This document shows, piece by piece, positions 1 through 64,000 of a stretch of 64,000 nt of DNA. The stretch comes from a virus (Duplodnaviria; Heunggongvirae; Uroviricota; Caudoviricetes): the IMG/VR virus record IMGVR_UViG_2693429637_000011; one strand, 5' to 3'. The first letter of the stretch is position 1, and each line of letters starts with the position of its first letter. A program made the position numbers and the translations under genes. Under the pieces are notes generated by a model that saw only the letters and a program-made list of their open reading frames with translations, had not been told where the DNA came from and searched no databases.

Positions 1-1107
1 ACTAAATCAGTAAGTTGGCAGCATCACCCGACCCGTGATGGTGTTCGTGGAAAAGAAAAACTGGATGTCCCCATCAAGTTTTTATGGTGCTACGCCAGTA
101 ACACATTGATCAATCAACATGGCGACATCAATCACACCCATGAGGTGCTTCAGGATGACAGCAAGTGCGAGATGATTGTTGGCATTGACCACTTCATGAC
201 GGCCTCGGCTAAGTATTGCGATATCCTGTTGCCCGACCTGATGCCAACAGAGCAAGAAGACCTTATCTCTCATGAATCTGCAGGGAATATGGGCTATGTG
301 ATCCTCGCCCAACCCGCAACCTCAGCAAAATTTGAACGCAAACCCATCTACTGGATGCTGAGTGAAGTCGCCAAACGCTTAGGACCAGACGTTTATCAAA
401 CCTTTACTGAAGGTCGCAGTCAGCATGAATGGATCAAATATCTCCATGCGAAAACGAAGGAACGTAACCCTGAGATGCCCGACTACGAGGAGATGAAAAC
501 GACCGGGATCTTTAAGAAAAAATGCCCGGAAGAACACTACGTCGCTTTCCGCGCATTCCGTGAAGATCCACAGGCAAACCCGTTGAAAACACCTTCGGGG
601 AAAATCGAAATTTATTCTGAACGACTGGCGAAGATTGCGGATACCTGGGAATTGAAAAAAGATGAAGTTATTCATCCCCTTCCTGCGTATACCCCAGGTT
701 TTGATGGCTGGGACGATCCCCTGCGGAAAACCTATCCACTGCAGTTAACGGGCTTCCATTACAAAGCGCGTACCCACTCCAGCTACGGCAATATTGATGT
801 GTTACAGCAGGCCTGCCCACAAGAGGTGTGGATCAACCCCATTGATGCTCAGGCACGCGGTATCCGTCATGGCGATACCGTGCGGGTATTTAACAATAAT
901 GGAGAAATGCTGATTGCCGCAAAAGTGACTCCGCGTATTCTGCCTGGCGTTACCGCCATCGGGCAAGGTGCTTGGCTTAAAGCGGATATGTTTGGTGACC
1001 GGGTCGATCACGGCGGCAGTATCAATATTCTGACCTCTCACCGCCCTTCACCGCTGGCAAAGGGAAACCCGTCGCACAGCAATCTTGTCCAGATCGAAAA
1101 GGTTTAA
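1..1107 (+). CDS. ynfF: Molybdopterin oxidoreductase catalytic subunit (DmsA/YnfE/YnfF family), 3' portion; 5' end lies left of the window
   Basis: Reading frame open from base 1; C-terminus ...PSPLAKGNPSHSNLVQIEKV is typical of DMSO-reductase A subunits; a DmsB-like gene starts 10 bp downstream. Confidence 0.8.
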   Translation, partial: TKSVSWQHHPTRDGVRGKEKLDVPIKFLWCYASNTLINQHGDINHTHEVLQDDSKCEMIVGIDHFMTASAKYCDILLPDLMPTEQEDLISHESAGNMGYVILAQPATSAKFERKPIYWMLSEVAKRLGPDVYQTFTEGRSQHEWIKYLHAKTKERNPEMPDYEEMKTTGIFKKKCPEEHYVAFRAFREDPQANPLKTPSGKIEIYSERLAKIADTWELKKDEVIHPLPAYTPGFDGWDDPLRKTYPLQLTGFHYKARTHSSYGNIDVLQQACPQEVWINPIDAQARGIRHGDTVRVFNNNGEMLIAAKVTPRILPGVTAIGQGAWLKADMFGDRVDHGGSINILTSHRPSPLAKGNPSHSNLVQIEKV

Positions 1108-1117
1108 GGAGTAGCCC

Positions 1118-1231
1118 GTGACCACACAATATGGATTTTTTATCGATTCCAGCCGCTGTACTGGCTGTAAAACCTGCGAACTGGCGTGCAAAGATTTTAA
1201 AGTTGGTTACGTATCGTTTAAAATCAATTAG
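1118..1231 (+). pseudogene. ynfG: 5' fragment of 4Fe-4S subunit gene (DmsB/YnfG family), truncated after ~28 native codons by prophage insertion
   Basis: GTG start after RBS ggag; MTTQYGFFIDSSRCTGCKTCELACKDFK matches YnfG/DmsB N-terminus, then diverges at ~1202 and stops at 1229-1231. Confidence 0.75.
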
Positions 1232-1646
1232 ATAGCCCGTCATTTCTGCGCTCACACGTCCCAACATTGAAAAACATGCAAAGCTTTGTAAGCCGATGCA
1301 AAGCTTTGTGTGTCTCACTTTTGTCCCAATACCAATCCGAATCCACCCTTTGTCATCATTGAGAAATGGCAAGGAAGAAAAGGATGTTACTGCACGATTT
1401 GACAAATCCGCCAGAGCTATCGCATACTGATCGCACTGAACAAATAAGCGGTCTCCGCACCCGATAGCTTTGCGGCTTTTTTATGCCTGCAATTTGGCAT
1501 AGTTACATCCGTACAAAGGTCGGGTGGAGAGGCGTAATACAACACCCGCAAGGGGAATATGCCCAGAGCTTCTTATTTGGCTCAGTTGACACCCGACCGC
1601 CAGCTACTAACTGGCGGTTATAAACTAAACAAATAAGGAGGTCATC

Positions 1647-2285
1647 ATGACCAGTCAACTCATCCCCGTATTCAACGGCACTATCGACAACGAAACAGCC
1701 CTACTCTGCAATGCCCGCGATCTGCATGCTTTTTTAGGCGTGAAAAAAGTGTTTGCGGCATGGATTACAAATCGCATTTCAGAATACGAATTCATTGAAA
1801 ATCAAGACTATATTTTGCTTTCCAATTTGGGAAAGCAAACATCTGGTAGAGGCGGTCACAACCGCAAGGACTACCACCTCACCCTCGACACAGCCAAAGA
1901 GCTTGCGATGGTTGAACGTAACGAAAAAGGCCGCCAGATACGCCGCTACTTCATCGAGTGCGAAAAGAAACTTCGCAACATTCAGCCAGTACAAGCAGAA
2001 CCACAGCCGCAATTCACAGCCGAGGAAATCATCCTCCTTTGCTACATGCAGCTCTGGATGGAAAAAGCCCAGGACCTCAGCAAACACCTGTATCCCATTA
2101 TGAAAGAGCTGAACTCCTCATACACGAACAAGCTGTATGACATTGCGTTTGAGACCATCTACATGGTGACGAAGAACAGAGACGCGCTACTGAGGGAGGT
2201 AACACGTCTCGACATGTCAAGTTCCGTTATCCAGCGGGCCATGCCAATGCTGAAAAGCCTGCGGGCAAGACAATTCGAGTTTTAA
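1647..2285 (+). CDS. Antirepressor-like protein (AntA-type N-domain fused to shared C-terminal module)
   Basis: RBS aaggagg 8 bp upstream of ATG; C-terminal 93 aa nearly identical to ORF 48591..49262 and homologous to C-terminus of 2540..3172. Confidence 0.65.
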   Translation: MTSQLIPVFNGTIDNETALLCNARDLHAFLGVKKVFAAWITNRISEYEFIENQDYILLSNLGKQTSGRGGHNRKDYHLTLDTAKELAMVERNEKGRQIRRYFIECEKKLRNIQPVQAEPQPQFTAEEIILLCYMQLWMEKAQDLSKHLYPIMKELNSSYTNKLYDIAFETIYMVTKNRDALLREVTRLDMSSSVIQRAMPMLKSLRARQFEF

Positions 2286-2539
2286 GGCCAGATTTGACAA
2301 ATCCGCATTAACGGGGATATATTCCGCTCCATGGTGCTGAACACACCTTCGAAAGCGGAAACCGCGCCCGTCAGTCATGCGGATTTTTTATGTCCATTTT
2401 TCAGATATGGTCGGGTAGCGCGTATACCGAAAAACAGCCGCAAGGCTAAGGATGCGGGCCGAACTTTCGACGGTGTTCAAGTACCCGACCGCCCTGCTGA
2501 ACACGGGGTGATCTGAACAAATCGAAAGGACATAAAACT

Positions 2540-3172
2540 ATGAGCACTCAACTTGTATTCCACAATGTTCAATTCCAGACCGTTCAACGAGATGGTCTAC
2601 TGTGGTTGTCTGCCCCCCAAATAGCCAGCGCGTTACAATATGCAGATCAAAGCTCGGTAACACGCATCTATGCCCGTCACGCAGATGAATTCACAAACGG
2701 TATGACAGCCTCGGTCAAATTGACCGATCCTAAAGGGGACAAGCAAGAGACTCGCATCTTCTCATTACGCGGCGCTCACCTAATAGCGATGTTTGCTCGA
2801 ACTCCAATAGCAAAAGAGTTTCGTCGCTGGGTATTGGATATTCTGGACCGTGAAGCTGAAAAAAGCGCTATACCGCCACAACCTCATATTCAGCCTCAAT
2901 TCACAGCAGAAGACATCATCCTGCTCTGCTACGTTCAACTCTGGATGGAAAAAGCACAACAACTCAGTAAACAGCTATACCCCGTCATGAGAGAACTGAA
3001 CTCTGATTACTATGGAAAGCTGTTTGATCTGGCCTACGAAACTCGTCATATAACCAACCGGACTCGCGACACATTGCTCCGCGAAGCAGCAAAACTTGAT
3101 CCCGCCAACTATACGGTGCACAGGGCCAGAAGTATGCTGGCGCAACTAAGAGCAAGACAATTTGAATTCTGA
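2540..3172 (+). CDS. Bro-N domain antirepressor-like protein with the same C-terminal module
   Basis: N-terminal Bro-N-like sequence (LVFHNVQFQTVQRDGLLWLSAPQIASAL...); C-terminal ...QPQFTAEDIILLCYVQLWMEKAQ...RARQFEF homologous to the other two ant paralogs. Confidence 0.65.
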   Translation: MSTQLVFHNVQFQTVQRDGLLWLSAPQIASALQYADQSSVTRIYARHADEFTNGMTASVKLTDPKGDKQETRIFSLRGAHLIAMFARTPIAKEFRRWVLDILDREAEKSAIPPQPHIQPQFTAEDIILLCYVQLWMEKAQQLSKQLYPVMRELNSDYYGKLFDLAYETRHITNRTRDTLLREAAKLDPANYTVHRARSMLAQLRARQFEF

Positions 3173-3219
3173 AACCAAAGGAGCTTCGGCTCCTTTTTTC
3201 ATGCCTGAAGGAAAGGAAA

Positions 3220-3441
3220 ATGGCAGATATCATCGACAATGCCGCTGAAATCGAAGAATTGCAGCGCAATCTCTCCCTGCAAAAATACAAATCCGATAGT
3301 AATGCCCCATCTGCTACTCATTGTTGCGAGTGTGGCGATCCGATAGATGAGCGGCGACGCCTGGCTGTTCGTGGATGCCGAGCTTGCGCCAGTTGCCAGC
3401 AGGATATTGAACTTATCAACAAACAGAGAGGTGTGAAGTGA
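3220..3441 (+). CDS. TraR/DksA-family C4 zinc-finger protein
   Basis: 73 aa, CxxC...CxxC (CCECGDPIDERRRLAVRGCRACASC) typical of phage TraR-like proteins. Confidence 0.65.
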   Translation: MADIIDNAAEIEELQRNLSLQKYKSDSNAPSATHCCECGDPIDERRRLAVRGCRACASCQQDIELINKQRGVK

Positions 3442-3677
3442 ACATCAACACCACGATAACGATCGATACAGCCCTGAACACCGGCCTGGCGCTCCTTGGT
3501 TATTTCTACATCATGTTCTGCAGCGGACGATGGCTGTCACTGTTGTTCATGAAAAAATGGAATAAACGCCGTAAGCAGGAGCAACGCCAGAAGGCAATGG
3601 ATGCATTTTTCGAAGCCTTCGGGATTGACAGCATGGAACCAGGGGATCCAGCTCGCGCAATCAGCAGAGGGGCGTAG
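3438..3677 (+). CDS. Small hypothetical membrane protein
   Basis: GTG start overlapping upstream stop; hydrophobic segment LALLGYFYIMF. Confidence 0.35.
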   Translation: MNINTTITIDTALNTGLALLGYFYIMFCSGRWLSLLFMKKWNKRRKQEQRQKAMDAFFEAFGIDSMEPGDPARAISRGA

Positions 3678-3683
3678 TAATCC

Positions 3684-4010
3684 TTGTATATCGGAGTGAA
3701 GAGAAAAATGACGATCACAAAACAACGTGTAGAAAAAATCATATATCGCCATGAAATGGGACTGAACAGCGATGTCACTGCCGAAGAGGTTTATGACCTG
3801 GCTGTACTGGCGCTGAATTTATCAAATATCGCAAACCTGAAGCGATACGAGCTTGATATGGATGGTTGCGACTCGTGCGGTCAGGATTGTGGCGCGGATA
3901 TGACTGAAGATCCTGATGGTGATTATGTCCTGTTTGATGACGTGGTTAAGTTGTTTGAGCTTGATACATTCGAAAGCCCAGCAAAGGAGGCAACCAGTGA
4001 GCAAGATTGA
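3684..4010 (+). CDS. Hypothetical acidic protein
   Basis: ORF with coding-like composition in operon context; stop overlaps next gene start. Confidence 0.4.
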   Translation: MYIGVKRKMTITKQRVEKIIYRHEMGLNSDVTAEEVYDLAVLALNLSNIANLKRYELDMDGCDSCGQDCGADMTEDPDGDYVLFDDVVKLFELDTFESPAKEATSEQD

Positions 4011-4485
4011 TTATCAAAAGCTTCGTGAAATCGCTGAAAAAACAAAAATTGCTGGTGAAGCACCTGTAATGCCTTTCGATCAGCGAATTAATGCGCTTAA
4101 CGATTTTATGAAGCACTTTTCGCCAGATATCGCGCTGGCATTGTTGGATGAGATCAACGCATTAGAGGAAACGCGTATCAACGATGTTTGCCGTATTGCG
4201 GAACTAACAAAACAACTGGAGTTGGCAAAATCAAAACTCAACGAGCAGCGTGAGTATTACGAGGGCGTTATCTCGGATGGAAGTAAGCGCATAGCAGAGT
4301 TAGAAAGTGATTCTCAGGCACAAAAGTTAGTTGAAGCAATCATTGTTGCGATAGAAAACGAACAGGAACGTCTTTTTGATGAAGATTACCTAATGGATTC
4401 GAAAGAATGCATTGACGTAATTCGTGAAGAAGTAAAGCGATGGAATGATTCCCGCGCCGCTGGCATTCGCATCAAAGGAGAGTGA
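3997..4485 (+). CDS. Ead/Ea22-like protein
   Basis: GTG start after RBS aaggagg; [15 protein letters not shown]... N-terminus resembles lambdoid Ead/Ea22 family; coiled-coil rich. Confidence 0.55.
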
Positions 4486-4486
4486 G

Positions 4487-4810
4487 ATGACCACATCGCA
4501 TTCTGCAATTACCCAGAAAAAAGCCTTCCACATACTCGAACGATTAGAGGCGCTTGCTACGGAGGAGGAGATATCCCCGGAGAAACTGGTTGAGTTCAGC
4601 CGTGTGATATTGCGTCGCAAGAACGATATGGAGCGGCTGACATCTGGCGCTCCATCCTTATCAGTCAGGCGAACACTTTGTTGCAGCTTCTGCAACAAAT
4701 CCCAGTACGCCGTCAAAAAGTTAATTGCTGGGGACGCCGTTTTCATCTGCGACGAGTGTGTGGATGTGTGCAACAGAATTATCCGGGGAGAGAAAGAGGG
4801 ATCAGCATGA
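4487..4810 (+). CDS. ClpX-type zinc-binding-domain-like protein
   Basis: C-terminal [34 protein letters not shown] closely resembles the N-terminal C4 zinc-binding domain of ClpX; RBS aaaggagag upstream. Confidence 0.55.
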
Positions 4811-5337
4811 AATTTTCCAAATTTTCTGAGTTGGTGAATCGTATTTTGTCCAACAACCACAGCCATCGTCGCGATATGGATGTAACGATCGTTGTTCATT
4901 CGCCTGGTCGCATCGGTTCAACACCATCAGTTGAGGTTCAGTCAATTCAGGCGGGTTTTGATTGGGATGCCGGGAAAGTGATGATTTTTCCAGCACAGCC
5001 ACTGACCACGCTAACACCGGAGCAGGTTGCTGATATCACTGATAGTGTGCGCAAAGGTCAGTCTTGGCACGCGTATCAGGAATACAAGAAGCATAAAGAG
5101 CAGTTGGAAAAATTGTCGATGGAGTTGGAAGCCGCTAAACAGCGGGAAAAAGATCTGTTTATGGAAAATGTTCGACTTAAGTCAGGTATAGCCGGTCTGA
5201 TACACCTCGGTATTCGATATGCGGATGTTGAGGTCATGAAAATTGCTGGAGATGCCCAGCTTTCTACTCCATGCACTGACAGCATCATAAACAGCATTGC
5301 AGCAGGCATTTTCACCAAAGAGGGGGCAGCACGATGA
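4807..5337 (+). CDS. Hypothetical protein
   Basis: ATG overlaps upstream stop (ATGA); 176 aa. Confidence 0.45.
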
Positions 5338-5519
5338 GAACACTAGAGGTTCGCGCTGAAGACGTAATCCCTGGTGATGTGCTCATAACATCTAAAGGTC
5401 AACAATGTGCGGTTAAATCTTTTTGGATGGAAAATGACAAAGTGACTCTGTTCGGTACGGATGGTTCCGAAACTGATTATGACTACGACGAATTGCTTGT
5501 TATTGAGAGAGCTGCCTAA
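5334..5519 (+). CDS. Small hypothetical protein
   Basis: ATG overlaps upstream stop; 61 aa. Confidence 0.35.
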   Translation: MRTLEVRAEDVIPGDVLITSKGQQCAVKSFWMENDKVTLFGTDGSETDYDYDELLVIERAA

Positions 5520-6283
5520 TGACCACCTTTACCAAAGAACAGTTAATCTCCCATGCACGCGAAAGCGTTAGTTATCTGGAAAACTTGAAAGGACGTGTTA
5601 GCAAAGAAGGTGCGGACTGCAAAGTTGTTATTGAGATGGTTGCACGAGATCTAAAACTGGCACGGATTGCGCTGGCATCGCTGGAAGCAGATCCAGTTAA
5701 ACGAGTTAACTCAGATCAGATGCGCCGAGTCTGCTTAGAAGCTAATCGCCATTTAGATAAATATGACGCGATGGCGAAAGAGGTAAATAAGTTGCTTGGA
5801 CGCATCGCCCCGCCAGCGCCGGTAGTGCCGGAAGAAGCAACTCCGGAAAACGTAGAAATGCTCTCTGGCTATGTTTCCACGTACAAATTAACTGATAGGG
5901 AGCGCGATATTGCTGCCGAAATATGGAACGCCTGCCGCGCCGCCATGCTTCAGTCCGGAAACTTTCGGGAAAATAAAGATTCGTCAACCAATAATTTTCG
6001 GAAAATCCCGGAAGCGTCAACCAGCTCTCCGGTAACTCCGGATGGTTGGATAAGCTGTAGTGATCGAATGCCAGAAATGGGAGAGCGACAATACTATGTG
6101 TTAGCAGCTGACTTTAAAAACAACTACCCACCAAGCATCCCCAACACTCAGGTCGGCGTATATGGCGACTGGTTTAATGATGGCAATCCCACTTGGGATG
6201 ACGGTGATGGCGAAGACCTGCATCTCAAAGAAGTAACCCACTGGATGCCGCTACCAGAACCGCCGAAGGAGGTACGCCAATGA
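5519..6283 (+). CDS. DUF551-family phage protein
   Basis: C-terminal ...HWMPLPEPPKEVRQ motif shared with second copy at 51852..52436; same MTTFTKEQLISH N-terminus. Confidence 0.55.
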   Translation: MTTFTKEQLISHARESVSYLENLKGRVSKEGADCKVVIEMVARDLKLARIALASLEADPVKRVNSDQMRRVCLEANRHLDKYDAMAKEVNKLLGRIAPPAPVVPEEATPENVEMLSGYVSTYKLTDRERDIAAEIWNACRAAMLQSGNFRENKDSSTNNFRKIPEASTSSPVTPDGWISCSDRMPEMGERQYYVLAADFKNNYPPSIPNTQVGVYGDWFNDGNPTWDDGDGEDLHLKEVTHWMPLPEPPKEVRQ

Positions 6284-6370
6284 CCTAGCCTGAAGCATTT
6301 GCAATTGTAGTGGCTGCCATTTCGATCGCACTGATTGTTTTTGCGATTTTGCCGCTGGGGGTAAAATAGT

Positions 6371-6562
6371 TCACCTGCATGGAGATTTGATGCCGGGGAA
6401 TTGTGGGGGAGCATTCAAACCTCTCCCCTTCCCGGTTAAAGACTCCATTGCTTTGCGGTCAGAGAGATACATCAGCTTCATCAGCTTAATGAAACGCATA
6501 GATCCGCCATGCTTTTTCAGCAAATACGCTGCCATTTGCGCAACTTTTTCTTCATTAAACAT
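6371..6562 (-). pseudogene. Truncated Panacea/DUF4065-like (SocA/GepA-like) gene fragment
   Basis: MFNEEKVAQMAAYLLKKHGGSMRFIKLMKLMYLSDRKA resembles N-terminus of Panacea-domain proteins; ORF ends after 63 aa, well short of the ~150 aa I recall for this family. Confidence 0.35.
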
Positions 6563-6656
6563 AAATCGGCTCTCTGTCTCACATGAAATACTCTTTCTGA
6601 CTATATGTTAATAGCTCCGGTTATTACAGGTTAATGTGTGTTTATTTCTTAATCAG

Positions 6657-6680
6657 CCCCGCACTTCCGTACGGGGCCAT
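6657..6680. terminator. Hairpin at convergence point of plus-strand accessory genes and minus-strand late operon
   Basis: ccccgcacttccgtacgggg inverted repeat immediately downstream of giant gene stop. Confidence 0.35.
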
Positions 6681-6685
6681 TTCTG

Positions 6686-9600
6686 TTAATCCACTCCCAC
6701 TTTTTTGTTGTACTCGCGGTTAAACCGATCCACGGCAACCTTCATATCCCGCTCTACCGATTTCACCATCGCCGCCTGCTGCGCCAGACTGAGAGAACTG
6801 TCGGCATAAATGGCATCGCGCTGTTTGCGCAAATCCTTCAGTCTCTTCCGGGTATCCTGCATAAGCCCGTTCATCAACAATTTTCCGTTGTTCTCGTCAA
6901 TGAACGCCGTTCTTTCTGCACCGGTCAGACTCTTCAGCTCTGCGTGATACTGCGCAACCTCTGTCATCCGGTCGTACATCTTCTGCTGGTCTGCATACGG
7001 CATCACCTCACCCGAAATTTTCCCCAGGAAGGGCACCTGCTGTTCCGGTATATCAATACCATTCAGCGATTTCACCGCCGCATCCGTGGTTTTGGAAATG
7101 AAGCGCCCTGTCCCTCCGGAGATATAGTCAATCCAGAATTTCAGCGATTCCGGTGTGATATCCACCGCGCCGGGACGATACTGGCTGCCACCTGAGAACG
7201 CATTCAGCCAGAATGCAAACGCCTTGTACGCTTCTGGCGTTGAACGTCTTCCCAGCTGGCTGTCAGGTTTTGGTGTACCAAACGGCATGTTCTCCTGGTA
7301 AATCTGCGCCCCCATGAAGTTTTCGTTCATGGCAAGATTCGCAAACGGACGCAGAATTGTCGGTGCTGCATTTTTCAGCAATGCCCCCGACAACGTTTCC
7401 GACGTCTCGCTGCCGATCGGGCTGAATGCCCCCAGGATACCGCCGACAACATTACCGGCAGCACGTGAAGCAGTCAGGTCGCCCGCTGCCACACCTTCAG
7501 CTGTATGACCAAGCAGGAAGAACACGTTGTACCCGTAAGGCAGAGGAATACTCCAGTACTCACCGGCCTTGCCCCCGAACATCGATTTCATGATGACGAG
7601 GTTACGCTCTTTCACATGAGACGGTACTTTGTCGTACCAGTTAACCCCGTCATCATCCTCACCCGCCACACTGCGGTTAAGCGAGCCAAGCAGATAACCC
7701 GCTCCCACAGCTGCAAGCACGATTTTCTGCGGTACATTGAGATTCTTCCAGCGAAGGCGCTCCAGTAACGGTCCGTCGCCATTAAGATGTCCGAGCGTTC
7801 TCACCAGGTTTGCGGTCCCCTGAATGCTGGCGTTGGCAAACATGTACAGCGAGTTCATCAGCATCCCCTGCTCACCACGACGGTTAAAGTTCACCGTCAT
7901 GTTTTTGGCAAGAGACGCCGCCTGCTGGCGTGACAAACCGGCATCACGGGCGTGTTTATAGGCAGAAAGACGCAGAGCGTTTTCAACCGCGCCGTTGGCA
8001 TCCTCGACCAGGTTCAGGAACGAATGCCATGCACCGATACTCTGGCCTTTCCATCCGCCCTTCGCCAGCGACACAAGGCGATCCATTTCCTTCTGCTGGC
8101 CCTCAAGGTCACCCATGTTAAACCAGCCGGTTTTACCTCCGTCCTCAACAAACTCTTTCCACACTTTCTGCCACTGTGCGCCTTTGCCCGTGAGGGTTTT
8201 ACCCCGCAGACTTGCGTATACGGCTGACATGGCGGAACGGCTGTCTTTCACCACAGCCAGCGCGGATAAGTTATCCAGCTCTTTCAGTTTACCGTCGCTC
8301 CTTCCCTGCTCAGCCTTCAGGTTCATCACCGCAGTCTGCACGTCACGGATGAAGTTACTGACCAGAAATTCCGGGTTATACGACGTGTTCACCGTTGCCA
8401 GGAAGCGGTTAACTTTCCCCAGCGTACGGATTACGGCGTTACTGGTTTCCGGCCCCATGTTCTTCATCGCACGCATCAGGCGCGGATCATGAAGTTTAAT
8501 GTAGTAAGTTTTGCCGTCCTTTTTGGTGGTGAAGTAGCGATCCGCCATCATTGCCATCGGCACAGGGCGCTCGACAACTTCGCGAATGGTTTCACCAGTT
8601 TCCTGGTCCTTGCGCTCTGCAATCACACGCATTGTATCCGGTCTGTCATCAGTGAATACCTGCCAGTAATCCTTGTCGGGATTATCCTGTACCAGTTTCA
8701 GGAAGGCGTTACCCACTTCATTTTTGCGATTGCGGATCAGCGATTCACTCAAATCCTGTATCGCCTGAGTGGAAGGAGACTGTGCGCGGGATGCACGCCC
8801 CATGGCCTGCTTACTTTCACGCCCGCCGATGGTGAATCCCTTGCCTGTACGTGGCTGTGACACCACACCGTCAACATCCTGCCCTTTCAGGGGGACGTAG
8901 TAACGGTAGGCTTTCTGCCAGGCATCCACCACGCCGCTCTCTTCCAGTCCTGCCTCACGGATAATCTCACGGCGACGGGCCAGCATATCGTCAATAATCC
9001 CTGCCAGACGGTCATACTGTGCCTGTTTGCCGCTGTTACGCACACGCTGCATGATTTCCGCCGCTTCCGCGTTGGTCATCCCCGAACCGCCGTCCGGCAT
9101 TTTCGGGTTGATTTTCGCAATATGCACGTTACGTTCCGGCGCGTGACGGGCGTAGAGGTACTCATCCAGATCGGCCTGCGCAATTTTGTAGTCCGCCAGC
9201 AATTTGGCCAGCGGCTGAACGTAGCGCTCCTTCATTACGTTCAGGTCGTTTTCCGCCTTCCCGTGGAAGAGTTCTTCAGCCATATAGGCGTTATTGCTGT
9301 CATCTATTTTTCCGCCAGTTTTACGGATATTCTCCTGCACCGCCTTCAGCACCTGGAATTTATCCTGCATCTGGCGAACAAAACGGGATGCAATTGTCTC
9401 TTCCGGCGTCAGACTGCTGGTGCGGGAGTAATACGGCCCCTTGCGAATATCTTCAGGATAGAGTATTTTATCAACAGAGCCGCGATAAGAATGTTCCCCT
9501 TTGGGCAATTGGAGCCCTCTGTGCAGAAGGTTATCGCGGCTTAATTTTTCTCTCCGGTACAACGTTAAACCGGTCATTTCCATACTCTTCAGTTTTTTCC

Positions 9601-12600
9601 CGTTTTCCGTACCGTAAACAGATGCCACCTTGTTGATTTCCAGGCGCGACCGGACAGCCTTCATGTGTACCGCTGACACCACCGGATCACCATTTTTATC
9701 CACGGCATCAAGCAGCATCACAACCGCGTTTCTTTCTGTCGCGGAACGGTAAATTGCATCCGGATCGTGCATCAGTTCCGGTAGTCTCTCGATAACATCC
9801 ATCGGCACCACATGTTTCACACCATTGGTGGCCTTACGCACAGTGTCGCGGGAGATAACCAGCGGCAAATCTGGTGCGCCAAGGTGACGCAATACCGGCG
9901 GCGTACGCCCGATGTTTACCGTTAAATCCGTTGAGCGCAGAGACTTCATCATTCTGGCAAGGTCATCACGATAACGCTCGCCCTCACCTTCCGGCACTTT
10001 GAACGGATCAGGCTTACCGCTACGGGAGTACTGAGACGATGCGTCCGCGCCATCCTCACGCGGCGTGTAACCTTCCCGCACACGCTGGCCTAACGTGCGA
10101 ATAGTTTCGCGAACAAGTCTGATATCGTTCAGTTCCGTCGGCTTCAGTAACCCCGTACGACGCAGTACCCCTTTGACCAGGGCAACAACACGCTCCCATG
10201 CCGCCACGAATTTAATCGGCTGCTTCTCTGCCATATGCGCCAGAAATTCACCCGCCTGCACTTCCGGTGATTCCTTACCATAAGACGCATCAACCTTACG
10301 CCAGGCTTCACGGATGGTGGCGTTATCACTGTCACGGGTTTTCAGCACGGTCTTAATAATCGTCTGATATTCCGCTGGCGTGACTACATGCTCCATTGCA
10401 TGGTGAATAATCTCGTGACGTAACTTCTCGCGAACGGTCCGCCCGTCAGGGATGTTATCCGCCACCAGGACAATTTCACGTTTATCCGGACGATAGAACG
10501 CGTGCACCTTGCCGTAACCGTCGAATGATTCACCCGCCAGTGCTTCAGCCTCTTTCTGTGACTTCACCACGCGGACCTTCAGGTCACTGTCCTTAATGCC
10601 ACTAATCACGCCACGGGCAACAGCTTCAACCTGCGGGACCGGACTGCCTTTGGCTTCCGCACTGCGGTTAACATCCGAAATCAGATTGCCTTCAGGTGTG
10701 CGGGTCACGCCCTTACGGGAATAAAACGCAACTCCCTTGTCCGTCTCACGGGTTTTCAGTGTTCGGAACAAGTGATCGAATGCCTCACGAATACCGCCAT
10801 CCAGTTCTGCATTCGTCGGATAAGCGTAGGTGTCCGGCTGTCCATGGTCATCCGCCTTACGGATATTGACCAGATAATCATTCTCCACGCCAGCCATACG
10901 CGCTTTATCCTGAACATAACGCTCAAAGGCTCGCGCCGCCATTTCAACATCCGTTGACCAGTACGGTTTTGAACGAACGCCATCCAGGCGTTCAGAACGA
11001 CGCAACATGTCACTGCTGTTAATGGCTTTCATCACGCCTTTAAACGCGTCGTAAACCTCCTGACGTACCGGATATTCCGCATCAACATACCTGCCGTCTT
11101 TAAATACGCGCCCGGCACGCTGTGCTTCCGTCATATAGTCGCCACCTGACGTGATCTTCCCGTCAGTGGAAACATCATAACGACCAAAATAATTATCCAG
11201 TGAATGGAACCATTCGTGGGCCAGCGCCCCCGGTCCGTTACCTTTTGTCAGGTTGATTGCCACCTCACCCGGCTCATAGTGTGCCGCCGCCTTACCCTTA
11301 CCACGGGCACCAAAAGCAAGCCCAAGACGACCGTTCAGAGAAAGCGCTTTTGTCGGCACGTTCAGCACGTCAGCCAGGTCATGCAGCGAGTCATAAGCCC
11401 GGTTCAAATCAGCCTGACGACGCGGACTTTCCACATAATTACCAAACTGCACACCACGAAAACCAAACGCATCACTGAACTGCTCCGGCGAAACATCCCC
11501 CTTGCGGCGTTCTGGTCCGGTACGATCGCGGTTGGTGGCGTTACGCTGCTCCTCACGCGAGACTTCACGCAGCGCCTTCACCTGATTAACCAGCTCATCA
11601 CGATGTGTGCGCACATAATCATGTGCATCACGGGCAGACTCAAAACCGCCCTTCAGTTTCTGCCTGTTTTTGCCATAACCGATAAAAATGTCGCCACTGG
11701 CCTTATGCCGGTACACGTCAAAGGTTATTCTGTCATCAGCAGAGGTTGCTGGCGTTTCCCTTTCTCTGGAGCCTTGTTCATCGAAATATGCTTTCGCCTT
11801 TTTCAGTAACTCATCCCGGCTTTCCGAGAAAAAGAGGTCGCGCCCCTTGCTATCACGAAGCGAATACATCATTTGCGGCGGATCGTAACGTTTTCCCCCG
11901 ACAAACGAATAAACACCGGACCTGACACGATAGCCGGATGCTTTATCAATCTGCAATGCAGAAAGCGTACGGAGCAGTTTCCAGGTATCCGACATGCTCC
12001 GTAACCCCGGCTTACTGTCCATCATATCAGCCAGTTTCGCTGCCGGAATTTTCCCCTCCAGCATACCGGCAGTAGCTTCGCGACCGCTTTTAACAATGCT
12101 GATCCATTTCTGCATGTTACGGCTTGTTCTGGTGGGAATTTCACTGCGATACAACGCCATCATTGCCAGCGTGTCACTATCCACACCTTCTTTTTCCAGA
12201 CGGGCATAATCCGGCTTTGGAAACAGTTTGCTCAGTGGTTGTGTCGCGTACTCCCCATCCTCCAGCGTTTTACCCATAGCTTCAGCAAGCTGCGCATAAC
12301 GGTGTTTTGCCGCGCCCTTAATCTCCTCGCCAAAGTCTTCAATTTTCGCACCACGCGCCTGCTGGTGAGTGCTCGGTTTATCTACCGGCACCGGCACCTC
12401 AGTATCCGGAACATCGGTTATGGTCTGGCGATTATCCCCGGTCTGTCTGCGTGCTTCTGCCTGCTGTGCCAGTTCCGGAAGGGAGTCACGAACCATACGA
12501 GGGAGTGATTCAGGCTGTGGCATATCAACCCCACGCTGACTTTCAGGTGCAGGAAGACCTTCACGCACTGGTGCTGTGGCGTTCTGCTCATCCGGTGACG

Positions 12601-15037
12601 GCAGACCACGACGAACTGTTTCGCCCTCCAGTATTTCCCCCTGGCGACCAGCGGCATTTTCCGGTGCCTGCGCACGTCCTTTCTGGAAACTCTGGCCCTT
12701 CACCTCACCGGTTGTGGTAAAACGACCACCACGTCCGGCCTGATTTTCATCCGGCGTACGCGCTACTTCTCCTGGTAACGGATATCCCTGTCCGGGATGA
12801 ATATCGCCGGGAGCGGGAAGGCGTGGACGCTCAGTTAACTCCTGTGCTGTCGGACCGGCATCACCTTCAGCCATCTGGGAACGCACCAGTTCTTCCGCCG
12901 TCGGCGCGTTGCCACGAGCAAGACGGGCCTGCACTTCTGTATCATCCCCCGTAAAACCACGGAATCGCGGGTCACGCATGAACGCGGGCTGTTCCATCGG
13001 ATCAGCATCAGTAATACGCTCTCCGTCAGCCAGAGTGTTAATGGTCTCCGTTGCCACATCTTCAGAGAACGCAGGATTATCCATTTCAACGGCATACTGA
13101 TTCTCGCCTTTCTTCACTACGGACGGTTTCAGGCCGGTGGCGCTGGCATTGCGGAAAACGTCGCTCCCCAGAGCACTTTTTTCATCCGTGAAATAACGGT
13201 TGTCCGGACGCACCTTTTCAATGCGTTCTGCTGGTCTGGACGCACCACTCTCGTTAATTTCAATACGAACTTCATCCGGATCGCGGAACCGCACCGTCGG
13301 GTAAATACTCCCGTCGCCATCATCCGCATTTTCCGGCTGTGGCTGTGCCTCCGGTCTGGCCTCCCGCTGAGGGCGAAGCACATCACGTATTGCCTGTAAC
13401 TGCTGCTCTTCAGTATCAGTACGCCCTTCCTTCTGGCTGAGTTTTCGGTATTCCTCAAGCAGTTCAGGGCGCGGCTTCGCCTTCAGCTCATCCATCACCG
13501 CCTGTCGCTTCGCCTGTTCATCCAGTTCATTCAACAGCTGGCTGGCGGCTTCCCGGCGATGAACGGCAGACGTGTCTCCCTCATGTGCCATATCCGCATC
13601 AGCATACTGTTCCAGAAGCTGCTCGCGATTCATCCCCTGCATAGATTCACGATGCTGTGCCACCGGATCAACCGGTTCGGGTTGCGGAGCCGATTCGTCC
13701 TGAGGAACGCTTTCAGCCTCACGCATGGCTGCTTCATCTGCCGCCTGACGTTTTCCACGATATCCGGCAGCCGCACCGAATGGTGCCCCCATTGCAGCAC
13801 CAAGGGCTGCACCTTCGATCGTTGCGTCAGCCACGCCCTCCCACGGTGACACATCCATTCCGGCGGTCTCACGCAATGCCGTGTTTTCCTGATAGCGTGA
13901 ATAGCCACCCTGCGCCGCATTAATCGTCCCCTGTTCCGTGGCATTTCTGACAATGCCGCTTTTAACGGTCTTCGCCGTGCCCCGCATCGCCAGATTAAGC
14001 AACTGAGCATCGCCCAGTTTTGCCGCCATGGCATTCACAGCCAGCAATTCAGGATCGGTTGCCAGCTGCGCACGCACCTCATCGGCAACACGCTCTTTTG
14101 CCAGGTCCATTTTCTGGCGGTCAGTAAGCTGCGCGTGCTGCGGATCTGCATCAATTGACAAAAAGGTCTGCTGAAATTTCGGTGACTTCGCCAGCTCAGA
14201 ATAATCCGCGTTAAGAACAGCATCTGCCGCTGCCATTGCACTCCGCCCTTGCGCACTGACAGTGGAATGGGTGATCAGGCCTGCCTGGAAAAAATCCGGC
14301 ATTTTTTTATCGACAGCTTCGGCTGCCAGTGCTGTGGCTCTTTCCGGCTGCATCCCTGCCGCGATGTATTTTTTCTCCAGCCCGGCGGTCAGCACTTTTC
14401 GCAGAGTGACATCACCCAGCTTTTTAGTCACACCGCCTGCAACCATATCCGGTACAAGCGCACCAATCAGGTTAACCCCTTTCGCTACCCAGACCGCTGA
14501 ATCATCATATCCTTCAGTCATCGGTGTATTCAGCGCCCGCTGCGCCCCCGGCGACATCTTGCCAGTCAGCCATTCATCCGAGGCTTTAGCGCCGCCACTG
14601 ACGGCCTTGCCTGTGACCTTCAGACCTTTACCGACAGTATCAGTAACCGCATTTTTTCCATCAGGCAGAGTGTCGATGACCTCATCCGCCCCCTTGCTGC
14701 CACCGACAAAAATATCCTGAACAGTTGCGACTCCCGGCAGCCCCATACGGCTGAACTCATTTAAAATACGTACCCCTGTTTTTACCGGGCTCTGAATCAT
14801 CGCATCACCGAGTCCACGGGCCATTTCCCCTGTCCCCCGGACGGACTGGGCGACACCTTTCCCCATAGTTGGCAATACATCGCCCAGGCTGAACGACGTG
14901 CTGTTGTCCTTCCAGCGATTGGGATCGGAGAAAAACACATCATAGCTGTCAGTCTCTCCCGGCTGCTGAATGTTCAGGCTGTTGCGGCTCTGGTTGCCAA
15001 ATTGCGCTTCAGGGCGCTGTTCATCGGAATAAGCCAT
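6686..15037 (-). CDS. Giant (2783 aa) multidomain virion-associated protein, candidate polyvalent/ejection protein with two zincin-like HExxH motifs
   Basis: Single uninterrupted 8.35-kb ORF at the distal end of the morphogenesis operon; HEWFH (~11201-11216) followed by ...EMAARAFE; second HEIIH (~10395-10420). Confidence 0.8.
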   Translation of the reverse strand: MAYSDEQRPEAQFGNQSRNSLNIQQPGETDSYDVFFSDPNRWKDNSTSFSLGDVLPTMGKGVAQSVRGTGEMARGLGDAMIQSPVKTGVRILNEFSRMGLPGVATVQDIFVGGSKGADEVIDTLPDGKNAVTDTVGKGLKVTGKAVSGGAKASDEWLTGKMSPGAQRALNTPMTEGYDDSAVWVAKGVNLIGALVPDMVAGGVTKKLGDVTLRKVLTAGLEKKYIAAGMQPERATALAAEAVDKKMPDFFQAGLITHSTVSAQGRSAMAAADAVLNADYSELAKSPKFQQTFLSIDADPQHAQLTDRQKMDLAKERVADEVRAQLATDPELLAVNAMAAKLGDAQLLNLAMRGTAKTVKSGIVRNATEQGTINAAQGGYSRYQENTALRETAGMDVSPWEGVADATIEGAALGAAMGAPFGAAAGYRGKRQAADEAAMREAESVPQDESAPQPEPVDPVAQHRESMQGMNREQLLEQYADADMAHEGDTSAVHRREAASQLLNELDEQAKRQAVMDELKAKPRPELLEEYRKLSQKEGRTDTEEQQLQAIRDVLRPQREARPEAQPQPENADDGDGSIYPTVRFRDPDEVRIEINESGASRPAERIEKVRPDNRYFTDEKSALGSDVFRNASATGLKPSVVKKGENQYAVEMDNPAFSEDVATETINTLADGERITDADPMEQPAFMRDPRFRGFTGDDTEVQARLARGNAPTAEELVRSQMAEGDAGPTAQELTERPRLPAPGDIHPGQGYPLPGEVARTPDENQAGRGGRFTTTGEVKGQSFQKGRAQAPENAAGRQGEILEGETVRRGLPSPDEQNATAPVREGLPAPESQRGVDMPQPESLPRMVRDSLPELAQQAEARRQTGDNRQTITDVPDTEVPVPVDKPSTHQQARGAKIEDFGEEIKGAAKHRYAQLAEAMGKTLEDGEYATQPLSKLFPKPDYARLEKEGVDSDTLAMMALYRSEIPTRTSRNMQKWISIVKSGREATAGMLEGKIPAAKLADMMDSKPGLRSMSDTWKLLRTLSALQIDKASGYRVRSGVYSFVGGKRYDPPQMMYSLRDSKGRDLFFSESRDELLKKAKAYFDEQGSRERETPATSADDRITFDVYRHKASGDIFIGYGKNRQKLKGGFESARDAHDYVRTHRDELVNQVKALREVSREEQRNATNRDRTGPERRKGDVSPEQFSDAFGFRGVQFGNYVESPRRQADLNRAYDSLHDLADVLNVPTKALSLNGRLGLAFGARGKGKAAAHYEPGEVAINLTKGNGPGALAHEWFHSLDNYFGRYDVSTDGKITSGGDYMTEAQRAGRVFKDGRYVDAEYPVRQEVYDAFKGVMKAINSSDMLRRSERLDGVRSKPYWSTDVEMAARAFERYVQDKARMAGVENDYLVNIRKADDHGQPDTYAYPTNAELDGGIREAFDHLFRTLKTRETDKGVAFYSRKGVTRTPEGNLISDVNRSAEAKGSPVPQVEAVARGVISGIKDSDLKVRVVKSQKEAEALAGESFDGYGKVHAFYRPDKREIVLVADNIPDGRTVREKLRHEIIHHAMEHVVTPAEYQTIIKTVLKTRDSDNATIREAWRKVDASYGKESPEVQAGEFLAHMAEKQPIKFVAAWERVVALVKGVLRRTGLLKPTELNDIRLVRETIRTLGQRVREGYTPREDGADASSQYSRSGKPDPFKVPEGEGERYRDDLARMMKSLRSTDLTVNIGRTPPVLRHLGAPDLPLVISRDTVRKATNGVKHVVPMDVIERLPELMHDPDAIYRSATERNAVVMLLDAVDKNGDPVVSAVHMKAVRSRLEINKVASVYGTENGKKLKSMEMTGLTLYRREKLSRDNLLHRGLQLPKGEHSYRGSVDKILYPEDIRKGPYYSRTSSLTPEETIASRFVRQMQDKFQVLKAVQENIRKTGGKIDDSNNAYMAEELFHGKAENDLNVMKERYVQPLAKLLADYKIAQADLDEYLYARHAPERNVHIAKINPKMPDGGSGMTNAEAAEIMQRVRNSGKQAQYDRLAGIIDDMLARRREIIREAGLEESGVVDAWQKAYRYYVPLKGQDVDGVVSQPRTGKGFTIGGRESKQAMGRASRAQSPSTQAIQDLSESLIRNRKNEVGNAFLKLVQDNPDKDYWQVFTDDRPDTMRVIAERKDQETGETIREVVERPVPMAMMADRYFTTKKDGKTYYIKLHDPRLMRAMKNMGPETSNAVIRTLGKVNRFLATVNTSYNPEFLVSNFIRDVQTAVMNLKAEQGRSDGKLKELDNLSALAVVKDSRSAMSAVYASLRGKTLTGKGAQWQKVWKEFVEDGGKTGWFNMGDLEGQQKEMDRLVSLAKGGWKGQSIGAWHSFLNLVEDANGAVENALRLSAYKHARDAGLSRQQAASLAKNMTVNFNRRGEQGMLMNSLYMFANASIQGTANLVRTLGHLNGDGPLLERLRWKNLNVPQKIVLAAVGAGYLLGSLNRSVAGEDDDGVNWYDKVPSHVKERNLVIMKSMFGGKAGEYWSIPLPYGYNVFFLLGHTAEGVAAGDLTASRAAGNVVGGILGAFSPIGSETSETLSGALLKNAAPTILRPFANLAMNENFMGAQIYQENMPFGTPKPDSQLGRRSTPEAYKAFAFWLNAFSGGSQYRPGAVDITPESLKFWIDYISGGTGRFISKTTDAAVKSLNGIDIPEQQVPFLGKISGEVMPYADQQKMYDRMTEVAQYHAELKSLTGAERTAFIDENNGKLLMNGLMQDTRKRLKDLRKQRDAIYADSSLSLAQQAAMVKSVERDMKVAVDRFNREYNKKVGVD

Positions 15038-15047
15038 ACAGACTCCA

Positions 15048-15074
15048 TAAAAAAACCCGGCACAATGACCGGGT
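15048..15074 (-). terminator. Intrinsic terminator/attenuator just upstream of the giant gene
   Basis: cccgg-N8-ccggg hairpin followed by T-run on minus strand. Confidence 0.45.
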
Positions 15075-15105
15075 ATCAGGAAATAGTATTAACGGGAATG
15101 GTGAA

Positions 15106-16371
15106 TTACTGCGCGTAATTCTGTTTCAGACCACGGATAAACTCAGATGCAGAGGCCGCGCTATCATCCCTGGCCTGTTCCTCCCTGGCCTTTTGAATAC
15201 GGAGAAAATTCGCATACCCGTGTTCCAGCAATTTCTGATTCTGAGGCTCCAGCATTTCTGGCTGACGGGAGGCCACTTCTCTGGCAAATGCCTGCTTATC
15301 CGGATCATCACCCGCCCAACTGGTAATCCCTTGTTGAATTTTTTGCTGCTGAATTTGCTGCTGATACTGCGGCAGTCCCATCGAAGCATAATATTGCGTC
15401 ACTGCTCCCTGCGCATCACCGCCGTCCTGTGCAACCTTTATCGCTACCTGGCTGGCTCCTTTCTGAAGTTGATCCGCAGAAAGTCCCTGCTGCTTCGGCG
15501 TGAAATAGCCGAAATTTTTCGAAATTTCCGCGAATTTACTGCGTTCCCTGACAAGCTCAACAGCCTTATCAACAGGCACCGCCAGCACGGTTTGATCATC
15601 AGGATGTGCACTGCCGTATTCCGTAACGGGTTTATGTGCTGTAGAGCCATCACTGTATGTGAGATCAAGGCCGATAAGTATGTACCCTTCCTGCTGTGCC
15701 GGTACTATACTGCCAATCCTGGCCTCTTTTATCGTCTTTTTCCCGGTTGAATCGGGCATGCCAATACGCTGTTGCAGTTCCGGGCCAAACACCCCGGAAA
15801 GGACATCAAGATTCTCCGGCGTATTAAGTGAAGCGATAGCCCTGTCTGGCTTGTCATCAAAGATTTTTTGCAGGTTGTTCACGGCCTGACCCGCTTTCGC
15901 TACATAGCCATCATTCGCCATCAGCCTCAGCGGATTACCCTCTGACAACTGGCCGTAAAGACGCATTGCTGCATCCCGATCGCCAGCATCCACAGCCTTT
16001 CCAAGCGCCGCCATCACAGGCTGATCGCGCGCCAGCATATCGTTATACTCAAGCCGTCGCTGGTTGTATTTCTGCATCCGGAGTCGCTGCTGCTCCATAC
16101 CCAGCGACGCATTCCGGTAATTCTGGTTGGCGTTAAACTCCCTTTCCTGCAGTGCATAATTACGGTCGTCGACTTTGGCTCTGTAATCAAAGTTCCGCTG
16201 ATCAACGTCTTTATTATGTTCAAACTGCGACTGTGCAAATTCAAAATCGCGCTCGTTATTTTTCTGTTGTTGAGCAAGCTGTGCTTCTCGCAAACCAAGT
16301 TCCTTACGACGGGTCATTGCCTGGTCAACCGTGCTGAATCCGGCAAGTAAACCCTGTGCAAATCCGCTCAT
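15106..16371 (-). CDS. Hypothetical virion/internal protein (Gln-rich)
   Basis: 421-aa ORF in late operon between tail-region genes and the giant gene. Confidence 0.45.
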   Translation of the reverse strand: MSGFAQGLLAGFSTVDQAMTRRKELGLREAQLAQQQKNNERDFEFAQSQFEHNKDVDQRNFDYRAKVDDRNYALQEREFNANQNYRNASLGMEQQRLRMQKYNQRRLEYNDMLARDQPVMAALGKAVDAGDRDAAMRLYGQLSEGNPLRLMANDGYVAKAGQAVNNLQKIFDDKPDRAIASLNTPENLDVLSGVFGPELQQRIGMPDSTGKKTIKEARIGSIVPAQQEGYILIGLDLTYSDGSTAHKPVTEYGSAHPDDQTVLAVPVDKAVELVRERSKFAEISKNFGYFTPKQQGLSADQLQKGASQVAIKVAQDGGDAQGAVTQYYASMGLPQYQQQIQQQKIQQGITSWAGDDPDKQAFAREVASRQPEMLEPQNQKLLEHGYANFLRIQKAREEQARDDSAASASEFIRGLKQNYAQ

Positions 16372-16381
16372 TCACCACTCC

Positions 16382-16633
16382 TTAAAACAAAGAACCAGCA
16401 ATACCACCTATGACAGCACCAATAGCCGCACCGGGGAGACCACCAACAGCAGCGCCCATAGCTGCACCCGTACCAATTCCCGTGCCGATATTCTGTTTGT
16501 TCTGCGCTTTCTGTTGCGCCGCCATCTGTTTGTTCGCGGCCTCAATTTCTTCACGTCGTCTGTCGGCATCACTTATTCCCTGTAATGCCTCACGCCGCGA
16601 CTGATTCGCAATATCCAGTAAACCGTATCCCAT
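16382..16633 (-). CDS. Small glycine-zipper membrane protein
   Basis: C-terminal GTGIGTGAAMGAAVGGLPGAAIGAVIGGIAG. Confidence 0.4.
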   Translation of the reverse strand: MGYGLLDIANQSRREALQGISDADRRREEIEAANKQMAAQQKAQNKQNIGTGIGTGAAMGAAVGGLPGAAIGAVIGGIAGSLF

Positions 16634-16642
16634 ATTGCCCCC

Positions 16643-17095
16643 TTACGCTGACACCAGTTTTCCGCCAACACTCAGTTGTTGTCTTGCAGGTGCAGAAGCC
16701 CCCGTCAGTATGTTCATCTGGCGATCCTGCTCTGCTTCACGGATACCATTTTTCGCGCCAGCAATTGCCAGAGCATTACGCAAACCCAGTGTGTTACTGT
16801 TGGGATTATCCGGGCGGCTTACCCCGTATCTCGCCATCTGGTTATCCTGCGCCATCTGCGCTGTACGGAGACTGGAAGTGGCAAGGCCGCCCACCCGGGC
16901 AAGCTGTGCATTCATCAGGCTGTTGTTCTCGCCAAGGTCAGCCAGCCTTGCCACGCGGGGCAAATATCTGGTTCGCCAGTCGTCGTATTGTTGGCGTGTC
17001 AGCGCTGCTGACGTCTGCCAGTCACCCTGTGGACGGGCAGCTCCGGTATAACCGTATCTCGCAAGTGTTTCGTATTTACCGTACTCCATAATCAC
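16643..17095 (-). CDS. Hypothetical virion protein
   Basis: ORF in operon; stop/start overlap with the upstream gene. Confidence 0.4.
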   Translation of the reverse strand: MIMEYGKYETLARYGYTGAARPQGDWQTSAALTRQQYDDWRTRYLPRVARLADLGENNSLMNAQLARVGGLATSSLRTAQMAQDNQMARYGVSRPDNPNSNTLGLRNALAIAGAKNGIREAEQDRQMNILTGASAPARQQLSVGGKLVSA

Positions 17096-17748
17096 AGTCT
17101 CCAGTTCTGAGCCTGATGCTGAATGGCATTAGCGCCGGTGCCAGGTGTTTTAGCACCGCCACTTCCTCCGCTACCGCCAGCCTTATACATCGCATATGCA
17201 CCTACCGCACCCAAACCAGCGCCAACAAGAGAGGCTCGCCCCTGCTGTTTCGTAAACGCAGCCTGTGCGTCCGATTTAGCTTTTGCCAGACTGCTGTCTG
17301 CCAGCGAGTTAAAACTCTGTAACGCATCCGCCTTTTGACCAGAACCGAGAGCAGCAACATCCTGTAGCCCGGCAACATACTTATCTGCCTGCGATACCTG
17401 CCCCCGTGTGGTTGTGTCAATCTGCCCGGTTACCTGATCACTCTGGTTCGCATTCATTACCGCGTTAAAGCGACCACTGGACGGGTCAACACCGGACTGA
17501 GCAAGATTACCCGCCAGCTCCTTCCGTGCTTCGCCAAACTGTTTCTGATACCCCAGATTTGTGGTGCCAGCAATATTGTCGTACTGCTGCTCACTGTTCA
17601 GGTCATCGACCTTTTCCATGAAGTTATCTTCAGCCGGGCGGAGGATTTTTTGATAATCCTGCCACCCTTTCCAGGCCACTTCTTCCTGTGCTATTTGCGC
17701 TGCTGTTGGTTTTACTTTGGTATCACCACCGCCTTTTTTTCCGCCCAT
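17092..17748 (-). CDS. Hypothetical virion protein (Gly-rich ends)
   Basis: ORF in operon; terminator-like hairpin upstream at ~17765-17789. Confidence 0.4.
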   Translation of the reverse strand: MGGKKGGGDTKVKPTAAQIAQEEVAWKGWQDYQKILRPAEDNFMEKVDDLNSEQQYDNIAGTTNLGYQKQFGEARKELAGNLAQSGVDPSSGRFNAVMNANQSDQVTGQIDTTTRGQVSQADKYVAGLQDVAALGSGQKADALQSFNSLADSSLAKAKSDAQAAFTKQQGRASLVGAGLGAVGAYAMYKAGGSGGSGGAKTPGTGANAIQHQAQNWRL

Positions 17749-17839
17749 TATGGCCCCCTGGATAACAAAAAACCCTGCCGGGGCAGGGTCAGAATGTGAA
17801 TTGCAATTGGTTTACACACGATAATGAATACAGTGGCAG

Positions 17840-18241
17840 TCAGACCGCTATCCTGAACACCATGAAGCCATCCTCATCATCCGGCATTCGCTCAAAGCCC
17901 AGACGTTTTCCCAGCCGGATAAATCCCCGTCTTGCCGTATGAAATTCAGCCCAGCGTCCGCCAGCCAGACGGGTTAATGTCTTCACCTCCGGCAGATAAC
18001 GCTCAACGCTGTTACTCCCCGTACACACGCCCAGCAACACCAAAACATAAGGGATACCATCAGCACTGAGCACAGAACGCAGCACCAGAAAGCCATCAGG
18101 TGCCTCAAAACAAAACGCCTGCTTTTTAAGGCAGGCGTCTTTAACTTCATTCATAAATTCAGGGTTGCGGGAATTTCTCACAACACGCTGCATATACCGG
18201 AGAATTTTGTCGTCCATTCTCTCACCAGAAACGGGTGCCAT
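17840..18241 (-). CDS. Hypothetical protein, possible GNAT-like acetyltransferase
   Basis: 133 aa; RRGFIRLGKRLGF loosely resembles a GNAT motif; weak. Confidence 0.3.
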   Translation of the reverse strand: MAPVSGERMDDKILRYMQRVVRNSRNPEFMNEVKDACLKKQAFCFEAPDGFLVLRSVLSADGIPYVLVLLGVCTGSNSVERYLPEVKTLTRLAGGRWAEFHTARRGFIRLGKRLGFERMPDDEDGFMVFRIAV

Positions 18242-18622
18242 ATCGGCTGAACCTCAGCAACCAGTTGACGGGGACTTTCGTCCCCGTCGCGGTTTTCCTA
18301 CTGCTTACACTGTAAGAACGCCGCAAACTCCGCTCCCCACAAATTCAGCCGGAACTCACACAACGAGCCGTGTAACATCCAGATGGTGAAGATTACCGTC
18401 ATACAAATTGTGACGGTGATGAGCGATTTTTGCGACATAGCGCTTGCCTCCTGAGTGGAGAGGCGCTAACCTTCTACTTGCTTAAGGTATGATGGTTAGG
18501 GCCTCGGGTTAAACAAAATGTTTGACTCGGGGCCTTTCCACATCAGGCCTTCAGGTTCACCTTCCAGCCATCAGCCGAAAGACACCCGCGCATAATCTAC
18601 GATTTTTGCCCTGCACGGGCAA

Positions 18623-18647
18623 CAAAAAACCCGCCATCACAGCGGGT
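18623..18647 (-). terminator. Intrinsic terminator downstream of lom-like gene
   Basis: cccgc-N8-gcggg hairpin plus T-run on minus strand. Confidence 0.5.
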
Positions 18648-18670
18648 TATGACATGTTGTCGGGTATTAC

Positions 18671-19408
18671 TCAGAATTTCAGGCCAATGCCTGCAAATAA
18701 ACCATCAGTTTTCCAGTCGCCAGAGCCTGAGCTTTCATAAGTGACGTCCATAGTAACACTTTCATTGAAGTTAAATTGCGCGCCGACAGACCATGCAATA
18801 GACGTTTTTTTGGTGCTGTTACTTTCAGAAAAACTACCTACACCACCATTAAGATTGTCGTTAACTTTCAAATCATAAGTTACTTTTGCAACCGCAACAC
18901 CTGCCATTGAATACACACTGAGGTATTCATTAAACCGCCACGAAGGACCGGATAGTAGACTCCAGTAATTAGCCCTGATATCAGTTCTCGCTGAAGCTGC
19001 CGGTTTTTTTACCTCTCGTGATGGATCGGAAGGCTTAACATCAATGAATGCCTGTGCATTAGTCATGGATCGAGCCCATGCAAAAGAGGTTATAACACCG
19101 ATCTCATCCGTAATCTCATAACGATACTTAATGTTCATTCCCAAGGGACTTTTCTCTTTACCATCATGGCCCCGGACAAACGCATCGTCATATTCTCCAG
19201 GTGAATTGAAATAGTTTTCATTCACAAAATTGTTAAAGGTATCAAGGTTATGAAGACTTAAATCCTTAACAAAATTATTCAGCCCGGATAGCTGAAGGTG
19301 AGCGAATCCAAGGGATACGGTACTATCACCAGATGCAGCATGTGCCTGTGCAGTTAATCCACCTAAGCCCAGAGTTGCGCACACAAGAAATTTTGTGATA
19401 CTTTTCAT
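18671..19408 (-). CDS. lom: Lom/Ail/OmpX-family outer-membrane beta-barrel protein
   Basis: Signal peptide; C-terminal ...YESSGSGDWKTDGLFAGIGLKF matches the Lom family ending; AT-rich flanks. Confidence 0.7.
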   Translation of the reverse strand: MKSITKFLVCATLGLGGLTAQAHAASGDSTVSLGFAHLQLSGLNNFVKDLSLHNLDTFNNFVNENYFNSPGEYDDAFVRGHDGKEKSPLGMNIKYRYEITDEIGVITSFAWARSMTNAQAFIDVKPSDPSREVKKPAASARTDIRANYWSLLSGPSWRFNEYLSVYSMAGVAVAKVTYDLKVNDNLNGGVGSFSESNSTKKTSIAWSVGAQFNFNESVTMDVTYESSGSGDWKTDGLFAGIGLKF

Positions 19409-19534
19409 TTTAAGAATCTTCCTATATTAAAAACATTGTTCTCTCTGTCCTTTCCACATTTTTGATTATTTACCATCCTGCCTGGAAATAAAAAATAAAA
19501 ATTTTTCTTAAAATGATTGATAAATTTTATTGTG

Positions 19535-20161
19535 CTAATCATACATTGAAGTATTAATAACAAGAACTTTGTCTACATAAGGCTTTCGAATATCCCATGT
19601 TGCACCACCTGAATAATGCTCACAGGAATATATTTTATTTCCTGTAGCGCCAGTGGATGTGGTATAAATCGGTCGATCATAAGGAGTTCTTTTCCAGTTA
19701 TAATACCCGACCAGTGCAGGCATAATTGCGCATGGATATCCAAGGTCCTTTTCAAATTTGATATCAACAGGTATTAACTTCGCGTCAAGCAGCATCATTT
19801 CGCCATGGTAAATCATCTCACCCAACGGATTATACATGGCGATACCATACTCAGAAGGTTGAGTAACCATATTCGCAAAAGCATAAACAGTCGTAACACC
19901 AGGATTCGTTCCCCTGACAATTTGATGAAGCCTTAAGGCATGATATCCATCAATCTGTTCATGCGTGTACATGACATCGGCCTTCTTCTCTGTTCTGATA
20001 AAGAAAAAACAACTTTTTCCTGACGGAATTGACGTTTTAAAAAAAGCCTTCTCAGTCGCCGGAATAGTTCCCTTATTGATCAGACACTGAGGCGTAAACC
20101 CCGGGCTTATCCACAAGCTGCCATCTGGTTTCGTAATGCTTAAACCATACATACAACTCAC
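19535..20161 (-). CDS. Hypothetical protein (low-GC accessory gene)
   Basis: 208-aa ORF, AT-rich, overlaps next gene by 4 nt. Confidence 0.4.
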   Translation of the reverse strand: MSCMYGLSITKPDGSLWISPGFTPQCLINKGTIPATEKAFFKTSIPSGKSCFFFIRTEKKADVMYTHEQIDGYHALRLHQIVRGTNPGVTTVYAFANMVTQPSEYGIAMYNPLGEMIYHGEMMLLDAKLIPVDIKFEKDLGYPCAIMPALVGYYNWKRTPYDRPIYTTSTGATGNKIYSCEHYSGGATWDIRKPYVDKVLVINTSMYD

Positions 20162-20436
20162 CCCCAGAATGTATAAATATATGACCCCATCCCCTGCTCA
20201 AGATTTGACCACATCACCGTATTGCCATTAATGGTTATCTTCGGTACTTTCCGGTCCTTAAATACATTATTCCACGGAAATAATGAACAGACTGCCTGCA
20301 ATGTTTTCCCTTCTGGTTTATTCGTATACGTTTTTGATCCCGACTCCGCCGTAAACCTGTCCAGGAAAAATATGGGAGTAAGCACGCCCGTAACATTAAC
20401 GTTATTTCTGTTATAAATGGCAAAACCGTATTCCAA
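20158..20436 (-). CDS. Hypothetical protein (low-GC accessory gene)
   Basis: 92-aa ORF translationally coupled to downstream gene. Confidence 0.35.
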   Translation of the reverse strand: MEYGFAIYNRNNVNVTGVLTPIFFLDRFTAESGSKTYTNKPEGKTLQAVCSLFPWNNVFKDRKVPKITINGNTVMWSNLEQGMGSYIYTFWG

Positions 20437-20450
20437 TACTCACCTCCTGA

Positions 20451-21725
20451 TCAGCGTAATCTGCCTATGCGAACAGCCAGTCGTCCATTCTGATCATAAA
20501 CCTCAATTTTATCATTGCGGATCACCAGTCCTACATTCTGATTAGAGTAACGAATTGTCAGTTGCCCTTGTGACGTAACACTGAAAAGGCCTCCAATATT
20601 CAGGTTACCCTGAGAATCAACCTGAAAGTTTCCGTTCTGAATAACGGCACTCCGGATAACTGGCGAAGTGATACTTACCCCGGCTTTTACCTCATCCGCC
20701 ACAACCTTCCGCGACACCAGTGTTTCAATCACCGCGTCATAAATCATCGCTTTCGGGATCACTACCTTGCCACCTGATACCGCAAACGGATAGGCGGTGT
20801 TATCCGGATTATTCGGGTCAAAGACAAACAGCTGTGACGCAGAAATTGCAACCTGACTTACAGGCCTGCCTTCACTGTCTTTTCCGGCGACAATCCCGAT
20901 CCCCGCAGTGATGCCATCAACTCCCGCTTTTTTTGACCACATCGCAAGGAAGGCCTCACCGCCTTCTTTATCCAGTTTAGTGATGCGCTTGTCGACCTCA
21001 TTAAGCGATTCACTGGTTGACGAATCCAGTGTGGTTATGCGGGTTTCAATACCACCAATCGTTCTTGTCGTTTCCTCCCTGAGAGCCCCCACAACTTCGG
21101 TTGTCTTAATTGCCGCATCCTTTACAGCCTGCCCCTGCGCGTTTTTTATTTCCTTGCGAAGCTCTTCTATGACGGGAGACTTCGCCGCCTCTTCTTTTAT
21201 CTGGTCAATCACCGCCTGAACTGATATCTGTGTCTGTGCTGCCACGCCTGCCACTGCGTGCCACGGCCCCTTCACTCCCGCTGCATTGACAAAGCGTATC
21301 CAGTAAAATCCCGACCAACCCGGGTCAACCGGATCACCATAAACCTGCCCCGGTGTCGTGGCAACCAGCACAGCATCTGAAAGGTCGTCCTTCGTTCCCC
21401 GCCAGATTTCTGTCAGTGAATGCCCCCGATAATTGGCCACATCCCATTCCAGAAGAACTGAACCAAATCCTCCGGTCGCCTTAAAATTCAGTGGTTTTGT
21501 GGGAAAATCAACAGCCATTAAGGTGCTGTCAATGTCAACTCCTGGATTCAGTGCATATGAGGTACCCGCACCACCCTGTGTACGACGTCGGGCAAGTTTA
21601 AGGCCAACCAGCTCTTCACGGGTCACAAAAGCATGACGACCGTCGCCACGCTGCCCGGTGCCAATTTCCATATTTTCCACAACAGCGGATAAATCCTTCC
21701 CCGCCCGCCACGGTTTTTTGCTCAT
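20451..21725 (-). CDS. Tail fibre/host-specificity-like protein
   Basis: 424 aa in tail module; beta-rich, possible FN3-like segment; position by synteny. Confidence 0.4.
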   Translation of the reverse strand: MSKKPWRAGKDLSAVVENMEIGTGQRGDGRHAFVTREELVGLKLARRRTQGGAGTSYALNPGVDIDSTLMAVDFPTKPLNFKATGGFGSVLLEWDVANYRGHSLTEIWRGTKDDLSDAVLVATTPGQVYGDPVDPGWSGFYWIRFVNAAGVKGPWHAVAGVAAQTQISVQAVIDQIKEEAAKSPVIEELRKEIKNAQGQAVKDAAIKTTEVVGALREETTRTIGGIETRITTLDSSTSESLNEVDKRITKLDKEGGEAFLAMWSKKAGVDGITAGIGIVAGKDSEGRPVSQVAISASQLFVFDPNNPDNTAYPFAVSGGKVVIPKAMIYDAVIETLVSRKVVADEVKAGVSITSPVIRSAVIQNGNFQVDSQGNLNIGGLFSVTSQGQLTIRYSNQNVGLVIRNDKIEVYDQNGRLAVRIGRLR

Positions 21726-23347
21726 ATCGGTAACTCCGACATCGATGTACTCAGGGTTATTCGTTCCACCTGCCCAAATCCGGATACCATCACCTGCCAG
21801 TTTTGCCCGGTTGCTGCCGGAAGTCTCACCACACTTCCCTTAAACGTACCCGGCGCAAAATGAATAACAGGAACATCATCAGCCATAACGGTGATCCCCA
21901 CCCGCTCAGGTGCTGGAGATTTCACCCTGATACAGGAAAAAGAGGTTCTTTCAGGCAATGAAAAAATTTTTGAATGCCACCTTATCGTGGACGGCAGAGA
22001 GCCCCCAGCAAGCACTGACATTTTGTCTCCTGTCACCACGCGCATCATATCTTTTGCGAGATCAACCCATGCGCAGTCAAACGGTGTACTGAGATAGCGG
22101 ATATCCATGTTCACCGGGCTGAAGACAAACACATCCTGCTTACCATCAGGTTTCGTGTAACAGGCAATGTACTCACCACGCCATGAGTAAGCCACAATGG
22201 ACGACGGATTAAACTGACTCTGCCACTGTTCTGGTGAAATGATTTTTTCCGTTACCACGGCTGTACTGCCGCCTGCATCAACCGATACCAGGCCATTTGT
22301 TCCTGCATACAGCACGAATCCCTCCATCGCCACCATACTTCTTCGGCTCAGGCATGCCTGCATGGAAGGGATTTTGGAACCAGAAATTGTGGACGGTGAT
22401 ACCCCACTGAACAAATAAGGCTCCCCCTTTGTCGCCACCACCAGTGACGTTCCCAGCGGACAGATAGCTACAATATCTTCTGCCGTCGTGTGACGATTCA
22501 CTTCCGGCCATGCATACGGCAGATACGCTTCCGAAAACATCACTTCATTACCGGCAAACCCGGCGGCAATACCGTTAGCCATCAGGCAAAGGCCTGTCAT
22601 ATTCTCTGGCGGCGGCAGGTAATCCCATGTTGCCAGGGAAGGCCCAAGGTTTTTCGCCGGTATTTTGTCCGTGTAACTGAGCACGGATGCATCCAGTTCA
22701 GCCACAAGTAAAAAATCCGCCTCCCCTCCACCTGATGCAGAGCGATAAATCCGGCGACGTTTAATACTGGCATTCTGCAATGGCACCGGAGCCAGCGTCA
22801 GTTGTACCGCAGTTCCCGGAGTACGGAGTGTTACCTCCAGAGACGCCGGACCTGGCGGACCTTCTTCACCATAATCTGAGACAAAGGTTTCCGTATAAAA
22901 CCGGGTTTCATCATCATTCGGGTTATCGTCAGAAACATCACCGCCCTGCTGAACAGTACAGACAGGAGCTGTCGTCGGCGCGGGGATCCCAAGACGATAC
23001 GATGATGTCGGGTGATTCCCGTCCCCTTTTGTGGCAATGGTCGCATCCGTCACTTTAGGAAAACGCCCGTCAGTGTAGTAAATACGCCCGTGGGGGTCCT
23101 GAGCGATCGGACTGCGGATCACATCCACCACATCCGGCCATGCAAACCAAAAATCGTCATGGTAATGAAAAATTGTTTTTGGCTTAATTGTGAATGTTTT
23201 CTCAACCTCTGACATCTCGTGTTCAGGCGTGATCACGCCATAGCGAAAATGACAGTTTTCTGCCAGTACAGCAGAATTATCAGGAAGCATAGATGCAATA
23301 ACGCCTGGCATCATCCCGCGCATAGTGGTTATATCGATATAAGGCAT
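21722..23347 (-). CDS. Tail structural protein
   Basis: 541-aa ORF overlapping downstream gene start; position in tail module. Confidence 0.4.
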   Translation of the reverse strand: MPYIDITTMRGMMPGVIASMLPDNSAVLAENCHFRYGVITPEHEMSEVEKTFTIKPKTIFHYHDDFWFAWPDVVDVIRSPIAQDPHGRIYYTDGRFPKVTDATIATKGDGNHPTSSYRLGIPAPTTAPVCTVQQGGDVSDDNPNDDETRFYTETFVSDYGEEGPPGPASLEVTLRTPGTAVQLTLAPVPLQNASIKRRRIYRSASGGGEADFLLVAELDASVLSYTDKIPAKNLGPSLATWDYLPPPENMTGLCLMANGIAAGFAGNEVMFSEAYLPYAWPEVNRHTTAEDIVAICPLGTSLVVATKGEPYLFSGVSPSTISGSKIPSMQACLSRRSMVAMEGFVLYAGTNGLVSVDAGGSTAVVTEKIISPEQWQSQFNPSSIVAYSWRGEYIACYTKPDGKQDVFVFSPVNMDIRYLSTPFDCAWVDLAKDMMRVVTGDKMSVLAGGSLPSTIRWHSKIFSLPERTSFSCIRVKSPAPERVGITVMADDVPVIHFAPGTFKGSVVRLPAATGQNWQVMVSGFGQVERITLSTSMSELPI

Positions 23348-23689
23348 GGTTATCTGGTATCCGAAAATTTGAATGGCAGACGAGGTGGAATAATTAATCC
23401 CGGCACAATTTCACGACGTCAACCCGTACAGGAGTCGCTCTTACCGCCCGTCCACATGCAGGGAATTCGCAATGTCCGGCGAAAATGGCATCGTAAATGA
23501 AGCATGTAATCGCGCACGGGAAAAATATGGATTTCCAAAAATCTGAATATTCTCCGCCGTGCAAAAATGCGAACAACATCACTTCACTAATCAGCCTGAT
23601 ATGGCATACTTAGCACGCTAACTATGATAACAAACTAATACCCTAAAACTCATTACATCGGGACTGGCCGTGGTCCCGTTTTTTTTTAT

Positions 23690-23902
23690 TCAGCCAGCAG
23701 GCCATCCGACAACATAACTGCGGATCGCCTTCAGGTCTGTCAGCGCCTCAACCTCGGCTTTCATCTGCAACTGCCGTGTATTAATCTCCACTCCCTTCGC
23801 AAACATCGCTAGCTCTGTCGCTTCACTCAGTGCCATCAATGATGCTGCCGTCATTGGCACATCATTATTATCAGCATCCGTCCGGAAAAATTTCTCTGGC
23901 AA
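23690..23902 (-). CDS. Small hypothetical tail-module protein
   Basis: 70-aa ORF. Confidence 0.3.
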   Translation of the reverse strand: MPEKFFRTDADNNDVPMTAASLMALSEATELAMFAKGVEINTRQLQMKAEVEALTDLKAIRSYVVGWPAG

Positions 23903-23977
23903 CTTAAAACAATATCCTATATATCCGGCGTCTCCGGTATGTAGAACGTGAAGTTTTTAAAATTATTCATTTACCAT

Positions 23978-24535
23978 TTAACTAATTTTTAGATCCTGGG
24001 GTACTCCCGTCTTTTTCATTGCCTCCACGAAAGCGGAACTAACAGAACCTGACCAGTAATACTGGAACCCACTAACAACGCCCTGATAAATCATGGTTTG
24101 TGTAGCACCACCTACGTTTACGGTGATGTTACCTGCTTTACCACCGGCTAAATAAACAGCAGCTGTCGGTGTAGAGTTCGTCAAAAAGTGAGAAAGTGTA
24201 ACGACAGCCCCTACCAGCCTCCCTGATCCGCAGCTTGCGGCGTTTGTAATTGTACCTTTACTTTTTTCTTCTAAAGGCCAGTCAGCGCCAACTGCGCCCC
24301 AGTTATCAACCTTGTCAGAGGATTTCCATTTATAGTACTCAGTTGCAATTTTACAGCCCATAGTTCGCCCAACCATTTGGCTCATCATAAAAGGTTTACT
24401 CAGTCCCAGTTTGGTTCCGGCGGCTCCCATCCACTGCTCACCTGTTTCGCTCTTAGCCGAAGAGCCTACCCATCCCGATGTTACCCCCATCTCATCTCCC
24501 CCTTCTGAATGCGTGGGGTGAGTGTCACCCCACAA
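23978..24535 (-). CDS. Hypothetical tail-associated protein
   Basis: 185-aa ORF downstream of tail fibre gene. Confidence 0.4.
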   Translation of the reverse strand: MWGDTHPTHSEGGDEMGVTSGWVGSSAKSETGEQWMGAAGTKLGLSKPFMMSQMVGRTMGCKIATEYYKWKSSDKVDNWGAVGADWPLEEKSKGTITNAASCGSGRLVGAVVTLSHFLTNSTPTAAVYLAGGKAGNITVNVGGATQTMIYQGVVSGFQYYWSGSVSSAFVEAMKKTGVPQDLKIS

Positions 24536-24575
24536 TTTAAATTCAGTAGAAACCAGAAACTACAACAGCTGTCGT

Positions 24576-26546
24576 TTACTTCTCCCGGAGTTCTTTAATC
24601 TCATGACGAAGTGTTTTAAAGCCCTCGACTAACAATGCAATTATGCCGTTGTAGTTAAGACGCAGACGTTTTTCACCAGATATAACGTCTGCGTCTTCAG
24701 TTACCAGTTCAGGCAATGCTTTTTGTGCATCCTGAGCAATTAAACCAACCGACGTTTGCCAACCGTCGGCAGAGTACTGTATCTCGTAAAGATAACCAGT
24801 AAGTGCCTCCAGACGATCTAACGCATTATCCAGTTTTACCAGATTTCGCTTGTTGCGTTTATCCGAACGGATCTGAACATCGTTAAATGAGCCGTTTCCG
24901 GTCACCGTCAAATTGCCATTAATACCACCATTAAAAGTTTGTGCCTGAGTCCATGTATTGGCAGTAGTAAGCAGTTCTGTTCCTTGCCCGGGGGCTCCAG
25001 TGTCTCCCTTCGGTCCCTGTGGCCCCGCCGGACCTGCTGGTCCAGCCACTCCCGGATCACCTTTATCGCCTTTCGACCCCGGCGCACCTGCCGGACCTGC
25101 TGGTCCAGCCACCCCCGGATCGCCTTTGTCACCTTTTGGCCCCTGTGCGCCTGCCGGGCCTGCGGCTCCCGTATCCCCTTTCGGTCCCTGTGGGCCTGCC
25201 GGACCCGTATCGCCCTTGTCTCCCTTCGGGCCGGGAACGCCACCACCTGCAGCAACCTCTTCTGCCTTCTGTCTCGCCGCCTTGGCCTCATCCATTGCCG
25301 CCTTCACAGCCTTCGACGTGGCAGCCTTTGTTTCGTCATTACTGGCAGTATCACTACTTAGCTGCACAATTCCCTTCTGTGCCGTCGTCGCGTCCACCAC
25401 ATTTGCTGCGCTGCCCGCCGGACCAGGCTCCCCGCGGGGGCCCTCAGGCCCAGCTTCGCCTCGTTCACCTTTCGGACCTGCCGGACCTGTCGCACCGGCA
25501 TCTCCTTTCGGTCCCTGCGGCCCCGCCGGGCCTCTCTCTCCTGCAGGTCCGCGTAGCCCCTGCTCTCCCTGAGGCCCTCGTTCTCCCGGCTCACCTTTTT
25601 CACCTGCGGGACCGGCTGGTCCGGTGTCACCTTTAGGTCCCGCATCACCTTTCGGCCCGGGTGGTCCCCCCGGGTCTCCGGGGGCTCCTTTTTCACCTCT
25701 GGCCCCGGTTTCACCTCGTGGACCAGCAGGCCCCTGAATCCCCCGCTCTCCTTGCGGCCCCACCGGTCCTGTTTCACCGCGTGGTCCTTGTGCGCCTTGT
25801 GGACCTGTTTCTCCACGAGGGCCTGCATCACCTTTCGGTCCGGTATCACCTTTAGGGCCTCTGGCATTCTCTGCCATACGCCTGGCCTCTTCAGCACTAA
25901 CCGTAGCAGCCTCAGCACGTTTAAGAACGTCTCCGGCGGCCTCATGAGCCACTCTGGCGGTTTCAGCATGTTGTCTGGCATCATTCGCGTCTGCTGCCGC
26001 GGCCTTTTCAGACTCGCATGCCCGGGTCGCTGCTTCTGCAGCTTCACTGGCTTTTTGTCCGGCTTCAGCCGCCCTGCTGGTTGCCGTCTTTGCACTGTCA
26101 GATGCACTCTTCGCACTGGCTGCTGCACTGTCTTTTGACTGTGTGGCCTGAGTGTTTTTTGTCGCCGTGTCTTCATTCAGGCGACGAATAGTGGCAAGGT
26201 CATCAGCCACATTATTCTGTATCTGCCGGAAATCTGTCAGCAGTTCTCCGGGTATGCTCACCTCAACAAGACTGCGGCGTAACAGCATATTGAGCGTCAC
26301 CGTACTTTCGGTCCCCTCAATACGCACACGTCCGTAGACAGCAGTCTTCCCTTTCACCGTCACCGAAACCGCATACTCCCCCGGTTCCATCGTCATTCCG
26401 TAATATCCACCTTCACGGGTCACTGCCGACGCACTGGTGCCGCTGAGCGCATCCGGTGAAACTGTCAGCGCCGTCAGGGTAATATTTGCTCCTGATATCG
26501 CCTCACCATCAGGAGATTTCAGCGTCCCCGAAACAACAACACTCAC
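24576..26546 (-). CDS. Tail fibre with collagen-like Gly-X-Y repeats and C-terminal intramolecular-chaperone (endosialidase-type autoproteolytic) domain
   Basis: Two long GPxGxxGPxG repeat tracts; C-terminus ...[28 protein letters not shown]...[26 protein letters not shown]. Confidence 0.75.
25000..25875. repeat. Collagen-like triplet repeats within tail fibre gene
   Basis: Many consecutive Gly-X-Y codon triplets (ggN ccN ...), high GC. Confidence 0.7.
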
Positions 26547-27193
26547 ACTCCACCTCCGTTAAACACTTTTTTACGGGCAGACAATGCACTGTCTGCCCCC
26601 TGTTTGATCCCAAGTTGCTCAACAAAACTCTGATAATGCTGCGCAGCCAGCCCCGATTCTGCGCCACCGGCAGCATCCTTACTGAAAGCGCGAAACAACA
26701 TCCAGTCCACCAGTGGGTTAACATAAGCATCTTCCAGTGGAACTGGCGTATCATCGTCCTGCGTCAGAACATACACTGCCTCCGGTATCCGGCTTACCAC
26801 TGCATCAATACTTATCTCTTTGTCAGGAGCAGGAAACAGCCAGAATACGCGCGGGGACAGGTCGTTGCTGATAAAACATTCAGGAATGCCCTTCATTGTG
26901 AGCCACTCAGGATACTGCGCATCCAGCACCTCCCGGGATAATGGTCTGACTGCACTACCGTCACTGAGGCATATCACGTCAAGAAGTTGTATTACACCAT
27001 CGGGCAAAACCTGACGGGCGCCCGGAACACAACTGATTGTTTCCAGGCTTGCGCCAGCATCCGGTCTCGCCAGAATCACTGCCCTCACAGCATCATTGTA
27101 ATAATCGCACAATTCCTGCAGGGGCCAGCGAACCATCATCGGGTCAACCAGTTGTGTATTCACACGTCCGATGATTTCTGTAATCGTCGTCAT
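26543..27193 (-). CDS. Hypothetical virion protein
   Basis: 216-aa ORF, ATGA overlap with tail fibre gene. Confidence 0.4.
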
Positions 27194-27756
27194 CAGTAAA
27201 ACCTTTGTCTGCGGACAGGATTGCGGTATGAGGAGTACGGACTTGTCGCCAGTGTGTCGCGATATGCCCGACGGATACCCTCAGAAAACAGCACAGAGAA
27301 ATACTGTGCGCGCGACGGGTCTGACCATGAAACCCCGGTCTGCATGAACAACCGTTCAAGCGCCCCTGCTGCCACTTCTTCAGACCATGCCCGCAGTTCA
27401 TCCTGCACCTGACGGCTCCCTGCTTTCGGAGCAACGGCATAAAGCACACTCACCTCTCCGGGCGAACAGGCAAAATGCATTACCCGCCCCGGGCGGATTT
27501 CTACATCATGACCGGCAAAAAGCTCACGCCCGTCAGCGAGGATACGAATAATATGTACGCACTCTTCATTCTCCGCGTCATATGGCAACACACAGTCCTC
27601 TCCGGCTGACGGTGACAGCGTGACTTCACGGCGGCACAACAGGGACTGACGGCAGAATGCCACTGTCGACATGGATAACGCATCCGTCATCATAATGTTC
27701 AGCGGACCACTGATATGGCGACGAACATACGGTAAAAAATCAGTCAGTTCCGCCAT
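27193..27756 (-). CDS. Hypothetical virion protein
   Basis: Start set at ATG 27756 (RBS ggag ~10 bp upstream); longer ORF would overlap upstream gene. Confidence 0.4.
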   Translation of the reverse strand: MAELTDFLPYVRRHISGPLNIMMTDALSMSTVAFCRQSLLCRREVTLSPSAGEDCVLPYDAENEECVHIIRILADGRELFAGHDVEIRPGRVMHFACSPGEVSVLYAVAPKAGSRQVQDELRAWSEEVAAGALERLFMQTGVSWSDPSRAQYFSVLFSEGIRRAYRDTLATSPYSSYRNPVRRQRFY

Positions 27757-28201
27757 GCTGTTCAGTCTCCGCAACACGACGGCGAAATGCCTCACGCACA
27801 CGGATACGGAATGCATCAGCCGTTTCTTTCGGGTCTTTGTGAATATTCAGCTCTTCTGCCTCACACAACGTTGCCAGCCGTGCGGACGTGAGTTTGCTCA
27901 AATCCACATCCTGACCACCAACGCTAACCACAAAACTGTTCTCCGCTTCTGCAAGAGCAACCTGTTCTCTTTCCTGCGCCTGCTGTGCCTGCCGCAACTG
28001 CTCATCCTGTTGTTGCTTTTTCAGTACGCCATCAAGCTCTTCATGACGAACCCAGACGTCAGAAAAGGCCAGCAACTGCCAGGCAAGCGCACTGTCAACA
28101 TGCACCGGCTCAAGACGCGGAAACAGTGTACGACTCCCGGTAAGGGTATCCTTTTTCACAGGTTTGGGGCCGATATAGACAACGGCAATTTTTTCGCTCA
28201 T
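27740..28201 (-). CDS. Hypothetical virion protein (Gln/Glu-rich)
   Basis: 153-aa ORF, RBS gggga upstream. Confidence 0.4.
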   Translation of the reverse strand: MSEKIAVVYIGPKPVKKDTLTGSRTLFPRLEPVHVDSALAWQLLAFSDVWVRHEELDGVLKKQQQDEQLRQAQQAQEREQVALAEAENSFVVSVGGQDVDLSKLTSARLATLCEAEELNIHKDPKETADAFRIRVREAFRRRVAETEQHGGTD

Positions 28202-28213
28202 ATAATTCCCCGG

Positions 28214-28239
28214 GTAAAAAAGCCCGCATGACGCGGGCC
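28214..28239 (-). terminator. Intrinsic terminator after capsid-proximal gene
   Basis: gcccgc-N5-gcgggc hairpin plus T-run on minus strand. Confidence 0.45.
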
Positions 28240-28251
28240 GGAAGGTTTATA

Positions 28252-28641
28252 TCAGTAACCCACCACGGTATAACGCAGCAGAACATTCAGGGTGCCGGTT
28301 GCAGCGGCAGTCTTAATGGTGACAGTAACCAGCTCCCCGTCACGCAGTGTGGTGTACGGCTCCACGGGCACATATCTGGCAAATTTTGCAGAAACAGCTT
28401 CGCTGTTATCGATGAGAACATGCTCACCGGACTTAATGCTGACGGTTGCAGTACCCAGACCGCCCGTTGAAACCAGTTGCAGTGAGTTGATACGGATACC
28501 AACTGGCAGTGAAAGAAGATGAATAACACTGTCCGCTTCCGCAGCGTTCACTGTAAACACACCTTCTGCCACCGACTCATTACCGTGCGTACCTGAATAA
28601 ATCCGCTCACTCAGTGATGGAGCAAGGATAGTCTTTGCCAT
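28252..28641 (-). CDS. Hypothetical head-associated protein
   Basis: 129-aa ORF directly downstream of capsid gene, followed by terminator. Confidence 0.4.
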   Translation of the reverse strand: MAKTILAPSLSERIYSGTHGNESVAEGVFTVNAAEADSVIHLLSLPVGIRINSLQLVSTGGLGTATVSIKSGEHVLIDNSEAVSAKFARYVPVEPYTTLRDGELVTVTIKTAAATGTLNVLLRYTVVGY

Positions 28642-28695
28642 AATTAATGACTCCTGAAAAAGCCGGGCGATAACCCGGCATGGGGAAAGGAAAAA

Positions 28696-29910
28696 TCAGA
28701 GCTTCACTGCGGTATCAACGGCAATAACGCCGTGATCCTGCATCTTGCCGCTCTTCTCGGGGAAACGGATTTTTTTCAGACCGTTGATCCAGCTGATTGC
28801 TATCTCAGTACGGTTATCCATATCCGTTTTCTTCTCAACCATGTTGAAGTGACCGCCGCCCTTCTGACCGTACGCATTCGCCAGCGCCTGAGCCCCCAGC
28901 AGCATGGCACGGTCGATGTTGGTTGCAGCAGCCTTTTCTGCCATCGTTGCCGTAAGGTCATTGTTCGACACCATAACCTTTGACCCCTGATAGAAACGGA
29001 TCGGCATCCCCGCATACTTACGGACCAGAATATTGCGCCACATCGCACATTCGCCTTTGAACAGCGGATGGTTAAAACCTTTTGAGCGGTTTACGGCACG
29101 CGTCATCATCTGGTTCCAGTCCTTGCCGGACGTGGAGGTGTACCAGTCATTCCACTGACGCGGCGTGACGTAGAGGACGTAATACGGATCTTCGCCATAC
29201 AATTCATCACCGGACAGACGTACCGGTTGTAACGGATGAGCCATCTCGTCAATAAACAACGAGAGATTATCGACCAGCGCAAGGGTGAACAGGTCAGACT
29301 GGTCAATACTCTCAAAACTCGTCGCATCCCCACCGAAAAAATGACGATCATGCGTCGGCGGCAGTACGTCGTTGATCATGATTTTTTTGAATTCAGGGTG
29401 ATCTGCCGTTGGCAGAATGGTGTCATCAGCAACAAAATCACCGCGGGCACCGGCAAGATGCACTATCGCACACTGGTCTTGCAGGTCGTTAAAGTACGTA
29501 CCCAGCAGCGTTCTGGCAGAGGATGCCAGGTTGAACTTCGTACGCTGCTGGCTCATACGTCCGCCCGCATCCACCAGGTGACGGCCCTGATTAATTTTCA
29601 GGGAAAAATCAGCATGGCTGAGGTCTTCACCACGGCCTTCAACGCGCTCATCCCCCATCGTCGGACGTTTAGAGAGTTTGTGCATGATGCTGAACGTCAC
29701 TTCATCACCGGCCTGTTTGTTGAGGTCCGTGATTCGCACAACCGGTGCACCTGCACTGGTCTGCTTCGTGCTTTTCTTGTCAGGCGAAACTGCTTTTGGT
29801 GCATCCTGCTGTTCAGTGAGAATATTCACCATCGAGCGGTTTCGGTTGGCAGCCGTGAAAAGCGCCACCTGATACAGCTTATTCGCCTGGGCTGTTGTTA
29901 CTGTGGTCAT
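28696..29910 (-). CDS. Putative major capsid protein
   Basis: 404-aa ORF after scaffold-like gene; assigned by size and order terminase-portal-scaffold-capsid. Confidence 0.55.
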   Translation of the reverse strand: MTTVTTAQANKLYQVALFTAANRNRSMVNILTEQQDAPKAVSPDKKSTKQTSAGAPVVRITDLNKQAGDEVTFSIMHKLSKRPTMGDERVEGRGEDLSHADFSLKINQGRHLVDAGGRMSQQRTKFNLASSARTLLGTYFNDLQDQCAIVHLAGARGDFVADDTILPTADHPEFKKIMINDVLPPTHDRHFFGGDATSFESIDQSDLFTLALVDNLSLFIDEMAHPLQPVRLSGDELYGEDPYYVLYVTPRQWNDWYTSTSGKDWNQMMTRAVNRSKGFNHPLFKGECAMWRNILVRKYAGMPIRFYQGSKVMVSNNDLTATMAEKAAATNIDRAMLLGAQALANAYGQKGGGHFNMVEKKTDMDNRTEIAISWINGLKKIRFPEKSGKMQDHGVIAVDTAVKL

Positions 29911-29932
29911 TACGTCAGTACTCCTTCAGTGG

Positions 29933-30940
29933 TTACCCGAGTTTTTCCAGAATCGCGTCAATTTCAGCGTCCGTCATGCCTCGCATGGCTGCTTCAATTT
30001 CGGTATGGGAAGCACCAAGTAACCGTTCAAAATTATCACCGGTTCCGACGGAAGCCGTGTTGCCAAGCTCTGACGGGGAAGCAGGCACTGCCATCTCCCG
30101 TTCAGCGGCTTTCACTTTTTCTTCCGCCGTTTTCCGGATATCCGTGTTGTCTGCCTTGTCATCAGAAGGCGGCTCACTGGCTTCACCGAAAGCGAGCTGC
30201 GTACGGCGGGCCACTTCGGCGAAACGTTCAGTGAGCGGTTTGTCTTTCCATACGGGGTCATTCTGGAGCTTCCCGTCGATGGATACGGCAACCGAGAAGC
30301 GATCCGGATCGGAGTTCTGCCACGTTTTCAGCACCGGCACGTCATTCATTGCATCAAGAACCGGTGATAAATCCTCACCACCATGACCTTCTGCCTGCTG
30401 TGCTGATTGCTGAACACGGGACTGGAGATAGTTATTTTTACGGATAAGCGAAGCCACCGCGTCACCAATTTCCGGATACATCTCCCTGATACGGGCAATC
30501 TTCTCATCAGAGATTTTTTCGTTTTCCGGTAACGGTGCGGGTTTCATACCGGCCTGGTGAATCTGAGACGTCAGCAGTTCAACCAGGCGTTTTTCTTCGG
30601 CTATCTGTCCCCGAAGAAGTGCGGCTTCCTGTTCGGCCCGCTGCTTACCGGAACGTTCAGCCTCAAGGACTTCATAGGGAATGACGTGTTTACCATCGCG
30701 GGTGAGCACACCCTTCGCCTCCGGCTCCTTCACGTCCTGCGTCTGCTCAGCACTGGCATCCGGCGTCGGTGCCGCAGTGTTATCGCCCGTCTGTGTCTGT
30801 GCTGCCTCATCCGCATGATTTTCTGTGGCGGCCTCTGTCACGCCGTCCTGTTCGTGACCGTCAATATCCACATCCCCAAGTCCTTCCAGCATTTTTTCCA
30901 GTTGTTCCGGGGTTTCTTCACCCGTAAATTCAAAATCCAT
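29933..30940 (-). CDS. Putative scaffolding protein
   Basis: Acidic, coiled-coil-rich 335-aa protein between portal and capsid genes. Confidence 0.45.
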   Translation of the reverse strand: MDFEFTGEETPEQLEKMLEGLGDVDIDGHEQDGVTEAATENHADEAAQTQTGDNTAAPTPDASAEQTQDVKEPEAKGVLTRDGKHVIPYEVLEAERSGKQRAEQEAALLRGQIAEEKRLVELLTSQIHQAGMKPAPLPENEKISDEKIARIREMYPEIGDAVASLIRKNNYLQSRVQQSAQQAEGHGGEDLSPVLDAMNDVPVLKTWQNSDPDRFSVAVSIDGKLQNDPVWKDKPLTERFAEVARRTQLAFGEASEPPSDDKADNTDIRKTAEEKVKAAEREMAVPASPSELGNTASVGTGDNFERLLGASHTEIEAAMRGMTDAEIDAILEKLG

Positions 30941-31097
30941 AAATAACTCCGCATGGTCTGTTTATCGGACAGATCCGAATGGTTGAGTAAATAAGGCTTA
31001 TCGCTGCCCCCGCGAATAAGCGCACCGCTCCCGGGACGCTTATCTCCGGAAACAAAAAACCCCGTACGATGACGGGGTTCCGTTAAGTTCAGGATAT

Positions 31098-33242
31098 TCA
31101 TAGCGGCAATTCATGCATCCGCTGTTGTAGTGTATGTAGCATCTGTTGCTGAAGAGCTTCCTGCTCCTGTTCAATATTCTGTATGCCGGTAATGATTTCT
31201 GCCGTATGCGCCTGGTTGAGCGCATCCACATAACGCTGTCCCTGTGCCGCGGCGACATCCCGTTGTGCGCCAGCATTATCCCGTTGCGCAGCTGCCTGTG
31301 CCCTGGCAGCTTCTGCTTCCAGTTTAGCCACCCGGCCTGCCATTTCGCGCATCTGCAGTTCCTGTTGTTGCTGCTCCTGGGCCTGTTGCTGCTGAGCGGC
31401 CTGCTGCTCTTCCGGGGTCATCTCATCCGGTGATTTTGGTGTCCCCAGCGCCGCACGAATACGTTCGACAAATTCCTGTTTCTGCGGCACATCCAGAAGG
31501 TTAACCCACAGGTCGAGCACGACGGCCTGCACCTGAGGTGGCAGCCCCTGAATAACCTCTGACATTCGCTGTGCAAGCTGTGCCTTAAACGCCGGTGTCT
31601 GCTGAACAGGAGCCAGCGCAATATGTGTATTTAACCTTGAAATATCATTGGTCAGTTCACCATTATCACCTTCAGCATTGAGAACAATGGTCTGGCGACG
31701 CTGGCGATCATCACGATTAATCACCACCGCATGATTACGCCGCTTTTTCAGGCCATCGAGAAGATAAGCGAGCAACAGCCTTCCCACCTGCTGGCAGGCA
31801 AACTGGTAGTTATCGTTGATTTCGGCAAGGGTTGTGGCTCCCTGCTCCACCAGGTTGCTGATCGCCACGCCGGACGATGCATTTGAATCCTGCCCGAGAA
31901 ATGCGGAATAAACCCCCATCGTGTCCTGGATAAGTTTTTCCGACTCCTGCATGACCTGAAACTGCTGGCTGGCAACCTGAAAATCCTGTTCAACCCGGAA
32001 AACATCAGCAACGCTTTTCTGATTTTTTCGGGCCGGATTCAGTTTAATAATGCCATCCGGACGCTCGATCTGCTCCATCAGCTCGTTGTCTGACAACTGG
32101 GTGGCATCCTCGTCCATAATCACGCGTTTGGCCTGAAGCAACCACGTCAGTTTTATACGACGAAAATTCACCTCATCCTGTGCCGGAATGGCCCGGGAAA
32201 TCAGCCCGTAAGGCTCCCCGGTTTTATCCTTCCGGTATCCCCAGAAGGGAACCAGCGGGAACATCCCCTGCGGCGCACTGCAGGGGCGATCCACAATAAA
32301 GTGCGGTCCCACAAACCAGGCTTCACGAATACGACTTACCCGCCCGACTCTCACCTGCACCCGCCCGGATGCCACAGCCACCGCATGCATCAGATTATTT
32401 TTATCAAAGGCCACCACCCGTCCATTACTGAGTTCAATCACCGGAAGACGCTCGAATGTACGGTAATAAACCACCTGAAGCAGCACACGACGGCGTTCAC
32501 GCTGAAGCCATTCGTTCTCCTTACGATCCCATGACTGATACTCTTCCCATGCACTCATCAACGGACTGGGCTGGCCTTCAGTAACCGTGGTATCGACAAA
32601 ACCACGCCAGTCATCAATGGCATAATCGATAACCTGAGCCATTCCCGGGAATGTGGCTTTTGCCTCATCGGTATCCATCCAGCGGCGGCGCATCAGCCAG
32701 CGGCAGTCACTTAAATCAGCTTCCCGGCTGAGCCAGTCCCAGAACACTTCTTTCCGGCTGACAGTAGACACCTTAAACTCAGGCCCGAACGGATCGCTGT
32801 TCCGTCTGACCTCCACCCAGCTGAGCCCCGCCTTGATTTGTTCCGCATAGGCATCAGAGCGGGCTTTATTCATATTGCCAAGGCGGCATGCATCGGCAAA
32901 TTCAGCATTAATAGCTTCAGCCAGTTTTTCAGTTTCATCATCTGGTTCGTCTGACATCACCACCAGATCAGTCCGTGTTTTGGCCTCCATTCCCAGAACA
33001 CCATCAACGGTAGGCGCGATGAGGTTATGGATAGTCATCGGCTGACCGCGATCTTTCAGTACCTGAAGAACTTCTGGTGGCAACTGGTCACCATCGTAAT
33101 ACGCACAGGCCTTGTTTGCGGCATCGCGCCATTTAGGCTGACTGTCAATATCAGAACAAAGCGCCTGTAACTGGCGCTGAGAAAAACGCGGCGTGGCTCC
33201 GTTGTCGTTTTTCGTCGCCATGGTATTAGTTTCATTTTTCAT
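31098..33242 (-). CDS. Portal protein
   Basis: 714-aa ORF immediately downstream of terminase large subunit; Gln/Ala-rich coiled-coil C-terminus. Confidence 0.6.
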   Translation of the reverse strand: MKNETNTMATKNDNGATPRFSQRQLQALCSDIDSQPKWRDAANKACAYYDGDQLPPEVLQVLKDRGQPMTIHNLIAPTVDGVLGMEAKTRTDLVVMSDEPDDETEKLAEAINAEFADACRLGNMNKARSDAYAEQIKAGLSWVEVRRNSDPFGPEFKVSTVSRKEVFWDWLSREADLSDCRWLMRRRWMDTDEAKATFPGMAQVIDYAIDDWRGFVDTTVTEGQPSPLMSAWEEYQSWDRKENEWLQRERRRVLLQVVYYRTFERLPVIELSNGRVVAFDKNNLMHAVAVASGRVQVRVGRVSRIREAWFVGPHFIVDRPCSAPQGMFPLVPFWGYRKDKTGEPYGLISRAIPAQDEVNFRRIKLTWLLQAKRVIMDEDATQLSDNELMEQIERPDGIIKLNPARKNQKSVADVFRVEQDFQVASQQFQVMQESEKLIQDTMGVYSAFLGQDSNASSGVAISNLVEQGATTLAEINDNYQFACQQVGRLLLAYLLDGLKKRRNHAVVINRDDRQRRQTIVLNAEGDNGELTNDISRLNTHIALAPVQQTPAFKAQLAQRMSEVIQGLPPQVQAVVLDLWVNLLDVPQKQEFVERIRAALGTPKSPDEMTPEEQQAAQQQQAQEQQQQELQMREMAGRVAKLEAEAARAQAAAQRDNAGAQRDVAAAQGQRYVDALNQAHTAEIITGIQNIEQEQEALQQQMLHTLQQRMHELPL

Positions 33243-34948
33243 CAGTGAGCCATCCAGTGTGTGGTTCTGCGTTTATCCGTTTTCTGTCTTACCCTCACCG
33301 GCATTCTGGCGCGCATCTCCTGGGCAATCATGTAGCTCATAAGCTGATCATCAAAACAGCCTTCCTGTGCATTCATGGAGCCTTTCGCGTCATAAACGTA
33401 GGTGTTCATTTCTGATAATGTGCCCGTCCAGCGGATCCCCGACAGGCCGTTATTCAGCAGCGTTTTCATTCCCTCAGTCAGGACCGGTTTACTCTGGCGG
33501 GTTGTCAGCCAGCCAAGACGGGGCGTATCGTCGTCATATGCCTGGTCAAGGTGCTGTTCGTTGTAGATATAACGCGTCGGATAGAGTTCCCGGAGTTTCA
33601 GGATAACGGCATGTCCGTGATTGTTACGCTCCGGCCCCACAAACGCGTTGTTGTACATACGGCAGACCTGCGCAATGAGATGAGCGAAAAGCTCCGCATC
33701 GAGATGACCAAACCAGTGGGCTACCTGCTCACCATTACTACATCTGATGATATCCAGCGATGAGCGGTCTCCGTGCTCCAGCCCCTCAGCAGTATCCGCT
33801 CCGCATACATACTCTTCATCCGGATCCGGTAGCTCCCAGACCAGCAGATAATTCATCAGCGTCCGGTGCTGTTCGGCTTTATTCCCGTCACGCAGAGACT
33901 GCGCTTTGGTCTTCGTTCCTGTAACCGGTTCAATGTCATAAACAATCAGCGGTGGCGAACAGAATGACTCTGCCTGCAGCGTGCTTTCCGCACTGAACAC
34001 CCGTCGTCCGGACGTCAGAAACGCCTCCTGTGGTGTTGAGGGAAACTCCTGCTTCATTTCCTCACGCTGTTCAGTTTCCTTGCAGATGTACCAGTGTTTC
34101 TGCTCATCGGTAAGCGTGATGTTCATTGCTTTTTCAACCGCAGAAAAATACGCTGTTTTTTCCCGTGACAGCTTAAGTCCGCTTTCCGGCACTCTGGCGC
34201 TGTATTTGAGATCCTGCCACCAGGCGTAAAAATGGAATTTATAATCCTGTGGCGTCAGCGCCAGCCCTGATGCAGTGATTTCCTGTGCCCGGTTACTCAT
34301 CTCGTAAAAATCGCCACCCACACCTTCAGCAGTGGATTCATCAAAAATAATGCACTCATCAGAGACGGCATTAAGTGTACCGGTTCGCAGCTCTTTCGCC
34401 TTAGCCGGATATTTTGCGCAAATTTTGCCGTGCTCTGAGATATGCAGGCGCTGCACCGTACCTGAACGGAATGAGGTTGCCACCTGGATACTCGAGCCGT
34501 GCCCAAACAGGATATAGCCACCGCTGGCTCCGCTACGACGTTCAACGATGGTGAATGAGGCTCTCAGCCAGTCAGGAAGATGATCAAACGGTACAGCAAT
34601 TTTGGTGCGGAAAATTTCACTGGCAGCCTGTTTATCCTGAGCGACAATCCCGCATTTGAGATGCGGTATGAATAATGCCTGGTCGAGAAGATAAATATCA
34701 ATGGCCGTGGAAAACCCCAGCTGGCGTGCTTTCAGGATAATATTTTTATTGTGCATGCTCCGGAACAACTGGCGCTGCGCCGGTCGCATTCTGAAGGTGA
34801 CCAGCTCACCTTTTTCGTTCTGTATCTTGTAGAGATGATTGAGCCGCCACCAGGGATTGCTCAGTTTAGTCATGATGAACAGACGTTGTTCGGCCTCTGT
34901 CATTTCTGACGGTTCATCACATCGCGGTTCATTCTTCCGGAATGTCAT
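33242..34948 (-). CDS. Terminase large subunit
   Basis: 568 aa; ATPase-like motif KARQLGFSTAIDIYLLD; overlaps small-subunit gene. Confidence 0.7.
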   Translation of the reverse strand: MTFRKNEPRCDEPSEMTEAEQRLFIMTKLSNPWWRLNHLYKIQNEKGELVTFRMRPAQRQLFRSMHNKNIILKARQLGFSTAIDIYLLDQALFIPHLKCGIVAQDKQAASEIFRTKIAVPFDHLPDWLRASFTIVERRSGASGGYILFGHGSSIQVATSFRSGTVQRLHISEHGKICAKYPAKAKELRTGTLNAVSDECIIFDESTAEGVGGDFYEMSNRAQEITASGLALTPQDYKFHFYAWWQDLKYSARVPESGLKLSREKTAYFSAVEKAMNITLTDEQKHWYICKETEQREEMKQEFPSTPQEAFLTSGRRVFSAESTLQAESFCSPPLIVYDIEPVTGTKTKAQSLRDGNKAEQHRTLMNYLLVWELPDPDEEYVCGADTAEGLEHGDRSSLDIIRCSNGEQVAHWFGHLDAELFAHLIAQVCRMYNNAFVGPERNNHGHAVILKLRELYPTRYIYNEQHLDQAYDDDTPRLGWLTTRQSKPVLTEGMKTLLNNGLSGIRWTGTLSEMNTYVYDAKGSMNAQEGCFDDQLMSYMIAQEMRARMPVRVRQKTDKRRTTHWMAH

Positions 34949-35744
34949 CCAGTCTCCCCGAATTACTCATTTCATGCAGCGATGACACGATGTCACTGAC
35001 AGGCGTAACAACGCCCCGACGCTGGCTGGTCAGAATATCGGTTTCCGCTCTGAGTTTATCTCTGGCAGCGTTGGTTCTTTCCCGGTCAGCACGAAGTTTT
35101 GGTGCTGTTTCAGCCAGAACGTCCAGCGTCAGCAATGAGCGTTCAATTGACTCGATACGGGCAATATTCCGGTCAAGAGCCTGTTCAGCTTTGAGTATTT
35201 TGTCGTACAGAGCAACGCGGGTTTCCACGTCAGCCGCCTCTTTCAGGTCGGCGAACATTTTTTTCAGTGTTCCTGTTACTGAAAGTGCGCGGGCCCGGGT
35301 AAACACCAGTTCATCGGCAAGTTCCATTCCGACTGCATCATCTATGAGGTTATCTGCCTCGAGATACTTCGCGTATCCACGGTGTCTGACGGCGTGGGTG
35401 TTACGCTGAGAAAAAGCATTTGAAGGTGGCAAAAGTCTGGAACCACGAGTCCGTTTCGTTTCTGCCAAATTTGCGCATTTTTCATCACAACCATCATCGC
35501 CTGAAGGCTCGTCATGACTGGAGTTGCCGTCAGATTTCTGCGCACTTTTTTGATCATCAATTTGCGCATTTTTCTGCGCACTTTTCTCTGTATTTCTGGG
35601 GGAGTGTTTGCGCAGTTTAATGTACCGCCGAGCCGTGTCATAACTGATATTGTTCTGACGGCACCAGTCCTGAAGCTTTATGCCGGTTTTGACATGTTCG
35701 CGTCGAAATGCCTGCTCCAGCTTTTTCCAGTCCAGCTTTGCCAT
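34929..35744 (-). CDS. Terminase small subunit
   Basis: 271 aa with N-terminal HTH-like LQDWCRQNNISYDTARRYIK; first gene of the packaging operon. Confidence 0.5.
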   Translation of the reverse strand: MAKLDWKKLEQAFRREHVKTGIKLQDWCRQNNISYDTARRYIKLRKHSPRNTEKSAQKNAQIDDQKSAQKSDGNSSHDEPSGDDGCDEKCANLAETKRTRGSRLLPPSNAFSQRNTHAVRHRGYAKYLEADNLIDDAVGMELADELVFTRARALSVTGTLKKMFADLKEAADVETRVALYDKILKAEQALDRNIARIESIERSLLTLDVLAETAPKLRADRERTNAARDKLRAETDILTSQRRGVVTPVSDIVSSLHEMSNSGRLDDIPEE

Positions 35745-36346
35745 GTCACCTTCTGACGTTCTCTGTTAAAAACTGATGCACAATGACTGCTGTAAATTTT
35801 CAGATTTCACACAGCAGAGCCATGTCTGATTAATGTTTAACCTTATTTAGGTTATATCCGCTTCATTCCACTACAGCACCAGATAGGCTGCCTCGCGGAT
35901 AAATGCCAAAGTCTCCTGATATAGAAACCCGTCGCCACATCGAGCGCTGATCAACATTTGTATATTCACTGCGACAGAAAGAATTTATTTTATTGAATAG
36001 TTAGAAATACAGAATTGCATGCTTTATAAGCATTGACGCACACTTCATTTTTAGCAATATATTCTGTTCTCATAGACGATCAGCCCTGCATGCACTGCCG
36101 GACACCGTCGGCAATTTTACAGACCTAAGAGGCAATACCAAAAAGCTAACGCGCTTTATCAAGACTTGAACAACCAACCAATAAAAAAAGCACCAGTACC
36201 GCTACCAATGCCCATTTCGTCGTTGTTCACAGCATTCTGTGTACCCACTGTATTTCGCGTCATATCACCACGTCAGACAATCCTTAAGGATTACATAAGA
36301 TTTACGCATAATAATGCCCATTTTCAACACAGACAAGGGAATTTAT

Positions 36347-36928
36347 ATGTTAAATCAAACGCTAACAAAATCTCTTCTTATATTTTTACTTGTCATAATC
36401 GTTTCTGTATCCATCATATACATTGTAAGAACTCCAGTCAGACTTGATGTGAACGATGTCACTGAGATTAACCAGAAACATCCCATTATTTTTCTCATCC
36501 GGCATGGGGAAAGATGCGATCGCTCCCAAAGAATATGTCTTTCAGCACATGAGGGAATCACAGTAAACGGAGCTAACAAAGCTCAACAATATGGAGATAA
36601 ATTCAGAAGAATGTTTCCATACTACAGTCTCTATTCTACAGACACACTCCGAACAATGCAGACAGCCACTTTTTTTTCGGGAGGTAAGACAGCAACTATT
36701 CCGGACATATCGACATGTGATGATAACGCAGTAAATAATATCCTTAAAATATCAAAATCAGATCATGTTACTGTGATTTTCACACATAATCACTGTCTGT
36801 CCAGAATTGCAAAAAAAATGAATGGATGGAGATTTAAACCTGATTATATGGGCACACTGGTTCTGCATCGGGAAAATCACAATCTGATTCTCGACGGACA
36901 TTTAAAACCAAACGAGCTTACCCAGTGA
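36347..36928 (+). CDS. Ais/PmrG-like histidine phosphatase (putative LPS core heptose(II)-phosphate phosphatase), moron in bor position
   Basis: N-terminal membrane anchor; IRHGERCDRS and FTHNHCL motifs resembling E. coli Ais/PmrG as recalled; AT-rich, opposite strand to late genes; start set at ATG 36347 after aaggga. Confidence 0.65.
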   Translation: MLNQTLTKSLLIFLLVIIVSVSIIYIVRTPVRLDVNDVTEINQKHPIIFLIRHGERCDRSQRICLSAHEGITVNGANKAQQYGDKFRRMFPYYSLYSTDTLRTMQTATFFSGGKTATIPDISTCDDNAVNNILKISKSDHVTVIFTHNHCLSRIAKKMNGWRFKPDYMGTLVLHRENHNLILDGHLKPNELTQ

Positions 36929-37008
36929 TCCATTTGTTGATAATGCACTGGCATTGATTCAGGTTATATCTCTCCTCATAAAAAAGGCCAGCGATTGAGC
37001 TGGCTCTG

Positions 37009-37467
37009 TTAATCGAGGCATTGCATCCTGATGTACTCCTGCAGGTAGTTAACCTGCGCGGTTATCTTGTCGATTCCACTTCGGAGACGGTAATAATTGA
37101 GTTCAGCATCTGCTGTAAGTCCTGGGCTTTCTCCATCGCCCATGCCGCTGGCTCCGGTCGTTGACTTTGCACAGGTGGCGGCGACTTGCAGGCGCTTACG
37201 CCCAGCAGAAACATCAGCACGGAGACTTTCAATAGTCGCGTTAGCATCAGCAAGCTCCCTGGTGTATCTGGCATCGAGTGCAGCAACATCACGCTGGCGC
37301 TGCTGTATGTCAGCAATGGTGGCGTTCGCCTGGCTGAGTTTTGTCTTCGCATCATCTCGCTGCTCTTTGTAGGTGATGGCGTTATCACGGTAATGGTCTG
37401 TTGCCAGCCACAGCGATCCACAACCAAGCAGCAGGACAATAAGCACGCCATACAGCACACGATTCAT
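37009..37467 (-). CDS. Rz: Rz i-spanin
   Basis: 152 aa, N-terminal transmembrane segment then coiled coil; immediately downstream of endolysin region; embedded Rz1. Confidence 0.7.
   Translation of the reverse strand: MNRVLYGVLIVLLLGCGSLWLATDHYRDNAITYKEQRDDAKTKLSQANATIADIQQRQRDVAALDARYTRELADANATIESLRADVSAGRKRLQVAATCAKSTTGASGMGDGESPGLTADAELNYYRLRSGIDKITAQVNYLQEYIRMQCLD
37062..37247 (-). CDS. Rz1: Rz1 o-spanin lipoprotein (embedded in Rz, +1 frame)
   Basis: MLTRLLKVSVLMFLLGVSAC lipobox signal followed by Pro-rich segment. Confidence 0.6.
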   Translation of the reverse strand: MLTRLLKVSVLMFLLGVSACKSPPPVQSQRPEPAAWAMEKAQDLQQMLNSIITVSEVESTR

Positions 37468-37468
37468 A

Positions 37469-37582
37469 TCACCACCAACGGATTGCCCAGACCAGAACAG
37501 CAATTGCCACAATACGAATGGCAAAAGCTGCCGCTCTTGTTAAATCCAGACTTGCTGGCGTCTCCACCTCAATGCCTTTCAT
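37469..37582 (-). CDS. Small (37 aa) membrane protein between endolysin and Rz
   Basis: MKGIEVETPASLDLTRAAAFAIRIVAIAVLVWAIRWW; stop 2 nt before Rz ATG; preceded by hairpin terminator; not in the ORF track. Confidence 0.3.
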   Translation of the reverse strand: MKGIEVETPASLDLTRAAAFAIRIVAIAVLVWAIRWW

Positions 37583-37802
37583 AATGGACAACCTCAGAAA
37601 GAATCTTTTATACTTCCTCACAGGGAAAGAACCTCCCTACCCATAATTTCTCCCTTGCCTTATTCAAGGTCAGAAACACAAAACCCCGCTTGCTGCCAAC
37701 AAACGGGGTTTTTACTTTTACTCACTTAAATTTTGCCAGTTCGCAGGATTTCGTGTTATCCGTTCGCGTTGGTCAACGGCATTTTTCAGCAGAATATTCT
37801 GC

Positions 37803-38336
37803 TTATCTGTCGATACTCCAGCACGCCAGCGCGCTCTCCTGGTCACGCCGCGATACCTGCCCGTAACAGTTATTTGAGCGGTTCCGACAGTCCCTGCCGC
37901 CGTCATATATCCATCGGCGGATTTCAGCACATGCACCTTTCCGGTCTCCTGCGTTCAGTTTCCGGTAAAACGTTGAGGTGAAGCATTTCGAAGGCCCGAT
38001 GTTGTACGGACAGAATGACGCGATGCCCGCTTTCTGCGGTTCGGTCAGTGGCACTCTGATGTTTTTCTCCACCCATGCCAGCGCCTTATCACGCTCAATG
38101 GCGTTAACCCGGTCGCATTTTTCCTTCGACAACTTCATGCCCGGAACGACAGGTTTGCCATCCACCAGGATGGCACCGCGGCAGATAGTCCAGATACCCG
38201 CACCATCACGGTATGCCGTGGTGTGGTTACCTTCTTTTTCGTCAAGAAACTGGTCGAGGATTTCAGGCGCAGAAGCGCCCGCAGCAATCAGCGCCAGAAC
38301 GACCGCTGATAAACCATAGCGGAATTTCCTGCTCAT
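37803..38336 (-). CDS. R: SAR endolysin (GH24 T4-lysozyme-like)
   Basis: N-terminal signal-anchor-release-like segment; catalytic Glu-Asp-Thr spacing (EGNHTTAYRDGAGIWT) as in T4 lysozyme. Confidence 0.8.
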   Translation of the reverse strand: MSRKFRYGLSAVVLALIAAGASAPEILDQFLDEKEGNHTTAYRDGAGIWTICRGAILVDGKPVVPGMKLSKEKCDRVNAIERDKALAWVEKNIRVPLTEPQKAGIASFCPYNIGPSKCFTSTFYRKLNAGDRKGACAEIRRWIYDGGRDCRNRSNNCYGQVSRRDQESALACWSIDR

Positions 38337-38340
38337 CAGC

Positions 38341-38556
38341 TTACTCTCCCCGCGCCGCCTTACGCCGGTCCTCTTTGATTTTGAAATACAGGTTAGTCAG
38401 GTACGTCAGCAGCCCAAACAGCAGACTCCCCAGCACGCCTATTGCCGCCCACTGAGACGGGGAAACCCTGTCCAGCAACTGCAGGAACCAGTAGCCCGTT
38501 CCCACCGCTGACGTGGTGTATGACACACCTGTTGTGATTTTTTCCATCTGGTACAT
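38341..38556 (-). CDS. S: Pinholin (phage 21 S-like)
   Basis: [11 protein letters not shown]...[24 protein letters not shown]...[15 protein letters not shown] closely matches S21; dual-start M..M motif. Confidence 0.8.
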
Positions 38557-38632
38557 ACCCCGTCTCCCGCAATCCGGAAGCTCACAACAATATAAAGACC
38601 ACCGGCACACACCGATGGTCCCTTGCGCATGC

Positions 38633-38878
38633 TTACATCATCATGTCGCTGTCAGGTGTAGGTTCACCGCCATCTGAAGCACTCCCGTCACCCGCGATAC
38701 CTTCCGGCTCAGGAACCGCTGGTACGCCCAGCAGCTCATCCAGAATGGCATCCACTTCTGCATCAAGACGCGACTCAAGGTTCTGGCGAAGTTTCTGTTT
38801 CAGTGCGCTCCGGACTTCTTCAGAGCGCAGGACTTCCTTCACTGCCTCTGCAGTGACCAGGGATGTGATTTCTGACAT
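38633..38878 (-). CDS. Hypothetical acidic protein upstream of holin
   Basis: 81-aa ORF from ATG 38878. Confidence 0.3.
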
Positions 38879-38903
38879 GGGATTTTCTCGCTGAAAGGGG
38901 TTG

Positions 38904-39086
38904 TTAAGGAGTAACGGGCTCTTCGGGTTTGCTTCCGGCTGACTGACTGGCGCTGATTTTCTCAGCGGCCCTTTTATCAATCTGCCTGCACCAGAAATCG
39001 CGCACAGCCCTGTACCCACCCGAAAGAAGATACAGCACACAGACCGCCGTACAGAAGTACAGCATCACCTGATGAATAAATGTCAT
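38904..39086 (-). CDS. Small hypothetical membrane protein
   Basis: 60 aa, hydrophobic N-terminus. Confidence 0.3.
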   Translation of the reverse strand: MTFIHQVMLYFCTAVCVLYLLSGGYRAVRDFWCRQIDKRAAEKISASQSAGSKPEEPVTP

Positions 39087-39224
39087 AATTTCTTACCGTT
39101 ATGGTTGACAATGAGAATTGTTTTCATTTAAAAACCAATGTACGAAAGCATCTTTTCTTTACATTCTCCATTGGGATTACCTCCGCCAGCTTCCATTCCT
39201 GCCGCTGGCGGCTTTTTTTAGCAA

Positions 39225-41135
39225 TTATGCGGCTGCTCCAGCTTTGTTTGCTTTAACTTCCACCGTATCAATAAGTACAGGGTAGGTTTCTGCACTACCT
39301 GTAATATCCGTAATGACAAACCTGTTGAGTCCATTAGCAGTATTGGCCCATTTCACCAGGTCAAACGCCTGTCCATCCACACCATCGAGCACCGGAGTAA
39401 CATTAATGCTGTTACTGCCCTTAAATTTAAATGCAAGCGTATGCCAGTCATGGTCGAATGCGCCAAACGTGCCAAGTTCTTTTTGTTGATTAACTGTATG
39501 ATGGTATGCAACATTAATACTGGCTTTATCTGTCTGGACAAAGAAAGAACTCAGATGGCCTTCACCACCCTCACCCGGCCATTCCGCTATTCGCCAGTAC
39601 AAACCAAAGGCATACTTGTTTCTGGTTGTCTCAAGATTGACGTTTTCGGGGATTTTAAACCGGACAGCAATTTCTCCGCCTTTTTCCAGTAAAAGTTTTG
39701 CCTTGTCTGCAGCAATATCACAGTACATTGACCAGGATTTCGCGCTGTTATTTTTCTCAATTCGCAGAGCTTTATTGCCGCTGTCATCAACCAGTGTGCG
39801 CCTGCCATACACACCGTCCCAGCCATAGGGTTTCAGCTGATTGTCTGTAGCTTTTTTGGCATCGTAAAAAATTACAGACTCTGAGGTGGTAACCGGTCTG
39901 TCTGGAACAACCACCCCGGCAGTACCATTAACAAACGCAGAAGACTTACCCGCGCAGCTCAGAATCGCAGTTGCCAGACGGTCGGAAATAATCCCACGGC
40001 GAGCCCATGAACTGAAATGGCTCGCCCTGTCCTGTGACGTCCAGGTGGCTGAGCTGTCACGCCATTTCGAACCGTAATAACCGATACCCGGAATGTCCGG
40101 GTCTTCTTCCGGTTTGTTCGTCGGCACATTCACCCCGTTCTCATCGGTCATGAACGGTACGAAATGGATATTCTTTTCCGTTTTATTTTTATAGCTGCCG
40201 TACACCGTCTGGTACGTGGATTCGTTCTTCTGCTTCCAGAAATACGTCGTGTCCCCGCATATCCAGGGAACACCGCCAGCAGAGCCACCGACGCACTGGC
40301 CTGCCATATCCGCCAGGTCTGCACGGAATTTATCAACCAGCGCACCAAACTGTGCGGCATGATTTGCCGGCGTACCGCCAAAATCAAATTCCCCCTGCAT
40401 CCACACCACGGCAAACAGCACATTTTTCGGGTTCTTCTCCAGTGCCGCTTTTGTTCGACCGATAAGGTCCTTATACAGCGGCTTGTCCACACCCCAGCGG
40501 GTTGAATTCTCCGAGGCGCCACTCGCGTCACTGTATGTGCCATCAGCTCCGGTGGTGAACGCTGAACCACCACGACAGCACGGAACCAGCAGAATGCCCG
40601 CATTCGCCGGTATAAACGGCAGCAGTTTTTTGGCGATATGCAGCCCCTGCCCCACGGTTCCGTACTGCCCCTTTGACAGGTCCGCTTTCGGATGGTTAAG
40701 ACGGCTCATGTCCTGCACATCATGCAGACAATGGTCCGCCGGAATGATGTCGTTATATTTGCATGCTGCACCGCCCGGTGTCACCGTACTGCGACGCGCT
40801 AACTGTTTAATACGTGGATCAGGGCTGTCGAATGTATCCGGTAATGGCAGTCCCTCACCGTATGACATACCATTGGACTGACCAGCAAGCGCGATCACAT
40901 AGTAATATTCTGGCGCAACAGAAGGCGCTGAGGTCGTCGGACGGTTGCCTGGCTCCTCTGGTGATGAGATGCTCCCCTCACTCACAACTGGCTGGATGAA
41001 CTCCGCACCATAACCAGCTGTCGAAATCAGCGCACTACCATAAGGCTGCCACCCTTCCTTCAGTTTTTGAGTTATTCGTTTCGCAAGGTCTGACGGCGAC
41101 GCCGCCCTGACAACATCATAGTGTTTAAATGCCAT
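39225..41135 (-). CDS. nanS-p: Sialate O-acetylesterase, prophage NanS-p-like (copy 1)
   Basis: 636 aa; GQSN catalytic motif of the SASA/SGNH esterase family; conserved N-terminal MAFKHYDVVRAASPSDLAK...KEGWQP domain. Confidence 0.7.
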   Translation of the reverse strand: MAFKHYDVVRAASPSDLAKRITQKLKEGWQPYGSALISTAGYGAEFIQPVVSEGSISSPEEPGNRPTTSAPSVAPEYYYVIALAGQSNGMSYGEGLPLPDTFDSPDPRIKQLARRSTVTPGGAACKYNDIIPADHCLHDVQDMSRLNHPKADLSKGQYGTVGQGLHIAKKLLPFIPANAGILLVPCCRGGSAFTTGADGTYSDASGASENSTRWGVDKPLYKDLIGRTKAALEKNPKNVLFAVVWMQGEFDFGGTPANHAAQFGALVDKFRADLADMAGQCVGGSAGGVPWICGDTTYFWKQKNESTYQTVYGSYKNKTEKNIHFVPFMTDENGVNVPTNKPEEDPDIPGIGYYGSKWRDSSATWTSQDRASHFSSWARRGIISDRLATAILSCAGKSSAFVNGTAGVVVPDRPVTTSESVIFYDAKKATDNQLKPYGWDGVYGRRTLVDDSGNKALRIEKNNSAKSWSMYCDIAADKAKLLLEKGGEIAVRFKIPENVNLETTRNKYAFGLYWRIAEWPGEGGEGHLSSFFVQTDKASINVAYHHTVNQQKELGTFGAFDHDWHTLAFKFKGSNSINVTPVLDGVDGQAFDLVKWANTANGLNRFVITDITGSAETYPVLIDTVEVKANKAGAAA

Positions 41136-41557
41136 GAATCCTCCCGGCCGGGATAATATTGTGAGTAAAATAAGGAGCGGGCTGAAGTCCGGAAGTTACA
41201 GGACAATGGCAGAAGGGAGACTACAGCCCGCAATTCGAAAAAGGTCGCGCAGTTGCGCAGAGTGATTACTATGGGGTATTATTCGCCAGCTGAAATATTA
41301 CTTCACGTTTCATTGTTCATTCCTTGCCGCCCGCGTCTCCCAGCGCGGGCTTTTTTGTCCATAAGAAAGCCCCTCCGGAGAGGGGCTGGAGAGTGGCGCT
41401 ATGTGCCATTGCATGGTGCCGGGTGCCTCCCGGTGAGTTCAGCCCGGTGCCACTAAACCCGCGTCATTCTCGTTTTGATAATCAGAGATTATACCGTCAC
41501 CAGTCGCCCCTCCGCTCAGGGGGATTCACCATGCAGTTTTTTCTAACAAATTCTCAT
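41050..41557. repeat. Repeat A copy 1 (nanS-p 5' end plus ~400-bp upstream element)
   Basis: Near-identical to 45250..45742 and, in part, 46000..46300; contains hairpin cccgcg-N8-cgcggg plus T-run and a perfect TATAAT on the minus strand. Confidence 0.6.
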
Positions 41558-42596
41558 CAGCGCGGGTTTGATTACCGTATCCCTTCATTGGTCGGTTATT
41601 CATGTCCGTCAGCAACTCCCGAAGGCGTGCATTCAGCGCCCTGAGCGTGTGGAAGGTTTCATTACGGATGCGGGCAAGAAGCCATCGCTCGACGATGAGG
41701 ACGCCGTTTTCTGCTTTTGGTTTATCTTTAGGTTTGCGCGGGCGGGCCGGGATAATAACCGTGCCATAGTGCTCAGCCAGCGCCTGATAACTGTCGTTGA
41801 TGACAGGCTCATAGCGATCGGCTTTTTTCACTGCGCTTCTGAGGTTATCGGGGATGAGCAGCTTCGGTACGCCGCCCAGGAAGGTCAGGCAACGGCTGTG
41901 GGCATTTAACCATGACATCATGTCCTGACCTTCGCACGCTTCAACATAGGTATAGTTGGACGCCCCCATTACAGCCACGAAGATTGCCACGCGGCGTATC
42001 TCTCCGGTGTCCGGATTAATAACAGGGACCGTAGGACCACAGAAGTCGATAAAGAGCTTTTCGCCAGCACGATGCTCCTGTCGCATGGAGAGGCGTCGCG
42101 TTTTTTTCCACTTCCGGTAGCAACGGCAGAAGTGTGAGTATCCCATCGCTTTGTCACCCGCCTGTGCCTTGTATTCCATCCACAACAGTTGGCGCGTCAC
42201 GCCAGGTTTTCTCATTTCCGTATCGAAGTACAGCATGTCAGGCATAACAAGCTCTGACGCAGAGGTGTCTTTGGGCGGGAAAATGAGTTTCTCCAGCGTG
42301 TCATGGGATATATCCGCAGGTAATGGCCATGACAGAGAAGAGGCTTTGAAGCGGGCAAGAACCTCAAAAACGGTTGAGGCGCTGATGTGTAACGTCAGTC
42401 CGATACAACGGTTAGTCAGCTTCTTATCGAACTTGAGCTGAAGGATCTTAAAACAAGTTTCCATAGTGCTCCTGGATTTTCTCTTTTTGGACATTGACGT
42501 CTCCACTGGTTTAAACACGGCAATGGAGACTGTGGTGAAAAGAGTTAATTCCCGGAGTGACTGGCGAATTCCAATCAATGATCGGAAGTATGCCAA
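41526..42596 (-). CDS. IstA-like DDE transposase, probably truncated
   Basis: HTH N-terminus and FIDFCGPTV...VAIFVAV...YTYVE core; last codons read into repeat A. Confidence 0.5.
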   Translation of the reverse strand: MAYFRSLIGIRQSLRELTLFTTVSIAVFKPVETSMSKKRKSRSTMETCFKILQLKFDKKLTNRCIGLTLHISASTVFEVLARFKASSLSWPLPADISHDTLEKLIFPPKDTSASELVMPDMLYFDTEMRKPGVTRQLLWMEYKAQAGDKAMGYSHFCRCYRKWKKTRRLSMRQEHRAGEKLFIDFCGPTVPVINPDTGEIRRVAIFVAVMGASNYTYVEACEGQDMMSWLNAHSRCLTFLGGVPKLLIPDNLRSAVKKADRYEPVINDSYQALAEHYGTVIIPARPRKPKDKPKAENGVLIVERWLLARIRNETFHTLRALNARLRELLTDMNNRPMKGYGNQTRADENLLEKTAW

Positions 42597-42720
42597 ATCG
42601 TGATCGATTGTGATGCCAAACTGTGATCGGAGATGGATGCCAAATCATGATCGATTCGAATGCCAAACTGCGATCGATTCAGATGCCATTTTGCAATCAG
42701 CGCCAGAACAGCAGCTGACA
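41526..42720 (-). mobile_element. IS21-family-like element remnant (IstA-like transposase, no IstB)
   Basis: DDE transposase-like ORF; left end carries multiple atgccaaa(c/t)(c/t)gtgatcg terminal repeats (42540-42700); 3' end abuts repeat A. Confidence 0.5.
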
Positions 42721-42800
42721 GGCCGTATTTGATTTTTGCGCTCATGGATATTTATCAGGATGCTACCAATGAAAGATACTGGAAAGCCAACTGCAAAAAG

Positions 42801-43115
42801 CTAACAACCCGTAATCGAGTTATCAGAACTGTTAATTTTTATGGTATACCGCGCCTCTGAACAGGGGCGCGTTTCTGGCAACAGCTCGTCCCCTTCACAT
42901 AACCCGGCAGCAACATCCAGGAAGACCTGTCTGATGCTCCTTCTGGCTGCTGCCTCATAAAACTCCAGCGCGGCACCTTCAACACGGTCCAGCGAGATGT
43001 CCAGGTCAAAAATTTCACCGTCAAAGCGTTTTTTGTCCCGTAACGCTAAAGTTACCGTAACTTTATTCTCAAAATTGCGGATCCCTTTCACAATCAGTTC
43101 ATAGTTTTGAGTCAT
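42801..43115 (-). CDS. DUF1327-family protein (YdfO/YbcV-like)
   Basis: MTQNYELIVKGIRNFENKVTVTLALRDKKRFDGEIFDLD... resembles E. coli cryptic-prophage DUF1327 proteins. Confidence 0.55.
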   Translation of the reverse strand: MTQNYELIVKGIRNFENKVTVTLALRDKKRFDGEIFDLDISLDRVEGAALEFYEAAARRSIRQVFLDVAAGLCEGDELLPETRPCSEARYTIKINSSDNSITGC

Positions 43116-43119
43116 TGAA

Positions 43120-43335
43120 TTACTCTCCCCGTGCAGCCTTACGACGGTCCTCTCTGATTTTGAAATACAGGTTAGTCAGATATGTCAGCAGCCCAAACAG
43201 CAGACTCCCCAGCACGCCTATTGCCGCCCACTGAGACGGGGAAACCCTGTCCAGCAACTGCAGGAACCAGTAGCCCGTTCCCACCGCTGACGTGGTGTAT
43301 GACACACCTGTTGTGATTTTTTCCATCTGGTACAT
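43120..43335 (-). CDS. Pinholin, second (orphan) copy
   Basis: 71 aa, 1 aa different from holin at 38341..38556; no adjacent endolysin or spanin. Confidence 0.75.
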
Positions 43336-43485
43336 ACCCCGTCTCCCGTTATCCGGAAGCTGACAACAATAAAAAAAGCCACCAGTTAAGTACTGATGGC
43401 TCTGATAACTCATGCAGGCATCTCAGACGACCCACTGACACTACCGGTGAGTTTAACGATACCTTCCATTTGGCTGGCTCACTTT

Positions 43486-45339
43486 TTATGATGATGCCGG
43501 TGCATTTATCTCCAGCACCAGACTTTCTATCTCAACGCCATACGCTGCATTTTTGGTAATATCCGTCAGCGTCAGCGCATTCAGCCCCAGTGTCAGACTG
43601 TCTTTTATGACCTGGAATGCCGGGCCAGCCACTCCATTCAGTTTCGGAGTAACCGTGGCACTGCCGGCGGTGAACACCAGCTCCAGCGTCAGCCAGTCGT
43701 TACTGTAATTCCCGAACTCGCCCAACTTTGTGTTTCCTGCTTTCTTGTGATGCATCAGATTCAGTTTGCCGTCTGTGGTCTGGGTGAAGAACGACATCAG
43801 GAACGGGTTACCAGTCCCGGTCATCGCCACGACGTCAGGTAACGCTACATCGGTATACAGATAAATTCCCAGACCGAACTGGTTGTTGGTCAGTGCGCCT
43901 GACAGTCGAAACTTACAGCTCAGTCTGCCACCCCGTGTCAGCAGGGAGACTGCGTCATCCACCGGGCGCGTCAGGGACCAGGCTTTATTGCTCTGCTTGG
44001 TGATCTTAAATACACCATCTGACAACTGAACTCCGCCATTCTTAATGCTCCAGCCCTGCGCAGCAGCGTCTCCGGCTGTCGGCAACAGGGAGATTGTGCG
44101 TATGGATGCATCTTCAGACGGCCCCGATGGCGTGTCGCCGCCGGGCGAGGGTTTGATTTCCGGTGCCTTACCACTAATGAAGGCTAAGGTGCGACCGGCT
44201 ACGTTCAGAATAGCAGTTGCCATACGATCGGGAATAATGCCACGACGCGCCCATGAGCTGAAATGCGTCGGGCGATTTGATGATACCCAGTTTTTGTTCG
44301 TTCGGGATGCCGAACCGTAATAACCAGACCCGGCAATATCAGGATCTTCTGACGGGTTGTTTGTCGGTGTATTAACTCCGCTACCATCGGTCATAAAGGG
44401 AACAAAATAAATCTGCTGGGATTCTTTACCTTTATATGCACCATATACCACTTCATATTGCGTACCGTGTTCTTGTTTCCACGCGTATGTCGTGTCGCCA
44501 CAAATCCAGGGGACTGATGCCGGACTTCCACCGTGACACTGCGCCGCCAGCCCGGCAAGGTCAGCACGGAACTGCTGTACCATTGCAAGAAATGCTGCTG
44601 GCTGCTGGGCGTAACTGGCATTCGTCATATCGAATTCCCCCTGCATCCAGCATATCGCCAGCAAAACGTTTTTCGGGTTTTTCTGCAATGCTGCCTTCGT
44701 GCGGAAAAGCAGATCCTGATATAACGGCTTACCCACTCCCCAGCGAGCCGAATCCTGACTGGCCCCCGTGGACTCGCTGAATGTCCCCTCCGTGCCCTGG
44801 GTGAATGCCGAACCACCACGACAGCATGGTACCAGCAGGATCCCCGCATTATTAGGGATATACGGAAGCAGTTTTTTGGCAATATGTAAGCCCTGTCCGA
44901 CACAGCCGTACTGCCCTTTGCTCAGGTCAGCCCGGGGATGGTTAATCGTACTCATATCCTGAACATCATGCAGACAATGGTCAGCAGGAATGATGTCGTT
45001 AAATACGCATACTTCACCACCGGGAGTCACTGTGTTACGACGGGCCAGTTGCTTAATGCGCGGATGGGGCGCATCGTATGAATCCGGAAGCGGAAGACCT
45101 TCACCGTAAGCCATGGCATTGGATTGCCCGGCCAGTACGATGACGTAGTACCACTCCGGCTCAGTTGCACCACTGACGACCACATCACCTTCTGCTGCAA
45201 TCGCCTGCATCAGGGTATAAGGGGTTATGGCCACCGGACTACCAAACGGCTGCCAGCCCTCCTTCAGTTTTTGTGTCAGTCGTTTCGCAAGGTCTGACGG
45301 CGATGCCGCCCTGACCACGTCATAGTGTTTAAATGCCAT
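43486..45339 (-). CDS. nanS-p: Sialate O-acetylesterase, NanS-p-like (copy 2, diverged paralog)
   Basis: 617 aa; GQSN motif; N-terminus identical to copy 1, remainder diverged. Confidence 0.7.
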   Translation of the reverse strand: MAFKHYDVVRAASPSDLAKRLTQKLKEGWQPFGSPVAITPYTLMQAIAAEGDVVVSGATEPEWYYVIVLAGQSNAMAYGEGLPLPDSYDAPHPRIKQLARRNTVTPGGEVCVFNDIIPADHCLHDVQDMSTINHPRADLSKGQYGCVGQGLHIAKKLLPYIPNNAGILLVPCCRGGSAFTQGTEGTFSESTGASQDSARWGVGKPLYQDLLFRTKAALQKNPKNVLLAICWMQGEFDMTNASYAQQPAAFLAMVQQFRADLAGLAAQCHGGSPASVPWICGDTTYAWKQEHGTQYEVVYGAYKGKESQQIYFVPFMTDGSGVNTPTNNPSEDPDIAGSGYYGSASRTNKNWVSSNRPTHFSSWARRGIIPDRMATAILNVAGRTLAFISGKAPEIKPSPGGDTPSGPSEDASIRTISLLPTAGDAAAQGWSIKNGGVQLSDGVFKITKQSNKAWSLTRPVDDAVSLLTRGGRLSCKFRLSGALTNNQFGLGIYLYTDVALPDVVAMTGTGNPFLMSFFTQTTDGKLNLMHHKKAGNTKLGEFGNYSNDWLTLELVFTAGSATVTPKLNGVAGPAFQVIKDSLTLGLNALTLTDITKNAAYGVEIESLVLEINAPASS

Positions 45340-45742
45340 GAATCCTCCCGGCCGGGATAATATTGTGAGTAAAATAAGGAGCGGGCTGAAGTCCGGAAGT
45401 TACAGGACAATGGCAGAAGAGAGACGACAGCCCGCAATTCGAAAAAGACCGCGCAGTTGCGCAGAGTGATTACTATGGGGTATTATTCGCCAGCTGAAAT
45501 ATTACTTCACGTTTTATTGTTTATTCCTTGCCGCCCGCGTCTCCCAGCGCGGGCTTTTTTTGCCCACAAGAAAACCCCTCCGGAGAGGGGCTAAAGCCGC
45601 GTATCTGTATCATCATGCACATGGTGCCGGGTGCCTCCCGGTGAGTTCAGCCCGGTGCCACTAAACCCGCGTCATTCTCGTTTTGATAATCAGAGATTAT
45701 ACCGTCACCAGTCGCCCCTCCGCTCAGGGGGATTCACCATGC
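45250..45742. repeat. Repeat A copy 2
   Basis: Near-identical to 41050..41534, with small indels. Confidence 0.6.
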
Positions 45743-45837
45743 GAAATTTTTTTAACAAATGCCCAGTCTGACAGGCAACTGTCAACTTACTGAATTGTGA
45801 GCAACATAGCATTTAACGGGGAACCTGTTTTCTGCAG

Positions 45838-45866
45838 TAAAAAGGCCCACCGGAGCGGATGGGCCT
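45838..45866 (-). terminator. Intrinsic terminator upstream of repeat A copy 2
   Basis: ggccca-N10-tgggcc hairpin plus T-run on minus strand. Confidence 0.45.
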
Positions 45867-45873
45867 GGAAGGA

Positions 45874-45999
45874 TGAGGTAGCCTGAGTTTAACGGACACT
45901 CCTTCCTGAAATAGAATGGCATCAGAAGGAGCTAATAATGAGCAGAAAAACCCAACGTTACTCTAAAGAGTTCAAAGCCGAAGCTGTCAGAACGGTTCA
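45874..45999 (+). mobile_element. IS3-family insertion sequence left-end fragment
   Basis: Begins TGAGG...; RBS plus orfA start MSRKTQRYSKEFKAEAVRTV then abrupt junction into repeat A copy 3. Confidence 0.55.
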
Positions 46000-46300
46000 G
46001 CAGAGTGATTACTATGGGGTATTATTCGCCAGCTGAAATATTACTTCACGTTTCATTGTTCATTCCTTGCCGCCCGCGTCTCCCAGCGCGGGCTTTTTTG
46101 TCCATAAGAAAGCCCCTCCGGAGAGGGGCTGGAGAGTGGCGCTATGTGCCATTGCATGGTGCCGGGTGCCTCCCGGTGAGTTCAGCCCGGTGCCACTAAA
46201 CCCGCGTCATTCTCGTTTTGATAATCAGAGATTATACCGTCACCAGTCGCCCCTCCGCTCAGGGGGATTCACCATGCAGTTTTTTCTAACAAATTCTCAT
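46000..46300. repeat. Repeat A copy 3 (partial, lacks nanS-p)
   Basis: Matches the upstream portion of copies 1 and 2. Confidence 0.6.
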
Positions 46301-46362
46301 CCGGGCAGACAACATTCAACTGACTTAATTGTGAGGTATGTAACATTCCCGTTGAACGGATA

Positions 46363-46393
46363 CAAAAAAAGCCAGCCACCAGGGGAGGCTGGC
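46363..46393 (-). terminator. Intrinsic terminator in late leader
   Basis: gccagcc-N10-ggctggc hairpin plus T7 on minus strand. Confidence 0.5.
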
Positions 46394-46572
46394 AAACTCG
46401 TAGAGCAAAATGCTGTTACGCAAACTTCGTTACAGGGTTATCCTGCAATACTTAAAATATACAATATTTAGAAAACTAATAGTGCCATATGAGATTTTTA
46501 AGATTTTGTTATTAATTGCGGTCGTACCTTCCTTTCTGTGTACTTTCCGTATAGCTCACAGGATTCTGGGTA

Positions 46573-46597
46573 CAAAAAAACCCGCGCATCGGCGGGT
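46573..46597 (-). terminator. Candidate tR' terminator ~45 nt downstream of Q
   Basis: cccgc-N5-gcggg hairpin plus T7 on minus strand. Confidence 0.5.
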
Positions 46598-46643
46598 TCG
46601 GCTGCGTGGCAATGTAACCACTCTTATCATGATATGCAGATTT

Positions 46644-47078
46644 TTACGATCGTAAACTATTTTTTCGCTGATAAAATACAGAGCTTCTCCCTCCCGGCAA
46701 TTCACGCTCAACATACCGATCCATCTCAAGCCTCACTCCCAGCATCATCAGCATGCCTTCAACAATCCCCTCCGCTTTGTGAAGGCGTTTACCTATACAG
46801 GTGTCAGAGCACCCATGTTTCCGTGCCAGCGCCATGAACGTCTCCCCCAACACGTAGTAATCAACCAGCAAGTCATGCAGATCGCGATTGTTCCGGTAAA
46901 GGCGGGCTATGCACCCGCATATCACCATCGCATCATCGTCACAGCACTGTGGACGTGATTTTACTTTTTCGGGGATCAGTCCCTTAAATCCGGCAGCAAT
47001 GGGCGACCATGTAACATCCTCATAGTTATTTACCGCCCATGCCCCCCAGCGCTCAAGAACCTGCCGGATATCACGCAT
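46644..47078 (-). CDS. Q: Late antiterminator Q (Stx-phage/933W-type)
   Basis: 144 aa; [25 protein letters not shown]...[11 protein letters not shown]... resembles 933W/H-19B Q; start overlaps NinH stop. Confidence 0.75.
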
Positions 47079-47268
47079 CAGTATCTTTACCCCATCCGCG
47101 ATGAACCATAAGGACGCCATTGACGACGGCGTGCTTTTTCGCATCTTTATCATCAATGTATTTTCTGACTGTAGCACGATTGCAGTTCAGTATTCTGGCG
47201 ACTTCTGTCTGATTTCCCCTGGTGCAGATCAGTAATTCAGGTATCGTTTGAATTTTAGCATTCATCAA
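47071..47268 (-). CDS. ninH: NinH-like protein
   Basis: [25 protein letters not shown]...VLMVHRGW resembles lambda NinH. Confidence 0.6.
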
Positions 47269-47627
47269 ATGTTCTCCAGTTCGGTGATTTTTATCCCCAC
47301 TCTACCGCCAGGCACTTTCACGCCGCGAATTACGCGAATGTCATCGAATTGCTCGTCGTCTTCCGCAAATCCGGCGTGGATAAGAGAGTCGAGTAAACCT
47401 TTCAGGATGTTATCGAGGTCGCGACGGCGGGAATCTGGTGGTTCAGCAATAATTGTGATGCGAAGTCGTGATTTAGTGAAAATGTCTAATCTGAGTTGCC
47501 GGATGATTTGCTGTACGTCTTTTCGGTATTTCTGGCCTTTATCGCTGATGTAGTACTGGCTTCCCCGTCTTCGCCAGTAGGTATTCACCGTCGGCGGCCA
47601 GGGAAGCACAAACTCATATTCATTCAT
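47265..47627 (-). CDS. rusA: RusA-family Holliday junction resolvase
   Basis: LPWPPTVNTYWRRRG...RRRDLDN... matches RusA motifs. Confidence 0.8.
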   Translation of the reverse strand: MNEYEFVLPWPPTVNTYWRRRGSQYYISDKGQKYRKDVQQIIRQLRLDIFTKSRLRITIIAEPPDSRRRDLDNILKGLLDSLIHAGFAEDDEQFDDIRVIRGVKVPGGRVGIKITELENI

Positions 47628-47917
47628 GACTTAATCTTCCCCTCCTTCAGCAATATCGCCTGCGTCCTGATCACGCCTTCCAGGTGGTAAAGTCTGGCGT
47701 CGTTGTTGTCGAGAATTCGGGTGCGTCGGTCGATCTCCGCGTGGCAGTCACTACAAGCCCATGCACCGATCAGGTCGTCAGGCTTCATTCCCGTTCCGCA
47801 AATTCCAGCCATCCGGTAATGTGCCAGAACTGTCGTTTCAGGATTGCCATTGCATACGCCGTAAATCCGTACCTGGCATTCTCTGCCGCGCGCTTCTTTG
47901 CGTAGGTTTGCCATCAT
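47624..47917 (-). CDS. DUF1364 (YbcO-like) protein
   Basis: ARGRECQVRIYGVCNGNPETTVLAH...CSDCHAEIDRR resembles DLP12 YbcO. Confidence 0.6.
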   Translation of the reverse strand: MMANLRKEARGRECQVRIYGVCNGNPETTVLAHYRMAGICGTGMKPDDLIGAWACSDCHAEIDRRTRILDNNDARLYHLEGVIRTQAILLKEGKIKS

Positions 47918-47937
47918 CTTATTCCTCGTACATTGAA

Positions 47938-48129
47938 CTATCCGGAGTGACTATTAAATCTTGCACGACGTCTGAGCCACCGGACATCCCACAGGTGAGA
48001 CGTATAATTGAAGGTTTTTACATCAGATTCGTTGGGGATTGGCCTGGGTTTATTTCGGGAGCGTTTCGTTGGAAGGTAATTGCAGTTTTCACAGACTATA
48101 TCGGTAATGCTTCGTCGCTGTCGTCTCAT
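47938..48129 (-). CDS. Small Cys-containing nin-region protein (possibly NinD-like)
   Basis: 63 aa; ATGA coupling to NinB stop. Confidence 0.3.
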
Positions 48130-48536
48130 TCATACCTCCTGTCGGTAAATCTGACACCCTGCTCCACAGCCCAGGAAGTTGTGTACTCAATCAGGCTTGC
48201 CATACGCTTCACGCTCATCTGCGCACTGCTTTCGCGGATATTGACGTATTCACCTTCAAGACCTGGCAAAACATCAGCTTCCTGTTTTGTAGCCACGGCA
48301 TGACCGCTGATTAACAAAACTTTCCACTGTTCTGGTTTTAGCCATCTGCCGCACCACTGAACCTGTCGGGAGATATCAGCGACCATTGCGTGAAATTTGG
48401 CATTTTGATCGAGATTCCGCTTGTAATCGGTGATGCGGATCGTAACGGGTTTGTCTTTATCGAGAGTTGTTGCAAGGATGGCGTTAATGGCGAATTGTTG
48501 CTGCTGCTTACTTCGGAGGAAGATAGTCTGGTTCAT
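48126..48536 (-). CDS. ninB: NinB-like recombination protein
   Basis: ...[32 protein letters not shown]... resembles lambda NinB. Confidence 0.65.
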
Positions 48537-48590
48537 TATTCCCTCTCACTGGATTTTCCCAACAAAAAAGGAGCCGAAGCTCCTTTAGTT

Positions 48591-49262
48591 TCAGAATTCA
48601 AATTGTCTTGCCCGCAGGCTTTTCAGCATTGGCATGGCCCGCTGGATAACGGAACTTGACATGTCGAGACGTGTTACCTCCCTCAGTAGCGCGTCTCTGT
48701 TCTTCGTCACCATGTAGATGGTCTCAAACGCAATGTCATACAGCTTGTTCGTGTATGAGGAGTTCAGCTCTTTCATAATGGGATACAGGTGTTTGCTGAG
48801 GTCCTGGGCTTTTTCCATCCAGAGCTGCATGTAGCAAAGGAGGATGATTTCTTCGGCTGTGAATTGTGGCTGAATCTGCGGCTGCTGTTCGGTTGGTGCT
48901 GTTTTTCCCTGGCTGAAATAGCAGTCTTCCAGTTTTTCGAATACCTCCCACGCCTGATCAGTTTCGAGCATTTTTGCGTGACGGGCTGCGCCGCGTTCTG
49001 TCCATAGGATGAGGGAGCGAACGTTACGGGCAATTTTCACAGAGTAGTTAAAAGCTACTCTGTGCTTGAACTCACGTAAAGTTTCACCTTCAAGTTTGAA
49101 GAAGTGTTTTTCCTCAATGAAACGACCTTTGTTTTCGTGGTGATTCTGGCGAATACGAATAGCTTCTGTGCCGTAAAGGTGCGCCAAAAGTTCGGTAGTG
49201 ATAACGGGGATCTGCTTGTAAGTAATCGTGGAGAGTGTTTCAACAGAAACTTGAGTTGTCAT
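48591..49262 (-). CDS. Antirepressor-like protein (third paralog, distinct N-domain plus shared C-terminal module)
   Basis: C-terminal 93 aa identical in protein to 1647..2285; terminator and structured leader upstream. Confidence 0.65.
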   Translation of the reverse strand: MTTQVSVETLSTITYKQIPVITTELLAHLYGTEAIRIRQNHHENKGRFIEEKHFFKLEGETLREFKHRVAFNYSVKIARNVRSLILWTERGAARHAKMLETDQAWEVFEKLEDCYFSQGKTAPTEQQPQIQPQFTAEEIILLCYMQLWMEKAQDLSKHLYPIMKELNSSYTNKLYDIAFETIYMVTKNRDALLREVTRLDMSSSVIQRAMPMLKSLRARQFEF

Positions 49263-49606
49263 AATGACGCCCTCGAGTGGTTTCTAAACTATCACCACCG
49301 TCAGGTTCCTAATCATCGGGTGGCGAGACGTACAGGGTTAGGAACTACCGGGAAACCAACCGGCGAGCTTTTCAGCTCCCCTATACGCCCCACCATAATT
49401 CAGATGTGCGTGTGCATACGACAATAAAAAACACGCTCGCGGCGTGTCTCTGTCGCGGTTTCTATCCGGGGTTCCTAATCCCGACGCCAGATTTTGCTGG
49501 CGTGCGATGAATATAATCCCGGATACGCGACGTTGTCAAACTGATGGCATTGCAGATCCCTACGCAATGTAACACTATGTGTTATACATTAATAACGGAA
49601 CAAAAA

Positions 49607-49915
49607 ATGCGCATTTTTAAAAACGCCTGGTTTGAGCGATTTGCACGCAAAAACAAAATATCCGACCAGTCACTGCGCGAAATTGTTAAACAGGCTGATA
49701 ACGGGCTTATCTCAGCAAACCTGGGTAACGGCGTTATCAAGCAACGTCTGCCACGAGTCGGTGGCGGCAAATCTGGCGGTTATCGCACAATCATTTTCTA
49801 TCGCGTCGGCACAACGGCCTTTTTCGTATATGCATACGCAAAAAATGAACGTGAAAATATAACCGCTACTGAGGAAAGTGCATTTCGGAAGGGGCTCCTC
49901 ACGTACTCAATCTAA
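49607..49915 (+). CDS. higB: RelE/HigB-family toxin-like protein
   Basis: ~100 aa; ...RLPRVGGGKSGGYRTIIFYRVGTTAFFVYAYAKNERENIT; toxin-first order with HTH gene downstream. Confidence 0.6.
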   Translation: MRIFKNAWFERFARKNKISDQSLREIVKQADNGLISANLGNGVIKQRLPRVGGGKSGGYRTIIFYRVGTTAFFVYAYAKNERENITATEESAFRKGLLTYSI

Positions 49916-49969
49916 CAGATGAACAACTGGCACAACTGATTCTACAGGGTCAGTTTACGGAGGTACCCA

Positions 49970-50287
49970 ATGAGTAAAAATTACCGCAGTGATGCGCTTG
50001 CATCCGTACATGAAATGATGGAATCGCTTCATGATATCGGCGCAGTAACGAAACAGACTATGCGAGAATTCGATGAAACTTGTCTCCAGCCAGCGCCGGT
50101 AATGTCTCCGGAAAGGATCCGTGCACTGCGCGAACGAGAGCATCTGTCTCAACCTGTTTTTGCCAGATACCTCAACGTCAGTAAAAACCTGATATCAGAC
50201 TGGGAACGTGGTGTAAAACGGCCGGGAGGTGCCGCTCTTCGCCTTCTTTCAGTCGTAGAGAAAAACGGAATCCAGGTAATATCATGA
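49970..50287 (+). CDS. higA: HigA-like XRE-family HTH antitoxin
   Basis: 105 aa, C-terminal HTH (LSQPVFARYLNVSKNLISDWERG). Confidence 0.6.
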   Translation: MSKNYRSDALASVHEMMESLHDIGAVTKQTMREFDETCLQPAPVMSPERIRALREREHLSQPVFARYLNVSKNLISDWERGVKRPGGAALRLLSVVEKNGIQVIS

Positions 50288-50337
50288 TACTCCAATACAA
50301 CAAAACCCGCCGAAGCGGGTTTTCATTAGAAGCACCT

Positions 50338-50832
50338 TTAGTTTTGCTGTTCTATTTTAAGCTTGATAGTTTCATACAAAACAATAGTTGCGCCTGTTTT
50401 ACATAATTCCCGGCTGTCATACGCACGAGACCAATAACACAACCAGTTCTCGAGATCTTCTCGAGTATAGGTTTTGCAGGCCAGTCCCTCTGCCATTTCC
50501 ACGATTTCATCGCCTGGTGCTGTTAACTCATAGCCATTCAACAACAAGAAGACATAACCAGCCATCATAGCTGTTCGTTTGTTTGCATTAGCAAATGGAT
50601 GATTCTGAATCAGACTTTCAATCAATACTGATGCCAGTACAAACATGTCATTAGTCTGTTCATACCATCGAACCATGCTGGGACGAGACTGAGAAGAACT
50701 TAAATTATCAACACTCAGCACACTAACAGGTTCATCTGGTGTTTGAAGCTCAATTAAAAGGCGATTAATTTCGGTAAGATCATCAAACGAAAGGTAGTGC
50801 ACTCCTTCAACAATCTCAGCCATAGAGCACAA
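50338..50832 (-). CDS. Doc/Fic-family toxin-like protein
   Basis: HPFANANKRTAMMAGYVFLLLNGY matches the Doc motif. Confidence 0.65.
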   Translation of the reverse strand: MCSMAEIVEGVHYLSFDDLTEINRLLIELQTPDEPVSVLSVDNLSSSQSRPSMVRWYEQTNDMFVLASVLIESLIQNHPFANANKRTAMMAGYVFLLLNGYELTAPGDEIVEMAEGLACKTYTREDLENWLCYWSRAYDSRELCKTGATIVLYETIKLKIEQQN

Positions 50833-50841
50833 TACCCATCA

Positions 50842-51066
50842 TTACACTTTTGAAAGTTCTTCCATTGCCTTCTCGTAACGAGAAAAACCGAAATCGAAAG
50901 CATTTTTCACCTGCTCACGATGAGTGCAATTTTCATCGATAGCCGGGCGCGGAGCTGCCACAACGCTTTTATCGCGAGGGGGAATAGTCAATCGCGGGTG
51001 TTTTTTTAGTGCGTAGCTCATTGGGTGTACCCTTACTTCTCCGTCCTGTTCTTTAACAAAAATCAA
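50842..51066 (-). CDS. Candidate antitoxin for the Doc-like protein
   Basis: 74-aa ORF directly upstream, 10-bp gap; no recognisable Phd similarity. Confidence 0.35.
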   Translation of the reverse strand: MIFVKEQDGEVRVHPMSYALKKHPRLTIPPRDKSVVAAPRPAIDENCTHREQVKNAFDFGFSRYEKAMEELSKV

Positions 51067-51230
51067 GTCAATACAAAATTAGTCAGGCTAATGTTGTTAG
51101 CATAGCCTAATACCGATCGTATTCACAACCACAGTACGTGAAAAAACCCGCCGAAGCGGGTTAAGTGCGGGTGCGTTGAGGATGCCTGACACATCAGAGG
51201 TGGCGAGGGATTTCTCCCTCGCCTGGTCTC

Positions 51231-51386
51231 TTACTCCTCAGGTTCGTAAGCTGTGAAGACAGTGACCTCCGTCTGACCGGTTCGGATTCGTACCTCGCAG
51301 AGGTCTTTCCTCGTTACCAGTGCCGTCACAATGACGGTAATACAGATGACGATCAGGGCGACTAACATCGCCTTTTGCTGCTTCAT
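51231..51386 (-). CDS. hok: Hok/Gef-family type I toxin (within overlapping mok frame 51231..51443)
   Basis: MKQQKAMLVALIVICITVIVTALVTRKDLCEVRIRTGQTEVTVFTAYEPEE nearly identical to HokD-type toxins; RBS aaggag. Confidence 0.8.
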   Translation of the reverse strand: MKQQKAMLVALIVICITVIVTALVTRKDLCEVRIRTGQTEVTVFTAYEPEE

Positions 51387-51851
51387 AGCCTGCTTCTCCT
51401 TGCCTTTCGGCGCGTAAGAGGCTAACCTACATGTGTCTAGCATGAAATTGGCCTCAGATTAATGTTAGGCGTCTTGCAGGACGCGTAATGTTAACTGGGG
51501 CTTTTCTCTGTCTGCCTTACGGTGGCATGCCCGAGGCAGACAGCCTCAAGCACCCGCAGCAATTCTACTTAACTCTCGCTTTACCGCAAACCGTTTTTAC
51601 CCGATATGGGAATTCCCATATCGTAATGAATTCAGTTCCCTAGTCGATCCATCAAAAACACAACCAGGCAGTAAACGCCCACAACAGCAATAACAGCCAG
51701 CGCACCTTCCATTGCCAGTGATATATCATCCGACATATTCCCTCCTTTGGTGTTAATCCCGGCGAACGTTTTTACCCCCACCGACAAATAACATATACTA
51801 AAAAATCAATAGCTATAGCAACGCCTGTAATTGCAAAGGCTTCAAGCCAGA

Positions 51852-52436
51852 TCATTGGCGCACCTCCAGCGGCGGTTCTGGTAGCGGCATCCAGTCGGTT
51901 ACATTGCGGCTCGGTGTTTCGAAAAATTCATCACCATCACGGACTACATCAAAAAACTCACCGTCTCGATATTGCGCATAAAGAACGAATGCGCCATCAC
52001 ATAAAATAATTACGTGCTGACCGTCATCCGGCATTCGCTCACTACAGCTTATCCAACCATCCAGAGTTACCGGATGGTTGGTTGACGTTTCCGAGATTTC
52101 CCGAAAATTATTGGTTGACGAACCCTTCTTTTCCCGAAAGTTTCCAGCCTGAAGCATGGCGGCGCTGTCTGGCGGGGCAGCATATAGCGGCACGTATATT
52201 TCCGGTTCCTTATCAGCACCAGGTTGCTCTTCCAGTGAGAATGTCTTTCCGGTAAATCGATTCATATAAAGCACGGGCTCTGCTTCCAGCGAAGCCTGAG
52301 CAACAAGGGCCAGTGCTAAATCCAACTCAATTGCCTCGAGAGAATTTTTGAATGCTGTCTGTTTTACTGCAAATTTCATCGCCTTTACATTTTCACTAAC
52401 ATGACTGATTAACTGCTCTTTTGTAAAAGTGGTCAT
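51852..52436 (-). CDS. DUF551-family phage protein (second copy)
   Basis: Same N- and C-terminal motifs as 5519..6283 (MTTFTKEQLISH..., ...DWMPLPEPPLEVRQ). Confidence 0.5.
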   Translation of the reverse strand: MTTFTKEQLISHVSENVKAMKFAVKQTAFKNSLEAIELDLALALVAQASLEAEPVLYMNRFTGKTFSLEEQPGADKEPEIYVPLYAAPPDSAAMLQAGNFREKKGSSTNNFREISETSTNHPVTLDGWISCSERMPDDGQHVIILCDGAFVLYAQYRDGEFFDVVRDGDEFFETPSRNVTDWMPLPEPPLEVRQ

Positions 52437-52492
52437 CTCATTCTCCTTTGATGCGAATGCCAGCGACAATTGAAGCCTGATAGCTAATTTAC

Positions 52493-52810
52493 TCACAGTA
52501 CCGCCTCCTGAAAATTCCCCTGATAGAAAGCCAGCACGCGCTGCATAACTTCACTATTCCGGCACTCGCGACAGATTATGTTCAGGCGTCTATCGTAGCG
52601 GCGAATTTCTCCGTCTGGTAACTTTCGAATCAATGTCTGGTCAGTTGTTTTCTCCGGTGTCTTACGCCATACGCGATACACCTGTTCTGATGCAAAAACA
52701 CCGTATTTACCGGACATGTATAAATCGCCACAAGCCAGTACATCCACAAGGCAACGTCTGACTGAATGCCAGCCTGCTCCCGTCGCTCTCTCCAGTTGCG
52801 ATATCGTCAT
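52493..52810 (-). CDS. Hypothetical nin-region protein
   Basis: 105-aa ORF. Confidence 0.4.
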   Translation of the reverse strand: MTISQLERATGAGWHSVRRCLVDVLACGDLYMSGKYGVFASEQVYRVWRKTPEKTTDQTLIRKLPDGEIRRYDRRLNIICRECRNSEVMQRVLAFYQGNFQEAVL

Positions 52811-52904
52811 GCGTTCATTTTTTGCGTACCAATCCGATAATTCGTGCCTTCAGTTCTTCCCGCTGTTCGTGTGTAAAAGGTTTCGCCATAAGCGCCTCCG
52901 GCAA

Positions 52905-53675
52905 TCACTTTTCCGACACAATACGACCGGATGAATCGACAATCTGTCGAACAATATCCCGGTGCTTGTTCAGCTCCCGCAGCGCGGCGCAGACTCGCTC
53001 CCACTTCTGGACCTGTTTTTTGGCGCGACGAAGTTCTCGACTGGCAGCATGCAGCGATGGAAGCATCACCGAACTGGCAGATTTTTCGGTGAATGATGGA
53101 ACTTCTCGGATAAACTCATCTGTACTGGCCTTTGCCGTGCTCTCTGATGCCAACGGAAAACGATTCATTTCATCGCCTGCCACGCTGTTTTCTGCGTCAT
53201 GGTGTGATTGCTTATTCTGCGATGATAAAGCGCTCAAATCGCCGTTTTCGACATCAGGCATTTTGTAACGGAATTTTCCGTTGCTGATCTCGCGTACCAG
53301 GCGTCTCGTTGCTGTTACCACCGCCAACGTGGAAGCAACCTTACGAGTGCTGACACCGAACTTCCCCGCCAGTTCCTCACACGTTTTAGCCCCATCCTGA
53401 TCGATAAACTCAATCATCATGTCTGCGGTAACTTTTGGAGCGACCTCTTCGGTTACCACATCCGGCGCTTCAGGTTGTAGTGCCTGCCCTTCGGTTACCC
53501 CGGCTTCACCTTCGACAGCCAGAAACCAGGTGTGACCCGTTTTATCAACAACGCCATTTTTTTTGAGCTCCCACAGTTCGTTGAGAACTTCTTCACGGCT
53601 GATATCAAGCCGCGCCGCCAGTTCAACAGAATTGGCTTTTCCCATCGCTTTCAGTGCATGCAATACGGTTTCCAT
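52905..53675 (-). CDS. Hypothetical protein with winged-helix-like N-terminus
   Basis: 256-aa ORF downstream of DnaC-like gene. Confidence 0.4.
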   Translation of the reverse strand: METVLHALKAMGKANSVELAARLDISREEVLNELWELKKNGVVDKTGHTWFLAVEGEAGVTEGQALQPEAPDVVTEEVAPKVTADMMIEFIDQDGAKTCEELAGKFGVSTRKVASTLAVVTATRRLVREISNGKFRYKMPDVENGDLSALSSQNKQSHHDAENSVAGDEMNRFPLASESTAKASTDEFIREVPSFTEKSASSVMLPSLHAASRELRRAKKQVQKWERVCAALRELNKHRDIVRQIVDSSGRIVSEK

Positions 53676-53700
53676 CGAAAATTTACCTCGTCAAAAATTC

Positions 53701-54441
53701 TCACATACCCTGACGTCCAACGTTTGACCGCCAGCTCTCCCAGTTAAAATTCACCCAACGACCACCGTTCATGGTCATCCGGTCCATAATCCTCTCACCA
53801 AGAAGCGTGCTCATTGCGGCATGATTCAGGTTTGTCAGCATCCCGACACTGCGCAGTGATGCCGTCCGGCGGTCAACAATCTGGTGCAGTACCACCTGCT
53901 CGTTTTTCGTCTCACGCTGGATGCCAATTTCGTCAAGAACCAGGAGGTCCACTTCGCACAGTTCACGCAAAAATTTTTCTCCTGACAGTCCGTCGTCATA
54001 GCTGGCATGTAACGCGCTCATCACATCCGCCACGGTGACCACTATCACGGATTTACCGGCCTTCAGCAGACGATTACCCACAGCCGCCGCCAGATGATTT
54101 TTTCCGGTTCCCGGATTCCCGCTGAACACGAAGTTTGTATAACCGGTCATCAATTCATCGACAATGGATTTCGCCTGGCTCAGAGCATGGCGCTGACCGT
54201 CGTTCTGCACCCGGTAGTTCCCGAATGAGCACTTCCTGTGAAGCGGCTGGATGCCCGCACGGTTCAGGATTTTTTCAACCCGCGCCTGATGATTCAGGCG
54301 GTTAATTTCCTCGCTGCGCTTACGGCCCTCAGCCAGTTGCCATTTCCGCCATTCGTCGGTCGTCCGGAACGGTGCTGCCACGTGCGGTGGTGCCAGACGG
54401 CGCACCCGTTCAAGAATCCCTCCTGTCGAAATGTTTTTCAT
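53701..54441 (-). CDS. DnaC-like replicative helicase loader
   Basis: Walker A GNPGTGKNHLAAAVG and DEIG Walker B as in DnaC. Confidence 0.7.
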   Translation of the reverse strand: MKNISTGGILERVRRLAPPHVAAPFRTTDEWRKWQLAEGRKRSEEINRLNHQARVEKILNRAGIQPLHRKCSFGNYRVQNDGQRHALSQAKSIVDELMTGYTNFVFSGNPGTGKNHLAAAVGNRLLKAGKSVIVVTVADVMSALHASYDDGLSGEKFLRELCEVDLLVLDEIGIQRETKNEQVVLHQIVDRRTASLRSVGMLTNLNHAAMSTLLGERIMDRMTMNGGRWVNFNWESWRSNVGRQGM

Positions 54442-54447
54442 GGCTGA

Positions 54448-55530
54448 TTACCCCCTGAAACCCGGCGGAATTTCGGTGTCCGGTTCAGAAATGTGATTCA
54501 CGCAACGCAGGCTGACTGCGCCAGCCTTCGGCAGCGACCACGGATTTTCGAAATTCCTGTTCGGGCCAAAAAACGTCGATGCCTGCTGAACAAATTCAGT
54601 TCCCGCTTTCCCGGTAGCCTCCAGGTATCTTGCGTAACGCCTCACGCCATCCAGCACGACATCCGGTGACACCCCTTCGCGTAATCTGGCCCTCCAGGCA
54701 TTGAACGCGGATTTCTTCGGGTTTGACCCTGCCCGATGCGGATATTCACGCCAGACCCGTTCGAACACGTCAGGATAATCAACTCGTCCCGCAGACGGTC
54801 CCGGCATCGCCCGGGTTAACCCAATCGGCTTCCCGCTCATCGCGGAATCGGCTTCAGGCTGCTGCGGTTGGCGTTGTTGCTCCGGTTCGACGATCAGCAC
54901 CTGCTGCACACAACGCCCGGAATCTGCTTCCGGTGTCGTGCCATCTGGTCCTGGACGTTCAGTCAGAACAGGACAAAAATCCCCCTGTGGGTCCGTGGCG
55001 ATTTTTTCGCCATGGACCAGAAGGGTTTTATCCCTTTCCTGTTCCTGTTCCTGTTCCTGTTCTTGGCTTGAAAGGGGCTCTGAAGGGGCTTCAATTTTCC
55101 GACATGATTCACGTCTGACATCCAGGTGGAAATCATCCTTATATCTATCATAAAATGATGATAAAAAAGGATTTTCCAGCAACGCGGAATATTCATTTCT
55201 TACCCCAGCACAACGGTTATCGCCAGGTTTCAGCGATTCACCAACCTGCCATGCTGCCATTTCATGCACCCATACAACCTCAGAATCATGGTCATAGCTG
55301 CAAAAACCAGCCTCGCAAGCCATTTGAAGCCCCTTAGAAGCCCCTTCAGGAGCAAGTCCGGTTTCGTGAGCAATGTACAAAACAGGCAGGTAATAAAGGC
55401 CCAGCATATTGGAATGAGGCGAGGTCATCATATACAACGCCACTACCATACATTCCGGACCAGACTTCCTTAGTTTTCGCCCTGTATCGCCTAACCAGAA
55501 CTGAGGTGAAATTGTTGCGTAATTACGCAT
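54448..55530 (-). CDS. O-like replication initiation protein
   Basis: 360 aa upstream of DnaC-like gene; internal (ttcctg)4 tract encoding EQEQEQEQ; synteny cII-O-P. Confidence 0.5.
   Translation of the reverse strand: MRNYATISPQFWLGDTGRKLRKSGPECMVVALYMMTSPHSNMLGLYYLPVLYIAHETGLAPEGASKGLQMACEAGFCSYDHDSEVVWVHEMAAWQVGESLKPGDNRCAGVRNEYSALLENPFLSSFYDRYKDDFHLDVRRESCRKIEAPSEPLSSQEQEQEQEQERDKTLLVHGEKIATDPQGDFCPVLTERPGPDGTTPEADSGRCVQQVLIVEPEQQRQPQQPEADSAMSGKPIGLTRAMPGPSAGRVDYPDVFERVWREYPHRAGSNPKKSAFNAWRARLREGVSPDVVLDGVRRYARYLEATGKAGTEFVQQASTFFGPNRNFENPWSLPKAGAVSLRCVNHISEPDTEIPPGFRG
55026..55052. repeat. Hexanucleotide tandem repeat inside O-like gene (possible ori-associated)
   Basis: ttcctg repeated four times in tandem. 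Confidence 0.5.
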
Positions 55531-55550
55531 AGTCCCCTCGCATACAAGAT

Positions 55551-55740
55551 TTACTCCATACCGCAGACGGTCCCGGTATCTCCCGGGTTAACCCAATCGG
55601 CTTCAGGCTGCTGCGGTTGGTGTGACTGCACATTGGTGTGACTGCACATCTTCACAGACGGTCCCGGTATCTCCGGGTTAACCCAATCGGCTTCAGGCTG
55701 CTGCGGTTGGTGTTGTTGCTGGCGAAATTCTTCCAGATGT
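55551..55740. repeat. Two tandem ~45-bp direct repeats upstream of O-like gene that also match an internal O segment (~54780-54880)
   Basis: cagacggtcccggtatctcccgggttaacccaatcggcttcaggctgctgcggttggtgt occurs twice, and once with variation inside O. Confidence 0.55.
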
Positions 55741-55783
55741 GGCAGAATTATTCCCGTGTATTGCTCCATGCCCTGCCTGAATA

Positions 55784-56080
55784 TCAGATATTCATCAGGA
55801 TTTGCTCAGAACGTCCGGCCCCAACCGGACGTTTTTTATTTGCATGAACGTTAATGGCATGCTGGAAAGCCCGGCTGATCGGACTGATATCAGATGCCAT
55901 CTGGAACGCGCATAAAATCGCCGCGATGTATCGCCAGTCGGTACGACTGACCTTCGATTCATGGCAGCCAATCATCTTCGCCAGTCCCCTTTGCGTCAGA
56001 GCTGACAGGTTGATAAGTAAATCCGTTTCAGCGCGATCGATATCGCGCTGTGACAGTTTGCTGTAACTTGTTTGTGACAT
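55784..56080 (-). CDS. cII: CII-like transcriptional activator
   Basis: 98 aa; C-terminal ...KKRPVGAGRSEQILMNI resembles lambda CII. Confidence 0.65.
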   Translation of the reverse strand: MSQTSYSKLSQRDIDRAETDLLINLSALTQRGLAKMIGCHESKVSRTDWRYIAAILCAFQMASDISPISRAFQHAINVHANKKRPVGAGRSEQILMNI

Positions 56081-56196
56081 TTGTTAATTTTCCTATATTG
56101 ATATGGGGTTAAGCGGCAATCCCCAATGGGTTTGCCACTGATGTTTGCTCACCCTGTTAGAGGTGAACGACCAGCAATGTTAAAGAGCGGTGTTAC

Positions 56197-56421
56197 TTAT
56201 TCAGCCTGGTTCGGATGAGGAAACAGGTGCGGTAAGTCCGGGCGAATTTCGTAAGCCTTAACCTGACCATTGGTGGCATTAACGATAGCGAAAACTTTTT
56301 CAGGAGAAACTTTTCCGCCTCGCAACCATTTATGAACAGCGGGCTGTGATACGCCGCAATCAGCTGCAAGTCGTTTTTGACTGCCAACAATATTCAAGGC
56401 TCGCTGAATCACTAAATTCAT
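56197..56421 (-). CDS. cro: Cro-like HTH repressor
   Basis: 74 aa from ATG 56421 (RBS gagg); HTH QKRLAADCGVSQPAVHKW; divergent from cI. Confidence 0.6.
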   Translation of the reverse strand: MNLVIQRALNIVGSQKRLAADCGVSQPAVHKWLRGGKVSPEKVFAIVNATNGQVKAYEIRPDLPHLFPHPNQAE

Positions 56422-56531
56422 GAGCATACCTCTACAGCAAATAAAGCATAACCAAAAATAACATGAGTTATACACCAGGGCAATAACAATTGTTGTTTTA
56501 CTTTTGATAACCGTGGTTATAGATTACAGGT
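56422..56531. promoter_or_regulatory. OR operator/promoter region between cro and cI
   Basis: Palindrome ataaccgtggttat (56507-56520) matching OL palindrome ataacttaggttat; divergent genes flank. Confidence 0.5.
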
Positions 56532-57239
56532 ATGAAAACATTCGCAGAAAGACTAAATGCCGCCATGAGTTCAGCCGGGTTGTCACAAGCACAACTTGCA
56601 GACATGGTGGGGGTATCACAACCAGCCATACAAAAGATGTCATCTGGTAAAACAACCGGATCACGTAAAATGGTCGAATTAGCCAACGCGTTAAGAGTTC
56701 GCCCTGAATGGCTAAGCTCTGGTATAGGGTCAATGAGACCACAGAGCGCAGAAGAGCCATCTAATGCTCGGGAATCATCTTTAAAAGCTATCGCCTGGGA
56801 TGATCATCAAAATGATAATGAAGAATTTGTTGCGCTCCCCCTTCTAAATATTTCACTTTCAGCTGGCGGAGGAAGTTGTGCATTGGAGGAGTCCGCAGAA
56901 TTCTCTCTAGTTTTTAGGCGCTATTACCTGAAAAAAATGGGAGTTCCAGAAAAAGCGGCAAAGTTGGTCAGGGTTGTTGGGCAAAGCATGGAGCCAACAC
57001 TCCATGATGGTGATGTGGTGGGGGTAAACACGCAAGATACGAGCATCAGGGATGGTAAAACATATGCAATTTGCCAAGCTGATTTGTTAAGGGTAAAAAC
57101 GCTCATAGCCACGCCAACATCGGTAATTATCAGATCGATAAACCGCGAAGAGTATCCTGATGAAGTAATGAACAGAGAAGAATTCTACAAAAACGTAAGA
57201 ATCATAGGGCGAGTGTTCTGGTCATCACATAGCTGGTAA
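56532..57239 (+). CDS. cI: CI-like prophage repressor (HTH plus S24 LexA-like peptidase domain)
   Basis: N-terminal HTH; C-terminal ...VGQSMEPTLHDGDVV... and conserved Lys region. Confidence 0.85.
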   Translation: MKTFAERLNAAMSSAGLSQAQLADMVGVSQPAIQKMSSGKTTGSRKMVELANALRVRPEWLSSGIGSMRPQSAEEPSNARESSLKAIAWDDHQNDNEEFVALPLLNISLSAGGGSCALEESAEFSLVFRRYYLKKMGVPEKAAKLVRVVGQSMEPTLHDGDVVGVNTQDTSIRDGKTYAICQADLLRVKTLIATPTSVIIRSINREEYPDEVMNREEFYKNVRIIGRVFWSSHSW

Positions 57240-57392
57240 TCAGACTCCAACTGAACTTTTGCTATAAGAACACTCACGAAGAACGGCCTTTTATTGTGCT
57301 CAATACCACCGATGGTAAACCATTCGCCAAGTAGCCAATTCATAAAATGCCATTTCTAAATCCCCCCGGCTCCAGTGCCGGGTTTTATTTAC

Positions 57393-57659
57393 TTAATTAC
57401 ACAGTCGCATATCCTGAAGTAACACATCTATAGCTAACTTCACAGCGAGATCATCCAATTCATCATGGTGAAGCACTCGGATCATTCCCGCAATAGCATC
57501 TGCTGAAATAGCTTCCCCAGTAGCAATAACCTCAAGCAACGACACCCCTAGAATTTCGACTACCCGCTGGTGCAACACACCAAATTCCCCTTCGATTAAC
57601 ATGCAATCACCCATAACAATCAGCCTTTCCCCCTTGAAAATATCACGCGGATACCACAA
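57393..57659 (-). CDS. Hypothetical protein between cI and N, opposite strand
   Basis: 88-aa ORF; start abuts OL region. Confidence 0.3.
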   Translation of the reverse strand: MWYPRDIFKGERLIVMGDCMLIEGEFGVLHQRVVEILGVSLLEVIATGEAISADAIAGMIRVLHHDELDDLAVKLAIDVLLQDMRLCN

Positions 57660-57780
57660 AAAATAAAATATTTTTGTTATCAGTCATTTATAACGTTTTT
57701 CATAAAATGATAAATATAGTTATTGCACAACCAGATAACTTAGGTTATCTTCAATTCAACAGCAGGACGCTGGAAGCCAA
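57660..57780. promoter_or_regulatory. OL/pL operator-promoter region
   Basis: AT-rich; palindrome ataacttaggttat at 57735-57748. Confidence 0.45.
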
Positions 57781-57795
57781 ACGGAACAGATTGGC

Positions 57796-57837
57796 CGGCT
57801 CTTTAACATTGATGGACTCTCAACCTAACCGTTGAGA
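57796..57837 (+). promoter_or_regulatory. Candidate nutL (boxA-like plus boxB-like hairpin)
   Basis: cggctctttaaca then tctcaac-ctaacc-gttgaga hairpin upstream of N. Confidence 0.4.
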
Positions 57838-57947
57838 CCAAAATCTAAGTGGTTTTGGGGATGACGCGAATTTCAGTTGCAAGGCCGCGATCGAGAAGAA
57901 AAACACCTCGACGCGTCATACACCAAAGCCACTTAAAGGAGACCATC

Positions 57948-58253
57948 ATGGTAACCATAATCTGGAAAGAATCCAAAGGTACGGCAAAAAGCCGCTATAA
58001 AGCTCGCAGGGAAGAACTTATTGCAGAGCGGCGCAGTAGTGAAAGACTGACACGGAAGATTGCGCTAAAGATCTCTGGTTGCGTCGGAGCAGACAAAGCA
58101 GTATCACTCGGAAGCCTTCGCTGCAAGAAGGCAGAAGAAGTCGAGAGTAAACAGAACCGTATTTACTACCGCAAACCACGCAGTGAAATGGGTGTGACTT
58201 GCTCAGGCCGCCAGAAACAACGCGGAAAATCAATTCCGGCTTATTACGATTGA
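57948..58253 (+). CDS. N: N-like antitermination protein
   Basis: Arg-rich N-terminus (AKSRYKARREELIAERR); C-terminus ...GVTCSGRQKQRGKSIP resembles lambda N; RBS aaaggag. Confidence 0.7.
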   Translation: MVTIIWKESKGTAKSRYKARREELIAERRSSERLTRKIALKISGCVGADKAVSLGSLRCKKAEEVESKQNRIYYRKPRSEMGVTCSGRQKQRGKSIPAYYD

Positions 58254-58258
58254 GGTTA

Positions 58259-58543
58259 ATGATGAAGTTCAAATTGAACGATGAAGTTAAATGGTCAAGC
58301 TCATCAAACGGTGTAACGAAGGTAAAAATCGGGTTTATCGTCGAGGTGATTCCTCCTGGTGTCAACGTAAAAAAATTCGAACTAGGCCGTCTGCTAGATG
58401 CACCTGGCCTTCCGAGGAAAGAAGAGAGCTATATAGTTTGTGTAGGTTCAAGACCCGGATCTCGTGCCAAGCCAAAATATTACTGGCCGCGAGTTAATAA
58501 CCTGCGTCGATTACAACAAAAAACTTGCGCCCTTAAAACTTGA
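58259..58543 (+). CDS. Hypothetical early protein
   Basis: 94-aa ORF, RBS gagg, directly after N. Confidence 0.4.
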   Translation: MMKFKLNDEVKWSSSSNGVTKVKIGFIVEVIPPGVNVKKFELGRLLDAPGLPRKEESYIVCVGSRPGSRAKPKYYWPRVNNLRRLQQKTCALKT

Positions 58544-58680
58544 AATTCTTCAGGCCGCCGGAAAAATGCAGCTTAAACTGGACGAATTCATCGACTGTAT
58601 GGATGAAATGAATAAAGCAGTTCAGAAGCTTAAAGAGCTGACCGCCTGATATTAATAAATTGCAACTACCGGAGTTAACT

Positions 58681-59040
58681 ATGAATGAAACAGAACTGAA
58701 GCACATTATCGCCCTGCTTCTGGAAGATGCCAGACAGGTTTATCGACTTAGCCCAAATTCCGCAACGCAGGAACGCATCCGGATAGCGGAAACAGCACTG
58801 AAACAGGACAATGGAAACGGCATATCCAAATTTAGCGCCGCCAGTGAAAATGAAGTAATAGAAATAAACAGCAATATCAGCGACAGTTGCGTCGCTTACA
58901 GCCACCAAATAATTCGTGTAAGTGCAAGAATAATGGAAGTGATGGCAAGTGAGCTTGAAAAGAACAACATCAAGCCCACTGATTGTTGTTTAAGAACCGT
59001 AATGAACGTTATTTATTACTCGATGTTCCGAAGTCGCTAA
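58681..59040 (+). CDS. Hypothetical early protein
   Basis: ATG after RBS ggag; 119 aa. Confidence 0.4.
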   Translation: MNETELKHIIALLLEDARQVYRLSPNSATQERIRIAETALKQDNGNGISKFSAASENEVIEINSNISDSCVAYSHQIIRVSARIMEVMASELEKNNIKPTDCCLRTVMNVIYYSMFRSR

Positions 59041-59218
59041 CAGCGTCGAGTTTTTCATTAAAAAATGATTCAAATGCATCGTAAAATACGGCAATAGCAC
59101 CGCCCTTATCTACCGCGGCAGGAACTGCCTTTTGAGGTATATCTTTCTCCGTAAATTGTGTGTTGTAAGTATCGACAGCCAGCCGCATCAGAAACATCAC
59201 TTTTTCTTCTTGTGTCAT
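59009..59218 (-). CDS. Hypothetical protein on opposite strand within pL operon
   Basis: 69-aa ORF convergent with 58681..59040 (32-bp overlap). Confidence 0.3.
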   Translation of the reverse strand: MTQEEKVMFLMRLAVDTYNTQFTEKDIPQKAVPAAVDKGGAIAVFYDAFESFFNEKLDAVSDFGTSSNK

Positions 59219-59674
59219 AAATTCACTCTCCTTACGGGGTTTGTAGTTGAGGAGTTCTCCACGGGTGAGGTGGAGATCGTGCGCCGGACACGGGTGAGTT
59301 CCTGCACTCTCAGTTTACTGAACAGACATTACCCTGAAAGCCAGGGTACTACACGAAAGCGCGAGGCGAAGACTCTTTCCCATAGAAGGATTGTCGTTAG
59401 ATTTCTTCGACCGTGCGCTTCCGGTTGTGAATAACAACATTGCTGTGTGTAACCCTTGGCGGATATCGGTTTGCCGATTGCTGATGTCCGCCCTTTTTAA
59501 AGTGAATTTTGTGATGCGGTGAATGCGGCTCAGCGCACGCGGAACAGTTAAACCGACAGGATGTCACGGAAAGTCATCGTCCCCTGACCCGGCGTTAATT
59601 GTTAACTGGTTAACGCCACCTGGAGGCACCAGGCACCGCATCAACAAAGTTCATTTGTGAAAATGGAGATAATT

Positions 59675-59896
59675 ATGATTGCTCATCACTTCGGAACTGA
59701 TGAAATACCACGTCAGTGCGTGACGCCTGGCGATTATGTTCTTCATGAAGGTCGGACATATATCGCTTCAGCAAACAATATTGAAAAGAGAAAACTCTAT
59801 ATTCGTAACTTCACAACAAAAACATGCATTACCGACTGCATGATTAAAGTTTTCATCGGGCGCGATGGCTTACCCGTAAAAGCAGCGTCGTTGTGA
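59675..59896 (+). CDS. Hypothetical protein (AT-rich cargo)
   Basis: ATG with ggag 8 bp upstream; 73 aa. Confidence 0.35.
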
Positions 59897-59979
59897 CGAG
59901 TAATAAAATACACCTTCCATATCTGTAACAGACAAGCCGAAATAAAACCGCATTAATTATCAATCACGGAAAAATCAAA

Positions 59980-60366
59980 ATGAAAGAACTTGCGCAAAAT
60001 GAAATATTTTCCAAAACCAGTCCTGATGCAATAAATGAACTCAAAGAAATTGCAGAACGCATCAGTAAAATATGCAAAGAATACAAAATCGACTTTGTAT
60101 TTTCTTTTTCAGTGCTTACAGAAGTTGGAAATAACGAATATAAGGACAGTCGTTTTGTTTTATGTGGGTTAAATGGCAAAACACCAAGCCCATATATTCA
60201 TGCTGCACGTGAAGTTGTCAGAAGCAACATTGGAGTACAACAAATCCATACACTTGCACAGGCTCTTGAGTTTGCAAGAGAAAATTCTGAGTGCGACTGC
60301 CCTGAATGCCAGCACGAAAAGGGAAAAACAACTCACAAAACAGCAAACCAGGCAACCTTCCACTGA
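59980..60366 (+). CDS. Hypothetical protein with C-terminal CxC...CxxC motif (AT-rich cargo)
   Basis: 128-aa ORF; ECDCPECQH motif. Confidence 0.4.
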   Translation: MKELAQNEIFSKTSPDAINELKEIAERISKICKEYKIDFVFSFSVLTEVGNNEYKDSRFVLCGLNGKTPSPYIHAAREVVRSNIGVQQIHTLAQALEFARENSECDCPECQHEKGKTTHKTANQATFH

Positions 60367-60473
60367 AATAAAAATCCGGCAGCGCAGGCTACCGGATTTC
60401 TCCCTGCGTCACCGTATTCGGAGAAATCAGACAAAGGGCCGCTAATTCTAATCCAGCCAGAGGTTTAAATACA

Positions 60474-62546
60474 ATGAGCGCTGATAAACAGACTTTTGCA
60501 CTACACTGCGAAGCAAAAAACGATAAAGTCAGAAAACGCCTTGGCATCAAAGGCGGTTTTTTCTGGACCGAGGCCAGAAAACTTTCTGTCGCAGTTTCCC
60601 GCTGCATTGCAGCCATGGACGATGCAGGCTACGACGAGGATGATTTCAAAAAACCCGTTCGCGTAAATTTCCCCGTCGTGAATGACCTTCCACCGGAAGG
60701 CGTGTTTGATACTGAATTCTGCAACCGCTATGAAAAAGGCGGTAACGATGGCATCACCATGATGGCTATCCCCTTCGATGACAACATCAACGGTGAAGAT
60801 GCCACAACTGCTGGCGATGACAACGATAACCTGGACGGAACTATTCCGGATGATGTGGAGAAAAGCGAATCCCCGGACAGCAACGATGACTGTTCTGAGT
60901 GTGAAATTCCCGTCGCCACTCTGAGCCTTACTCATCGCTTCCTTCACCTCTTCTTATTCAGCAAAGATGAAGATGGAAAATACCGGCATCATGCCACACC
61001 AGAACAACGCAATAACGTGATCCGTATGGAGATGGACACAGAGGACAGTTACCTTCAGAGCCTGCTTACTGCTGTGCGCGCCGCGCATCATGAACTGGAT
61101 AAACTGACGAACTATCACCTTAGTCGCCTGGCTGAATCTGTAGGGAAAGCATTCCCCCACTCTGCAAATCATCGCATCAGCCCGGCTGAATTCGACAAGT
61201 TCATTTCCACCTGGATGAAAACTGACTACCTTGATCAGGGCCTGCTGACAAAAGAATGGCAGAACGGAAATTATGTTTCAGGCATTACCCGTACGCCTTC
61301 CGGTGCTAACGCTGGCGGCGGAAATATTACCGATCGTGGTGAAGGATTCAAACATGATAAGACATCACTCGCACGAGATGTAGCCACCGGCGTTCTGGCC
61401 CGTTCAATGGATGTGGATATTTATAACCTGCACCCAGCACACGCAAAACGCGTTGAAGAAATCGTGTCAGAGAATAAGCCGCCCTTTTCTGTTTTTCGCG
61501 ACAAATTTATCGCCATGCCCGGTGGGCTGGATTATTCCCGCGCCATTGTGGTGGCTTCCGTGAAAGAAGCACCAATCGGCATTGAGGCCATCCCGGCACG
61601 CGTGACTGAATATCTCAACAAAGTGTTGACCGAAACCGATCACGCTAACCCGGATCCGGAAATCGTGGAAATTGCCTGCGGTCGCTCATCAGCACCGATG
61701 CCGCAGCGCGGAACAGCAGAAGGAAAACATGGCGATGAAGAAAAGCAACAAACATCGGACACAATGGCTAATGAACAGGCAGCGCCTGAATCAGTGGAAG
61801 AAATTCCAGTTAAACATAATGAGGACACGCAATCACTGGAAAATGTCTCATCTGTAGAAACGAAATACCAGGAACTGAGGGAGGAACTCAATAAAGCCAG
61901 GGAAAACATCCCCCCAAAAAATCCAGTCGATGCCGACAAATTACTGGCTGCCTCGCGTGGAGAATTCGTTGAAGGCATCAGTAACCCTGCTGATCCGAAG
62001 TGGGTGAAGGGGATCCAGACTCGCGACACTGAGGACCAGAATCAGCCCAAAGTGGAACAAATTGCCCCAGAAGCGGGACAAAACAGCCCGGATACGCAAC
62101 AAAACGGGCCAGAAGAGCAACAGCCAGGGCCAGTAATGCAACAGGAAGTGGAAAAGGTTTGCACCACATGCAGTCAGAACGGTGGCGGCCATTGCCCTGA
62201 CTGTGGTCCAGTAATGGGAGATGAAACTTACGCTGAAACTTTTGGAGAAAATGACGCCGCTGATGGAGAAGACTCAGCACAAACTGAGGAGAAGATCATT
62301 CAGGAAAACTCTGTTGATGCCGCTCAGGAGGGCGAAACCGTTGTTCAGAACGAGCCAGGCAGTGATACGTCCGGCGATGACGCCAATTCTGAGCCAGTAA
62401 CTCTCGACTGGAAAAGACAGCTCGTGATTGCCGCCGTCTATGGTTTGTGCGCCAACCCCGCATGTATAGCCACAGCGCCAGCAATCCCTGATATCGCCAT
62501 CATGATTGCCAACAGGCTTGAAAATTTCGAAGGTGATAAATCATGA
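60474..62546 (+). CDS. Large acidic protein (690 aa) of unknown function immediately upstream of gam
   Basis: RBS agagg; long acidic low-complexity tracts; [15 protein letters not shown] cluster; hydrophobic C-terminus; stop overlaps gam start. Confidence 0.55.
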
Positions 62547-62839
62547 ATGCCTGGCTTATCCCCGATCGCATTGAAGAGCAGTCATGGGCACGACACTACC
62601 AGCAAATTGCCCGTGAAGAAACTGAAGCTGAGCTGGCAGACGACCTGGAAAAAGGTCTGCCCCAACACCTGTTTGAATCGCTATGCATCGATAATCTGCA
62701 ACGTCACGGGGCCAGCAAAAAAGCTATTTCCCGTGCATTTGATGACGATGTCGATTTTCAGGAACGCATGGCAGAACACATCCGCTACATGGCTGAAACC
62801 ATCGCCCGTCACCAAATTAATATTGATTCAGAGGTATAA
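62543..62839 (+). CDS. gam: Gam (RecBCD inhibitor)
   Basis: [26 protein letters not shown]...[20 protein letters not shown] near-identical to lambda Gam short form. Confidence 0.85.
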
Positions 62840-62844
62840 AACGG

Positions 62845-63630
62845 ATGAGTACAGCACTCGCAACGCTGGCAGGGAAGCTGGCTGAACGTGTCGGCATGGA
62901 TTCTGTCGACCCACAGGAACTAATCACCACTCTTCGCCAGACGGCATTTAAAGGTGATGCCAGCGATGCGCAATTTATCGCATTGTTGATCGTCGCCAAC
63001 CAGTACGGCCTTAATCCCTGGACGAAAGAAATTTACGCCTTCCCTGACAAGCAGAACGGCATCGTTCCGGTGGTTGGCGTTGATGGCTGGTCCCGCATTA
63101 TCAATGAAAACCAGCAGTTTGATGGCATGGACTTTGAGCAGGACAATGAGTCCTGTACATGCCGGATTTACCGCAAAGATCGCAATCACCCGATCTGCGT
63201 TACCGAGTGGATGGATGAATGTCGCCGCGCACCATTCAAAACCCGCGAAGGCAGAGAAATCACCGGACCGTGGCAGTCGCATCCCAAACGGATGTTACGG
63301 CACAAAGCCATGATTCAGTGTGCTCGCCTGGCCTTCGGATTTGCTGGCATCTATGACAAGGATGAAGCCGAGCGTATTGTCGAAAATACTGCATATACTA
63401 CAGAACGTCAGCCGGAACGCGACATCACCCCGGTTAACGAAGAAACCATGTCGGAAATTAACGCCCTTCTTACTTCCATGGAAAAAACGTGGGATGACGA
63501 CCTGTTGCCGCTCTGTTCCCAGATTTTTCGCCGCAACATTTACACATCTTCAGAACTAACACAGGCTGAAGCTGTGAAGGTTCTTGGATTCCTGAAACAG
63601 AAAGTCACAGAGCAGAAGGTAGCAGCATGA
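62845..63630 (+). CDS. bet: Bet (Red-beta single-strand annealing protein)
   Basis: 261 aa, near-identical to lambda Bet as recalled. Confidence 0.9.
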
Positions 63631-64000
63631 CACCGGACATTATCCTGCAACGTACAGGGATCGACGTGAGAGCTGTCGAACAGGGGGATGATGCGTGGCA
63701 CAAATTACGGCTCGGCGTCATCACCGCTTCAGAAGTTCACAACGTGATAGCAAAACCCCGCTCAGGAAAGAAATGGCCTGACATGAAAATGTCCTACTTC
63801 CACACCCTGCTGGCTGAGGTTTGCACCGGTGTGGCTCCGGAAGTTAACGCTAAAGCGCTGGCCTGGGGAAAACAGTACGAGAACGACGCCAGAGCCCTCT
63901 TTGAGTTCACTTCCGGCGTGAATGTTACTGAATCCCCGATCATCTATCGCGACGAAAGTATGCGCACCGCTTGCTCTCCCGATGGTTTATGCAGTGACGG
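63627..64000 (+). CDS. exo: Exo (Red-alpha exonuclease), 5' portion; continues beyond window
   Basis: [65 protein letters not shown]... matches lambda Exo N-terminus. Confidence 0.85.

Follow-up and report, generated by a model that had tools for sequence, protein, structure and literature searches.

A probable moron-type accessory gene, so far uncharacterised, in the cI-N interval of a lambdoid prophage

Morons of the HK97/HK022 type were reportedly described by Juhala et al. in 2000 as a gene flanked by its own promoter and terminator. The interval between the repressor gene cI and the antiterminator gene N of lambdoid phages is a hot-spot of mosaic diversity and is occupied by rexAB in lambda and by bstA in BTP1 (PMC8585504, PMC7067206). 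Exclusion and abortive-infection genes are known to accumulate there. The third described system relevant here is the regulatory connector YmgB, which acts by direct binding of SpoT, feeding into the Rcs system (PMC10704370). We analyzed a stretch of 64,000 nucleotides, from now on referred to as the window, which carries a lambdoid prophage with a small gene between cI and N. As stated in the original prediction, made from the sequence alone, this interval corresponds to the rexAB slot of lambda. In relatives of the small gene, the slot carries defence cargo such as BstA. The small gene is an uncharacterised accessory gene of the expected kind, namely a prophage moron located in the cI-N interval.

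Gene map and coding sequence of the small gene

The cI-N region of the window shows 100% identity to E. coli FORC_069 and 99% identity to Stx-converting PA28-type phages (Traversvirus), while the DNA of the N region is 91% identical to the nutL/N region of phage 21. An opposite-strand ORF is found between cI and N at the originally predicted coordinates and the families of both neighbours could be confirmed (Table 1). The small gene is convergent with cI and divergent from N, both neighbours being encoded on the opposite strand, with the start codons of N and the small gene 346 nt apart. The proposal that it is transcribed divergently from pL is likewise supported.

Several further features were observed in the surroundings. 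A 52-aa ORF at 57185-57343 (-), overlapping the 3' end of cI, is without a family match in any library and was treated as probably spurious. A nutL-like boxA (GGCTCTTTAACA) and a boxB hairpin (TCTCAAC-CTAACC-GTTGAGA) are located within 57797-57837, between pL and N. The O-like replication gene (region 54448-55770) encodes a (QE)n run and has repeated peptide/DNA units (…QQPQQPEADW/S…PGPS…) in common with short ORFs just upstream; the repeats of this region are possibly iteron-like origin repeats. The pL operon of this Stx-type prophage, at about 59600-62546 (identified via locus L004, 6436-8521), encodes a Rac-like kil and a RecE-family exonuclease, the PA28 record instead having the lambda exo/bet/gam set.

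The small gene had been described as an 88-aa ORF. Such an ORF does exist mechanically, but its TTG at 57659 is merely the first start codon after a stop, and the CDS is most likely the 69-aa version annotated by PGAP. The phrog_3946 profile and the homologues begin at residue 20-21 of the 88-aa ORF, and relatives at 66%, 44% and 32% identity (metagenome proteins, the Salmonella P22-like phages ST104, epsilon34 and S107, and Klebsiella prophages) are 66-68 aa long with a first Met equivalent to 57602. Based on these homologue starts, the PHROG alignment and a conserved promoter motif within the extension, the true start should lie further in than the TTG, and the extension is probably an untranslated leader plus promoter. 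An alternative ATG at 57614 would yield a 73-aa version, which is annotated in OP797663. A Shine-Dalgarno-like sequence precedes the favored start, and homologues carry GGA or GGG 7-9 nt ahead of their start codons.

Table 1 Features of the window discussed in the text
Feature	Position	Strand	Basis or remark
Replication genes	53701-55530	-	
cII	55784-56080	-	
cro	56197-56423	-	
cI-type repressor	56532-57239	+	Peptidase_S24 + HTH_3; RefSeq label XRE family regulator
GC-rich hairpin terminator	57365-57382		Terminator scan; between cI and small gene
Most likely CDS, 69 aa + stop	57393-57602	-	PGAP, WP_024166114.1
Mechanical 88-aa ORF, TTG start	57393-57659	-	ORF list
5' extension of mechanical ORF	57603-57659	-	Counterpart absent in homologues
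Shine-Dalgarno-like GGGTGAT	57606-57612	-	Read from sequence; ~7 nt aligned spacing to ATG 57602
Predicted extended -10, TGaTATTTT	57637-57645	-	Conserved motif; predicted transcript start ~57630
A/T tract + IHF-like core	57658-57690 (core TATCAGTCATTTA, 57678-57690)	+	Between small-gene promoter and OL
OL operator-like site, 2 mismatches	57690-57703		Pattern search
OL operator-like site, 1 mismatch	57710-57723		Pattern search
OL operator-like site, perfect ATAACNNNNGTTAT	57735-57748		Pattern search
Probable pL, TTGCAC - 17 nt - TATCTT	57723-57751	+	Read from sequence; lambda analogy
N antiterminator	57948-58253	+	phrog_271, E 4e-35; weak PF25694 match; relatives' annotations

Codon alignments of homologues analyzed by the Nei-Gojobori method gave dN/dS values of 0.06-0.32 at dS values ranging from 0.4 up to about 2 or saturation. 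This purifying selection on the reading frame argues that the small gene encodes a protein, and frame and length (66-69 aa) are maintained across genera at 30-60% identity. Judged by these sequence comparisons, the small gene is a genuine protein-coding gene. Among the 50 E. coli genomes sharing this DNA, nearly all have the ORF annotated as a hypothetical protein, and in one it is frameshifted.

Some allelic variation was observed. A G-rich spot at 57543-57554 (-), aligned with L001 and L103, reads GGGGTGT in the window and G7 in PA28-type phages. At this poly-G tract, one base is added to the G7 in strain 2014C-3338, which frameshifts the small gene, and one metagenome allele encodes an additional Gly. 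This variation could reflect a slippage-prone tract or sequencing error. A truncated 48-aa product is found on 27 contigs, compared with at least 1000 for the intact protein. Further, the allele of phage g341c has a premature stop and that of one viral contig a read-through.

The product is a member of phrog_3946 (PHROGs v4; E 5.6e-30, 104 bits, ORF residues 21-85 on profile positions 2-67 of 67), a membership that says nothing on mechanism. A profile search identified 603 proteins, all labelled hypothetical, in Escherichia, Salmonella, Klebsiella, Enterobacter, Citrobacter and related Enterobacteriaceae, and the identical 69-aa protein is present on at least 1000 contigs. Carriers include Stx-converting phages, Salmonella P22-like phages and Klebsiella prophages. 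The gene is thus already contained in RefSeq/GenBank as a hypothetical protein as well as in a PHROG family, so that the novelty assumed in the original prediction is not supported. The homology search and structure prediction it had proposed as a check returned this family and a helix bundle, but no Pfam, NCBIfam or PADLOC match. Specifically, Pfam (E up to 10, window protein plus four homologues) and NCBIfam gave no match, a profile search of PDB sequences only chance matches (E > 0.1), and an exhaustive phmmer search of 1.8 billion representatives seven matches, all within the family and none to distant relatives. One homologue is labelled 'DUF2767' in UniRef, a label not reproduced by the Pfam version used, and no literature on DUF2767 was found. 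No study of the small gene emerged from the literature when its accession, PHROG number and context were used as search terms, and no transcriptome was found for a lysogen carrying it; the BTP1 transcriptome papers concern a phage without the gene.

Cassette limits and the pL control region

Among 66 unique regions upstream of the coding sequence, at least 57 have a TGnNAnnnT motif at a distance of 36-43 nt from the start codon; counted anywhere in the scanned segment from -60 to -30, it occurs in 60 of 66, compared with 15.6 expected from shuffles of this segment. Other subfamilies have TGcCATACT, TGcGATACT or TGcTATGCT in the same place. The small-gene promoter is thus predicted from a motif, and a -35/-10 consensus scan detected neither it nor pL. 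At the other end, the GC-rich hairpin (-15.6 kcal/mol, z -2.25) lies where the convergent transcripts of cI and the small gene both end, with the T-run at 57383-57390 serving the cI strand. As an intrinsic terminator, it is predicted to work well for cI and less well for the small gene. A AAAACCCGGC...GCCGGG hairpin is located directly 3' of the small gene in most homologous loci.

Pairwise blastn comparisons between phages of unrelated immunity revealed a common mosaic block that spans only about -62/-87 to +205/+240 relative to the start codon and contains the extended -10 motif, the GGA/GGG ribosome binding site, the coding sequence and the GC hairpin. Conversely, the small gene is absent from prophages whose cI is 79% identical, whose cro is near-identical (called so from adjacent RefSeq accession numbers) and whose OL/pL region is homologous. 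One of them has a same-strand cargo gene instead, and homology with the window resumes at about 57655-57660. Absence or disruption of the ORF in close relatives with conserved flanks had been named beforehand as a sign against the gene, and the outcome is mixed: the ORF is absent from these prophages but annotated in nearly all of the E. coli genomes mentioned above. The absence from close prophages indicates that the small gene is dispensable and accessory, not spurious, and a predicted promoter, gene and hairpin that move as one mosaic unit correspond to the definition of a moron. That this is a real, autonomous accessory cassette appears very probable to us.

The 5' end of the 88-aa ORF lies about 30 bp from the outermost OL site, confirming its position beside the OL palindrome. 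Allowing up to one mismatch, ATAACNNNNGTTAT is found in the window only at 56458, 56483 and 56507, between cI and cro, and at 57710 and 57735. The probable pL overlaps the latter two sites and scores below the threshold of the consensus scan. The A/T tract between the small-gene promoter and OL is followed by an IHF-like core that is one of seven WATCARNNNNTTR matches in 64 kb, and we take this site to resemble the IHF site upstream of lambda pL, an analogy by which an IHF role may be proposed. In the prophage lacking the small gene, A/T tract, IHF-like core and operators are retained together with pL, indicating that all three belong to the pL module.

The original prediction had suggested that CI controls the small gene. 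An early gene silent in the lysogen and turned on at induction or infection, with a promoter overlapping OL3 and a function early in lytic growth, for example in anti-defence or host take-over, would fit this suggestion. An alternative -10, TATAAAT at 57692-57686 (-), does overlap the outermost operator-like site with the same geometry as the probable pRM -10 (TATAGA) over OR3, the small gene always adjoins OL/pL, and anti-defence functions are common among small acidic proteins made early by phages. However, TATAAAT is not conserved with the gene and stays with the pL module in the prophage lacking it, and the operator-like site at 57690 deviates from the operator consensus at two positions. 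Across immunity types, conservation together with the gene ends 62-87 bp upstream of the start codon, which includes the extended -10 and excludes the operators. This conserved -10 is about 45 bp away from the nearest operator-like site, a gap at which direct occlusion by CI is not expected, and it remains with the gene in loci whose repressors and operators belong to at least five unrelated types. Direct CI control is thus not supported by the sequence comparisons, and we consider an early gene under CI control unlikely.

The variable cI-N slot and homologues at other loci

About 90 loci were oriented on the small gene and N-like and cI-like genes located by tblastn. In nearly all loci with a recognisable N, this gene is found 330-400 bp upstream on the opposite strand and belongs to one of at least three types (phage 21-like, P22 gp24-like and H-19B/epsilon34-like). 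The cI gene, of at least five unrelated types, is located downstream on the opposite strand at a distance ranging from 365 nt in the window to about 3100 nt. The same gene order is found in annotated records and in two metagenome contigs. In relatives, the space between hairpin and cI is filled by cargo, namely BstA, a P63C-domain protein, a ParA-like ATPase, a BamE-like lipoprotein, a nucleotidyltransferase-like pair or unknowns, while the window has no cargo between small gene and cI. The small gene is a constant flank of a variable slot, not cargo. A conserved partner gene was also considered and rejected, as the convergent neighbours in ST104, a Klebsiella phage and locus L079 are mutually unrelated. 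In Salmonella phage S107 (L007, 3350-4117), the adjoining cargo is BstA (PADLOC E 9e-100), labelled only as hypothetical in the record.

Given this location, the small gene might be a superinfection-exclusion or abortive-infection determinant, or else a regulator or self-immunity partner of the slot's defence cargo. Both the occupation of the slot by rexAB in lambda and bstA in BTP1 (PMC8585504, PMC7067206) and the relatives in which the gene flanks BstA, P63C-domain, ParA-like or nucleotidyltransferase-like cargo speak for such a role. Yet these cargo genes are mutually unrelated, and since the window has no cargo, the small gene cannot be an antitoxin or immunity gene dedicated to a single one of them. 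The small-gene product matches none of the families of PADLOC-DB v2 at E up to 1. Further, the product, being soluble, 69 aa long and devoid of a membrane segment, is unlike the known single-gene exclusion proteins. The original idea of a small exclusion gene in the place of rexAB conflicts with the same observations, the gene being the constant flank and not the variable cargo, and we see only a slim chance that exclusion or a partnership with defence cargo is its function.

Divergent homologues, at 52-60% identity to the main types, are also encoded at the tail-fibre end of other prophages (L079 3359-4195; L085 3145-4195; L098 and L100 1657-2707). They directly follow secreted nuclease genes (PLD-like, or Endonuclease_NS with overlapping stop and start) and precede DinI-like genes, making a nuclease-immunity role conceivable for this subgroup. 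Another homologue is found on plasmid pPAT9B02 of Pantoea sp. At-9b (L096; coordinates noted are 3992-4195 (+) and 4762-4965 (-)), adjoining an IS remnant and outside any recognisable prophage. About 570 bp from it lies an unannotated 67-aa ORF without Pfam match that aligns weakly and in the same register to the AriR family (P 0.008) and to the small-gene family (P 0.04). Occurrence at such other loci indicates that the small gene is not mechanistically tied to pL.

The tail-fibre-end arrangement also bears on the possibility that the product in general is a DNA mimic or a nuclease inhibitor or immunity protein, which its very acidic character (net -8 to -12 in 67-69 aa) would suit. This is very improbable in our view, as AriR is similarly acidic, the associations with nucleases amount to only two independent cases, the gene has no nuclease beside it in the roughly 90 immunity-region loci or in the window, and fold searches gave no match to Im7/Im9, Ocr, Gam or Ugi-type proteins. 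That the block is not a gene but pL regulatory DNA or a recombination linker with an incidental ORF, as its location exactly at a mosaic junction, the low AF2 confidence and the rare frameshifted or truncated alleles might suggest, has a negligible probability considering the low dN/dS despite synonymous divergence up to saturation, the frame kept across genera, the homologues away from pL and an Rfam search with nothing relevant across 57000-58300.

Protein product, proposed function and comparison with known systems

The 69-aa product has a net charge of -8 and a pI of 4.4 (net charge -12 for the ST104 type) and carries neither signal peptide nor membrane segment. Two independent AF2 models show a three- or four-helix bundle at low confidence (pLDDT 64 and 67). 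When these low-pLDDT models were used for Foldseek searches of the PDB, YmgB (2oxl_A) was retrieved at rank 2 and rank 1 with TM 0.50-0.55, E of about 2 and a probability of 0.41-0.47, while a search against viral predicted structures returned nothing at E < 1. An hhalign comparison with the AriR-family alignment was in register over helix 1-loop-helix 2 (37 columns, score 17.1) at a probability of only 1-3%; P values were 0.05 and 0.015, and the score was reached by 2 of 200 column shuffles. The Pfam YmgB model (PF10798) gave no match even at E up to 10. It should be noted that a resemblance to YmgB had been suspected before the fold and profile tests, from a YmgB sequence that agrees with PDB 2oxl, so that these tests are not fully independent of it. 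In a manual alignment outside the hhalign span, the position of YmgB Arg74 is not conserved; an R74G mutant of YmgB was employed in work on how binding to SpoT is lost (PMC10704370). The resemblance to YmgB/AriR is thus a consistent but weak lead and does not amount to membership. By this analogy, the product may tentatively be viewed as a small protein-binding adaptor, a suggestion we consider less likely than not.

We hypothesize that the small gene is a moron-type cassette of about 300 bp, consisting of a sigma-70 extended -10 promoter, the 69-aa CDS and a hairpin that also closes the cI operon. The cassette would have its insertion site between the terminator of the cI operon on one side and the IHF/OL/pL control region on the other, with transcription directed away from pL. 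As the sequence comparisons show, it moves as a mosaic block among lambdoid and P22-like prophages of Escherichia, Salmonella, Klebsiella, Enterobacter and Citrobacter, whatever their repressor, N type or cargo. With its own predicted promoter, not occluded by a CI operator, the gene would probably also be expressed in the lysogen. An acidic helix bundle without enzyme or DNA-binding signature suggests that the product may bind another protein in the manner of YmgB/AriR, the target being a host or a phage protein. Taken as a whole, including lysogenic expression and adaptor action, this explanation seems to us reasonably likely. The strict position beside pL could mean, however, that the gene acts in early-gene control and not on the host. 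In its boldest form, the cassette would encode a phage-borne YmgB/AriR-like connector, made in the lysogen, that binds a SpoT/Rcs-type host signalling protein or phage early regulators, a proposal that is speculative and rather unlikely to hold in full.

One side of the cI-N hot-spot is often bounded by a conserved, unstudied small gene with its own predicted promoter. Expression in lysogens together with binding of a host regulator would make its product a lysogenic-conversion factor of wide distribution, and an action on early phage control would supply a piece so far missing from the lambdoid switch. In either case, the small gene is a useful landmark for finding cargo genes in prophages. 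Should the connector proposal be true, hundreds of enterobacterial prophages, among them Stx-converting phages, would share a hitherto unnoticed means of influencing host stress physiology or the lysis-lysogeny switch, and the fixed place beside pL would represent a coupling to the early control region.

YmgB lies in the chromosomal ycgZ-ymgABC locus of E. coli. The small-gene product resembles members of the YmgB/AriR family (PF10798) in the size of its predicted folded core (about 64 aa), its acidic character and its three predicted helices, and differs from them in having no Pfam match and in being encoded in a prophage instead of a chromosomal context. Compared with classical morons of the HK97/HK022 type, the locus is alike in its predicted promoter-gene-hairpin unit, in being present or absent between conserved neighbours and in forming one mosaic block. 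It differs in that prophage expression is here a prediction and the hairpin is predicted to be a good terminator mainly for the opposing cI transcript. The rexAB locus of lambda, the bstA locus of BTP1 and the stk locus of 933W have the orientation of cI and are transcribed together with it from pRM, whereas the small gene is encoded on the opposite strand behind its own predicted promoter. Further, it is much smaller, has no defence-family match and remains constant beside the variable slot. It has in common with rexAB, bstA and stk the interval, dispensability and carriage by prophages, and in relatives it directly adjoins BstA.

Follow-up and report, generated by a model that had tools for sequence, protein, structure and literature searches.

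The closest described relatives of the locus presented here are found in Rac and Qin of K-12 and in the lambda pL operon. Rac carries sieB, kilS, kilR, ydaE, racC, recE and recT. Its small RNA KilS is associated with Hfq, was detected by northern blot and has few RIL-seq partners (PMC8175672), and Rac KilR is published as an inhibitor of cell division (PMC12482147, PMC5793797). RacC blocks the retron toxin RcaT. The nuclease domain of RecE (residues 564-866) can genetically substitute for the full-length protein on its own, the function of the N-terminal region is reported as unknown, and linear-linear recombination works better with the complete RecE (PMC11611040). In Qin, the small RNA DicF precedes dicB. 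It has no dedicated promoter and arises from the operon transcript through termination combined with cuts by RNase E and RNase III. The lambda pL operon starts with N, ends with gam-bet-exo, reads in one direction and has a division inhibitor upstream of gam.

We analysed the interval between N and gam (58259-62546) in a stretch of 64,000 nucleotides from a Caudoviricetes record (IMGVR_UViG_2693429637_000011), here called the window. The interval sits in an E. coli lambdoid prophage and is a patchwork whose components are known in part. It is likely to be the accessory, variable portion of an N-dependent early-left (pL) operon, and the earlier note was right to read it as a variable accessory stretch of this operon. 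The order from N is a 94-aa gene, a gene remnant, a unit of a 119-aa and a 69-aa gene, an RNA of the KilS/DicF family, a leader, kilR, a 128-aa gene, a 690-aa gene and gam-bet-exo, and the interval probably arose when a Rac-type module recombined with a gam-bet-exo module of the lambda type. The homologies, architectures and synteny behind this account are direct observations, and we consider the account of the whole block as such a recombinant probable.

The window resembles the lambda pL operon in that N comes first, gam-bet-exo comes last, the operon reads in one direction and the division inhibitor lies upstream of gam. The gam gene (62543..62839, plus strand) matches Pfam Gam with an E-value of 4.8e-65 and is followed by bet (62845..63630, plus) and by exo, which starts at 63627. 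However, no Pfam family for Ral, SieB, CIII or lambda Kil was found at E <= 0.1 in any interval ORF of at least 30 aa. The division inhibitor belongs instead to the KilR family, and a 690-aa gene derived from recE is coupled to gam. The window shares with Rac the order and orientation of the small RNA, the leader, kilR, the accessory gene or genes and the RecE N-terminal region, and the DNA of kilS-kilR and of the central part of recE is 79-83% identical between the two. It differs from Rac in that the opposite-strand gene upstream of the small RNA is an unrelated 69-aa gene rather than sieB, in that a single unrelated 128-aa gene replaces ydaE and racC, in that the RecE-like protein ends in a different conserved tail rather than in the nuclease domain, and in that gam-bet-exo stands in place of recT and ralR.

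The physical layout given in the earlier note was reproduced at the same positions. It comprises two small plus-strand ORFs, a convergent gene pair, a gap (59219-59656) with hairpins and palindromes, two AT-rich genes (59675-60366; GC 0.42 in kilR and 0.38 in the 128-aa gene) and a 690-aa acidic protein with a Cys cluster and a hydrophobic tail that is coupled to gam. The sliding-window GC content drops to 0.35-0.39 across 59700-60300, compared with 0.45-0.53 in the flanks. The identical block already occurs in 79 complete E. coli genomes and in phages that have been sequenced. The Escherichia phages PhiR5_2 and phiSTEC1589-Stx1c and the Shigella phages 75/02 Stx and POCJ13 have the same gene order and are 90-98.5% identical in DNA sequence from 58510, but downstream of N they have a 237-aa gene in the place that the 94-aa ORF and the remnant take in the window. 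The 69-aa gene is absent from both Shigella phages, and 75/02 Stx carries a Qin-type DicF 5' part.

The 94-aa ORF (58259..58543, plus) starts 5 nt past the stop codon of N and matches the full profile of the function-unknown family PHROG 11941 (E 3.5e-46). The database cluster to which it belongs is named as a regulator, a name that we rejected because it derives from an N protein wrongly merged into the cluster. The 61-aa ORF (58464..58649, plus) overlaps the 94-aa ORF by 80 nt in a different frame, and its match to PHROG 2539, a family of 229 positions, is limited to the C-terminal 47 residues. Homology to PhiR5_2, in which the corresponding gene after N encodes 237 aa, begins at 58514, and the alignments indicate that the 61-aa ORF is probably the remnant of a longer gene. 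A rare fused form of the two ORFs, 128 aa in length (P0206), differs by one A in an A-run near 58470. The 128-aa gene proper (59980..60366, plus) is located between kilR and the RecE-like gene and belongs to PHROG 2016, another family without a known function. Its homologues were found in Escherichia only, and in its Cys motif, ECDCPEC, only the last two cysteines (C107 and C110) are invariant among 14 homologues. The 94, 119, 69 and 128-aa ORFs match nothing in Pfam, NCBIfam or PADLOC and only function-unknown PHROG families, and the interval is therefore not made up solely of CIII, Kil, Ral and SieB.

The earlier note had suggested a hotspot of defence or anti-defence genes. Under this explanation, the 94-aa, 119/69-aa and 128-aa genes, and perhaps the 690-aa protein, inhibit immunity or exclude phages, which we consider possible but rather unlikely. 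Between the division inhibitor and the RecE-like gene, at least seven unrelated small-gene families occur in 63 loci, as would suit an island of this kind, and the occupant of this slot in Rac is racC, with its known action on a retron toxin. The 69-aa gene has the position and orientation of the Rac exclusion gene sieB, and the 690-aa protein contains long acidic stretches. The small genes also have a narrow distribution and are under weaker constraint than gam and bet (dN/dS 0.39 versus 0.06-0.12). The 119-aa, 128-aa, KilR and 690-aa genes all have values below one (0.13-0.39) in comparison with Shigella phage 75/02 Stx, which supports them as coding sequences. However, the 128-aa protein gives no BLASTP alignment with RacC and only a 2-residue match to YdaE, and the parts of the interval that can be named act on cell division and recombination. 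No model in PADLOC-DB 2.0 matches any of the 8 interval ORFs at E <= 0.01, and no defence component was found with Pfam or NCBIfam. Since no defence-system model matched, the support for a hotspot is positional.

The gap between the 69-aa gene and kilR had been described as non-coding. It contains no ORF with a family match, but it does hold a locus for a small RNA of the KilS/DicF family, followed by a structured leader. The spacer at 59238..59429 (plus) is 79% identical to the ydfC-dicF spacer of Qin (NC_000913; L004 2563-2757). The putative small RNA (59407..59498, plus) was located by alignment to Rac and Qin, with ends predicted from the alignment to K-12 KilS, and positions 59413-59910 are 83% identical to Rac kilS-kilR. 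A folded terminator hairpin (59458-59492) is followed by a U-run (59494-59498). Inverted repeats were found at three places in the gap, one with its arms in this hairpin (59458-59467/59483-59492) and two in the leader (59507-59521/59634-59648 and 59591-59598/59610-59617). A terminator hairpin and U-run, then the leader that all three have in common, and then a gene for a division inhibitor follow one another here as they do in kilS-kilR of Rac and dicF-dicB of Qin. The window has the terminator stem, the U-run and the leader of approximately 170 nt in common with Qin. It differs from Qin in the 5' part of the RNA, which is of the KilS type, in the interior of the hairpin and in the downstream gene, which is kilR rather than dicB.

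The hairpin at 59458-59498 could be a mere internal pL terminator, with no stable regulatory RNA made from the window copy. The Rfam DicF model (RF00039) is matched over its full length with 29.2 bits (E 0.0024), below the gathering score of 48, and no sigma-70-like promoter was found for the small RNA. The predicted duplex with the ftsZ ribosome-binding region is no better in energy than those of shuffled sequences in a crude test (fraction 0.81), whereas K-12 DicF gives a fraction of 0.057 in the same test, and the paucity of RIL-seq partners of K-12 KilS points in the same direction. Against this, the homologous Rac RNA shows up in northern blots and is bound to Hfq partners (PMC8175672), and DicF, at the same position, is processed from an operon transcript without needing its own promoter. 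Furthermore, the cassette of small RNA and leader is present in 112 copies in phage contigs, where three or more discrete types of 5' part can be told apart; these types reassort with the hairpin variants and only rarely with the downstream gene, a pattern expected of seed regions. A hairpin that acts as a terminator and nothing else appears improbable. A regulatory RNA of the KilS/DicF family is the reading that we prefer, and its intrinsic terminator may double as an internal stop of the pL operon, which N-modified polymerase would read through, as lambda biology suggests.

The leader of kilR (59495..59661, plus) resembles STnc100, as judged from Rfam, its fold and a consensus of 19 sequences, and in the 112 copies this leader lies ahead of dicB and kilR. 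In its predicted structure, a long closing stem surrounds a pair of hairpins and stops immediately ahead of the ribosome-binding site of kilR. The Rfam STnc100 model (RF02076) is covered at positions 1-206 with 27.8 bits (E 0.004), below the gathering score of 47. The single-sequence fold has an energy of -64.1 kcal/mol (z = -4.35 versus shuffles), and the consensus contains 49 pairs, most of which are invariant, with compensatory changes in four and few that are broken. The closing stem may be comparable to the double-stranded RNase III substrate located downstream of DicF in Qin. The ORF that follows (59675..59896, plus; 73 aa) belongs to PHROG 294 and is, by sequence, KilR, a member of the FtsZ/cell-division inhibitor family, and its product would be expected to block cell division. 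It is identical to Rac KilR at 66 of 73 residues (90%) and scores 154.9 bits against NCBIfam NF008465, for which the cutoff is 92. The claim that none of the proteins in the interval could be named is thereby contradicted, and a second exception is the 690-aa protein.

The gene for this protein (60474..62546, plus) ends in a TGA that overlaps the ATG of gam in an ATGA at 62543-62546. The protein has a pI of 4.58 (125 D+E versus 67 K+R), and its most hydrophobic 19-residue window begins at residue 650. Judged by its alignments, it represents the N-terminal part of RecE (exonuclease VIII), ~600 residues long, joined to a tail of ~45 residues. The alignment spans RecE residues 43 to ~555 with 51% identity to the K-12 protein, and at the DNA level 61216-62061 is 79% identical to Rac recE. 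Residues 1-611 are 87% identical to a 1049-aa RecE (P0115) that contains both PF06630 and PF12684. The PF06630 match covers residues 55-197 (60636-61064) with an E-value of 1.2e-12 and 48.6 bits, above the cutoff of 25. The NCBIfam exodeoxyribonuclease VIII model (NF007259) is matched at profile positions 1-598 of 877 with 741 bits, below the cutoff of 1269. In the four sequenced phages with the block the large gene is annotated as exodeoxyribonuclease VIII or exonuclease VII, although the nuclease domain is not found in the 690-aa protein. Pfam identifies PF06630 only and no PD-(D/E)XK nuclease (PF12684), and a phmmer search with two nuclease domains gave no match. Downstream of PF06630 lie a conserved core (residues 240-415; 61191-61718), a cluster of four cysteines at 563, 566, 574 and 577 (62160-62204) and a conserved C-terminal tail (residues 640-685; 62391-62528). 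The protein may serve as a nuclease-free accessory of the recombination module, providing in trans whatever full-length RecE obtains from its N-terminal ~600 residues.

It is also conceivable, but quite unlikely, that the protein is a nucleic-acid enzyme by virtue of its core and needs no separate nuclease domain. No part of the family is better conserved across the Enterobacteriaceae than the core, which has the motifs SGxNAGGGNxTDR, DFDIYN, LDYSRA and LTExDH; its D, R and P are invariant and its H is nearly so, and it is retained whichever C-terminal module is attached. However, no catalytic family in Pfam matches the core and no solved structure is related to it, the predicted structure is unreliable (mean pLDDT 32), and the RecE nuclease domain by itself stands in genetically for the whole protein (PMC11611040). 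That the gene is a decaying, functionless leftover of a recE truncated when gam-bet-exo replaced the nuclease domain and recT is very improbable, for although homology to RecE and to the 1049-aa homologue stops near residue 600, the mosaic junction is close to gam and some related loci carry plainly broken copies (353-564 aa), the 690-codon frame is intact, with dN/dS of 0.13-0.29 in each segment including the tail, the tail motif is conserved in 23 representatives and in other genera, the ~690-aa form fills more than 100 clusters at 90% and the stop codon overlaps the start of gam.

The reading as a nuclease-free accessory can be compared with the other forms of the RecE N-terminal module, which in the Enterobacteriaceae ends in a PD-(D/E)XK nuclease, a DEDD exonuclease or the tail. 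The tail, with the motif LTYxQQLTIAALQGLCANPA...DDLPxMA, is located at the extreme C-terminus of 23 divergent representatives of 50% clusters, which are 22-65% identical to the window protein in full-length alignment, and also occurs in five loci of other genera. Downstream of the PD-(D/E)XK forms lies a RecT-family gene in 16 of 16 IMG/VR loci and in 3/3 genome loci scanned with Pfam (L160, L132 and L137). The proteins with a DEDD end (Rv2179c-like, PF16473), from prophages of Klebsiella, Enterobacter, Citrobacter and Kluyvera, share the PF06630 region and the core with the window protein but contain a 3'-5' exonuclease domain where the latter has its tail, and their genes are followed by xis/int and not by an annealase or Red gene. 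The tail forms precede gam-bet-exo in three of three Escherichia-type phage contig loci and in one further locus (L198), and in the five loci of other genera, which have no Red genes there, they precede DUF7740 genes and xis/int. Because neither these tail loci nor the DEDD forms are accompanied by such partners, the N-terminal module is not strictly tied to a two-component recombinase.

There are two more far-reaching readings, which we regard as doubtful: the RecE N-terminal region would be an autonomous, nuclease-free phage function, or the 119/69-aa pair would be an undescribed antisense-coupled switch or toxin-antidote-like unit. If the first were true, the region might hold DNA ends together or counter a host system, it would have been joined in evolution to a PD-(D/E)XK nuclease, a DEDD exonuclease or a short docking tail, and the tail form would be its natural stand-alone version beside lambda Red. 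If the second were true, temperate phages would possess a switch or toxin-antidote-like unit in this convergent pair.

The pair consists of the 119-aa gene (58681..59040, plus; PHROG 2982) and the acidic 69-aa gene (59009..59218, minus; PHROG 2605), which overlap tail to tail by 32 nt. An AAGGAG is present upstream of the ATG of the 69-aa gene, and no sigma-70-like promoter was found for it. The gene may be expressed against pL transcription, in which case one partner would be made in one state of the phage and the other in the opposite state. The 119-aa gene has a dN/dS of 0.39 in comparison with phage 75/02, and a distant homologue is present in Edwardsiella phage EPP-1 (23% identity, E 7e-7). 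Homologues of the 69-aa protein in other phages are 39-53% identical, which supports the ORF as a coding sequence. The tail-to-tail overlap between the 69-aa gene and the 3' end of a gene of the 119-aa family is found in 42 of 42 loci, in each of which the partner ORF was called by a phmmer match; it measures 23-33 nt, and the loci include distant phages.

The window ends in the immunity and early-left region of a lambdoid prophage, in which cII and cro (both on the - strand) come first, followed by cI (56532-57239, + strand) and a pL operon on the + strand. The operon is headed by a phage-21-like N gene that ends at 58253, and its recombination genes are gam (62543-62839, +), bet (62845-63630, +) and the start of exo. 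All features that the earlier note had described between N and gam were found where it had placed them: two small + strand ORFs, a convergent gene pair with a tail-to-tail overlap of 32 nt, a gap at 59219-59656 that contains no family-supported ORF, an AT-rich stretch (the GC content falls across 59700-60300), and a 690-aa ORF that is acidic (pI 4.58), contains a four-cysteine cluster at residues 563-577, has a hydrophobic C-terminal segment and is coupled to gam, as its stop codon overlaps the gam start. Beginning at 58510, the window matches Escherichia phage PhiR5_2 at 98.5% DNA identity and the Shigella phages 75/02 Stx and POCJ13 at about 90%. The block is present in 79 of 5,426 complete E. 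coli genomes (match covering at least 80% of the query), one of which, strain AST198, is 99.9% identical. The block is real, well populated and already sequenced, and its known parts are KilR, the KilS/DicF small RNA with its leader, and gam-bet-exo. Judged from sequence comparison, what lies beyond the databases is a RecE N-terminal protein that has no nuclease and ends in a conserved, alternative C-terminus, which represents one of three family architectures, and a convergent pair of genes for 119 and 69 residues that forms a conserved unit.

The 690-aa protein (60474-62546, +) corresponds by homology to RecE's N-terminal part and lacks the nuclease domain. Its sole Pfam match is PF06630 at residues 55-197, and its residues 51 to about 600 align by BLASTP with RecE residues 43 to about 555. 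Over residues 1-611 it shares 87% identity with a 1049-aa E. coli RecE that contains both PF06630 and the PF12684 nuclease domain, and the two diverge beyond. The protein matches positions 1-598 of the 877 in the NCBIfam equivalog model, with a score far under the cutoff. The name "exodeoxyribonuclease VIII" is carried in the databases by more than 100 90% clusters of about 690 aa that have no nuclease domain, and annotations of sequenced phages and complete E. coli genomes give it to this gene as well. No solved structure was matched when searched by sequence with the protein, with a profile of its core (residues 240-415) or with the 128-aa protein encoded upstream, and an AlphaFold2 model of the 690-aa protein with 18 close homologs has a mean pLDDT of 32. 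RecE has been a recombineering workhorse for decades. According to a 2023 review (PMC11611040), the full-length protein favors linear-linear recombination, and the role of the N-terminal ~600 residues is unknown. A natural and conserved nuclease-free version placed beside lambda Red makes the role of this region directly testable; the host of PhiR5_2, which carries this version, is K-12 MG1655 according to its record.

A scan with the core-domain alignment against one genome per species identified 71 loci, nearly all titled Enterobacteriaceae, along with one Erwinia and two metagenome bins labelled otherwise. The proteins end in three ways. Those with a PD-(D/E)XK nuclease end are about 860-1330 aa long and are followed by a RecT-family gene. 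Those with a PF16473 Rv2179c-like DEDD exonuclease end (PF16473 in nine of the ten Pfam-scanned loci of the class) are 687-848 aa long and are mostly followed by excisionase- and integrase-like ORFs, as called from N-terminal sequence, and by no annealase or Red gene. Those that end in the conserved tail are 566-690 aa long, and their followers differ between the Escherichia-type forms and those from other genera. In an independent sample of phage contigs, RecT followed the PD-(D/E)XK forms in 16 of 16 loci, nothing followed the DEDD forms (nine loci), and gam, bet and exo followed the tail forms in three of three. The synteny is also unchanged in locus L198, a prophage with the same block, where the RecE-like protein is 77% identical to the 690-aa protein. 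The tail forms in other genera are succeeded by DUF7740 genes (loci L142, L183 and L186) or other small ORFs, and then, where the locus reaches far enough, by integrase-like ORFs; the place directly downstream is taken by gam in the window and by a DUF7740 gene in L142. Across the three C-terminal architectures, the RecE N-terminal module is therefore the constant part of the family, and the nuclease is exchangeable or dispensable.

The fusions of the RecE N-terminal region to the DEDD domain, a 3'-5' exonuclease, were seen at L133:6927-9419, L136:7344-9479, L152:6888-9431 and six other loci, in hosts that include Klebsiella, Enterobacter, Citrobacter, Kluyvera and Pluralibacter. The DUF7740 proteins are 98-106 aa long (L142:9013-9306, L183:9417-9734, L186:2651-2947), and in L183 and L186 their genes are located one small ORF further downstream. 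A DUF7740 protein under the Pfam cutoff also follows a truncated RecE N-terminal copy in Citrobacter braakii (L130:8841-9140).

The final ~45 residues of the 690-aa protein contain the motif LTYxQQLTIAALQGLCANPA...DDLPxMA..LA. Among 208 relatives drawn from 1.84 billion cluster representatives, 23 divergent ones carry the motif at their very C-terminal end, and five loci from other genera have it as well. A role as a docking peptide specific to lambda Exo, Bet or Gam is weakened because no Red genes lie downstream of the tail forms of other genera. A borrowing of the tail from a separate gene upstream of gam in other phages was rejected, since the phage collection has it solely where these proteins end, and the last ~90 residues are not left over from another phage gene.

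Upstream, the 73-codon ORF at 59675-59896 encodes KilR, which is identical to KilR of the cryptic prophage Rac at 66 of 73 residues and scores above the NCBIfam cutoff. The surrounding segment (59413-59910) shows 83% identity to the Rac segment annotated in K-12 as kilS, a small RNA, and kilR; RIL-seq data led to the prediction of KilS, and a northern blot confirmed it (PMC8175672). The Rfam match to DicF is weak (59444-59493, 29.2 bits against a gathering score of 48), and the match to STnc100 is weak but full-length (59495-59689, 27.8 bits against 47). In an alignment of the window, kilS-kilR of Rac, dicF-dicB of the cryptic prophage Qin and two phages, the terminator stem (GGCGG...CCGCCC), the U-run and the next ~170 nt are common to all cassettes, whereas differences are seen in the hairpin interior and in the 5' part of the small RNA. 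Upstream of the small RNA, window positions 59238-59429 are 79% identical to the ydfC-dicF spacer of Qin.

The terminator-leader junction was used to scan phage contigs, which yielded 112 usable copies with three types of 5' part: DicF, KilS and a third. DicF preceded dicB in 69 copies and KilS preceded kilR in 24, with a few recombinants; in the window, the 5' part is of the KilS type and the hairpin is one of the rarer variants. KilS and DicF prove to be alleles of one cassette, with a variable 5' part and a common terminator and leader, placed before division inhibitors. The third type (…CAACAACCCATGTTGATTACC…) was observed upstream of the shared terminator in phage contigs L088, L093, L045 and L072, and the 5' types are found in changing combinations with several hairpin variants.

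The leader has a predicted fold of -64.1 kcal/mol (z -4.35), in which a long closing stem (59499-59522/59634-59660) encloses two hairpins, and the consensus of 19 distinct sequences contains 49 pairs, with compensatory changes in four and few broken. DicF is excised from an operon transcript, in that RNase E makes its 5' end and the 3' end results from termination or RNase III cleavage (PMC5069750). By homology, the small RNA in the window would be processed in the same way, and its terminator may place kilR and the recombination genes under the control of N-dependent read-through. The suggestion that the KilS-type RNA targets ftsZ like DicF was unsupported by a crude duplex test. Neither the small RNA nor the 69-aa gene showed a convincing promoter when scanned. 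A perfect 8-nt inverted repeat, CGTGCGCT at 59412-59419 and AGCGCACG at 59532-59539, joins the 5' part of the KilS-type RNA to an invariant stretch of the leader, and could represent an alternative pairing or chance.

The convergent pair consists of the 119-aa gene (58681-59040, +) and the 69-aa gene (59009-59218, -). A search with the 69-aa protein identified 42 phage loci, ten of which show just 39-53% identity, and in all 42 the gene and an opposite-strand member of the 119-aa family overlap at their 3' ends by 23-33 nt. The same overlap is present in Edwardsiella phage EPP-1, where the pair lies beside a repressor gene. Shigella phage 75/02 Stx has kept the 119-aa gene without the 69-aa gene. 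In Rac, the place of the 69-aa gene is instead occupied by sieB, both being opposite to the early-left genes. The pair is a small unexplained unit that is conserved across phage genera.

The 94-aa ORF (58259-58543, +) matches PHROG 11941 and starts 5 nt past the N stop codon. The 61-aa ORF (58464-58649, +), which overlaps it, matches PHROG 2539 in the C-terminal 47 of 229 positions only, whereas the gene after N in PhiR5_2 encodes 237 aa; homology with PhiR5_2 starts at 58514, and we read the 61-aa ORF as a probable remnant left by a mosaic junction. With one A fewer in an AAAA run near 58470 (58464-58475), the two ORFs are fused into a 128-aa form (P0206) or a 124-aa form (P0203); the split form was counted on more than 1000 contigs, against a single contig for each fused form. 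The gene located between kilR and the 690-aa gene (59980-60366, +) encodes another 128-aa protein, whose family contains 26 clusters only, all of those with a named source being from E. coli. Its slot holds at least seven unrelated small-gene families across 63 loci. In Rac, the same slot is occupied by racC, which blocks the retron toxin RcaT, and RecE triggers that retron (bioRxiv 10.1101/2020.06.22.160242). The 128-aa protein was considered as a fusion of RacC and YdaE, which was rejected, as it is related to neither.

For bet and gam, the dN/dS ratio against Shigella phage 75/02 Stx is 0.06 and 0.12; it is 0.15 for kilR, 0.13-0.29 in the four segments of the 690-aa gene, and 0.39 for both the 119-aa and the 128-aa gene. 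The earlier suggestion of a defense hotspot draws on position (the racC and sieB slots), narrow distribution and looser constraint, and is plausible for the four small genes. No ORF of the interval had a match in PADLOC, and none matched lambda Ral, SieB, CIII or Kil in Pfam. The cluster names "cell division protein FtsZ" for the 69-aa protein and "regulator" for the 94-aa protein were rejected; they are misleading because the 90% clusters wrongly merge these proteins with their unrelated neighbors KilR and N, respectively. "Cell division protein FtsZ" is the name that RefSeq itself gives to KilR.

Between cI and N, an 88-aa ORF on the opposite strand (57393-57659, -) matches PHROG 3946, of unknown function (E 5.6e-30), and is annotated in AST198 as a 69-aa hypothetical gene; it represents a further opposite-strand gene within the immunity region. 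The window contains only this ORF in the cI-N interval, whereas the L198 prophage contains a gene for a eukaryote-type Ser/Thr kinase (Pkinase) and a DUF3024 gene there (L198:1371-2417).
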